This document shows, piece after piece, positions 1 to 64,000 of a DNA stretch of 64,000 bases. The notes below the pieces were generated by a model, which saw only the letters and a list, made by a program, of their open reading frames with translations, made no database searches and was not told the DNA's origin. The stretch's first letter is position 1. Every line of letters starts with the position of its first letter. A program made the translations under genes and the position numbers. Origin of the DNA: Amoebidium appalachense. Its lineage: Eukaryota; Protista; Ichthyosporea. The stretch lies in assembly GCA_963693365.1 (NCBI GenBank), contig CAVNZM010000003.1, forward strand, positions 10,322,101 to 10,386,100, given 5' to 3'.

Positions 1-152
1 GCGTGTGTGTGTACGTTTTTGTTCAAATTGTTTATGATCTTAATGTAAACCGGCACTAATTCCTCCTCCTCCTCCCCCCCCCCCCCCCCCCCCCCCCTTT
101 TTTTTTTCCCTTCAAAGGAAAACCTTGCAAACACTCAGTCTCCTTCCCAGCA

Positions 153-272
<120 letters not shown>

Positions 273-398
273 GCACAAACACACACACACACACACACAG
301 ACACAAGCACACACTCACACACACTCACACACACACACACTCACACAGACACACACTCACACACTCACACACTCACACACACACACACACACGTGCAG

Positions 399-924
399 GG
401 TGTTGAAGAGCAAACTTGCTGCGCAGTATCCAGAGGCATATGCGCATGGTGAGTGGAGATACCTTTACTATCCTGATTTCTACTAATTATCACTTCGTTT
501 CTCACTTAACGAATTCTAGCAATATGTTTTTCTCCTTGGTACCTGTAGAATATGCATACACACACACACACACACTCACACACACACACACTCACCCACT
601 CACCCACTCACTCAGCCACTCACTCACTCACTCACTCACTCGCTCGCTCACTCACTCACTCACTCACACACTCAAACCGACACACACACACACAAACATA
701 TACAGTTAAACACACACATTTATGCAAGCACACAATCCAGTCCTCATGAACCTCCTCCCCCCCCCCATCCCCCCCCGGAAAAAAAAAAAAAGAAATAGAA
801 AAAAGAAAAAAAAAAGCCCCCAGCCCGCTTGCCAGCACACACACACACACACTCACTCACTCACACCTACACATATATACGGTGAACGCACACATTCATG
901 CAAGCACACACACACATCCCCATG

Positions 925-956
<32 letters not shown>

Positions 957-1168
957 TTCGCCCCCTCTCCGGCTTGCCCCCTGCCCGTCCGCCAGAAGAG
1001 CCTTCTTTGGAAGCCCTCCACATGGGGTGTGGGGGGAGGGGAAGGGGGGTCTAGTGTATAATGTAAAATTATTGTCTGTTATCGTCTGTGTGTGTGTGTA
1101 TGCATAGCATGCAGGCAAGCCTTTCCCCCTTACAGTTCGCCTCTCCCCCCCCCCCCCCCCCCCCCCCC

Positions 1169-1205
<37 letters not shown>

Positions 1206-1301
1206 AGCACCCCCTGTTGCGCCGTTGGTTTTTAATTTTTCTGGCAAGGCAGATTGTGTTCTAACTAAATTCGGCCCTCGTTCTCATCCCTGCGCCAAAA
1301 T

Positions 1302-1356
<55 letters not shown>

Positions 1357-2130
1357 TATGCACGTGTGCGTACACAGTGGAGCGTAAGACACTCACCCAT
1401 ACCCCCCCCCCCCACACAAACATGCATGCAGGTGTACATGTGTGAACCTCTGCTTCTGTTTAATCACGCACACACAGACACCCTACCCCCCTCCCCCCCC
1501 CCCCCCCCCAACACACACACACACATACCTACACACACACACACCTATACACACACTCTCTACCCCCGATCCCCCTCCCCCCCCCTCACACACACTCTAA
1601 CCTGCCTCCCTCCCACCCCCCTCTCACCCCCCACCTAACCCTCCCCCCTCCCCTCCCCCCAACCCACTCACCCACCCACCTCCCTACACAACACAGTTGC
1701 GTCGCAAATCGAAGCAGAGGAAGACGGAGAAGAGGAAGAGCAGAGGGAAGGAATTCTCGTCACAAACAGAAACGAAGACCAAATAAACCCAAAATCCACC
1801 GACACCACCACCGCCTACCACCAACCGAACCAGGAAATTTTGCCTTCATCAGAAATTTCTCAAGGGAGGGGAAATGAGATACCAGCCACTTCTGAAGAGA
1901 GCGGGAGTGAGGCACCGACGGCGCCAACCACCGGAGGAAATGTTGATGAGCTGATTTCTAGCCAATCAATGCATGGATATTTGGAGGAGGGTAAGAGTGA
2001 TGCAAATGGAAAGGGGACATTTGAGGTACGGGGGGAGATTTATGAGGCACCGAGCAGGGTGGAAGGTTGGGGGGAGGGGAATGCAGAGGGCGAGAGTGGA
2101 GGGGAAAAAGAAGAAAATTCAAATGCGTGA
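399..2130 (+). CDS. Last two exons (399-448, 1697-2130) of an unknown protein with an acidic, low-complexity C-terminus; the gene begins before the window
   Basis: Splice sites cag|G...G|gtgagt and cag|TT have matching phases. They give VLKSKLAAQYPEAYAH-V-ASQIEAEEDGEEEEEQREG...EENSNA*, with TGA at 2128-2130. Confidence 0.7.
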
Positions 2131-2138
2131 TTTTTGTT

Positions 2139-2192
<54 letters not shown>

Positions 2193-2233
2193 CTGCAGGA
2201 GGTATTATGAGTGTATTCCCCTGTTTTGTTTGT

Positions 2234-2274
<41 letters not shown>

Positions 2275-2554
2275 TTACAGTTGTGGAAATCGATCCTGAT
2301 ACTTCTGAGCACGGCTACATGGGCAGGCAAACTCTTTGCAAACCGAAATGCAACCAGTACATATGATCATGTAATGTAATGTGTTGCTGCAATTGACACT
2401 TATTAAGAACCCACACCATCACACAACAATACACACAGTAATAGTAAAACACGCCGACTCGAGACTTGTGATCCTGCTACATGTGGATGATACAGAGGCA
2501 GGCAAAAATAGATAATCTGTCGTGTAAATGGGAATCACCTGCAAATGGCGGGCA

Positions 2555-2589
<35 letters not shown>

Positions 2590-2641
2590 CCACCGCCGCC
2601 GCCCGCGTCTCGACACTCACACACACGCACCCGCGCGCCCC

Positions 2642-2687
<46 letters not shown>

Positions 2688-2860
2688 ACACGCAGACACA
2701 CGCAGACACACAGTGACACCTGAGACGTGCACACCACATACCAATACCTCGGATCCTCTGCTCAGCTCGGTCACATCAAAGCTAAACACCCCCCCGCCCC
2801 CCTCCCCCTCCACCCCACCAACGGTGACCCACACACACACACACACACACACATGCACAA

Positions 2861-2893
<33 letters not shown>

Positions 2894-4654
2894 CTGTGCG
2901 TGTCTTTTGGTGGCAGTGGTGGTGGTGGCGGTGTGTGGATGGGTGGGTGAGGATTGGGGGGGAGGGGGGAGGAGGATATATGACGTGGACTAGGAAAGCC
3001 TTTGATTATGACACTGCAAAAACCGTCTGTTCACTATAAGGGGATCATTGCACTTCATTGGCCGCTCCCTCCCCTTGAAATAATGATGATGAACTCCCGG
3101 GTCAATTAATCATCGGACAAATTATCCTCAAGTTTATCATTACAGTTGTAAATGGAACCCCATGATGACTAATATTCCAATACAATAATAAGTACCACGT
3201 GACCCCCCTCCCTCTCCCTCCCTTACCCCCCCCCCCCCCCATGCATGATGACCACTATGCCAATACTCTGAATTAGAACCACATACCCACCCCCCCCCCC
3301 CCCCCCCTCCCCCCGCAGGCGGCCCATATCCCCTCGTTGCAACACAATCACCACCACCGTGGTCGTCGCCACTCCCTTGAAATTTCTTCTTTAACATATC
3401 TTTCCTACCTAAATTTCCAACAACCGTCACTACCGCTGGTACCCACGCCGTGATAAAACAGTTTTGATTCAAGCTGGTGAACGATATTTTGGGTTTGGGG
3501 AAGAGGGGAATTCGAAGTGGGTAGGGGGCGTAAAAAGGGAGGCCGGGGGGGGGGGGGGGGGGGGGGGGGGAGAGGGGGGAGGGAGGGAGGGAGGGAGGGA
3601 GCTCGGAGGATTGGGGAGAGGGAGAGAGATCTGGGGAGAGAGAAAGAGGGGGGAAAGAGAGAGAAAGAGAAAGACAAGAGAGAAAGTTACAAGCACTACT
3701 AACGTAACTCCCACATCCGCCTCAGACCGCAAGTTTATAAAAATTAATACCGCACAACTCAATATTTAGTTCGGATAATCTCCGGCCGGTTTACATAACC
3801 TATGTAAGTGCTTTTAAACGGTATCATCCGAAATTTCAAAATGAATAACAACCCTCCCCCCCTCCCCCCCAGTGCCCCCATTCCTCCTTTTTCCCTTCTC
3901 TCCCCCCCCCCCCCCCTCCCTCCTCCTCTCCCGGGAGTTCCCCCCCCCCCCCCCCCCCCCCCCCCCGCGCCATTCCCCCTTGCTCCCAACACTCCCCCAG
4001 GGGCTGCCCGCCAAGTCATTTGCTTTTACCCAAACATTCATTGAATAAGGCCGAGTGACTTGGCAATATCGCAGCAGTTCACTCAAGTTGCCGGCCACTC
4101 CGGCTGCCGGAAATTGAAGTTGACTCTTGGGGTCCTTAAAAATATTAATGTGACTCAATGAAGTTATGAGATTAATGTAAATGAATAGCATCGTTCATAT
4201 ACTATATATAAGTTAAGAGTGTGAAAACATATACTTGAACTGTGACAGCTAATTCTAATCCTAAATTAGCAAAGATAACTACTGATGCAGGTAATACACT
4301 AGCTAAAGATAATAACTTATTAACTACAATTTAATCCAATTTATGATCTGCTAAAATCCGGAATTTACCATTTTCTGGATTTAGGAATTTAATTTTCATC
4401 CTTATAGATCGTCACAAGCTTACTAATAGAGAAAGAGTCGAGGAGAGAAGAGAGAAATAACTCGGCTACGGCCCCAGTTACTGTTAATAACTCAAATCGT
4501 CACTGTACGGTAGTGGTGATATTGGTAAAGGAATACCTGTTATATGGCCCTTCACACCACCCAGTACATATACTATCTCGGCCCACCTTACCCATCCCCC
4601 CCTCCCCCCCCCCCCCCCCCCCCCCCCCCCACGCAAAAAAAAACAGAAGAAGAA

Positions 4655-4695
<41 letters not shown>

Positions 4696-4757
4696 AAAAA
4701 GAAAAAAGAAAGATCCGCAGCCAGCTGCTCCATCATTCAGTGAGTGCCTAACCGAGT

Positions 4758-4805
<48 letters not shown>

Positions 4806-5155
4806 CACACACCACCACCACCACCACCACCACCACCACCACCACCACCACCACCAATTGCCAAACCCACCCCCCCCCAACTCCCCCCCTCCCCCCCTTA
4901 CGGGGAAAAAAAACCACCCCGAGGATCCATCTCTTTACGTCGTTACTGTGAATTAGCACATTACTATATTCTCGAAGGACAACTGCAGAAAAACCCGAAA
5001 ACATACATGTCTGACACCCATTCCTTAGAAAGAAAGCAGGCCTGCACGAAAATGTGAACTTGATAGATTCTTGGGCGGTCTCAAGCACAATGATTCGATC
5101 ATTTCTACTTGAAGTCGATCTGATTGTGGTGAACAGAAAGCTGTTCGAAACCAAC

Positions 5156-5236
<81 letters not shown>

Positions 5237-5970
5237 GCGCACACACACACACACACGCACACACACAGGCACACAACCCTGGGGAGGGGGGGGGGGGGGG
5301 ATCCGGGTATCACCAAGATGAACGTTCCACTGAAACATGGCCGTCCGTGGAAAGCTAAAAACGGGATATTGCTTGACAGGCAGTGTTAAACCGTTCAGCG
5401 TATTTTAACGTGCTCGTTTGTTTAAATTTGGTGGCAAGGTGGCGTGGGGTGGGATGTGTTTTTCTTCAATATTTATTCTTCTTTTTGCGGGGGGGAAGGG
5501 GGCCCAGGGGGGGAGGGAGGGGGGGGGGGGGGGGGAGTGATCACCTACACTGCGGCTGGTATTTTTGCATATGGTAACTCAACACCCCTAGGCCTAACTT
5601 GGCAAAAAAATTTTGAGAATATAGAAAGTTTTATTTCAAATCCTGAGTCAACAGTGACCACAATGGCAAACTCACAGAGCCGCCTTCATTGTACCAATAA
5701 AGGTAACTTAGGCTGGGCCCGAATACAATATCTGATTCAGCACCACATATATACTATGGCAATTAAGTTAGGTTAATGAGTGATCATACTAGGAACAAAC
5801 ACCAAAAACCAAAAGTCAGCCCCTTATTTGGAAAGAATTTATCTCTGACATGTACATGTACACATTTGATCTGATAGATCTAACTACTGTATGAGTATTG
5901 TGGCAGCCGTCGGCCACATACTATTTGAATATGTGATGCGAAGGCTTTCACTGCCACACAATCTGAAGAA

Positions 5971-7472
5971 TTAGTACAAAGCTGCCTGCACATCTGCACT
6001 ATCAGTCGCCTGTGCATCTACAGTGTCGCTCACCTGCGATGCATCCACAACGATAACATCGCTGTTTGCCTGCGTATCTACGCTAGTACCATCAATAGGC
6101 TGGGCATCCACACTAGTGTTATCAATAGGCTGCACGTCACTACCAGCCGCCTGCGCATCCACAATATTTGTCGCTTGCACGTCCACAATATTATTTGCCT
6201 GTGCATCCACAATATTATTCGCCTGCGCATCCTGAGTACCATTCATCAGTGTGTTCAAGTTTGTGCCACATGCCGGGTCGTCCACGCAACTCAGCCCGCT
6301 GGCATCACACGTACACAGCTTGCAGTTGAGGCTGGTGGTCGCACCGACTTCCACAGGCGTGCCGTCGAGGCCAACACACGTATTGGGGGCAGGCGTGGGG
6401 GCCGGAGCGGGTGTGGGGGCGGGGCATGTGATGGGCATACCGTTAGCATCAATGCACCCAATAGGCCCAGGTTGAGGGGCAGGAATCGGTGCTAGAGCCG
6501 GAGCTGGGGCCGACATGGGGGCAGGCCCTGAAAACGGTTGCAGTTTGAGTCGTAGGAGAGGGCACCGTCGTTGCAGCGGCAGAGGCACTGGCAGTTGTTG
6601 ACACGGCCAATACCCCCGTGGGTTAGGTCCCGGCCATCAGGAGTGCGGCAGGCACGGCCCTGGGCAGAAGCATTGCCGTTGCTAACGGTTGCTGCCGGCG
6701 TTGTTTGGGCGGGAGTCAGAGCCGGATTCCCCATTATTACCACGTGCACGGCCACCATTCAGGCCCAAGACATTGTTACCCTGGCCGTTATCGTTGCCGC
6801 CATTAGGCCGTGTGTATGCGATGTTGCCCTGCTGCTGCCCGTTGCACTTGCCGTCATTTCCCGTATTTCCCCACCTAAACGATCCGGGATTCGCGTTGTT
6901 GTCCGTGTTGTTTCTCAAATCGTTGTTTTTGTTCGAGCCATCGCCCGTTAACTTTCTATGGTTGCTCCCGTCCCGTGTCCCATTGTTTCTATCGAGCTCG
7001 TTACCGTCGTTCCTGTTAGAGGAATCGCCGCCATTTTTCCTGCCAAAGCCGTTACTTGCGTTGTTCCCTTGGGAGTCATCTTTCAGGCTACCGCCGTTTG
7101 TGTTGCCGCCGTTAAAGAAATTCCACCTTCCACCGTTAACGTTGTTGGACCCTTGCGCCGCGCCGTTAGCATTCATTTGCCGTTTCAATTTCCGTTGCAC
7201 TCGCTGGCCCACATGAGCTCATGTGCGAGGTACCGCTGCATGTGCAGTCGCAGACTCTGTCAGTCGCAGCTGCAGCCGTTGTAGTTCGTTTTATACCCGT
7301 ACTCGAGCCTGCCTCCGAGTCCGTTGGGCAGAGTGCATCCGGTGGCCGCAGGCGCTGGGGCAAACGAACCGGAGCCCAGACTCATGCTGCGGTTGCCTAC
7401 AGTAGGGAGAGCGGATACCTCGTGGAGAGAGAGGGCCGCGGCCACCGTCATAATGTACGCGTTTAGCTGCAT
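5971..7472 (-). pseudogene. Frameshifted paralog of the secreted VWC-like Cys-module, Gly/Asn/Pro-rich protein at 22594
   Basis: It has a near-identical signal peptide (MQLNAYIMTVAAALSLHEVSALP) and the same Cys modules (CRTPDG..CNDG; CVGLDG..NCKLCTCDASGLSCVDDPAC). These are split over four ORFs (7260-7472, 6682-7212, 6492-6758, 5971-6588) with a premature TGA. The C-terminus carries DAQANNIV repeats. Confidence 0.8.
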
Positions 7473-7614
7473 TTTAGCTGTATGCTTGTTGGTGGTGGTG
7501 TCAATGAGGAAACTACGGCGTATATAGACGTAAGAACTGTTGTGATGAAGGGGGTTTTGAACGACTATGTGATAGATATATCATACAGAAAGCTTTGCCA
7601 GGAATGAGCGGACT

Positions 7615-7720
7615 GACTGAATTCGGGGACGGCGCCGGTTCATTTATACACTTGTTGATGTCTCTATTGTTACGATTCGATTGGTCGACATATTCTTATT
7701 TGTGATTGGCGGAACTCCGG
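7615..7720 (-). promoter_or_regulatory. CCAAT + TATA core promoter, conserved with the paralog promoter at 22395-22490
   Basis: Minus strand TTCCGCCAATCACAA ... CAAGTGTATAAATG matches plus strand TTCCGCCAATCACAA ... CAAGTATATAAACG upstream of 22594. Confidence 0.65.
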
Positions 7721-8757
7721 GTCATGAACAGGGGGGGGATTACGAAAAAAAATCGACGTAATTACGATTAACGAAAGACCCCGGTACGAACAAGGTTAGG
7801 GTGCTGTCGTAACAGCTTCCGTATCAGATGTATAGCATTATAAACGCTTTAAGGCTCCCTAATATCTAACTGTACGTACTTTTTTCAATACTTCTGTTTA
7901 AGAACATATCTACAGCGCTTCTCATGAGCAATATCGAACCCGACAAGTGTCCAGGGCTTGTAAGTTTGCGATACTTAATTTGTAAAAACGCGTATTTGAG
8001 TTTTGTGACTCGAGGGGCGTTTTTGCTGGGCTTGCAGATCCCCAAGAACCCCCCCGTTACGATTAAGAAACTGTCCGTTACGATTGGCCAAAGGACAATA
8101 CGGTTAAGCTGGCCAACCCCAGCCCAACCCTGGTCATGAAATTCCCTCTTGACTGGGATTTATTGATCAGTGGTCCACTGTATATGAAGGCAACGTGCAG
8201 CCACAGGCTACATGACCACGAAAATAACCGACTTCGAGAGCCACAGCGATGAAATAGAGCCACAGCGATGAAATAGAAAATAAAACAACAAGTGACCAAA
8301 GGACACCAGCGGGCAAAGGTACAAGTGCACGTGTATGCGTGAAACTAGTTTGCTCCAACTAGTCGTATGCAGCGATGATGACCAGGCCCCACTCCGCAAG
8401 AAGACATCATTACTGCTGCCCCCCAACAGGCCCCCCTCAAAACCTACCGGGGCACAGCAAGCACGTCAGCCCTTTAAAGAGCAATTGCAGACCAAATCCA
8501 AGCGAGAAAACAATCCCCACGGGCCCGTCCCCTAGAAAACCCGCAGAAGCTGTCTCTAACTCTTTGATAAGGTGGCCTAGTTGTGGCAGGACACACAAGA
8601 AAACACAACTACAGAATGCACGCAAGCAAACCCAGTCATTGCCATACTGCTGAACTGAAGGCTGAAAACACGGCAGCCACAAGGAAAGCTCCTCGACAAC
8701 CCAGTAGCTACCCCTCCACTCAAGCAGCGCAGAAGCAGTTGAAGAAGTTGCAGCAGC

Positions 8758-10630
8758 TGTAAAATTCTATAAGTATTTGGGACGGAGGCAGAGACACAGT
8801 GGTGCAGTGTGAAAACACCACAGACACACAACAACAAAACACGGAACGATCGGAGCAGTGTACACAACAGACATCAATGTTTAGACACGGCTGAACTCAA
8901 TTTATTTCGATCTCGCATAAATACTTAAAATTCCCTTAAGTCAAATCCATACATGATTTCCGACCAGTCGGAAATCAGATCTATGTCTAAAATAACCAAT
9001 CACAATTAACTGATTATTTCCCGGATAGATCCGGAGACACAGGAACGCACACTATAGGTCACAGCTATAAGAAAGTAATGAGGTGAAAAGTAACGAGGAA
9101 AGAGGTGTTGTTTCTAACATATCACCGGCTACAAAGACTCAGACATTTTCTGACTAAGTCTACTGATTGGATGTACAGTACGGCAAGACACAAAACAAAA
9201 GTGGTTGACTAAGCTATGAATCATACATGACAAGCTAAAGTGTAACCTAAGTGTTTTTCTACCAATCAAAACATAACGAGTAATATAAATCTACTCAACG
9301 TATATTAGTGAGAAAGAAATATAATTATGTGAAAGAAAACAAGGGAGAAAAGAAAGAGAAAAGAAAGAAGAAGAAGGAGGAAAAAGAAAAGAAAGCAGGA
9401 CAGAAAACACGAACACGAAAACACAGTTGTAACCGAAGTGTTGTAATACGTAGTATTTACATATGGTAAGATCTTCTCAGTTTGTGTTATGTTTCAGTTC
9501 ATATGCTTAGTGTAAATGCCACGCTCCTATTATGTAAAGTGTAGCATCGATCTCCGATATGCTTGTATACTTGCAATCGTGTTGTATCGGCTTTAATCGT
9601 GTGTTGTAATATCGATTAGAATATTTATATGTGTGCACACGGATCCACCCACTCAGGGATAGACGTGTACATGTTTGTGTGTACATAAATATCTCTGGTT
9701 ATAGTTATGTATTACTATCTTGTTTGTTGATCTGTGCTCTCCTTTTCTTTCTCTTTCTCCTTCCTTATTTTTCTTTTCTTTCTCTCCTTGTCTTCATGTG
9801 TATAATCGTATTTCTTTTCTACTAATATATGTTAGGTAGATTTGTGTTACCGTAATACGTGTTCATTGGACGGTAACACACTTAGGCTACACTTAGAATA
9901 ACATGTGTGTTTAGACTTCATTAATTTACTTTAGTTTTCATGTGTTGCCGGGCTTTAACCAATCATCAAGGTTAAGTGTGATATGTCTGAGTCTTTGCAG
10001 TGTGTCATAGGTTAGAACTTCCTTGATGATGACACGAGTTGATCTTAACTAGTGTCTGTGTCCTATCGTGTACGTCTCCGCGTACCAGATCTCTCTGAAA
10101 GCAATTGGTTCTTAGTGATTGGTTTCATTAGAGATAGATCTGATTTCCGACTGGTCGGAAATCATGTATGCATTAGACTTAGAGGAATTTCAGGTATTTA
10201 TTCGAAGATCAGAATAAATTGATTTCAGTCGTGTCTAAACATTGATGTCTGTAGTGTACACTGCTCCGATCGATTCCGTGTTTTGTTGTTATGTGTGTCT
10301 GTGGTGTTTTCACACTGCACCACTGTGTCTCTGCTTTCATCCCAAATACTTATATAATTTAACACGAAGATATTCATGTACACATAAACTTGTACACGTT
10401 TCTCCCTCACTGGGTAGACTCGTGTACCTATAATCAGTTGCTGTAATCGATATCTAAACACAGTCACGAATATAGCCGACACAGCATGTCGATTACAAGT
10501 ACTCAAATACACTGGAGATCGGTGTCATAATTTACGTACAAGGAGCACTTCTTTTACACTAAGTAAATGAACAAAAACATAACACGAACTGAGAAGATCT
10601 TACAATATGTAGATACTACGTATTACCGCA
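8758..10630 (-). mobile_element. Solo LTR (family A, older copy) interrupted by a second family-A solo LTR
   Basis: On the minus strand it starts TGCGGTAATACG and ends TTTTACA. The 5-bp TSD GCAGC lies at 8753-8757 and 10631-10635. Its two halves align in reverse complement with 9439-10364. Confidence 0.8.
9439..10364 (+). mobile_element. Solo LTR (family A, Copia-type ends)
   Basis: It starts TGTTGTAATACG and ends TTTAACA, with the 5-bp TSD CGAAG at 9434-9438 and 10365-10369. It contains the internal palindrome TGATTTCCGACTGGTCGGAAATCA. Confidence 0.85.
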
Positions 10631-11565
10631 GCAGCCCACCGCCAATAGCTCGCGTAGAAGCGTAGATAGCGTGTAGAAGTCACCGTAAGTTGCAGTGGGC
10701 CACCAGATGTCGAAGAAACCACTCCTCAAGCGAGAAACTCCGCGGAAGGGAGATGTCCCCACACTCTCACAGCAGTAGGAATAGACAAGGCCGCACTACA
10801 CACACACAGTGTCACGTTCCCCTGAGTGGGACCCTTCCCACCACAAAAAGAAAAAACGAAAGCCTTTATATACCTGCCATGGTGAAGAATCGGGAAAAAA
10901 ATTGAAGTGACAGCTAAGAGATCGAAGTAAAAGTGAAGTCCATTATATTCAAAATCACTGTGGAATTTGCCTTGAGGTTGTGTCATTCTGTGGTGCCTTC
11001 AGAAATTTATGTAAATAATACATTTTGAATATATTTTGTTTTTTTTAGGGGCTCAAATAAGTCGAATGAGTTGAAGGCCTCAGACGTAGATAAGCCGCTT
11101 TCTTCAGCCTCAATAAGTGAATACAATGATGTAATGTAATTCCAGCTAGTTCGGCCCGGCCGCCCGGGATGGGGATCGTACAGTCTGAGATTGTTTTTTT
11201 TATTTTATCCTGTTTTGTTCCCGGAGGTACCCCTTGGAGCCCTCAGGGGGAACTACCGTCTTCCACCCAGCACCGACAGTACTCTAGCTAGGGTGCTACG
11301 ATGCTATTAGCTAAAACTAACACACCTTTAACAGTCGATCCTAACTATATGGACACACTTTACCCAGGGTATCAACCCCAGCCACGCCGGTGGGTAGTCT
11401 GACAGTGGAATACCCACAACCATTTTCCCTCTACCGCAGTAGGTACTGTTCAAATTAGAATTAGAGCTGCTCGACGCTTGTTTGTGTGCTGTATTCAAAG
11501 CTGTAGTCGGAAACTAGGCTACATTTACAAATTCCAATTTGATTGCCGCGGCTGACGACACATTC

Positions 11566-11712
11566 CAAATGAGTATTTTTGATGAATCATTGCAAAGCGG
11601 GCCAATCCGGGCCGCCGGCCACGTATCGATTGGGGCCATTGCAAATGAGTATTTTTGACGAATCATTGCAAAGCGGGCCAATCCGGCCGCCGGCCACGTA
11701 TCGATTGGGGCC
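11566..11712. repeat. Two-copy ~76-bp tandem duplication
   Basis: CAAATGAGTATTTTTGAYGAATCATTGCAAAGCGGGCCAATCCGG...ACGTATCGATTGGGGCC occurs at 11566 and 11642. Confidence 0.85.
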
Positions 11713-11816
11713 CCAGCGGGGGAGCCCGAGCCAGTGCCAAGTGGCTACCCCACTGCCACAGTGCCACGGACCACGGTCCGTGAGCTGTGCCAGCTGGAGA
11801 GATGAGTAGGGGAGAG

Positions 11817-11963
<147 letters not shown>

Positions 11964-12022
11964 TCATCTTCACTTAATTCTCAGCAAGACTTAGAAGTTG
12001 AGTTTGGTATTTATTTATTAGT

Positions 12023-12665
12023 TGTTGTAGTTTGTTTCCTTTTCCTTTCTTCATTTCTTTCTTTCTTTTCCGTTTCCGTGTACACGACATCTTAGATCTG
12101 TGTACGTATCGACATACTTAGCTCGCGCACACGTATTGTCGTTTGCGTCAAAATCTATATATGTCATCCAATCATATCTCGTTTGTATTTTCCCAAATAT
12201 AGTAACTTACATTCCTTTCTCATTCCTTTCCCACGACGTAGCATTGTGCTATGTTCTTCAACTATTAGGAATAATTATATTTAGACGTGTTATGATAAGA
12301 ACATGTATAAATATATGTTATGAATTAATAGTTACATAAGTGGTTTCATTTTATTAAATGTTTCCGTGCTTTTATTAGAAGTTTCTTTCATTAGAGGATT
12401 GAGTTTTATATTCTAAATGTCGACAGACATTTTATTCGATATATTTTACACTCATAGTTTTCATTCTTTTGATTGGTTTATCGTTTCACATTCCCAAGTA
12501 TAAAAGGGACCTCATCTTGAAATAAATCACAAGCAGTCGTATTCACTTCCTATGGTTCCAGAAATCGTTCCTCCTCTCCGGTTGTGTTTTTCCCGTGTGT
12601 CTTTGTGTTGTGTTTTACATAACACCCATCTGTGCTCTCTGCTTCTCCGTTTACCCACACAAAAT

Positions 12666-12669
<4 letters not shown>
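12023..12669 (+). mobile_element. LTR-like repeat (family B); 5' boundary uncertain
   Basis: Positions ~12180-12669 match the reverse complement of 17860-18307 plus 21452-21590. The repeat contains GATTGG and TATAAAAG and ends AAATAACA; a possible TGTTG start is at 12023. No TSD was seen. Confidence 0.6.
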
Positions 12670-12708
<39 letters not shown>

Positions 12709-13401
12709 AGAGAGAGGAGGGGAGGGAGTTAGGATGGGGGGGAGAGAGCTGAAGAAGAGGGCCAGGGATCCGAAGAGAGGGAGGGAGGCCTAGGGAGGGT
12801 TGTCACAGAGCGGCCCGGGGAGAGCTCTGAGTACCAAGTACATCTTGACCAACCTGAAATGAAGCCAACTAGCTATAGTCCGCGAGTCTCGGTTCCTCGA
12901 TCGAGTGGCAGCGTATTAGTAGTAGACTAGTAAACTTTGAAAATGAAGCCTTGTTGCAAGACAACCGTTATCAAATACGCATTAACTCAGTATACATACA
13001 GCTAGGCTTCAAAAGAACTTGAAGGGGGTTTGCACACTTCATGCAAAAGAAAGACCCAACTTCAGTGGTAACTTGCAACTTGTAAGCACTGCCTGAAGGG
13101 ATCCAAAATTAGAACTTGGGCAGTGCACACCATCTCCACCAATCAATCCAAGAACGGTTCGCCGGTTCAAACCGCCAGACCGTGGTTTGCGATGTCAAAC
13201 CGAACCGAACTGCTACGAGCCGGTTCAGACCGGTCGAACCTTGCATATGTGTCACTGAGGGTATCCCGGTGTGATTTGCCATGTTTGTGCGCGCGTATAC
13301 AAGCGTGTGTGAATACCCGTGAGTGTGTGTGAAGTGTGTGTGGGAGGTATTTTTCCTGGGGGAGTTAAACGGTAGTTGGTCCTCCGCCTGAAAACTTGTT
13401 C

Positions 13402-13434
<33 letters not shown>

Positions 13435-13861
13435 TGCCTCCATCCTTCGGCCCGGTTGGCCGGCCACGGCTCAGACTGTAAACCGCTCAGACCGCGATTT
13501 GGGTGGTCAAACCGAACCGAGCCGAACCGTGAGGGTGTGTGTAATGTATTGCCACCAATAGTTAAATTTGTGCCACAGCGAGTTTGGATTGGCCATGATC
13601 GGTCAATCAGTTTGTCCCTACACATAGATCTAGTCTCATCATCTAGAATTCGAGATCGAATTCAACTGCAGGGTCCAGACTCCAGAGTCTGGACATGCTT
13701 GTGTAGCATTACTTCCTATTATTGAACGAAACTTTGATAAAATAATTATTTTATGATTTACTGTTAGCTTTAAAAAATATATATTTGCGAGAACGGCCTG
13801 ATAATAGTTTAATGAAAGTTCGTTTTCCGAGAACCGCGGCCAGGCAAAGCCTCTAGATAGC

Positions 13862-13953
13862 TGTTGGAATACGTCACCATGTATGACAGCAAGAGCATTG
13901 AAGTATGTATGTGTCCTAGCTTGTTTGTATTCGTGTCTGCTTTCCTCCTTTGT

Positions 13954-14047
<94 letters not shown>

Positions 14048-14804
14048 CCCCCCCCCCCCCCCCCCCCCCCCCCGTATCTCTCTCTCCCTTGTTTCTGTGG
14101 GCACAGATATCGGTAGATCTGTGCACACCTGGCTCTCTTGCCTGATAAGAACTTATTGTGTTTTTATTTCTGTTTGCTCTCCTCTGTTTATCTGAGAGGT
14201 AGCGTGATTGGCTAGCCTCACTCGTTGTCTTTCCTTTATTTCAAAATGGCTTAGTTTTGTTCTCAAAAGGATGGCTCGCCAATAGTCGCGAGCGAGTACA
14301 TCTGTAGATTGTGTTGTGCATTCCTGTCTGTTAATATATGTGTGTTGTGATTGGACAATAGATATATATGGAATTCGGTTTATTGCAAAGTGTCATCACT
14401 TTGAAAGTGTCGACTGTCAGGAAATATATGTATTTAAATAAGTTTCTTTATAGAGACGAACATAAATATATATGTGAGTTAATAGTGACTAGATGTATAA
14501 TTACTTAATTTATTTAAGTAAGAGTTTCTACACTTTAGTTTAATCGGAAGTTGGAATGTGTATGCTCTGTCGGAATGTGTTTTTCTATCTTCTGATAGAA
14601 CCGATTGGTTCTCCCTCTTTAGTTGTGATAAGGTGATAAGTCGCAAGTACAAAAGGAACCGAGAGCACAATAAAGATTCAGTTGTTGTTTGAAATCTTTC
14701 AATGTCTCGTGAACAACTCCGATTGCCCTCTCATTAATGTGTTAAGTCGTGTTTTACATGACACCTCTGTGCACTCTGCTCCCTTAGACCCGTACAAAAC
14801 AACA
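13862..14804 (+). mobile_element. Solo LTR (family C, Copia-like)
   Basis: Termini are TGTTGGAATACG...AAAACAACA with the 5-bp TSD ATAGC at 13857-13861 and 14805-14809. A second, interrupted copy lies at 56249-63762 (-). Confidence 0.9.
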
Positions 14805-15342
14805 ATAGCACGTTCCAACCCTCCGCCGCCGGCACGCCTACACATGACGCCTAGGCCTGTGTATCATAATTAGCGCCATACAATAGTTGTACTTGAGCAT
14901 TGACGGCATTATTTCGTGATTTAAAATATAGTTTTCCCAGTCGAAATAAAGTTCACATGCCCTTTTGCGCGGTTTGATCTGAATCATCCGATAATGATGA
15001 TTCATGACTTGGAGGCGTGCGCAACGGAGTCCCCGGCGCCGGCCTACAACTCGGGAGGCATGCGCTGGTTCCCCCGCACATTAGAGAAGGTGGCAGCTGC
15101 TGACTGTTCAACTTATGTACAAGGTTTCTCCACTTTTTTCTTTTTAGTTAAATCCATGTGATTTTAAAAGATAGCTGAAAGCGCATTCCCTCTGGAATAT
15201 ATGACTTTTGGATTTTGTCCTGGTGCAGAGACTAGCGATCTTGCTAGCCTTGAGATCACAACCTAACCACTGCCGATGGTTGTGATGACGCCAGTAAAGG
15301 CGTGCTGGCTTTTACCCCAGCGAGAAGAGGATGAGAAAAAGA

Positions 15343-15415
15343 TGATCCCGACGGGATTTGAACCCGCGACCCCTCTAACTCCGGTCGAGTGCTCTACCAA
15401 CTGAGCTACGAGATC
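15343..15415 (-). tRNA. tRNA-like sequence in the 3' LTR (nominal anticodon GGA, short variable loop; probably not a translating tRNA)
   Basis: Sequence: GATCTCG TA GCTCAGTTGGTAGAGC A CTCGA CCGGAGT TAGAG GGGTC GCGGG TTCAAAT CCCGT CGGGATC A. It has a 7-bp acceptor stem, A and B boxes, and TTTTT 2 nt downstream. It also has C instead of U at position 33 and one anticodon-stem mismatch. Confidence 0.7.
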
Positions 15416-15707
15416 GGTTAAGATCTCGCAGGCCACCAGCCGATCATGATCTGTGCGATCGGACTGGATAACGATACCATCTTCCAACATCCCCACTCAG
15501 GACGAATCGCAGAATCAGGTTAGGGTGGACTGCCCCCTCAGTCCCCACTGAACCCCTGTTCATGCTACCATTTTGGATTTTGTCCTGGTGCAGAGACTAG
15601 CGATCTTGCTAGCCTTGAGATCACAACCTAACCACTGCCGATGGTTGTGATGACGCCAGTAAAGGCGTGCTGGCTTTTACCCCAGCGAGAAGAGGATGAG
15701 AAAAAGA

Positions 15708-15780
15708 TGATCCCGACGGGATTTGAACCCGCGACCCCTCTATCTCCGGTCGAGTGCTCTACCAACTGAGCTACGAGATC
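15708..15780 (-). tRNA. tRNA-like sequence in the 5' LTR
   Basis: Identical to 15343-15415 except for one anticodon-loop base (CCGGAGA). Confidence 0.7.
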
Positions 15781-16185
15781 GGTTAAGATCTCGCAGGCCA
15801 CCAGCCGATCATGATCTGATTCATGCGATCGGACTGGATAACGATACCATCTTCCAACAGTTAAATCCATGTGATTTTAAAAGATAGCTGAAAGCGCATT
15901 CCCTCTGGAATATATGACCACAGTTATTTCTGTGAACCCATTTTGGGGGTTGGGAGACTCCGAGAGGTTCAACTGAAAATTTTGAAATCCAGCCTGAGAA
16001 AGAAAATGTATCCGGTCAAAATTTATAATTTATACTTGCTTTCATTGCTTTATTGGCTCGACTCACACTACACAATACCGGATCGAATCGTCCCAAAATA
16101 CACAAACCCGTCCCGGCCCACTGGACCGAATCCACTAGCAGCTACTGCTATCGAGGGAGCACACACCCCCAGGCACACACACACA

Positions 16186-16236
<51 letters not shown>

Positions 16237-16299
16237 TGTGCAGATATCTATGTTAAGTGCGTCCGCGCGCGCAGGCGTGTGTGTGGTGTCCGCGTGCGC

Positions 16300-16344
<45 letters not shown>

Positions 16345-16385
16345 ACGGTGTGTGTGTGTGTGTGTGGGTGGGTGGGTGGGTGGGT

Positions 16386-16436
<51 letters not shown>

Positions 16437-16793
16437 GAAAGTAAGCTTGAAAGCTGCGACGGGGAAAGAAAATATGTGCGGTCGGGAGGGTGGGCGATGA
16501 GAGAGGAGGCGACGGGGAATATGCTAATAGACGACCGTCGGCTTATATACCCATAAGCCTCCTCTACCAGGCCGCTGATTGGCCACAGAACCATTGTGGC
16601 CCAATCAGACGACCGAAGAATAAGTTAATAAATGGAATTGTCCAATCAATTCAGACATTTATAACTTATACTTGCTACCTACGTCCACTATATACGGATT
16701 TTTGCTCTGCAACGACAACTAAAACCCACTAGATTAGTGTCGATCAAATTTCACAAAACTTTACATAATATACAGTACATTTTTGAGCACAGT

Positions 16794-17778
16794 TTACGAC
16801 AGTCGCACAGGGTCTAACTCGCGCAGGTCGCTGATGTACTCGTGGTCATCGGGGGTAGGGACGTGGCCCAACCCGTAGTTGTCCTCAGGGGTTTGGCCGG
16901 TGAGATTCCACACCCCCAGGTGCTTGATGGCTGGAAAGGGGATGCCAATTGCACGAGCAGCGCCGACCATGCCGTGACGGAGGCAGTGCCAGGTGATGCC
17001 GGTAGCCAGGGCGGGGAGCACGCCGAGGGCCTGCACCGCGCTGCGCAGCCAGCTGACGTCCTTGGTAGCGTTGGTGCAAGAGGGGGCTGGTGGGCTGCCG
17101 GATGTGCGCGCAGGCGCGCAGTAACAGCTGTGCGCACATGGGGGGAACCATGCGGTGGCGCACAGAGGGCTGAATCTACTTGCCAGCTGCCTGCTTGATG
17201 GTTCGAAAGGTCAGGTGGAGGCGTCGGGCTCCAGTGGGGGTGGGGTCCCCCCAGGTCAGGTCCCCCACCTGTACTGCAGCAGCGGTGCTCCACCGTAGGC
17301 CAAACAGGTAGCTCAACAGCATCCCCGCTAGCCAGCGGTCACCGTCGGGGTCCTGCCGGCCCAGCTGTGCGATGAGCAGGCCGGTGACCCAGGGTGCGTC
17401 AAACCGTTTTGGGTCGGGCGGGGTGGCGGTGGTGGTCTGGTAGGCCCTGCCGTAGGACTTCTTGATGGTTGCAAGGATGGCCTGGTCCAAATAGGGAATG
17501 TGCCACAGCAGGTGTACCTGGCGCAGGGCGGCAAACTTGCAGTCTGACGTGCTGGGGTGGTACGGGCGCGCTAGCAGGTGAGCCGCATAAGCCAAAGCTA
17601 CGTGTTCGGTAAGGGGCCAGGCAGCTAACTCGTGGGTGGCGCAAAAGGTGAGGTACTGGATTACCTCGGCTTGATATGCGCGCCACGTGTTCGCACTGAG
17701 GAGCTGCTCCACCTGTCCAGCTGCTGGCCAGTGGGGCGCAGGTTGCCAGGCAGTGACGAAATTACCGCCGCACGCCAC
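16794..17778 (-). pseudogene. Degenerate tyrosine recombinase (DIRS/Ngaro/Crypton-type)
   Basis: Motifs are an N-terminal LSANTWRAY, FGLR (R), RTIK (K), HCLRHG (HxxR), HLGVW and DNY (Y). There is one in-frame TAG at 17176-17178 and a frameshift near 17070. Confidence 0.8.
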
Positions 17779-17859
17779 TCGCTAAACACCCCCACGGTGG
17801 CAGGGGGGTTCTGGTGGCCGGGGAGCTTGCTGGGGCGGCTGCACGGGGAAGGGGGCCTT

Positions 17860-21590
<3,731 letters not shown>

Positions 21591-21594
21591 CCCC

Positions 21595-21638
<44 letters not shown>

Positions 21639-22593
21639 GGCCAACCCACCCCCTCTTACACAGAGTCTCTGGCTGCAACTACCGTTCTGGCAACCGCCGG
21701 GGAGGGCGCGCACATATGCATCCGTTGAAAGTTGTCGCCCACGACAGCACCCAGGCGATGGGCGGGATCCGTCGCGCCAAGAGTCCCAGCGCACCAATAG
21801 TTATTATGAACAGCAGTTGAATGCGATTGGCTTCTGCCAGCGAATCAGTTGGCCCCAACACATGCTCGGTCATAGTTCAGAATGTGCACAATGCCTCACC
21901 GTGTTGAGAACTTGAGGACGGTGGCAGCCGTGTGTGTGTGTGTGTGTATGTATAAATAAATCGAAACCTAATAAGGCGTGTACCTAGTACTACGTCTCTA
22001 GCTTCACTACCGAAACACACAGGCATGATGCATCAGTACTGCACTGAACATGTCCGACTGAGTCCTGACTCCCCGAGTCCGTTCGCGGCAGATATCGATG
22101 GATAATCCGGAAAATGCAGCCTCGGATGGATATTCGAAGCTCTGTGGAAGAATAAGCCTTCGACACCGTGACTGTGTCAACGGTTCACAAATTATGCAGC
22201 GTGAGTGAGTTATCAGGCAATACATAAAATGATAAAACTTGAAAAGAAAAAAAAGTTCTGTAGACCCAAAAAAGACCGCCTGGTGTTTATAGTTTGTTCA
22301 ATCAACTTTTTTCCGCCAAAGCCATGCGCATGCCACAATCCACAGTGATGTAAAAAAATGTTAGGCCAATCAAATTGTGGTCATCAAAATGTAACCCGAA
22401 CTTCCGCCAATCACAATAGAGTAACATTATAGCCAATTAAATCACTGAAATAATGGACCTCAGCAAGTATATAAACGGAACATGCAGTCAGTTATCGCTC
22501 ATCCGTGCCGTGCCACCTTGACTTTCTTCACATCACACATCATACTCTTACGCCGCGGGTTCCTACACCACCACCAACAAACAAACAGCTAAA

Positions 22594-23857
22594 ATGCAGC
22601 TCAACGCGTATATGCTGACTGTGGCCGCGGCCCTCTCTCTCCACGAGGTATCCGCTCTCCCCGCTGTAGGCAACCGCGGCATGAATCTGGGCTCCTCCGG
22701 CTATGTTTCCCCGGCTGCCGCCACCGGATGCACTCTGCCCAACGGAGGCAGGCTCGGGCACGGGTTCAGAACGACATACAACGGCTGCGACTGCACATGC
22801 AGCGGCATCTCACTCGTGTGGGCCAGCGGCTGCAACGGAAATGAAAAGGGTTCGAACAACGGCGGCAAGTCGAATAACGGCTACAACGAATATTCCAACA
22901 GCTACAACGGAAATAACGGCTACAACGGGAAGAACGAAAAGAATGACAACAAGGGGGAGGACAAGGGAAACAACGGAAAATCCTATGAGTGGGGCAAGTG
23001 CGGAAGCTCCAACAACGGACAAGGCAACGGTGCAAGCAATACCGGCAACGCCTACGGTGGGGCCAAATCCAACGATGATACATATGGGAAAAACGGCAAC
23101 GCATACGGCCAAAGCGGCGGCAACGGTCAGGGTAATGCCTGGGACATGAACGGTGGCTATAAGAGTGGTTATGGCTCCGGATACAGTTCAGGTTCAAACA
23201 ACGCCGGCGAAAACGGCAACAACAACGGTAACGCTTATGCCTACGGTCGTGCCTGCCGTACACCCAATGGCTGGGACCTCCCCCACGGCCGCATTGGCCG
23301 TGTCAACAACTGCATCTGCCGGTGCAACGACGGTGCCCTCTCCTACAACACGGACTGCAACCCTCGCCCTAACCCGGGTCCTGCCCCCGCCCCCATGCCT
23401 GCCCCCGCCCCTGCCCCCGCCCCCGGACCTGGGCCTGTTAACCCCATTCAGTGTATCGATGCCTACGGTAGGCCAATCAAATGCCCTACCCCTTCCCCTG
23501 CCCCCGCCCCGGCTCCAGCCCCTGCCCCAGCCCCTGCCCCCCGCTCCGGCTCCGGCTCCGTCACCCTCCCCAGCCCCCGCCCCCGCTCCCATTGGGTGCA
23601 TTGACGCTTACGGTAGACCCATCCCGTGCCCTGCTCCTTCCCCGGCCCCGGCTCCAGCACCCGCACCCGCACCCGCGCCTTACCCTAATTCGTGTGTCGG
23701 GCCTAACGGTATGCCAATTAATGTCGGTGCGACCACCAGCCTCAACTGCCAACTGTGCACGTGTGATGCCAGCGGGCTGAGTTGTTTGGATGACCCGGCA
23801 TGCGGCAGAGGGTATGGTGAGGTGACTGATGTGGTGAATGGGCAGGGGACTGCATAA
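22594..23857 (+). CDS. Intronless secreted protein: signal peptide, VWC-like Cys modules, Gly/Asn-rich spacer, (PA)n linkers
   Basis: ORF 22594-23604 continues into ORF 23153-23857 across one extra C in a C-run near 23540, which is likely an assembly error. It has three C-x3-G...C-x-C-x2-G-type modules and two CIDAYGRPI.CP repeats. Confidence 0.75.
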
Positions 23858-24326
23858 AATTTAATATCACGACTTCATAAAATTTAATATCACGTGATGT
23901 TGTAACTGTTTTACAGTTGCCTTTTATGGAAGCCAAGTTGCCTTTTATGGGACTGTGGAAATATCACGTGATGTTGGAAATCTTTGCAGTCGCCTGTTGT
24001 GGAAACAGTTGTCTTTTGTGAGTATTTGTGGTGGACGGTTGTGTTGTAGCAAAGGCTAATGGGCTAATGCTATGTCTTGACCCGCAGTATGTTGTGGTGT
24101 AGAAAGTTGTAAGTACAGTAACTGTATATAATGCAGCATGCAGTATCAACGGGGATAACCACCTCCTTTCCTGTCTTCCCCCAATCCCAACGTGCAGGTG
24201 AGAGTGTGATACATTATTGATTATTTCCCCCCCCCCTTCCCCCCTCCCCATCCTCCTCCTCCAGGACCTCCCCTCCCTCCCCTCCTCTCTCACCGCCACC
24301 ACACACGCGCACCCACACACGTGCGC

Positions 24327-24363
<37 letters not shown>

Positions 24364-24949
24364 CGAATCCGGGATTCCCACCCACCCACCTCACTTCCCC
24401 CCAGGATACGCGCACACACACACACATCGAGTCCTTGGTCAGCCGGAATTTTAGAGATTACATGGCTCGATCCTAATGTAACACATCCCCCTGGGCCCCC
24501 TCTCATGAGAGTTGTCGCTAAGGCTATAAAAAAAATTTTTTTGCCCTGCGTGTTCAAAAATCTTTTTTTTTGCCCTGCGTGTTCAACTTTTTTTTTTACC
24601 GAAAAAAAGTTGAAGGCTATAAAACCTTTTTTTTTGCCCTGCGTGTTCACAGTTTATTTCGGTAAAAAAAAAAGTTGCCAATATAAATTATTCATCGAAT
24701 AAAACATAATGGGCCGGCCAGACAGAATTGACGAACCAGGGTGACTTCAATCGGAAAAAGCACCCCCCCCCCCCCCCCCCCCCCCCACAAACAAAAAAAA
24801 AAAAAAAAAAAAAAAACGCCTTCTCCTTCCTCGACCGGGACCTCCAGGTCACCCAGCTGCTGGCTCGCCCTCCCCTCAAGAGGCTAGATGCAGATGGGGG
24901 TGGTGGATCTGGACCAGGTGGGAATTTTTTTTTTTTTTTTTTTTTTTTG

Positions 24950-24984
<35 letters not shown>

Positions 24985-25761
24985 TGTTTGGGGGGGAGGG
25001 GGGGGGGGGGGGGGGGGGGGGGGCTGGAGGGATTTATAAAAAAGAGATGTGTGCACCTGTCTGTGTTCCACATGTGCCAAGGTTCAACGGTTTCATGTTC
25101 TCGGTGTGTGCTTGCTCGTGCATGCATGTGGCCATGGAAAGCTGTACCTCTAGTGTAGCCTCCTCCCCCGTATTTTTCAGTTTAATTTTAATTAGTTAGT
25201 GATTATGTTAGTTAGATTTCCCCGGTATATATAGATGTCGATATTAGTCCCTGGCCAATCTAACTGTTTACACCACCCAATCATTGACAAGTTGCTGCAA
25301 TGGTTGACCGGCTAAGACTGATTGCATATTGCAAACGACACTCCAGGCTCTTTTTCATGAAGAGCTACATGTACATATACGCACCGGTTAGCCAAATATG
25401 GAAATGTGGGCGGGAAGTTGTGGCGCCCCCCCCCCCCAAAAAAGTTTAAAAAACAAAAAGTAGGGATTATGGTTGATCCCGTCTTTGAAATCAGTAGTGC
25501 CGGCAAAAAGGTTAATGTATGCTTGTAACGTGTGCTTTCAATGGTTTATGAGTTGACCTGGGGAAATTGATACTGGTGGTGGTGGTGGTTTGGGGGGGGG
25601 GGGGGAAGGGGGTTGGGGGGGGGGGAGGGGGGGGGGGGGGGAGGTGGGGGAGTGGGAAGGAGATCGTAAAGTTTGGGGTCGGTGCGAGGACATGGCACCT
25701 TTAGGAAGTGGGATGAAAGGAAACAAGGAATGCTGGTTTTGTGTGCCGATAAATGCATAGT

Positions 25762-26006
25762 GTACTACTGATACCGCCCGCGAATAGGAACCCCCAAAAT
25801 GTGGCCGGGGGGCGGAATCTTAAATTTTTTGGAGGGTCGGGGTCAGAATCTTACCATCCATCGTGAGTATGATCTATTCATCCGTCCGCCAATAAGATCA
25901 CCCCCGAAAACTTGCCGGGGGGCCGAATCTAAAAGAAAAAACCGGTTTTGCCGGGGGCGAAATCTTATTGGTGGGGGTTCTTATTCGCGGACGGTATCTG
26001 TAGTAC
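25762..26006. mobile_element. MITE (~245 bp)
   Basis: Imperfect ~32-bp TIRs TACTACTGATACCGCCCGCGAATAGGAACCCC / GGGGTTCTTATTCGCGGACGGTATCTGTAGTA; no ORF. Confidence 0.75.
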
Positions 26007-26604
26007 GAGCTTTTTCATAGTATGGTGCATGGTGCACATGTGTCTAATATGGTATAATGTGCGTGTGTTGGTGTATTCAAATATGCATTTCTTACATCCG
26101 GACTATATTTATGAGCATGTGTTTTAATACGTGTGTCATACTATGTCAGACACACGATGCGATGATTAAAAGACGCAGATTAGCTATTTGATATTACGTC
26201 TAACCGACAAGCCATCTAATGGACTTGATTTGGCTGCCTAGGTTTTTATTCACGTAATAATTATGCAGACTAATTACTCGCTGTGTGCTCACTCAGTGAA
26301 CATATTCTATATACGTGGCTCCGTCTGATATCCATTTGACCATCCTTATGCTCCTTGAATGGGAACTTATCTATCCCACACATCGAATATCCCAGCCACA
26401 ACAATCAATGTATCTATATACATATTTGGATATACTTGGTTATATCTGGACAAATAGGTGCCCGGGTTTGCTGCAAACAATACAACATTCACAAAGATAG
26501 ATAGGCTCCATATGGTCTTCACATCCCGGAACAAAGCATCCCTGGCATTAAAAAAGAAAGAAAAAGTAAAAGAAGCGAAGAGCCCCCCCCCCCCCCCAAA
26601 AAAA

Positions 26605-26680
<76 letters not shown>

Positions 26681-26929
26681 CAAAAGGATTTCGGAGGCAA
26701 TTGCAATACATGATATATTTACAGGGAAATGCAAAGGTAGTTTTTGCGAATCAATTGACCAACACGTCTAGATAGGTTGAATGGTAAACAGAGAATTGAG
26801 GGAATTTCTTATTGCTATGCCATATCGGATAAATTGTATAATTGAACTAACATAGAGTCCTAATAATAAGCACGAAGACAACAAAAAGCACACCACTTAC
26901 GGATTGCAAAAAAAAAAAAAACGGGAGAT

Positions 26930-27655
26930 TTAGACCCCCACCGATTCCTTTCTCACCAATAAGAAAGCTGACGTCGACATTCGGCTCGTGCTCTCAGACG
27001 CCGTGTCCATCTGACTGCTTGCACCGGCCTTTGCCCGTTTTCCGGGCTTTTTCTTTCCGTTTTCCGGAACAAGCGGGGCATCCATACTCGATATGCTGAT
27101 GTCGTCCCCGTCACCGCTCGTCATGCTCTTCCTTCTCCCGGGTTTCGAACCCCGTCTCGGATTCGAATTATTCAAATTTCCGGTATTTCCATCCTGAATT
27201 ACCGCCCCCACGGGAATGTCGTCCCCGCACATCTGCGACATGCCGTGCATGTTCAGGTTCACCTGCGAACTTGGGTTATATGGCATCTCGCTGTTTCCGA
27301 TTACCGATCTCTGGAGATTGATCTCTTCTTTTCGCAGGCGTCTGCGATGGCGTCTCCTCACGACGATTACAACCATGAAGGTGCAGCAGCAGCAACATAG
27401 AATCAGAAACGTAAATCCTGACACCAGCAGAATTACCCCGCCCGCGCTGGGTCCGCTGTGGGGGGGATCGCAAATTTAGTAGAGATTAGATTGTGAACGG
27501 AATCTCATGAAAACAAAGGCGAGATAAGTGTATGCCAAAATGTAGAACAGGCACATCATCCCCCCCCCCCCCTCCCCCCGGGAAAAGCCTCCCCACATAC
27601 CCACAACCCTTTGCAGCTTCTCCACTCTCCCCCCCCCCCCCCCTCCCCCCCCCCC

Positions 27656-27689
<34 letters not shown>

Positions 27690-28554
27690 CCACACACACA
27701 CGCATTATCCTTGCCTGTGATCGGCAGGCCTCGTGTCCACCCCCCCTGCATGAATCATATCATCGCCCCCGTCCGGCTTAGCAACCGTCACGCTCTTTTT
27801 CGCCTCCACAACCCCCACAGACCTCCTCCATTTTAAACTTAAACCTGAAACTGCGCGACGGCGACGGCGCCCTCCCATTGGTGCATTAGTTTTCTTCGCG
27901 CCCTCCGGTTGGTCGGTTAACTGGTCTATGGCATAGTCGACACGCACCGAAAACTGAAGCTCAATCATTGACGAAGGGATGTCAGGGTTGTAGCACGCCA
28001 GGCGGGCTGTGATTGGTAGACTAAAATTAATGCAGGGCGGCGATTGGCTGTTAGCCGGAATAAATTTCTGGTCGGATTCAGCCACGTCGAACACTGCGTT
28101 CATGTCTGCGAGCGACGGACATTGACCCTCGATCATTCTGCGCGTCACGTGCAAGATTTCGGCGTCCGTCACGTGAATTTTTGGGAAATTTGGAGAGGTA
28201 TTTGTGGTTTCCTTGCTGTTTAAGGCCACTGACCAGTAGGAAATACTCCCCAAATTTACGGAAGACGTCGCCGATTCGACGGCGTAAGTTTCGTTGGTGA
28301 ATATATTTGCCTCTCCGATCACGTAATCGGAAATATTCTGGCTCATCATCTGGCAGATGTCGAGCGAATCGAGATAAAGACGAAGCGTGATTGGTTCCTG
28401 AGCCGCCGATGCGCATTCCGTGTCGTTTGATTGGCAGATGAGCGGAATTTCGCTGACATCGTACTTGGCGGTGAGGTCGCAGCCGGAGACCAAAAAAGTG
28501 ATCACTTGCCAGCAGGGGGAGGATGGGGTGGCGTTGATGCACAGAGAGGGTAGA

Positions 28555-28589
<35 letters not shown>

Positions 28590-28858
28590 GGGGGGGAGGG
28601 GGGGGGGGGGGAGGGAGGGGGGGGGGGAGGGAGAGGTGAGGAGGGGGGAGGAGGGGAAAGGGAGGAGGTGGTGTCTGTGTGTGTGGGGGGGTTGTGTTTG
28701 TGTGTTAGGGGGGGGGGGGAGAGGGAGGGGGGTGCAGGTGTGTGTGGGGTGTGTATGTGTGTATAGTGTATTAGTTGTCCGTCTTACCCAGGGGTGAGAT
28801 GTGTGCATCTGTATGAGTGCATGCATGTATAGAATTGTGTGTATGTGTGTGTATGTCT

Positions 28859-28907
<49 letters not shown>

Positions 28908-29380
28908 GGGAGGGGGGGGGGGGGGGGGGGGGGAATGTGTGCGTGTTCATGTGCGCGTGTCCGCGTGTCGGCCTACATGTTTGCGAGTGGGAGTGAGTGT
29001 GTGGTTTGGTGTATGAGGGAATACATGTGCTTACGTGCAAAGTTCCCGCTAACAGGGGAATAAATGGACCACTGGGCTGCAGGACGCAGGCTGAAAAGAG
29101 GAGGTGTCAGGGGAGACGGTGGGGATGTTCGAAAATGGACGTGATAGCTCGTTTATGTATGTAGGTGGGATAGACTGATTGTGGTGTAGGTGAGATTAAA
29201 GCGAAAGTAAGTGGGAGCAAAAATTGACGAGAAAGCATAACCAAAAAGGTTTGCAACAAGCTTTTCACGAAAAAGGAAGCCCTGCACACCTGTAATCAAA
29301 TCCCGAACATGGACAGGAAGAGGATATGGTGGTGGTGTTTGTCGTGTCTGAATGGTGGTATGGATGTGCGCCTCACACGC

Positions 29381-29441
<61 letters not shown>

Positions 29442-29985
29442 TGTGTGAGTGTGTGTGTATGTGTGCCAAAGTGGAAGCGTGAGCGCGCACATGCTTGGCA
29501 TGTGTTGCCACGTAGTGTGTGTCTTTGGCGAGAGGGGGGGAGGGGGAAGGGGGAGGGGGGGGGGGGGGGTTAGCTACATTCCAATGTGCCGCATAAATCT
29601 TCTGATCGCGATCTCTAACAGAAATCGGTCCCTCGGCAGTTTCTGGAATTTCGACACCATTGGGGTTGCTCATATTGACAGAGACCAGTGTGGTCCGGTC
29701 AGGCTGGGGGGTCACAACGATGCCATTGAGTGAAATTTCAAATCTTGGGTGGGTCACGGAGGCCGTTGTGGTGATGCTTCTCTTCTGGTCCAGTTGAATC
29801 CTGCGGGCAAAATTTCAGCCTCCTATTTCCTACAATTTGTCTCCCCCACCCCCTATTGGCAAGTTTCATGTGCACACACACCCTCTGCTCACTCGCACAC
29901 TAAGACACATGGACACACACGGACACGCATGTGCACGCGGACGCACACACACACACGTGCAAACACACACACAGATCGACACACT

Positions 29986-30023
<38 letters not shown>

Positions 30024-30321
30024 AACACACGCGCGCAAACACACACAACACACACACACACACTGATACGCAAACCCACGTACACGCATACCACACCTGC
30101 ACATACACACAGAGCTGACAGAAGAGGGAGGGGAAGGGAGGGAGGGAAGAGCGAGAAGGGAAAGTGGATGTGTTCACCTTTCTCCTGTTCTAGAGCATAC
30201 TTCCCTGGCACACAAACTCCAACACACACATGCCCCCCCCCCCCCCCCCCCCCCCTCCCCTCCCCTGCAGAATCTCTCTCTTGGCCCCCCCTCCCCTCCC
30301 CTAGTCTCTAACCCTTCCCAG

Positions 30322-30352
<31 letters not shown>

Positions 30353-30575
30353 TTTCCTCCTCCCCCCGGCACCTTCCCCCCTTGTCAAGCACCCCTCTTT
30401 ACCTACCTCCCCCACCCACCCTGAGCACATACACAAGCACACACACACATACACACACAGACACGCACACACACATGCATGCACACACACGCGCGCGCAT
30501 GCACACACACACACACACACACACATGCACACATACCCCCCCCCCCCCCTCCACACACACACCCACCCACCTGGC

Positions 30576-30607
<32 letters not shown>

Positions 30608-32394
30608 CACCCCTACACAATTATATCCACCCACCCCCCATTCACCCACTCATACCCCCCCCCCCCCCCCCCCCCCCCAAACCTCCTTCCTTCCCCCCCC
30701 TCCCTCCCCCCTCCCCCCCTCCCCCCTCCCACCCACCTCAAATCCGCCGACGCGCTTCCTTCGTTCGCGCTAATCTGCCCATCGCTCTTCTCTACCGCTC
30801 CGTCAGCGTATTTTGCAACCACACGCGCTGAATATTCAACATTTGACCAGTTTTTCTGCGGTCTAACACCGCAACTACCAATGCTATCCAATGAAACAGA
30901 ATACCCGGCCTCCGCGTGACAATCGATTGTTCTCAGACGAAGAAAAATGTTGCTGATTGGTCCACCCAGGTCGGACTGTTGAAGGAAAACATTACTGTTA
31001 GTGCATTTATAAGCTTTATCTTTAGAAAAATCATCACCAATAGCTAAATTAGTGCTTAACTTGACCTTTGTTATTCTCATCAATATTTTTTATGTCAGTG
31101 GTCATATTGTAGGGTTGAAGGGGGGAGGGGGGGGGGGGGGGGGGGCAAGAGGACGGCCAGGCAGGCGGGAAGAGCTCCGGGTGGTTGCGGGTTGGGGCGA
31201 GGGGCTGGGACGGGAATTTATAAAGGGATAAAGTGCACAATTTTTAAATAGATCACCTACAAAGGAGGTAACACACCAAAAAGATTCCATCACAGATTGG
31301 CATGCAAACACGAACACAGAGCATGGGGAGGTGGTGGGTGAGTGTGGTTGTGACGGTGCCGATGATGAAGGGTGTGTGTGTGTGCGTGTGTGTGCATGTG
31401 TGCGTGTGAGTACCGAATGCCGATCCTCTCCCCCCCCCCCCTCCCCCCTCCCCCCCCCCCCCCCCCCCCCACACACACACCACCACCACACCACCACCAC
31501 CATCACCACCACCACCACCTCAAACATAAGGAGATCTTGGTAACATTGGTGTGTATGTGTGTGCTGGGCAAGAGATCTGTATAGATAAAAAACGTGATAA
31601 CAGGGTGTTTTACTAATTGTTCTCTAGGCATGCTCATTTTCAATTTTCGAGTTTGTGACCGACTCATGTGATGCTATCTATAGGTCTGCCGTATCACCAA
31701 TCCCGATGAGAAGAAAAACTTCTTCACTTTCCCCAAGCCCGAAGGCTTTGAGGTAAAATTTGACCCCCCCCCCTCCCCCCCCCTTCCCCCTTAATCTTCA
31801 GCTCCCCCCCTCCGCCCCCACCCCTTCACCTCCCCCTCCCCTCCCCTCCCCTCCCCTTACCCCTGCACACATAGGACTACAAGCGGGGATGTGGCTGGGT
31901 GGTTTGTTGTGTGTGTGGTGTGTGTGGGTGTGTTTAGGGGGGGAGGGGGAGGAGGGAGGGGAGAGGGGAGAGGGGAGAAGGGGGAGGGGGGGGGGGGAGG
32001 GGGTTGACATTGATACCATAAGGTGATCGTAATGTTTATCGGACTTCGTGCTTTGAAATGCCTTTTCTACTAAAAAGTGATAAAGAATAATCAATATAGC
32101 ATTGTTAAACTGACAGCAATGGGAGTTTTGTGCAAAAGGTTGTGCAAGGAAAGGGAAATGAAGAGATCGGATTTTTTCTTTCCCCCCCCCCCCCCCCCCC
32201 CCCCCTCCCCGGTGTTCTAAGGAGCACCCGTTCGGGGCCACACATGCATACACGTACCGATCCCGGAGTCACCACATGCACACACTAACGTCCACGTGCA
32301 CACACACTCAACACACTTCTGTACACGCAGTGCACACACACAAACACGCACACGTACACACGTACACACACACACACGAACACATACACACGCG

Positions 32395-32427
<33 letters not shown>

Positions 32428-34385
32428 GTACACACGTACACACACACGTACACAAACTAGTGCGTCAATGTGTGCGTGTGTGTGCGCGCGCGCGCATGTG
32501 TGTGTGTGTGTGTGTGTATGTTTGTGTGTGTGTGTGTGTTGGGGGGAGACACGTGTGGGATGGGGAAAAAGGGGGTGGAATAAGAATGCAATTTGGAAAG
32601 GCAGGTCCCCTAAGTGAAAGTGGGTTGGCCAGGGAGAGGGGACTGAGGAGACGGGTGTGGATGGGTATTTTATGTGCACGGTGGGGGGGGGGGGGGGGGG
32701 GGGGGAGGAAGGGGGGGTGGGGGGGGGGGGGGGGGGGAGGGGGAGGGGGGGGGATTGTGTTTTTGGATACAAAGGGATAATGGGAAAGCAGACAGCGCAT
32801 AGAGGTAATGGGTGTGTGGATGTGTGTGTCTGCGGTTGTGGGGGGGGGGGGGGGAGGGGGGGGTGGAGGGGGGGAGGGGGAGGGGGGAGGGGGGGGAGGG
32901 CTGCTGAGTGAAATTGAGATGCGTGGGAAGGAGTAAAGGGGTGTGAGGAAGGTGGGGATGGGTGGAGTGAGAGGACGGAGAGGAAAAGTTGAAAGGAGAA
33001 GGCGAGGATAGCATAGAGGTACGTCAAACCGCTTTGATTTTTGCACCAAAAAAGGGGAAACCCCAGCGACAATCTGAGCTGGCACGAACGTGCCCCGGGT
33101 GCCCTACGCAGACATACGCCTAAGACACATGTTTACATGCACACAAACGCACACCCACACATCCCTTAACAAAGAACCTCTCCAATGCTCCACTCACACA
33201 CCCCCTCCCCCTCCCCCCTCCTCCCTCTCCTCCCCCTCTCCCCCCCCCCCCCCCCCCCCCCCCCCCCTTACTCTCGAACACACAACACACCCAGATGCAC
33301 AAACATGTGCGCATGGGAGACACACAAACACGCGCAGAAGAAAGTGGCAAGGGTGTGCATTTGTAAAGAGAATCTATGTCTCTCTCTCTGTGTGTGTGCT
33401 CTTATGGGTGTGAGGTAATGTGTGTTTGTGTTTGCTGATACTGGGGTCAATAGTCGCACGTGCGCATGTTTGTCTACATGCTCGTGCACGCGTGCTCGTT
33501 TGAAATGTTAAACTGGGAGTGTCTGCAGGGACAGCTGCGAAGCACAGAAAGGACAAAGTTGAGCAGAGTATGCAGGATAATAACAGCTGGGGCAGGGGGG
33601 GCAGGGGGGGGGGGGGGGGGGGAGGCGCAGATGCGGGGAAATGCTGGTGGTGGTGGTGGTGGAGGGGGGGGGGGAAGAGGGGCTGTATGTATGAAGAAGC
33701 ATGGGGGCAGCGGGAGAGGGAAGACGGAAAAGGGGTTGACAGGGGGAAGGAGAGGCGGGGAGGGGAGGGGGTGGGGAGGGGAGGGAAGGGCAGCTCGAAG
33801 AACAAGACAAAGCCTTAAAACCACTACGTCGATTGCGCACACTTGCTTGGTAAGCGAATGGTTTACCTTGGGTGAGCAGGAACCGAGATTCATGTCCGTG
33901 AGCCTACGACCGGACTGCCATTCGCCCAAGTCAGCCTGCAGCTCCAACATTTCGCTATTCATTTCAGGCGCCGCCACCCATACGCCAAACGTCGAATTTT
34001 GGGTGGAGTTTCCATTGCTAGCCTGCGACTCCGCAACCAAAGTGCAGAATGTAGTTGACATGAAATACTGCAATGCAATGTCTTGAAAAATCACGTTCCA
34101 TGTGTTCGCCTCTATTGCATATGGAACGTTGTGTGCGTCTTGTATCTGTATGATAGAGACGTCTGTTCCGTTCCCTTTGTTCCCACGGATAGTGATTCCT
34201 GGTTTGGTTATTCTCAGGGGTGCACTTTTGATGCCGTAATTTCCGGCTTGTAGGATTAGGATGTCGCCATCTTGGGCTGTGTTCATGGCGTCCTCCAATG
34301 TTCCAGCACCTGGTGAGACTGAAATTTCTGCTGCGTGCACGCTTCCCAGCAGTGCGGACACTGCCAGAATGAAATGGGCAGCCAT
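26930..34385 (-). CDS. Multi-exon type I membrane protein: signal peptide, pectin-lyase-like N-terminus, ZP-like juxtamembrane region, furin site, TM helix, cytoplasmic tail
   Basis: Exons are 34385-33867, 33103-33023, ~31083-30737 (5' edge unresolved), 29800-29578, 28556-27715 and 27455-26930, with consistent phases from exon 3 onward. Key segments: [18 protein letters not shown] signal, [28 protein letters not shown], and [29 protein letters not shown] followed by RRRHRRR. Confidence 0.7.
31410..32469 (+). repeat. Inverted ~1.06-kb duplicate of 44964-46088 carrying the last two GST exons, inside an intron of the membrane-protein gene
   Basis: Both copies contain tag|[10 protein letters not shown](K/R)[12 protein letters not shown]|gta and aag|[16 protein letters not shown], with introns and 3' flank collinear. 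Confidence 0.85.
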
Positions 34386-34837
34386 TTGAAGTGATAATTT
34401 TGCTGTTGCCTCACTACTGTACCGCTTTAGCAATAGCAGGCGAGAGAAGGAAGTTGACAAAAGTAAAGGTAAGGGTCTATAAGTAACAAAAGATCGTCGC
34501 CTATGCAGCTAGAACATTAGATGCTTGAGCAATTATAGTTTGTGGTCCAAAAAAAAAAAAAAACGAGTTGTAAAAGAAAGTTTTCACACTGTGCCAGCTA
34601 ATCTGGGTTGACGAGGTAGACGTACTCCTATGTACCGCTAAGCAGTGTTCACATGCAAATAAAAACCTTGGTGAAGAAAGATCACTGTATAAAAGGACAA
34701 TAATTCTTATAGTCATTACAGCATTCTCCAGCGACTCTATACTCGAGCATTCAGTACTGTATCCCGTTTCAAGTGGCAAGCCTGTCGTGTCTTTCGCACA
34801 ACTTGAACGTAAAACGAAGAAGAGCAATGGGTCATGA

Positions 34838-34920
34838 AATGATTGGCTAGCGCTCGACCAATCAGATAGATTCCGGTAAAGTGAACCAATCAGCAGCTGG
34901 TATTTTATTGTACTACGTCA
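34838..34920. promoter_or_regulatory. Cluster of three CCAAT boxes and a CRE-like site upstream of the membrane-protein gene
   Basis: GATTGG (34841), CCAATCAG (twice) and TACGTCA lie ~450-530 bp upstream of the ATG at 34385. Confidence 0.4.
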
Positions 34921-37365
34921 CAGCAGCTCAGCTCAGTGCCAGGCCCAGTGTGCATGCAAATGTTCCCTTCGTTTTCTGTCGACCAAGTTGGCTGTTTTGG
35001 CTGCAGCGTCTTTTTTCTTTTTTCTTCACGCTTTTCGCCAGTCTTTCTCTCCCATTACACAACAGCTTCTTGCCCCTGGTCACACGTGCGCCTGGGTAGC
35101 ACGCCATGCACAAGTGTGACCACTCGTTTTCACGGCTACAGCACGAACAATCACCACCTTCGAGATGGTTTTTTGCCTTTTTTTGCGCAAATAGTTCTTT
35201 CACTGAACCACAACTTGCAAAGCCCCTAGGACATTGATGGCTCACACCTCGACAGTTTCATACACTGTTTCTCATTACCAAAATGGCAGCGCTCCGGGCA
35301 GCCATTTGCAAGGTGACTTCCTAAGTTACAGTATAATTTCATCCGTTTTGTCAAAGCGGTGCATGAACGTGAGGGGGTTTGCCTTTCCAAGAGGTCGAAT
35401 CTTAGAGTGGGTTTAGCAGCACTTTGTCATGTGTTGCAACAATAGTGATCGTCTATACATACCCAATGAACTTTGTTTGTTGACTTCATAGCCTACTAGT
35501 GGCATCCACTGCAGGCTGTCTTTCAGACAAAATATCAACAAAGGCGGGGGACGGGATGGGTGTGTGTGTGTATGTGTGTGTGGTGGGGGGAGGGGGGGGG
35601 GGGGGGAGGGGGGGGGGGGGGTGGGGGGAAGGGGGGGGGGGGGGGGGGGGGGGCGGGAGGGGAAGCGGGGGGAGGGGGGAGGGGGGAGGGGGAGGGGGGA
35701 GACACATGTCAGCTTTATCTTTATTGTCATTCAATTAAAACTAGTTCCACACAGGAGCAGCCTCGTGTAACGAAGCTTTATCTTACGACGTGGCTTTGAA
35801 GGTCACCGTTCCCCGATTCGATGCTAAGCTATTTCAAGGCATTTGTCACCATTTCTGAAAGTGATGTTCTCATATTGCAATATCCGAACCACGTGCTATA
35901 CCCTTGTGGTTGCGTGTCCTTTTTCCGCCGGCGTGCACCTGTTTCGATGTTTTTAAGTGGACATGTTTGGGAACTTAAAAAGAGCCTGAAACGAGACCAC
36001 CAGAGCTATAATATTGTAGATTACCTGCACCAATAATTAGTGTTTACTGGTGTGCTAGCAGACCAACGAAGTTGTGGGTTCTGTGTGCTCCTGCAATTAC
36101 CCTCGTCCCTGTTGTGTGCATCATGTGAAATGCCTAATTGCGATGTTCACACACCGCTAGCTAGTTATACACGCAGCCAAGTGCATTTACTTCATCCTTG
36201 CATGTATACTACCAAACACCGTGTGACGCCCAAACTCTGCTGCGGATGTCAACGGCTACTACTATGTAGTGGATTAGCAAACCATTTTGCTACTATATGA
36301 TCCTCGAGCTGTGCAGTTCAGGGTTTGATATTATTGTTTTTGTGCACCTGGGTTGAGACCTGGGTGCCACATACGCACCCGGACTGTTCTGAAGTGGTGT
36401 ATGTTTCTATAAGCTGCCCTTGTTATGGCCACGAAATGAAAAAGTCGGTGGATCTAATATACAAAATCTAGGCACCATATTCGGGTGTACACTACCTTGT
36501 CCTTCACTAGGTACACTGTGTTGCATGAAGGCACGGCCCTCTGCGGGCCGTGCTGAAGGGCGACTGTTGCTAGCGTTACAACCCTACCCAATTCAGTCAC
36601 CTCGGCATTTTTATCCCGATTGGTCGCTTTGGCATCCATTGTTTTGCCTTTTGGTAAATATAATGCATGACAATAGAGTCTGGTGTTAAGGTTTAGCAAA
36701 GATATAAAACGTTAATTTTTGTAAACGGATGTTACTTCAATACAAACGTGCATTTAGACAGGAACCATAGTTTGACCAAGCGCCGCAGCTTGCTTCTATT
36801 TTTAGCCCCAGCAAAGCCCAGCTCTCATGACGTCAAGCCGCGCCCACACGAGCTCACATACTGTCAGCATTTTTCCATTTTTGGGTCGTGCGTGTGTGTT
36901 TGTGTGTGTGTGCGTCCGGGGTGTGTTGTACGCGCGTGTTCTCGAACACGCGCACAGGACAACAGCCTGACAGCAAACCAGTAGAAGCGCTTTGCATTGT
37001 TTGGGACACAGCAAGCACGGACACCTCTGGCTAAAAAGACAAAGAAACAGAAGAGCGCTTTCGAAACAAAGGCACGCAACGCAAACAACTGATAGCCTTT
37101 CGAAAACGCGCCTTGTTGCGGGCGAAAGCTTGCTTTTTTTTTTTTTGTTGGTAGCTTCCTTTTCGTTTGCACCCACACACCTTAGTCTCGTGTGGCTGGG
37201 GGCATAAATACGCCCTCAGCTCTCACATCCACACATCCAAATGCTTGTGTGCGAGTTTCTCTTTGGTCTCTTCTTCGTGTCGTAAACGACACCCACAAAC
37301 CACTATAGTGTTAAACGATATATGCGTTGTTCTTCTGTTTTCATTGTGGGAAAAGCAACGAGAAG

Positions 37366-42791
<5,426 letters not shown>

Positions 42792-43348
42792 AATTTCTCT
42801 GAAATTTCCTGAAAAGCCCCCCTCCCCCACAACCATTACCACCGGCCACGCACGTATTGACCTACAGATCCAGCGCGGGTTTTGTTAGTCATGTTGTCGA
42901 ACGTTGAAATTTCATGATATTTACGAATCCCCCCCCCCCCCCCCCCCCCCCTCCTGCGCCACTTAAAAATGCACCGTCAAAATTCCAACACACACACACA
43001 CACACACAGACACACACAGACACACACACACACACACACACCTCTTACTTTCTAGGTGTGGCCTGTATATTTTTGTGCAATTCGCCATTCCAATCAAGAC
43101 GCGATGTGTTATCCGGGCTTATGGTCGCTATTTCCTTAGCTGACTGCCGGGTTTGTTTATTCTACTTCGTTCAGTTTGTTTTTCCTCTGGTTTTTAAAAA
43201 AAAACTTTTTCTGATATTTTCCCCCTTTCCTTTTACCCGTTACTTTAAAACGCAAGTAGAATTGTTCGGTTGTGGCAGAGGTCCGTATTCAGATAGGTTA
43301 CAGTATTTCACGCACAAAAAGCGAAAAGGGGTAGAAAAGGACCAACAA

Positions 43349-43384
<36 letters not shown>

Positions 43385-43803
43385 GGGGGTGGGAAAGAAA
43401 AAGAAAGAAAGCAAAGAAGAAAAAAAAAAGAAAGAGGAGAAAAGAGAAGAAAAGAAAAAAAAGAGAGGGGAGAGAAAAAAAGGAGAATCAAAAAAGAAAG
43501 GGGAAAAGGGAAAAGGGGAATGGGAAAAAGAAAAAAAAGAAAAAAGGAACACGAGATTTTACCCAGCAACCCCTTCCGACCCCTTTCCAATGTTCAACTT
43601 CCGCTCTCGACTAGTAGCTATAGTTTCAGTTTGTACATGCTTTTCGCCTACTACGACTTTATTTTCCCTTTCCGATCAACCCTTTGCTCCATTGGATACC
43701 AACATGTAAACCCACCTGAACGACCAATAAACGAAAAACCTAATAAATTGTTACAGAAGTGCCCCAAAAAATGAAATGAGCACAAGCTCCTTCACCTCTC
43801 CCC

Positions 43804-43835
<32 letters not shown>

Positions 43836-43872
43836 TTTTTCCCTCCTGCACGCGCACACACGTACACACACG

Positions 43873-43922
<50 letters not shown>

Positions 43923-45004
43923 TAAAGACACGTGCACCTTCCCCAGCGGCCACGCGCACACGAAAGAAGTGCATAATATCGGTCTGGATTGGCCAATTGC
44001 AATATATATGCATTGCAAAAGAGTCCTGGAGAGTGCATGCCTTCATATCGATATCGGTCAACAATTTTGGATTTGTTCTTTGACTTTCTTTCCAAATTCT
44101 TTCTCTTCTTTTGTTTTTTGTTTTTGTTTTTGTCTTTGTTTTTCTTTCTTCTCTCCTGCTACCTTTTGAGCTAATTAGCTCTTATTTTTCAACGCCGACA
44201 ATTTCCTTGCGAAGAGACCCGCCAACCCATACCCCTGTAAAATAGAGTAGACTTGGTCATACGGCGGCTAAGTTCACAGTCGCTCGTGGCAGCTTTCTTT
44301 CTGTCTTTCTTTCTTTCTTTTTGGTTTTGGTGTTAGTGGTGGTGTGGGTGGATGGGTGGATGGGGACAGTTTTGTGAGTTAACAGGGCCGGGTGTGTTCC
44401 TCTCGGTGTCCCGTAATGATTCATCACTTCATGTATATACTGTTATCATGCCTGATGTTTTGTATGATATTATTCGCAATATGGTGATAGAACAGACGAT
44501 ATGATATCTGATGATTGAGATAATGCACATCAAAGATCACCGGTAGACCTGCCCGCAGAGGGCGCGATGGAGATACCATTATTACAAGGAGAACAAATAT
44601 TTAAGTCGTTACATGAATCTAATCAAAAAGTATTGTTTTATAAAAAATATTGAATAATGAACACTTTTGCGTACATTGCGTACGTAGTTAATACTACACC
44701 GCATACATATTAGACAGTGGCTGTCATATAGCTAAGCGTACGGTAGTAACCGTCTAATCCTAGAAATTTTTTTTCCATCAGTGACACTAAAGGTGTTATA
44801 ATCGTTTATATTTTAACTATATACGATAGTCACTACTAAAGTTTATAATAATCAACATGTATTGGTTTGTTCCTATGCCCGGTGGGAAATCGATAGTTGA
44901 GCTCCAGGAGATGACGTCACTCAGTGCAGTTTCCGGTCGGCCTGGCCCTTAACGTCATACGGGTTGACGCGCTGGTTTGTGTACGTGTGTGTGTACGTGT
45001 GTAC

Positions 45005-45038
<34 letters not shown>

Positions 45039-45984
45039 CGTGTGTGTGTGTACGTGTGTACGTGTGCGTATTTGTGTGTGTGCACTGCGTGTACAGAAGT
45101 GTGTTGAGTGTGTGTGCACGTGGACGTTAGGTGGTGACTCCGGGATCGGTACGTGTATGCATGTGTGGCCCCGAACGGGTGCTCCTTTGAACACCGGGGG
45201 GAGGGGGGGGGGGGGGGGGGAGGGGGGAGGGGGGGGGGAAGAAAAATCCGATCTCTTCATTTCCCTTTCCTTGCACAACCCTGTGCACAAAACTCCCATT
45301 GCTGTTAGTTTAACAATGCTGTATTGATTATTCTTTATCACTTTTTAGTAGAAAAGGCATTTCAAAGCACGAAGTCCGATAAACATTACGATCACCTTAT
45401 GGTATCAATGTCAACCCCCTCTCCCCCCCCCCCCCCCTCCCCCCCCTTCTCCCCTCTCCCCTCTCCCCTCCCTCCTCCCCCTTCCCCCCTAAACACACAC
45501 ACACACCACACACACAACAAACCACCCAGCCACAACCCCGCTTGTAGTCCTATGTGTGCAGGGGTAAGGGGAGGGGAGGGGAGGTGAAGGGGAGGGGGGC
45601 GGAGGGGGGGGGGGGGGGGGGGGAGCCGAAGCTCAAAGGGAGGGGAGGGGGGGGGGGGGGGGGGGGGGGGGGAGGGGTCAAATTTTACCTCGAAGCCTTC
45701 GGGCTTGGGGAAAGTGAAGAAGTTTCTCTTCTCATCGGGATTGGTGATACGGCAGACCTATAAATAGCATCACATGAGTCGGTCTCAAACTCGAACATTG
45801 AAAATGAGCATGCCTAGAGAACAATCAGTAAAACACCCTTTGATCACGTTTTTTATCTATACACATCTCTTCTCCAGCATACACATACACACCAATGTTA
45901 CCAAGATCTCCTTATGTTTGAGGTGGTGGTGGTGGTGGTGGTGGTGGTGGTGGTGGTGGTGGTGGTGGTGGTGGTGGTGGTGGT

Positions 45985-46067
<83 letters not shown>

Positions 46068-46145
46068 AGGATCGGCATGCTTCGGTACAGAGTACAATTC
46101 AAATTTATAACCAAAGATGAACTACACCACAGCGTACTAAGATGG

Positions 46146-46191
<46 letters not shown>

Positions 46192-46352
46192 CCTGCACGG
46201 GAAGGATACGTAGAGGTTTGGGAAAGGGTGGAGGGGTTGGGTGGGTGTGGTTGTGGGGGACTAAAGCGTGCGAAAAACGAGAGGAAAGACATGTACAAAA
46301 GGAGAGAGAGGAGAGATGTTTGTGTGTGTGTGTGTGTGTGTGTTGTTTTGGT

Positions 46353-46405
<53 letters not shown>

Positions 46406-46652
46406 GGAAGGGGGGAGGGAGATTTTTTTCAGAGGTTCGCGATGAAAAAGGAATGCAGAGAAGCAAACTACAAAAACGAGGGGGGAAAGGGAAGCCGGGG
46501 GGGGGGGGGGGGGGGGAGGGGGGCGGGAGGTAAGGGGACTGGGTTTCACTGACCTTGTAAGCCCTCTCAACAGCTGGTCGGGCATCGATCATCTTGATGT
46601 ATCGTTTGACGTTGGCAAAATCCCCTTCATCGTGAGGTAGCCCACGCTCAAA

Positions 46653-46771
<119 letters not shown>

Positions 46772-46827
46772 GAGAGAGAATGTGTGTGTCTGTGCGCGCG
46801 CGTGTGTGTGTTTGTGTGTGTTTGTGT

Positions 46828-46868
<41 letters not shown>

Positions 46869-47423
46869 TGCGTACCCGTGTAAATGCGTAAGCAACCGAG
46901 TAGTAATTGTGATTTCCAGGCAGGAAAGAAGATGAGGACGGCTTAGAGACACGTGCTGTGTGTGTGACCGCTTTCGTGTTGTGTATTTTACTAAGTGTGC
47001 GTATAGAGAAGGGGGGGGGGGGGGGGGGGGGGGGGGGGGAGGGTCTAGAAGGAGCTGAGAGTACGGAGTATTTGCACATTCATGACGGACAACACAATGT
47101 AGAGTGCAAAGCACAGTATAGATCGCAAAGCACACGTTTGGGGGCGGAGGGGGAGGGAGGGGGGGGGGGGGGGGGGGGGTTTCGTTTCGTGTATCACACT
47201 GGACATGGCTATTTTACCCCACAGAAACGAAATCACACATATACACATGAGGAGGACAGGGGAACGTATGATGAAACGGAGGGGAGAAAAGTGGGCGTGC
47301 ATGTATCGCTTTTCGTTTTGTTGTCGAGAGTGAGTTTGTGGATCCGAGTGTGCGACAGGGTGTGTATCTTTTGCCTTTGTATTTTCGTTTCTTTCCTTGC
47401 TAATTTTCCTTTTTCTTCTCTTT

Positions 47424-47484
<61 letters not shown>

Positions 47485-47492
47485 GGCTGTGC

Positions 47493-47631
<139 letters not shown>

Positions 47632-47678
47632 GGGGGGGATTATCGCTTTGGCCCAGGGGTACGTGGCCATGTCGGCAA

Positions 47679-48483
47679 GGTACAGGCCTCTTCCTTGACC
47701 GGCTACAATTCGGCCATCACCAGGCTCCACCTCGACATGGGCCTCCCTGCTCCCTACCCCCACGACAATCTGGCCTGGTTCCTACGTGGGGTGGGCAGAT
47801 GGCAGCTTTCTCACAACATCCGACCCCGCTCATCCACCAGAGAACCCCTCCTGCCCTCCCACCTCAGCCTACTCCATGGCCAGTGCCCCACCAAGGCCTC
47901 CTCGGCCAATCTCCGGCTATGGACGGCCCTCATCGTCGGTTTCTGTGGTCTCCTCCGTTCAGGGGAATTCACCTCCAAGACCCTGACTTCTTTCGACCCG
48001 TCCCGTCACGTTAAACGGAAGGACGTGACCTTCAGCTACACCCCCACCGGTACTTTGTCCCATGCCACCCTCCACCTGCCAACCTCTAAGACGGATGTAC
48101 AGGCCCGAGGGGTCAACGTCACTCTAGCTGCCCTGCCCCTCACCCACTTCTCCCCAGCCCATCTCCTCCGGCAGTTCCTGGATACAACGTCCGGTCAACC
48201 CGACGACCCCCTCTTCAGTCTCGGTGGCATCCCCTACACCAAGAGTGCTTTCTCTGCCGACTTCCGTGCCCTCCTCTCCCGGGCAGGCCTCTCACCCTCC
48301 CGGTTTGCCGGACACAGCCTCCGCATCGGGGGGGCCACAGCACTGGCTGAGGCCGGGGTCGACGACTCCCGGATCAAACAACTCGGCAGGTGGTCCTCCG
48401 ACTGTTTCCTGATCTATACCCGACTTCGTCCGGCCTCCATTGCTGCCACTACCACACGTGTATTCGCCTCTATTCTTAAGTGA
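47679..48483 (+). CDS. Tyrosine recombinase, N-terminally truncated, catalytic domain open
   Basis: Motifs [20 protein letters not shown] and [11 protein letters not shown] are present. Confidence 0.9.
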
Positions 48484-49157
48484 AGCCTTTGGAGCAAGCA
48501 TACTGCTCTCGTGCCGTGGTTTACAACCATTGCAGGTTCACTTTCGTCCAAGGGGATGTCCCCCTAGAGGCAACACACGTCTCGGAGTAGTTTTCATAGA
48601 GGTTTTATTTGTGGAAATTATTGACATAATTATTTTTCTGGGTAAACACGTAGGATGGGTGTCCGATATCAACAGGCTTCGTTTCATGTTTTAGCAGTTC
48701 GCGTTCGGCGGCCCGCATACGGGCACCTATTAGCCGATCAAAACATCAGATTCCACAGATCACTAGACCAAGTTTGATTGGCTCAGGATCAGATTTCACA
48801 TAACACTAGATCGATTTTGATTGGCTCAGTTCGGTAGCCTTAGGTATATAAGCACGACAGTTTTTAGCAGATCAGCAAGCAACAAACACATCTTCTGTGT
48901 TTAGCACCTACAGCTTTACAGCTATATTTTCTTTTCACCCACCCACCTACACCCTACACCCAACCCCCATTGATCCCCACATACGTGCTGTTTTTTCACG
49001 GGGCGAAGACTTCCCCCGTTTTTTGGGCACAAGGACCTCACGGATCAATAAAATGATGACTGGGGGCTTGCCGTGGTTTACAACCATTGCAGGTTCACTT
49101 TCGTCCAAGGGGATGTCCCCCTAGAGGCAACACACGTCCCGGAGTAGTTTTCATAGA
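47679..49157 (+). mobile_element. 5'-truncated Ngaro/DIRS-type tyrosine-recombinase retrotransposon with split direct repeats
   Basis: A YR ORF is followed by 89-bp direct repeats at 48512-48600 and 49069-49157 (one mismatch). They enclose a CCAAT/TATA-containing segment, matching the B1-A2-B2 layout. Confidence 0.85.
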
Positions 49158-49595
49158 TGGTGTACTCGCCTGTGATTATAGCACCATTAAACCAATAAGA
49201 TCCGAAATTATGAAAAATCCCGTAAAAAGAACCCGAAGGCACAAGTCTAGACCGGGTCATTGAAACAAGAAATACGAAAATCCTGTAAAAAGAACTAATG
49301 GACGGTCAAAAAGCCAAATCTGCGATAGCGATTACCCAACCACCGACCCAACCCACAAATGCATCAAGCTTAGACTATAAAAAAGCTTCTTCGTTGAATA
49401 AATGCACTAATCCCGCGCGTGTTTGCAAAATGTGTAGGTGAGATGAATCACTAATTTGTGTTGGGCTGCCCTATATCAAGACAATGTGACAGATCCAATG
49501 CCACCGTATCAGCTTTCAGACTTTGAGGGGTAAATGGAAAAAAAAGGAGGGGGGTGGGGGGGTGGGGAGGGGGTGATGGTGGTGGTGGTGGTGGT

Positions 49596-49631
<36 letters not shown>

Positions 49632-49677
49632 GGGGTTTTGGGGGGGGGGGGGAGGAGGGGGAGGGGGGGAGAGGGGG

Positions 49678-49708
<31 letters not shown>

Positions 49709-50846
49709 ATAACAAGGATGGTGCAACGAGTAAGCAGAACTTGTTTTAAAATAAAAATTAATATTCTTGACTGACAACATAATGCAATTCCATAAAGCAC
49801 ACACAAACAACATGCACCTCGGGGGGGGGGATTTGGGAGGTTGAGGCAGGGGGAGGGGGGAAGGAGGCATTTACCGGCGGCGACCCATTCGTTGTTGGCA
49901 AGGTGCCTATCGAGCACATGCAGCTGACGCTTCGTCTCCTCTGTGTAGCGCATGATCGCGTAAGGTATCTGTTCCTTGTGCTTGCTGAAGTGGCCAAGCT
50001 GGCCTGTGTGTACGTGTGCGTGTGTACCGTAGTGGTATGTGTATGTGTACGTGTTTATGTGTGTGTGTGGGGGGGGGGGGGGGGGGGGGGGGGGGTGGAG
50101 GGAGGAGGGGGGAGCGGGCGAAGCAAGAGGGGGGAGAAGGGTGGGAAGGGGGGAGAGGGTTAGAATGAGTTACAGGGTTCGAAGCACACATTACGAACCC
50201 TTTAACAACGGACAACACCAATATGCAGATTGCAAACCAAACATAAAGTGTATAAAGATTAAAGAAGCAAAGCCTATCCTAATGTGTGTATGTGTGTCAG
50301 TGTGTGTGCCCGTACATCTGCATGGTCGCTACGACGGTTAATGATGTTTTTGTTTCCTTTTGGGCCCAGGGGTTTGAAAGGTACGGGGAGGGCAGGGGGT
50401 GGGGTGGAGGGGGGGGGGGGGGGGGGGGAGGGGGGAGGGAGGTTGCAGGACCAATATGCAGAAAAACAACCAAAAGCATGGAATATGATGGTGTTGGGGA
50501 GGAGGAACACAGCGCCTAGTACAACACATAGAAGATGCTGTAACCTATAAACCTTCTCCCCCCCCCCTCCCCCCCCTCCCCCCTACCCGGCCCTATATCT
50601 CAAATGTAGAGACAAGAAACTGTATACATCTGCGTGTTCATGTGTACACACACACGCACATACACGTAAATATACAGAAAGGCATAAACACACGCACACG
50701 CGCACGCGCACACAAGCCTCCCCCACCCCCCCCCCACCCACAAACCACGCACACGCACACGCGCAATCAAAGCCCCCCCCCCCCCACACACACACCCACA
50801 CACCACCACAAAAAAAAAAATGCACAGACATATAAAAGGCACAAGC

Positions 50847-50897
<51 letters not shown>

Positions 50898-51206
50898 ACC
50901 AACCATCGGGCCCAAGCCCCCCAACTGCCACAGGAGCCAAGACATCGTCTCAGCCCTCCTTGCCGGGTGAGTGGGAAGGAATTTCCCGTAATTTTCAGCC
51001 AGATAAATCATAATGGCATCGCTTTCAAACACCCTCAACGGCTTGCCATCGTCTCCTTCGGGGTCGATAATTGCGGGAATTCGATTATTAGGCTTGATTG
51101 CATGAATTCCGGTGTGAGTTGCTCCCCCTGGTTGATGTTGATGATCTTGGGGACGTATGGAATTCCGGCCTCTTCAATGAGAATGTGCACCTTGTGTGTG
51201 TGTTTT

Positions 51207-51308
<102 letters not shown>

Positions 51309-51311
51309 ATG

Positions 51312-51342
<31 letters not shown>

Positions 51343-52327
51343 TGGAGGGGGGGGAGGGGGGAGGGGGGAGGGGGGGACAGGCAGGGAGCGAAAGCGAAAG
51401 GGTGGGAAAGAGGGATAGAAGGATAGTAAGCGAGGAAGAAGTGATGAGATGGGGGGTGGGGGAGGGGGGTAAAGGGGGGTGGGGGGGGGGTGGGAAGGGT
51501 CGGGGGAGGGGGGAGGGGGGTGTATTAGTGAACCTGTTGTGTGTGTGTAACAGGCTGGCCTATTCTTTCATTATTATTCCTCTCTCTCATTTTCTCTCTC
51601 TTCTCGTTTTAGTTAGTTTTCTTTAGTTTATTTTTATTTTAACGTGCTTTTATTAACCTATAATTTTTTGGCGCACGCGTGGGGGGAGGGGGGGGGGTAG
51701 GGAAAGCGAGGCATGCCAAGGGATGGTGGCAAAGAACACACAGAGTACACGTGTGTCTGCGTGTTTTCCTATGTTCTATTTGTGCGAGAGGGCAGGTGTG
51801 TGTGCGCGCGCCCGCACGTGTGTGTGCGCGTGGAATGACCCAAGGCAAGAGAGATTGTAGGTATCGTAGTAAAAATAACGTGAAGGGTAACAACATACAC
51901 ATGTTCACTTATAGCATGTCTAGCTTCCATGCCTAAATCCCCTCACCCTCCCCCCCCCCCCCCCCCCCCCCCCCCCCAAAAAAAGGACCCAGCTTCCCCC
52001 CCCCCCCCCCCTCCCCCCCCCCCCTCCCCCCTCTTTCCTCTGTTCTTCAATATTTTATCTCCTAATTTATGATTTGGGTTTCTTAGATTTTTTTGTTTGG
52101 GGGGGGAGAGGAAGAGTTGGGGAGAACCCACCTCCGTTGGGCGTAGCGGACGAGAAAGATTCGATGGGAGCCATGGTGCCGTAGTTTGCACGTGAGAGCG
52201 CAAAGACGAGGGGAATGGAGACGGAGGTTTTGGAGGTAAAAAGTGGGTTGACGGGTAGGCGGAAAGCTGTGCTTATGGCTGTATGCAGCGATGATGAGAC
52301 TCTGCGCAGCATTCTACAGAAGGGGAT

Positions 52328-52366
<39 letters not shown>

Positions 52367-52371
52367 GTTGT

Positions 52372-52423
<52 letters not shown>

Positions 52424-53584
52424 CGCGCATGTGCGCGTGTTTTTTTTTTTTTTTTTTTTTGGGGGGGGGGGGGGGGGGGCCGGGGCCGGGGGAGGGGGGG
52501 GGGGAGGGAGGGGGGGGGGGGGGGGGGAGGGGGGGGGGGGTTGGGTAGGGGGGTGGGTGGCGGTGGGATCCTGCTCGTGCATGCTCATTGCAGGCATTGG
52601 TTGGTGTGTGTGTGCAGTTATGGAATATGGGGAGAAATGCCGTATTAGTGGCGGTTTTGTTGGTGGTGGTGGTCTTTTTTTTTTGGTTTTCTATTTCCAA
52701 TCTGATTGGGAGTAGTCGGAGGGAGGGGAGGTGTCACAGTGGCAATTGCCTGCTCAAAAAGAAGTCGGGAAGAACGTTAAAGGCCTTCAATGGCTGAATC
52801 CAGGAGAGATTAGAAGAGCATTGAGGCAGGGGGAGGGGGGGGAAAAGAGTGAAGGTGAGGGCCGAGGGGGAGGAGGGGGAGGAGGGGGAGGGGGAGGGGG
52901 GGGGGGGGGGGGGGGGAGGGGGAGCGGCGATAGGACAAGCAAGGCAGAGAAATCAAAGAAATCCTTCCCTCCTGAAGCTGATCAGCTGAGTGTAACATAT
53001 GGTGCTCCAACGATCCTTCGTGTGTGTGCTCGTATAAGACAGGAAATGACAGGCGATGTGTTGAACAGCAAAAGGGCTGGGCAGGGGAAATGGGAGGAGA
53101 AGGGTTGTGATGAGTGAGTGACAGGACAAAGGGGCGGTGAACGCAAGGGAAGACATCAGTCGGCGTGAGAGGAGGAGAGGATGGTGGGGGGAGGGGGGTT
53201 GGAGCCGGCAGGGAGAGGTATGGGAATGCGAATTCAAGAAGTTGTGGACATGGGCATCTATCGACTTATTTCGGGAGAACATTTTGCCTAACATATTAGC
53301 GCGGATCTCACTTACCCTGTACAAAAACGCTTGAAACCAAACACAAGGGAAGATAAAGTGTGGTGAGGAAGAGCAGAGAAGTGAAGAATAACAAGGTGAG
53401 AGCGCTGTACCCACCTCTGGGGACCGGCGGCCAAGTAAAGGTTTCAGGGGAAAAAAGTCTCTTTTGTTGCAGCTTGCGGCTCTACCTTCAATTCAGAACC
53501 CCCTCCCCCCCCCCCCCCCGCCCTCCCCCCCCCCCCCCCCCCCCAGGTACTGTGTTCGTGTGTCACAGGGCTTGTGGGTTGTTG

Positions 53585-53667
<83 letters not shown>

Positions 53668-53888
53668 GGGGGGAGGGGGGGAGAGGGGGAGGACGGGGTT
53701 AGGATACGGAACATTGTACAAGTACAACTACACGACGAGAAAAACGGGCCATGAAACTGCAAAAGCAAAAATGCAAGAATGCAAGATCATCATTGTGTGG
53801 TATGCAACATGGAAATAAGGAGAGCCCATCCTCAGAGGGGGAGAATTATTTTTGAGGGTTGGAATTTTCGGGGGGAAGGGGGGGGGAA

Positions 53889-53924
<36 letters not shown>

Positions 53925-53928
<4 letters not shown>

Positions 53929-54056
53929 TCCGGTTCAGTCAATCGCTGAAGCGAGAAACAAATTTGAAATTGTGTGTGTGCGCGCGCGGGTGTGTGTGTG
54001 TGCCCATGCGAGGAAAAGAGAAGGGGGGGGGGGGGGGGGGGGGGGGCTCGGGAGTG

Positions 54057-54123
<67 letters not shown>

Positions 54124-54324
54124 GTTGTTTGTGTGGAAACGTGGGGGGGGAGGGGGGGGGGGGGGAGGGGGGGGGGGGGGGGGGCTTCTGGGTCAAACAA
54201 TAGCTGAATCGAGAATCAAATTGTATGTGTGTGTGTGTCTGCGCGCGCACGCACGAAACAAGGAAGGGGACGGGGAAGGACCCTCGGCATGTGTGTGTCT
54301 GGGTGTGTGTACGTGTGTGTGCGT

Positions 54325-54360
<36 letters not shown>

Positions 54361-54377
54361 TTGTGTGGAAACGTGGG

Positions 54378-54408
<31 letters not shown>

Positions 54409-54530
54409 TTCTGGGTCAGTCAATAGCTGAATCGAGAATCAAATTGTATGTGTGTGTGTCTGCGCGCGCACGCACGAAACAAGGAAGGGGGCGGGGAAGG
54501 ACCCTCGGCATGTGTGTGTCTGGGTGTGTG
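53925..54530. repeat. Three-copy ~230-260-bp tandem repeat with embedded microsatellites
   Basis: CTTC.GG.TCA..CAAT.GCTGAA..GAGAA.CAAATT...GCGCGCGC...AAG(G/A)(A/G) recurs at ~53926, ~54184 and ~54407. Confidence 0.7.
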
Positions 54531-54536
54531 TATGTG

Positions 54537-54574
<38 letters not shown>

Positions 54575-54621
54575 CGTGCATGTGTGTGTGTGTGTGCGCG
54601 CGCGAGCGTGTGTGAAGAAAC

Positions 54622-54666
<45 letters not shown>

Positions 54667-54698
54667 GGGGGAGAACGGCCCTCAGAGAAAGAGGGGGA

Positions 54699-54736
<38 letters not shown>

Positions 54737-54797
54737 ATGTGTGTGTGTGTGTGTGTGTGTGGAAACGGGGGGGGGGGGGGGGGAGAGGGGGGGCTCG

Positions 54798-54858
<61 letters not shown>

Positions 54859-55023
54859 CGTGCACGTGCGCAGCAAGTGCAGTGGCACATGTGTGTATGT
54901 GTATGGTTGCATTCATAAAGGGATGATAAGAGCAGCAGCTAGCAGGAGAAAAGGGCTACGTAAGCATATTGTGCTTAGGCAACGTGCAACTTGACCACCA
55001 CTTCTTGGCTGTTGTCCCCCCCT

Positions 55024-55062
<39 letters not shown>

Positions 55063-55294
55063 AAAACCACCACCACCACCGCATACACTCAAAAACCCAC
55101 GTGCACACAAGCACTCAATCCCACCCGCTTCAAAAGCTTATTGCTTGTCACATGTGACCAATGAAGACTGTTGACTTGCCTGCAGAACAGCTGGCAATGG
55201 CCGGGAAACCATTGTTGATATTGTTCTCGGAAAAGGTGCCTGCAGCCGGATCAAGACCACCATGCTGGTTGGTTCAAGCTGTGTGTGTGTGTGT

Positions 55295-55327
<33 letters not shown>

Positions 55328-55515
55328 CGCGGGCGCGTGTGCGTGCGTGCATGTGTGATTGCGAGGTGGTAGTGGTGGTGGTGGGGGGGGGGGGGGGGGG
55401 GGGGGGATAATAGGCTGCTGGGGATATTGGTACTGCTAAGGGACACACTGGTGTTGTGATGACAGCATAAATATTAAAGAGGGAGGGGGCGGTAGGTGTG
55501 TGTGTGCGGTGTGTG

Positions 55516-55554
<39 letters not shown>

Positions 55555-55723
55555 GGGTCATGAACGGGCATTAGGAGGGGGTAGGGAATAATGTTTGTCG
55601 TTGATTCATGCAACATGGTATCTACAGCTGCCTATCTACCCAAGCTGCAACGGCACAAAGGTGTTGAAGGCCAGCACGAGCCGGCACCATTGGTATGGAC
55701 ATGAACCTCTCTCTCTCTCTCTC

Positions 55724-56174
55724 TCCCTCCCTCCCTCCCTCCCTCCCTCCCTCCCTCCCTCCCTCCCTCCCTCCCTCCCTCCCTCCCTCCCTCCCTCCCT
55801 CCCTCCCTCCCTCCCTCCCTCCCTCCCTCCCTCCCTCCCTCCCTCCCTCCCTCCCTCCCTCCCTCCCTCCCTCCCTCCCTCCCTCCCTCCCTCCCTCCCT
55901 CCCTCCCTCCCTCCCTCCCTCCCTCCCTCCCTCCCTCCCTCCCTCCCTCCCTCCCTCCCTCCCTCCCCTCCCCTCCCCCCCCCCCCCCCCCCCCCCCTCC
56001 CTCCCTCCCTCCCTCCCTCCCTCCCTCCCTCCCCCCCCCCCCCCCCCCCCCCCCCCCTCCCTCCCTCCCTCCCTCCCTCCCTCCCTCCCTCCCTCCCTCC
56101 CTCCCTCCCTCCCTCCCTCCCTCCCTCCCTCCCTCCCTCCCTCCCTCCCTCCCTCCCTCCCTCCCTCCCTCCCT
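55724..56174. repeat. (CCCT)n tetranucleotide tract
   Basis: Directly visible in the sequence. Confidence 0.95.
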
Positions 56175-56693
56175 TCAGTTGTTGTTTGAATCTTTCGATT
56201 GCAGCGAGAGTATGTGTTGCGAGAGCGTGCGAAAATGGGCCTTTAACCTGTTGTTTTGTACGAGTCTAAGGGAGCAGAGTGCACAGAGGTGTCATGTAAA
56301 ACACGCCGTGACTAACACGTTAATGAGAGGGCAATCGGAGTTGTTCACGAGACATTGAAAGATTCAAACAACAACTGATTCTTTATTGTGCTCTCGGTTC
56401 CTTTTGTACTTGCGACTTATCACCTTATCACAACTAAAGAGGGAGAACCAATCGGTTCTATCAGAAGATAGAAAAACACATTCCGACAGAGCATACGCAT
56501 TCCAACTTCCGATTAAACTAAAGTTTAGAAACTCTTACTTAAATAAATTAAGTAATTATACATCTAGTCACTATTAACTCACATATATATTTATGTTCGT
56601 CTCTATAAAGAACCTTATTTAAATACATATATTTCCTAATAGTCGACACTCTCAAAGTGAAGACACTTTGCAATAAACCGAATTCCATATATA

Positions 56694-58700
56694 GCTCTAG
56701 TAAGTCTTGTGGACCTGATGGACTCCCTGCTGGGTTTCTTAAAATCCTTGTTCCCTCCTACCCACAAAAGGAAAGTGATCGTGCTATTAAACCTGATCTT
56801 ACTATCATGTTAAGCTCTCTCTTTTCTTGGTGTGTTAAATGTGGACATGTCCCGTCATCTTGGTTAGATACCTTAGTGATCCCCATAGTTAAGAAGGACT
56901 CTGAGGGCCCCATATCATCCTTTCGCCCCATTACACTAACCCAGGTTGTTCGTAGATTCTTTGAAGCTTGCTTACTTAGGTTATTTGCACATCACCCTAG
57001 GTTTCAATCTATTCTTCACATACACCCATGCCAATCCGCTTTTCGTAAAAACAATTCATGTTATGTTCAAATAATGGCACTGCACGATTCTATGCAAGTT
57101 GGTGCACAATATGTTGGCTTTATTGATTGGAAAACTGCTTACGATTCTGTCTCCCCTGGTCTCCTATGGGAAAAGCTTGCTGCACGGGGTGTACCACACT
57201 GCATTGGTGTTCTGTTAGAAGCACTCTTGTCTCAAACCTATGGTAGAGCTGTGGTTAATGGGCATCTCTCATATGGTTTTGCTCGTACTAGAGGTCTCTT
57301 GCAGGGTTCATTGCTTAGCCCCTTTTTGTTTAACCTATTTATAGATGATTTGGCTGTCAAGATTTACGCCGAAAACGATGACCCTATTAATAACTTTCCG
57401 CCTGCACTTCTCTATGCTGATGATCTGTCCCTCCTTGCCCGTACCCCTAGACGCCTGCAAAGATTGTTCGATGTAGTGTCAGAGTGGTGCAAGGCAAACC
57501 TTATGATCCTTAACATAGACAAATGTGGTGTTCTTGTACCTGATATAGCTAACAATTTACACACATTTACATTATCATCTAAACCTGTACCTATAGTTCC
57601 AGAATACAAATATCTTGGTGTTCCGGTTGATTCTGTTGGTGTTATGTTTCCCCATATGGTCGAAAAGAGGGTAGAGTTGGCTCGTAAGCGGTTAGCTTTC
57701 TTCTCGGCTAATATTTTTAAAGACACACCCCTCCATCCTTCTATTAGACTTACATTTATTCGCACTTTTGTCTTCCCGGCATGTGAATATGGTTTACCCC
57801 TTCTCGCCGCTTGGATCAAGAAAGAGAGAACTAGAGCGCTTAAACCCTTGGCAAATTTCCTTGAAGCAGAAGTTGCCTCCTTTCTATCTAACAACTGTTG
57901 TAAACCTGGGCCTGTAACGCTCTCGATATATGGTCTGGTCCCAATAGCTGCTAGAGTATCCTATCTCGCGCTGAAATTCAATAAGCACATAAGCCGCTTA
58001 AAGAAGTATTTGCCCTCCCACCCTCTCTTCTCTATCCGACCTGTCCCCTCCTCACCTCTCCCCTCTTTCCTCCCCTCTCTCTCCCCTTCTCCCCTGGGCA
58101 CAAATACAAATAAACCCCGCAATAGTGTGTGTGTGACTTTGGACTGCCACTTACTTATTAAACATGTACACAATCACAAGATAATCACGCAATATAACAA
58201 ATGGAAAAAGATACCACACGACACTAGACCCGATGAAAGCATACACCTTGAAAAACTAAGCCTTATGTCTCGTTTTATATATACTGACCGCCTCAACCAT
58301 ATTGCCAAATATGGCACTCGCAAGTGTATAACACCTAAATACATATTACCTTCCTGTAGAACTGGTCTTTCTCTAGCTGATGGTATTATTGATCAATTAC
58401 CACGCTTTTACTGTACACGTGCTATACAGTGGAGATCTAATAAGTATAAGGTGACATCATTTGCATGCCCAAACAACACACACACACACCAGTTTAACCG
58501 GTCATGTATCGCCAAATGTAGTTTGATAGACCACATAATACCGCAACACACACACGTCACATTCACAACAGACACCCAGAAAGATAGCCTACCTGTAAAT
58601 TACAACATCCTTGATTTTATACTAAACACGCGTAACTACGACCTGTTTATTAGATGTATTGATTGGCTTGAGAAACACATCACTACAAAATTATAGCGCA

Positions 58701-58769
<69 letters not shown>

Positions 58770-58801
58770 CCAGCTGATACCGAGTGTCCCGAGGGGAGCC
58801 C

Positions 58802-58844
<43 letters not shown>

Positions 58845-59040
58845 GGGGAACCCCAACTAATTGATTTCTCCTTGTAGTCTTTATGGTGTCTCGTAGAGAA
58901 AGTAAACCCTGATATATAGTCACCACCCGACATCTATGTACGTGATCATGATATACCGCTGAGGGGATATTCCGAGCAAAACCCCCCCCCCCATACCTGA
59001 GACTGGTTCTCTTTGCCTCGAGTAAACAGCGTAAACCCCC
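56694..59040 (+). mobile_element. 5'-truncated non-LTR retrotransposon (LINE)
   Basis: An RT ORF runs to 58696, followed by a (CA)n 3' UTR and an A-run at 58806-58843. A CCATATATA duplication lies at 56685-56693 and 59041-59049, confirmed against the empty site near 14365. Confidence 0.85.
56696..58696 (+). CDS. Non-LTR reverse transcriptase (endonuclease region missing), open reading frame
   Basis: Motifs: KSCGPDG, FRPITL, QSAFRK, IDWKTAYDSV, GLLQGSLLSPFLFNLFI, YADD, YKYLG, and a C-terminal QWR..C...C region. The first codons of the listed ORF (56657-56693) are LTR sequence. Confidence 0.92.
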   Translation, partial: SSKSCGPDGLPAGFLKILVPSYPQKESDRAIKPDLTIMLSSLFSWCVKCGHVPSSWLDTLVIPIVKKDSEGPISSFRPITLTQVVRRFFEACLLRLFAHHPRFQSILHIHPCQSAFRKNNSCYVQIMALHDSMQVGAQYVGFIDWKTAYDSVSPGLLWEKLAARGVPHCIGVLLEALLSQTYGRAVVNGHLSYGFARTRGLLQGSLLSPFLFNLFIDDLAVKIYAENDDPINNFPPALLYADDLSLLARTPRRLQRLFDVVSEWCKANLMILNIDKCGVLVPDIANNLHTFTLSSKPVPIVPEYKYLGVPVDSVGVMFPHMVEKRVELARKRLAFFSANIFKDTPLHPSIRLTFIRTFVFPACEYGLPLLAAWIKKERTRALKPLANFLEAEVASFLSNNCCKPGPVTLSIYGLVPIAARVSYLALKFNKHISRLKKYLPSHPLFSIRPVPSSPLPSFLPSLSPSPLGTNTNKPRNSVCVTLDCHLLIKHVHNHKIITQYNKWKKIPHDTRPDESIHLEKLSLMSRFIYTDRLNHIAKYGTRKCITPKYILPSCRTGLSLADGIIDQLPRFYCTRAIQWRSNKYKVTSFACPNNTHTHQFNRSCIAKCSLIDHIIPQHTHVTFTTDTQKDSLPVNYNILDFILNTRNYDLFIRCIDWLEKHITTKL

Positions 59041-59882
59041 CCATATATATCTATTGTCCAATCACAACACACATATATTAATAGACAGGAATGCACAACA
59101 CGATCTACAGATGTACTCGCTCGCGACTATAGGGGTTCAGTAACAATGACGTCACAGCGGCGATCGCTCCGAGAAGGAGGGCAAGGGTCCAAAATGTGCG
59201 TTCGCATATCGATCCACGAAAACGAAAAGGCCACGAAAACGAAACAAGCACACGAAAAGTAAACGTAAAAAATGGGGTTTGATAATCTTTTACCAGTGGT
59301 TGGCCTGACGGAGAAAAAGAAAAAGGGGTGCACTTTTGCCGAGCTCTTTAGTTTGTGACAAGCGGATGGGCATTGATTAGCTAGTGCTATTCTTCACAAG
59401 GCCCTTAGTAGTGTAACTGCAAAGTCGAAGGAAAGCCATGAACTAGCTATGTTATTGCACACATCTGACAGCCCACACACAATAGTGTTACCAAAAGCAA
59501 TAGTGGAAAAGATAACCGAAATTTCAAGAAGAAATACACTTCTGGCAACATGGACTGGGGCTACCCCTGTGCCTGTTTTTGTCTTTGATGGGCAGATGAG
59601 GTAGGGTATGGTTCCACACATACATATGATGGTAAAGCCGGGGGGTGGGGGGGGGGGGGGGGGGGGGAGAAGAAGCCCCGGTGGAAGGTTGGGGGGGAGA
59701 AGGGGAGTAGTTAAGGGAGTGAAGCTCGGAAAAGGGAGGGGGGGGGGGGGGGGGGGATAAAGATGGGAGAGTGAAGGTAGGAAGGTGTGTGGGAAAGAAG
59801 CTCGAAGGGGAGAGAGGTAGAAAAGTAAACGAAGAGGGGAGTGGAGGGGGGGGGGAGGGTGTAGATAAGAGTGATGGTTTCT

Positions 59883-59917
<35 letters not shown>

Positions 59918-60166
59918 GGAAGGGGGGGGAGGGGGGGAGGGGGGGCAGGGGGCTAGGAGATAGATATGTCAGTGCAGTTCGGAAGGAGAGGGGGCTGGGA
60001 TTCTTGGGTAAAGGGGAAAAGGGGTACAGAAGAGATGAAGGCCGAGGGATGGAGGACTATGGACCCGGGGAAGGGAGGAAGGAGAGGGGAAGGGGGGGGT
60101 GAATGGGAGTTGGAGGGGGGTGGGGAGAAGGGGGAGGGGGTATTGGGAATACATAAAGACTGACAT

Positions 60167-60198
<32 letters not shown>

Positions 60199-60290
60199 TT
60201 CGTCCCCTTTCCCGCGCTTTCTCCCTACACACACTGTGAATATCCACACTACACACGTGCTTGCGCGGACACCTATATACACATGTGCAG

Positions 60291-61059
60291 GTAATCTTGC
60301 AGCACTTCCCCCTCAAGAATTTTGTTCGCAGTTGGCGGCGGGCAATGTCGTGCAGTGAGTGGCGGTCTCCTACTGCAAGGACGGCCGCAAGGTACTTCTG
60401 CGAGGCTTAGTGCCCCGTTCCATGGCCACGGACTTCTATGTCGCCTATCTGCATTTGGAGCTGGAGGAGGAGAACAACGTGGTGAAGAAGGTGATAGATG
60501 GTTGGTGTCAGTGTCCACAGGCTCGCATTGCATGCACACACCAAGCTGCACTCATACACACAAACGCCGATATTGTGAGGCTCTCTGGTCGGGTCCCCGG
60601 GGATGAACCACAGTTGTTTGCAAGCACTAGCCAACAAAAACGGTGGGGAGTTCCATCGGGGCAGATGTCGAAAGATATAATAAAACCATCGAGCAGTATA
60701 TTTTTCATAGAAGGGAGCCTCACATGCCTACAAGAAAAGGAAAGGTTGGGGAAGGTGGTGGGGTAGGTGATGGCAGGGAACGGAACGGGGGTGGGGATGA
60801 GGGTGAAATGGATCTTGACGGTGATGGCCAGAGTGGAGGGGGGTCTGGGCAAAAAGATAGGGGCAAGTTTAAGAGGAAGGAAGTAGGGTGTTATATGAAT
60901 CATATTTTCTTGCGCGAGAATCCATTGCTGAATGCTAATGTGGCCGTGAATGCAGATAATGTTAAATCGTTGATGAAATTAATAGATAATATAAATGATG
61001 TGTATGCCAGAGAGGCCCGGGCCGCAAAGGCATCTGTACTCGCTCGAAAGAAAAGGTAG
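60291..61059 (+). pseudogene. Transposon accessory ORF with a SWIM zinc finger, disrupted
   Basis: It contains WCQCPQARIACTHQAAL (CxC-x6-CxH) and STSQQKRWGVP. There is an in-frame TGA at 60356 and a frame change near 60700. Confidence 0.65.
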
Positions 61060-61564
61060 ATCGATGTAAAGTGATAAATCTCTTTTATAAATTAGTAACG
61101 CTAGTAGTACTGCTATATGGTAACCATAACCGGTTAAGGATAATAATGGTGTTTGTGTTCTGTATAAATGTAATGAAAATTGTAACTAGGCAGTGCTGTG
61201 CACTAGGTTATGTATGCCATGTGCTGTAACGAATGAAGGTCTACTGTTACCACAACTATTGAGGTGACAAGGTCTTGCGTCTGTGCGTGCGTGCGTGCGT
61301 GCGTGCGTGCTTGCTTGCGTGCGTGCGTGCACACCCAGGAATGTGTAGTGGTTGTGTGTGGGAAGAATAGGCGGGAGGAGAACACTGGGGGGGGGGAAGG
61401 GGGGGGGGGGGGGGGGAGACAGGAAGGTTTCGTTTTTTTCCCTCTCTGTCGGGCTCGTGTTTTTCCAAAGGCTTCCTTTCCCCTTCCCCCTCTCCCCCTC
61501 CTCCTCCCCCCCCCCCCCGGGGGGGGGGGGGGGGGGCTGGAGGGGACAAAAACAATTAGCTTTA

Positions 61565-63085
61565 TTATGGGGCTTCTTCCTCCCAGTGCACGAGTTTGCC
61601 TTGGAAGCGTGTAAGCCCAAAGCAAACTCGGACAACCTGGGAGTGATTGGGCACCATGGTGATGGGAACAGTATCCGTGAGGATCTTGTTCTCCTTCGCC
61701 CGCCCAATAGCCCGCTCAATATGAATCCGCACAGCGGCAATATCACGGGTGGAGGCCAGCTCCTCCTGTGAGAAGATTGTTCCCTTTGCAAGGAAGGGAG
61801 GGATAACAAGGTGCATATTTGCTTGTTTGAGCAGAACTTCTATGAGGAAACCCTTGTCTGCCATAACCTGTGCACCAGGCCAGCATTTTTTTATTATGCC
61901 CGACACATCAGTAATAAGACGGTCACTTATTCTACCTGGATAACACGATGATACATAGAATATTTTACCAGAGGGAAGCATGGCAACTAAAACTTTTACA
62001 GTGTTGTGTCCTTTATATCTGGAATATGTAAGCTTTTGGAGCTCAGTGTTACTAGCCACCTGAATAAAGAATTCCGTGCAGTCCAAAATCATAGCGACGT
62101 GGGGATAGTTTTGCTTGAAACAAGGCAGGGCGTTTGCAGTTACGGCGGCTGCAGTAAATGCACCGTTTTGTAGTATATCCAAAAGAGGGTGTTCGAACAT
62201 GCATTTAAGCAAATAAAAGCCCCGCCAAAACGTTTTTCGTGTTGTCTTTTCACCTATGTTAAACAGGAAGGCCATGTGGTGAAACGGGAAATTGTGCCAC
62301 AGTCTCACAAGCACCAGCAGGATTGCGTTCTCAAACGACAGTGCTCTCTTTGGGCCCCGAGCCCCCACCCCGGTAACTGGGTCGACCCCCATATACAGAA
62401 GGTGGAGGTGAAATTCGAAACAGAGCAAAATGAACGCTTTGAACGCATTGCCCGTTGTGAAATGTGTGTAGAAACGAGTTTTGAAGTCCGACTGCACAAC
62501 ACCATCGTAGGTGAGTTTGCTGATGCAGTTGATCTCTTTCTCTTTCAGAGGCTGACCAAGACTCTCGTTTTTGCGCTCAACAGTCTCCATACGTGCTTCC
62601 AAAACGGCACATTTGTCCCGCAACTGTTTGAGTTCCGAGTCCATGTCTGAAATCTGCTTGTTTCGCTTCCCCACCACCATATTGAGTGTGCCGATCTGTT
62701 TGTTGAGCTCATCAACCGAAGTGTTTTGTTCCCACTCGCGACGACGCTTGGTGCGTCCGTCCTCCCCCAAGAGCAAGTCTGCTTCCCGCTGCTTCCCGCT
62801 GCCTTTTGGCGTCTTCGGCCTGCCGGCGTAGTCCTTCCTCTTACTCACGTGTGTGCGGTATGGCCCCAGCCACTAAGGTTGCAGTGGGGCCGAACACAAA
62901 TGACCCTTCGGGAAAATGGACATGGCACACCCCTAGATCCTTCCTCAGGTCATCTTCCGTGTACCTTGGCCGTATTTGCTTAAACCACGAACTAACAACC
63001 TCTGCACTGTGCCTTCGAATAAGCACCTGCTTACAACCAGGCCCAGCAGTGGCCTTGAGTGGTCTGCTGCACAACGAGAGGGCAT
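61565..63085 (-). CDS. THAP + HTH + DDE (DDE_Tnp_4-type) transposase; the THAP part is out of frame with the main ORF
   Basis: ORF 61565-62848 has RFYTHF, ILLVLVRLWHNF..LFNI, ILDCTE, YSRYKGHNTVK, GRISD, MADKGF and RIHIERAIGRAK. The upstream frame 62841-63074 has W..IR, VCHVHF and GAIP. Confidence 0.88.
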
Positions 63086-63543
63086 AGTGTGGGCACCCCT
63101 TAGGGGTATACCTTTTAAGATTTGCAACAGAAGGTAAAAACTAAATAACAAGTAAGCATACAATTTAGTTCCCTGGTTTTACGTTTAATATTTTTCGTTT
63201 GTTTAGGCCGCGTAACGTGGTGCACACATGGACTTTCGTTTCCGTTTCGCAAACAGGAAAGTCTCTCGCGGCCCCCAACTTTTCTTGTGCTTGCCCTCCT
63301 TCTCAATTAGTGACGTCATTAAGACCGGACCCCTATTGGCGAGCCATCCTTTTGAGAACAAAACTAAGCCATTTTGAAATAAAGGAAAGACAACGAGTGT
63401 AGCTAGCCAATCACGCTACCTCTCAGATAAACAGAGCCTGAACAAAGAGAAATAAAATACAATAAGTTCTTATCAGGCAAGAGAGCCAGGTGTGCACAGA
63501 TCTACAGATATCTGTGCTCACAGAAACAAGGGAGAGAGAGATA

Positions 63544-63670
<127 letters not shown>

Positions 63671-63837
63671 ACAAAGAAGGAAAGCAGACACGAATACAAA
63701 CAAGCTAAGACACATACATACTTCAAGGCTCTTGCTGTCATACATGGTGACGTATTCCAACACTCCCTCCCTCCCTCCCCCCTCCCCTCTCCTCTCCCTC
63801 CCTCCCTCCCCCCCCCTCCCCCCTCCCCTCCCCTCCC

Positions 63838-63981
<144 letters not shown>

Positions 63982-64000
63982 TTCCTCTCTCTCTCTCTCT

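What the first reader, a model, noticed from the sequence alone, without database searches (positions are those of the whole stretch)
15206..15859. TRIM whose LTRs carry a tRNA-like Pol III gene: a tRNA counterpart of Cassandra
Seen: on the minus strand the layout is LTR(289)-PBS-81 bp-PPT-LTR(284). Each LTR holds a sense-oriented 73-nt cloverleaf with intact A/B boxes, paired acceptor/D/T stems and a TTTTT terminator, but a degenerate anticodon arm (C33, G-A mismatch, GGA with a short variable loop). The PBS is complementary to ...TCATGCTACCA, an initiator-Met-like tRNA 3' end. Known: plant Cassandra TRIMs carry 5S rRNA Pol III promoters in their LTRs. Inference: this element captured a tRNA promoter in the same way and borrows Copia-type machinery, since its TGTTGGAA start matches the family-C LTR here. 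I do not know of a described family like this, but I cannot search.
Basis: partly seen in the sequence, partly recalled or inferred. Interest (0 to 1): 0.85.

Follow-up and report, generated by a model that had tools for sequence, protein, structure and literature searches.

The report
Helenus-type mini retrotransposon in Amoebidium
This is a real, dispersed, gene-less mini LTR retrotransposon with a tRNA look-alike in each end repeat (likely its promoter); the design was published in 2024 as Helenus, so it is ordinary in kind and new only as a family in a likely Amoebidium host, a single-celled relative of animals.

Summary
The layout is confirmed on the minus strand: LTR 289 nt, internal part 81 nt, LTR 284 nt. 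Each LTR holds a 73-nt tRNA-like unit (Rfam 57/55 bits) followed by TTTTT. The 'tRNA counterpart of Cassandra' is published: Helenus (Kojima 2024, PMC10886601). This scan already holds 16 notes on the kind in at least 9 other genomes. A LINE in the window is 98-99% identical to Amoebidium parasiticum proteins, so the host is likely an ichthyosporean; none is on Kojima's host list. Contigs from public runs show a dispersed family: 7 other flanks at the 3' end, 7 rows at the 5' end, depth about 90 times the flank in one run. The LTRs end TG...AA, not TG...CA, in every full-length 3' junction shown. This copy is flanked by an exact 59-bp duplication, not a 4-5-bp one; whether that is real or an assembly artefact is unresolved. 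The link to 'family C' is unsupported (8 shared end bases, a different likely primer). A 1.1-kb contig sharing the LTR end and primer site is a better helper lead. Pol III transcription is inferred, not shown. Verdict: new member of a known kind.

The parts
15571..15859 (-). 5' LTR, 289 nt, TGTTGG...CCAAAA; hairpin-rich
   Evidence: folding z = -4.6, 0 of 200 shuffles as stable; this version matches the collapsed contigs of X1 and X6 without a difference, and X8 shows its two diagnostic alleles
15708..15780 (-). tRNA-like unit of the 5' LTR; box A about 15773-15762, box B about 15729-15719; broken anticodon arm (C33, G30-A40, GGA)
   Evidence: box positions read from the sequence
15771..15796 (-). 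predicted 10-bp hairpin joining U3 (15796-15787) to the first 10 nt of the tRNA unit; same in the 3' LTR (15431-15422 with 15415-15406)
   Evidence: folding prediction only
15701..15705 (-). TTTTT, Pol III terminator-like; a full-length transcript would have to read through it
15563..15570 (-). primer-binding site core TGGTAGCA, directly after the LTR; 3'-end initiator-Met type (inferred)
   Evidence: same first 8 nt as internal parts of rust Helenus-3_PTrit and Helenus-5_PSt
15490..15570 (-). 81-nt non-coding internal region
15490..15498 (-). polypurine tract GAGTGGGGA abutting the 3' LTR
15206..15489 (-). 3' LTR, 284 nt (5-nt deletion in U3, A38 to T), ends CCAAAA
15343..15415 (-). tRNA-like unit of the 3' LTR
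15336..15340 (-). TTTTT, predicted end of a 445-nt genomic RNA with an 80-nt R region
   Evidence: inferred
15860..15918 (.). upstream copy of the exact 59-bp flank duplication
15147..15205 (.). downstream copy of the exact 59-bp flank duplication
   Evidence: its junction with the LTR end lies on contigs of X5 and X17, with 29 and 5 LTR bases only

Best explanation
This is a 654-bp non-coding LTR retrotransposon in miniature of the Helenus type, a dispersed multicopy family in a likely Amoebidium genome, whose tRNA-derived cassette likely serves as an internal RNA polymerase III promoter and which is likely copied and inserted by the enzymes of an autonomous, probably Copia-type, element. Shown: two LTRs, a primer site and a polypurine tract at the right places, a tRNA-like unit with intact boxes A and B and a broken anticodon arm, many insertion flanks, TG...AA ends. 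Inferred: Pol III would start at tRNA position +1 (15780), sometimes read through the first TTTTT and stop at the second (15336), giving a 445-nt RNA with an 80-nt terminal repeat (U3 79 nt, U5 130 nt). A host initiator-Met tRNA would prime minus-strand synthesis at TGGTAGCA; strand transfer over the repeated tRNA unit would rebuild both LTRs; the helper's integrase would insert the DNA. The unit is predicted not to work as a tRNA. The 59-bp flank duplication of this copy is either an aberrant, one-ended insertion finished by host repair or an assembly artefact, at about even odds.
For: Structure. Match to the published definition (TRIM under 1 kb with a tRNA-derived LTR sequence, PBS and PPT; sizes 311-1263 bp): PMC10886601. 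Multicopy: contigs laid in 8 of 8 runs tried; in X1 the element contig has depth 1208.8 against 13.2 for the flank (the tool warns that depth is no copy number, so read it as 'tens of copies'). Sharp ends: 8 loose-end rows with 7 different flanks follow the full CCAAAA end, and 7 rows follow the full TG end (30 of 42 loose-end rows were shown). One 3' flank maps to the LINE in this window, whose sequence has no T run there, so the four A's belong to the element. U3 sits upstream of the tRNA in the 5' LTR, which needs LTR-type strand transfer. Copia lean: the primer site starts like those of some rust Helenus, fungal Helenus are tied to Copia in the paper, non-TGCA ends are mainly Copia (bioRxiv 10.1101/137141, passages), and a solo LTR in the window has a 5-bp TSD. 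Host.
Against: No transcript, start site or Pol III occupancy was seen. No 4-5-bp TSD was shown for any copy: this one has 59 bp, and none of the 7 listed 5' flanks pairs with any of the 7 listed 3' flanks by a 5-bp repeat (expected under 1 pair if there are 50-100 sites, so uninformative). The TTTTT after the 5' tRNA should stop most Pol III transcripts at 80 nt. The host initiator tRNA 3' end was not available, and only 8 nt of the PBS are supported by comparison. No autonomous Copia or Gypsy coding sequence was found among 43 of 85 long window ORFs scanned. Two 5' junctions are one base short and one X8 contig leaves the LTR 19 nt before its end. The host call rests on one mobile gene.
Confidence: 0.82

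Rival explanations
1. It is a TRIM transcribed by Pol II from U3 or from flanking promoters; the tRNA is a passenger (an old SINE or tRNA insertion) copied into both LTRs, with no promoter role today.
For: TTTTT lies 2 nt after the 5' tRNA and would stop Pol III before the PBS. No RNA evidence was obtained. Kojima states that Helenus promoter function is not experimentally validated.
Against: Boxes A and B and the acceptor, D and T stems are intact while only the anticodon arm has decayed, the pattern that Kojima reports across Helenus. U3 is only 79 nt. Contigs in X3 and X17 stop matching exactly at tRNA +1 and share one foreign flank, so +1 is a real boundary.
Confidence: 0.1
2. It is a tRNA-derived SINE dimer inserted by LINE machinery: a long variable target duplication and an A-rich 3' end are LINE signatures.
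For: 59-bp duplication, 3' end AAAA, an intact LINE RT frame in the window; very long target duplications are described for LINEs (PMC9977147, passages).
Against: The unit starts 79 nt upstream of the tRNA with TGTTGG, not at the Pol III start. A PBS and a PPT sit exactly at the inner LTR borders. All 8 full-length 3' rows end in the same four A's and 7 of 9 5' rows end at the same TG, unlike tailed, 5'-truncated SINEs.
Confidence: 0.04
3. Sub-question: the 59-bp flank duplication is an assembly or polishing artefact at a heterozygous or mosaic insertion that really has a normal 5-bp TSD.
For: Contigs with a single 59-mer and no element exist in 3 of 8 runs (X1, X2, X3), one of them from the same listed sample as the runs with the filled junction. 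The junction between the upstream copy and the LTR start is in none of the pieces shown (767 pieces were not shown).
Against: A 59-bp repeat collapses in 31-mer graphs, so 'empty' contigs also arise from a real duplication. Both copies and both LTR ends are exact. A joint that a 5-bp TSD allele would give (skipping 54 bases after 15859) is listed in neither call. One poor LTR end is known to give long host duplications in retroviruses (PMC5041404, passages).
Confidence: 0.45
4. The cassettes are functional tRNA genes amplified by the element.
For: ARAGORN and Rfam score them well; folded alone, the acceptor, D and T stems form (0.80-1.00).
Against: C33, G30-A40, and a Ser-type anticodon on a body without a long variable arm; anticodon stem probability 0.00-0.06 in all 7 contexts folded.
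Confidence: 0.03

Closest known systems
Helenus (TRIMp3), Kojima 2024, Biology 13:119, PMC10886601 (whole text read; supplement parts 1, 10, 11 of 11 read, the rest searched by terms; figures not seen)
   Same: TRIM under 1 kb, tRNA-derived sequence with boxes A and B in both LTRs, degenerate isotype, T run after the tRNA, PBS and PPT, no coding capacity. Size 654 bp lies within 311-1263 bp. The PBS start TGGTAGCA is shared with rust families such as Helenus-3_PTrit and Helenus-5_PSt; a non-CA end occurs in LTR-1_PGr (ends TA).
   Different: Host likely an ichthyosporean; Table 1 and Table S1 list only fungi, animals and Selaginella. No listed family has LTR 289 / internal 81, and 5 motifs of 11-13 nt from this element are absent from the supplement. 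Ends TG...AA. This copy has a 59-bp instead of a 4-5-bp duplication. The primer is of the fungal (Copia-linked) type, not of the types listed for animal Helenus.
Cassandra (plants) and Ajax (nemerteans); seen only as described in PMC10886601
   Same: Small-RNA-gene-derived Pol III promoter in the LTRs of a TRIM; for Cassandra, transcription from the 5' LTR unit into the 3' LTR unit is reported.
   Different: 5S rRNA-derived, not tRNA-derived; Cassandra's R is 18 nt, here 80 nt is predicted.
Non-TGCA Copia elements (Tos17 TG...GA, AtRE1 TA...TA, TARE1 TA...CA; bioRxiv 10.1101/137141, passages; its Table S2 of seven motifs not seen)
   Same: Non-palindromic LTR termini tolerated, mostly in Copia.
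   Different: Those are coding elements; TG...AA is not named in the main text (0 hits for TGAA), but the supplement was closed.

Membership tests
Helenus | Two LTRs, total under about 1 kb, no coding capacity | tested here: met
   654 bp; longest stop-free frame 77 codons
Helenus | tRNA-derived sequence with boxes A and B inside each LTR | tested here: met
Helenus | tRNA unit unlikely to be functional (isotype disagreement) | tested here: met
   C33, G30-A40, GGA on a short-variable-loop body; tRNAscan-SE itself was not available
Helenus | PBS directly after the 5' LTR, complementary to a host tRNA | tested here: inconclusive
   TGGTAGCA at the junction, as in some rust Helenus; host tRNA set not available
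Helenus | PPT before the 3' LTR | tested here: met
   GAGTGGGGA, 8 of 9 purines
Helenus | Dispersed repeat with fixed LTR ends | tested here: met
   7 different 3' flanks, 7 full 5' rows
Helenus | 4- or 5-bp target site duplication | tested here: inconclusive
   Not met in this copy (59 bp); for the family no two flanks could be paired
Helenus / TRIMp3 | Transcription by Pol III from the LTR unit | not testable with these tools
   Only contigs were available; unvalidated for Helenus in general
Helenus | Sequence membership in a named family | tested here: not met
   Motif searches of the supplement and the size table show no matching family; Repbase and Dfam could not be searched
Cassandra / Ajax | 5S rRNA-derived sequence in the LTR | tested here: not met
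   Rfam scan of 14500-16500 at E up to 1 lists only the two tRNA matches
SINE2 (tRNA SINE) | Starts at the tRNA head, variable tail, no PBS/PPT | tested here: not met
   79-nt U3 upstream of the tRNA, fixed ends, PBS and PPT

The most novel reading that the evidence does not exclude
This family has lost the CA at its right end (TG...AA in all copies seen), so the helper integrase joins only the left end properly and host repair completes the right one, making long, variable target duplications such as the 59 bp seen here a regular feature: a Pol III-driven mini-retrotransposon in an animal relative that spreads by one-ended integration, with a U3 hairpin that hides its tRNA fold from RNase P.
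Probability: 0.1. Interest if true: 0.6.

Novelty: new member of a known kind. Interest (0 to 1): 0.24.

Why it matters
Modestly. It extends Helenus to a likely unicellular holozoan, between the fungal (Copia-linked) and animal (Gypsy-linked) groups, with a fungal-type primer. It looks young and abundant in a cultivable protist, so it offers a test of the still unvalidated claim that Helenus LTRs are Pol III promoters, and of how one TTTTT can be read through in the 5' LTR and obeyed in the 3' LTR. It will also inflate tRNA gene counts with false 'Ser-GGA' genes. If long target duplications were the rule for this TG...AA family, it would be a natural case of one-ended integration.

Tried and rejected
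No whole genome is held, so no genome-wide census of copies, solo LTRs, TSDs or host tRNAs was possible. The LTR start was not found in metagenome contigs (24-mer) or viral contigs (20-mer). A spaced pattern (box B, T run, PBS) gave 119 metagenome loci from 55 of 64 parts; 18 BLAST hits to the element, all confined to the tRNA part; 8 repeat pairs in 7 loci were not examined further. No RNA holder was listed; X18 is only guessed to be RNA and is not used as evidence of expression. A secreted-protein ORF (22594-23604) had no homologue. Pairing 5' and 3' flanks through repeats in the window: 13 flank motifs searched, 3 mapped (LINE 57422, repeat 10595, family C LTR 56628), none to the same target. 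The idea that the trailer after the tRNA is built to unfold the cloverleaf was rejected: 169 of 200 shuffled trailers do as well. The U3 leader hairpin is only weakly special (5 of 200 shuffles as disruptive, but shuffles already average 0.15). The internal region does not fold better than chance (z -1.5). Family C as helper: not supported. Literature: searches for Helenus+TRIM+tRNA, TRIMp3 (38), Amoebidium+LTR+retrotransposon (40), Ichthyosporea+Copia (55), Amoebidium+tRNA genes+transposable elements (73) listed no paper that, by title and start of abstract, reports such an element in Ichthyosporea; PMC11244446 has 0 hits for tRNA, Copia and SINE in its main text, but its supplements and repeat library were not seen and may hold the family under an automatic name. 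Subscription papers, Repbase and Dfam were not searchable.

Full report
Observation. The minus strand carries a 289-nt LTR (15859-15571), an 81-nt internal part and a 284-nt LTR (15489-15206); the LTRs differ by one 5-nt indel and one substitution. ARAGORN finds 2 tRNA genes in the whole window, one in each LTR, and Rfam scores them 57.4 and 55.2 bits against a cut-off of 29. Acceptor, D and T stems pair; the anticodon arm has C33, a G30-A40 mismatch and GGA on a body with a short variable loop. TTTTT follows each unit, and these are the only runs of four or more T on the sense strand (with so short an element this is not beyond chance by my rough estimate). TGGTAGCA begins at the first base after the 5' LTR and GAGTGGGGA abuts the 3' LTR. 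There is no coding capacity.

Two things were missed. Both LTRs end CCAAAA, one base away from the CCAACA that would mirror the TGTTGG start. And the element is flanked by an exact 59-bp duplication, the only prefix-suffix match up to 119 bp, not by a 4-5-bp one.

Host. No genome is held. A LINE reverse transcriptase frame at 56609-58696 is 99% and 98% identical, over about half its length each, to two EukProt proteins filed under Amoebidium parasiticum; the next hit is at 48%. Amoebidium is an ichthyosporean opisthokont. This rests on one mobile gene, so the host is 'likely Amoebidium'.

Is it a family? 20 of 24 listed public runs hold half or more of the sampled words. I laid 8 of them; all are contigs, not reads. 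In X1 one 400-nt contig covers the collapsed LTR plus internal part at depth 1208.8, against 13.2 for the flank contig; the tool warns that depth is no copy number, so I read this only as tens of copies. Of 42 loose-end rows, 30 were shown. Eight rows, with 7 different flanks, follow the complete CCAAAA end; one flank is shared by X2 and X5. Seven rows follow the complete TG start; two are one base short; one X8 contig leaves the LTR 19 nt before its end. One 3' flank maps exactly to the LINE in this window (57422-57441), where the target continues with C, so the four A's are the element's own. Two 5' flanks map to other repeats of the window. The family is dispersed, has fixed ends, and ends TG...AA. 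The 5' LTR version is the one in the collapsed contigs of X1, X6 and X8.

Target duplication. No listed 5' flank pairs with a listed 3' flank by 5 bp, which is uninformative with so few sampled. For this site, contigs in 3 of 8 runs (X1, X2, X3) join the two flanks across a single 59-mer. Contigs in 2 of 8 runs (X5, X17) run from the flank through the 59-mer into the LTR end, with 29 and 5 LTR bases, below the tool's 31-letter rule for a bridge. X1, X5 and X17 are listed as one sample. A 59-bp repeat collapses in a 31-mer graph, so neither form decides the matter. The upstream junction is in none of the pieces shown (115 and 652 pieces were not shown). In retroviruses, when one end is a poor integrase substrate, host enzymes insert it and often leave long duplications (PMC5041404, passages). 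That fits an AA end, but an assembly artefact at a polymorphic site is about as likely.

What is known. Kojima 2024 (PMC10886601; whole text read; supplement parts 1, 10 and 11 of 11; figures not seen) defines Helenus as TRIMs with tRNA-derived sequence in their LTRs, PBS and PPT, 311-1263 bp, with 5-bp TSDs in fungi and Selaginella and 4-bp TSDs in animals. Fungal families are tied to Copia, animal ones to Gypsy; promoter function is stated to be unvalidated. The host tables list no protist, and the supplement has 0 hits for Amoebidium and for 5 motifs of this element; a sixth, the generic box A stretch, occurs once in a bivalve family. Some rust families begin their internal part with the same TGGTAGCA, and the paper reports 3'-end initiator-Met priming among them; that TGGTAGC reflects the A1-U72 pair of eukaryotic initiator tRNA is recalled knowledge. 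A 2026 paper cites Helenus as established (PMC13570524, passages). This scan holds 16 earlier notes with these words in at least 9 genomes, 8 shown, all filed as Helenus; none by sequence, by place or under Amoebidium. I had found the paper before that look-up.

How it likely works. Pol III would start at 15780. Stopping at the first TTTTT gives 80 nt; reading through and stopping at the second gives 445 nt with an 80-nt repeat at both ends, which is what reverse transcription needs to rebuild U3 (79 nt) and U5 (130 nt). An initiator-Met tRNA would prime at the PBS, and with no spacer between LTR and PBS the DNA end would be blunt, as recalled for Ty1/Copia. The LTR folds far better than shuffles (z -4.6). 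Alone, the tRNA unit keeps its acceptor stem (0.97 and 0.86); in the 445-nt RNA that stem is lost in both copies (0.00). For the 5' copy this is not special (169 of 200 shuffled trailers do the same). For the 3' copy a 10-bp hairpin joins U3 to the first tRNA bases (5 of 200 shuffles as strong), which might shield the RNA from RNase P; this is a weak, prediction-only lead. All steps in this paragraph are inferred.

Helper. That family is real: a solo LTR at 13862-14804 with the 5-bp TSD ATAGC and a second, interrupted copy from 63762 to 56249. It shares TGTTGGAA and a similar A-rich end, but nothing else, and the second copy is followed by GGTTAAAGGCCCA, the best match in the window (11 of 13) to the half-tRNA primer motif like the one that opens many rust Helenus. 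So it likely uses another primer. A better lead is a contig of about 1.1 kb seen in both X3 and X5 that shares the LTR end, the PBS and 38 nt of internal sequence (3 differences, 1 gap) and then runs on for 1034 nt downstream; its sequence was not shown. This recalls the internal-region match between LTR-1_PTrit and Copia-9_PGr. One X3 loose end places a half-tRNA-type primer sequence 7 nt upstream of this element's PBS, which may be a recombinant with such an element; it is a single contig. No Copia or Gypsy domain was found in 43 of the 85 long window ORFs scanned.

Verdict. The feature is real and works like a Helenus element. It meets the structural membership tests; the TSD test is failed by this copy and open for the family; it matches no named family. 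It is a new member of a known kind in a likely new host lineage, with a TG...AA end and an unexplained 59-bp duplication as its only oddities. Interest 0.24.

Noticed in passing
window 13862-14804 (+) and 63762-56249 (-): LTR family C: a 943-bp solo LTR (TG...CA) with 5-bp TSD ATAGC, and a second copy split by two insertions and followed by a half-tRNA-like primer site and about 75 bp before GGGA repeats; likely Copia-type.
   Followed up: partly
window 63333-59134: DNA transposon inside the second family C LTR: DDE_Tnp_4 plus HTH_Tnp_4 frame at 61565-62872, short inverted ends and what reads as an AT target duplication (ISL2EU/Harbinger-like, label recalled).
   Followed up: partly
window 56696-59041: LINE inside the same LTR with an open 695-codon RT frame, 98-99% identical to Amoebidium parasiticum transcriptome proteins; another copy of this LINE carries a copy of the TRIM (X17 flank).
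   Followed up: yes
window 47404-48483 (+) and 17176-17781 (-): Tyrosine recombinase frames (Phage_integrase and Phage_int_SAM_1), the first followed by an 89-bp direct repeat at 48512/49069; DIRS- or Crypton-like elements.
   Followed up: no
X3 at 15780 and X17 at 15415; X3 at 15746 and 15705: Contigs that match the tRNA unit from exactly +1 with a shared foreign upstream flank in two samples, and others that leave it at position 35 or just after its 3' end: a source gene, a retroposed Pol III product or a sister subfamily.
   Followed up: no
X2 at 15569 and X5 at 15205: Two 3' flanks overlap in opposite orientation, which places two insertions tail to tail about 41 bp apart in the same target sequence (or in two copies of a repeat).
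   Followed up: partly
window 8758-10626: Two diverged copies of a repeat in inverted orientation (about 75% identical); another copy of it is a TRIM target (X5 flank maps to 10595-10614).
   Followed up: partly
window 12264-12672 and 18307-17857: A further repeat related to family C by its end (CACAAAATAACA), two copies at 81% identity; likely more solo LTRs.
   Followed up: no
window about 51230-46500 (-): Exons that read like a glutathione S-transferase gene (by eye; Pfam did not call the one frame tested), separated by introns full of poly-C, poly-G and CA repeats.
   Followed up: no
window 22594-23604 (+): Intronless frame for a predicted secreted, Asn/Gly-rich protein with two Cys-rich motifs and a Pro-Ala tail; no Pfam hit and no homologue among 7994 candidates.
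   Followed up: partly
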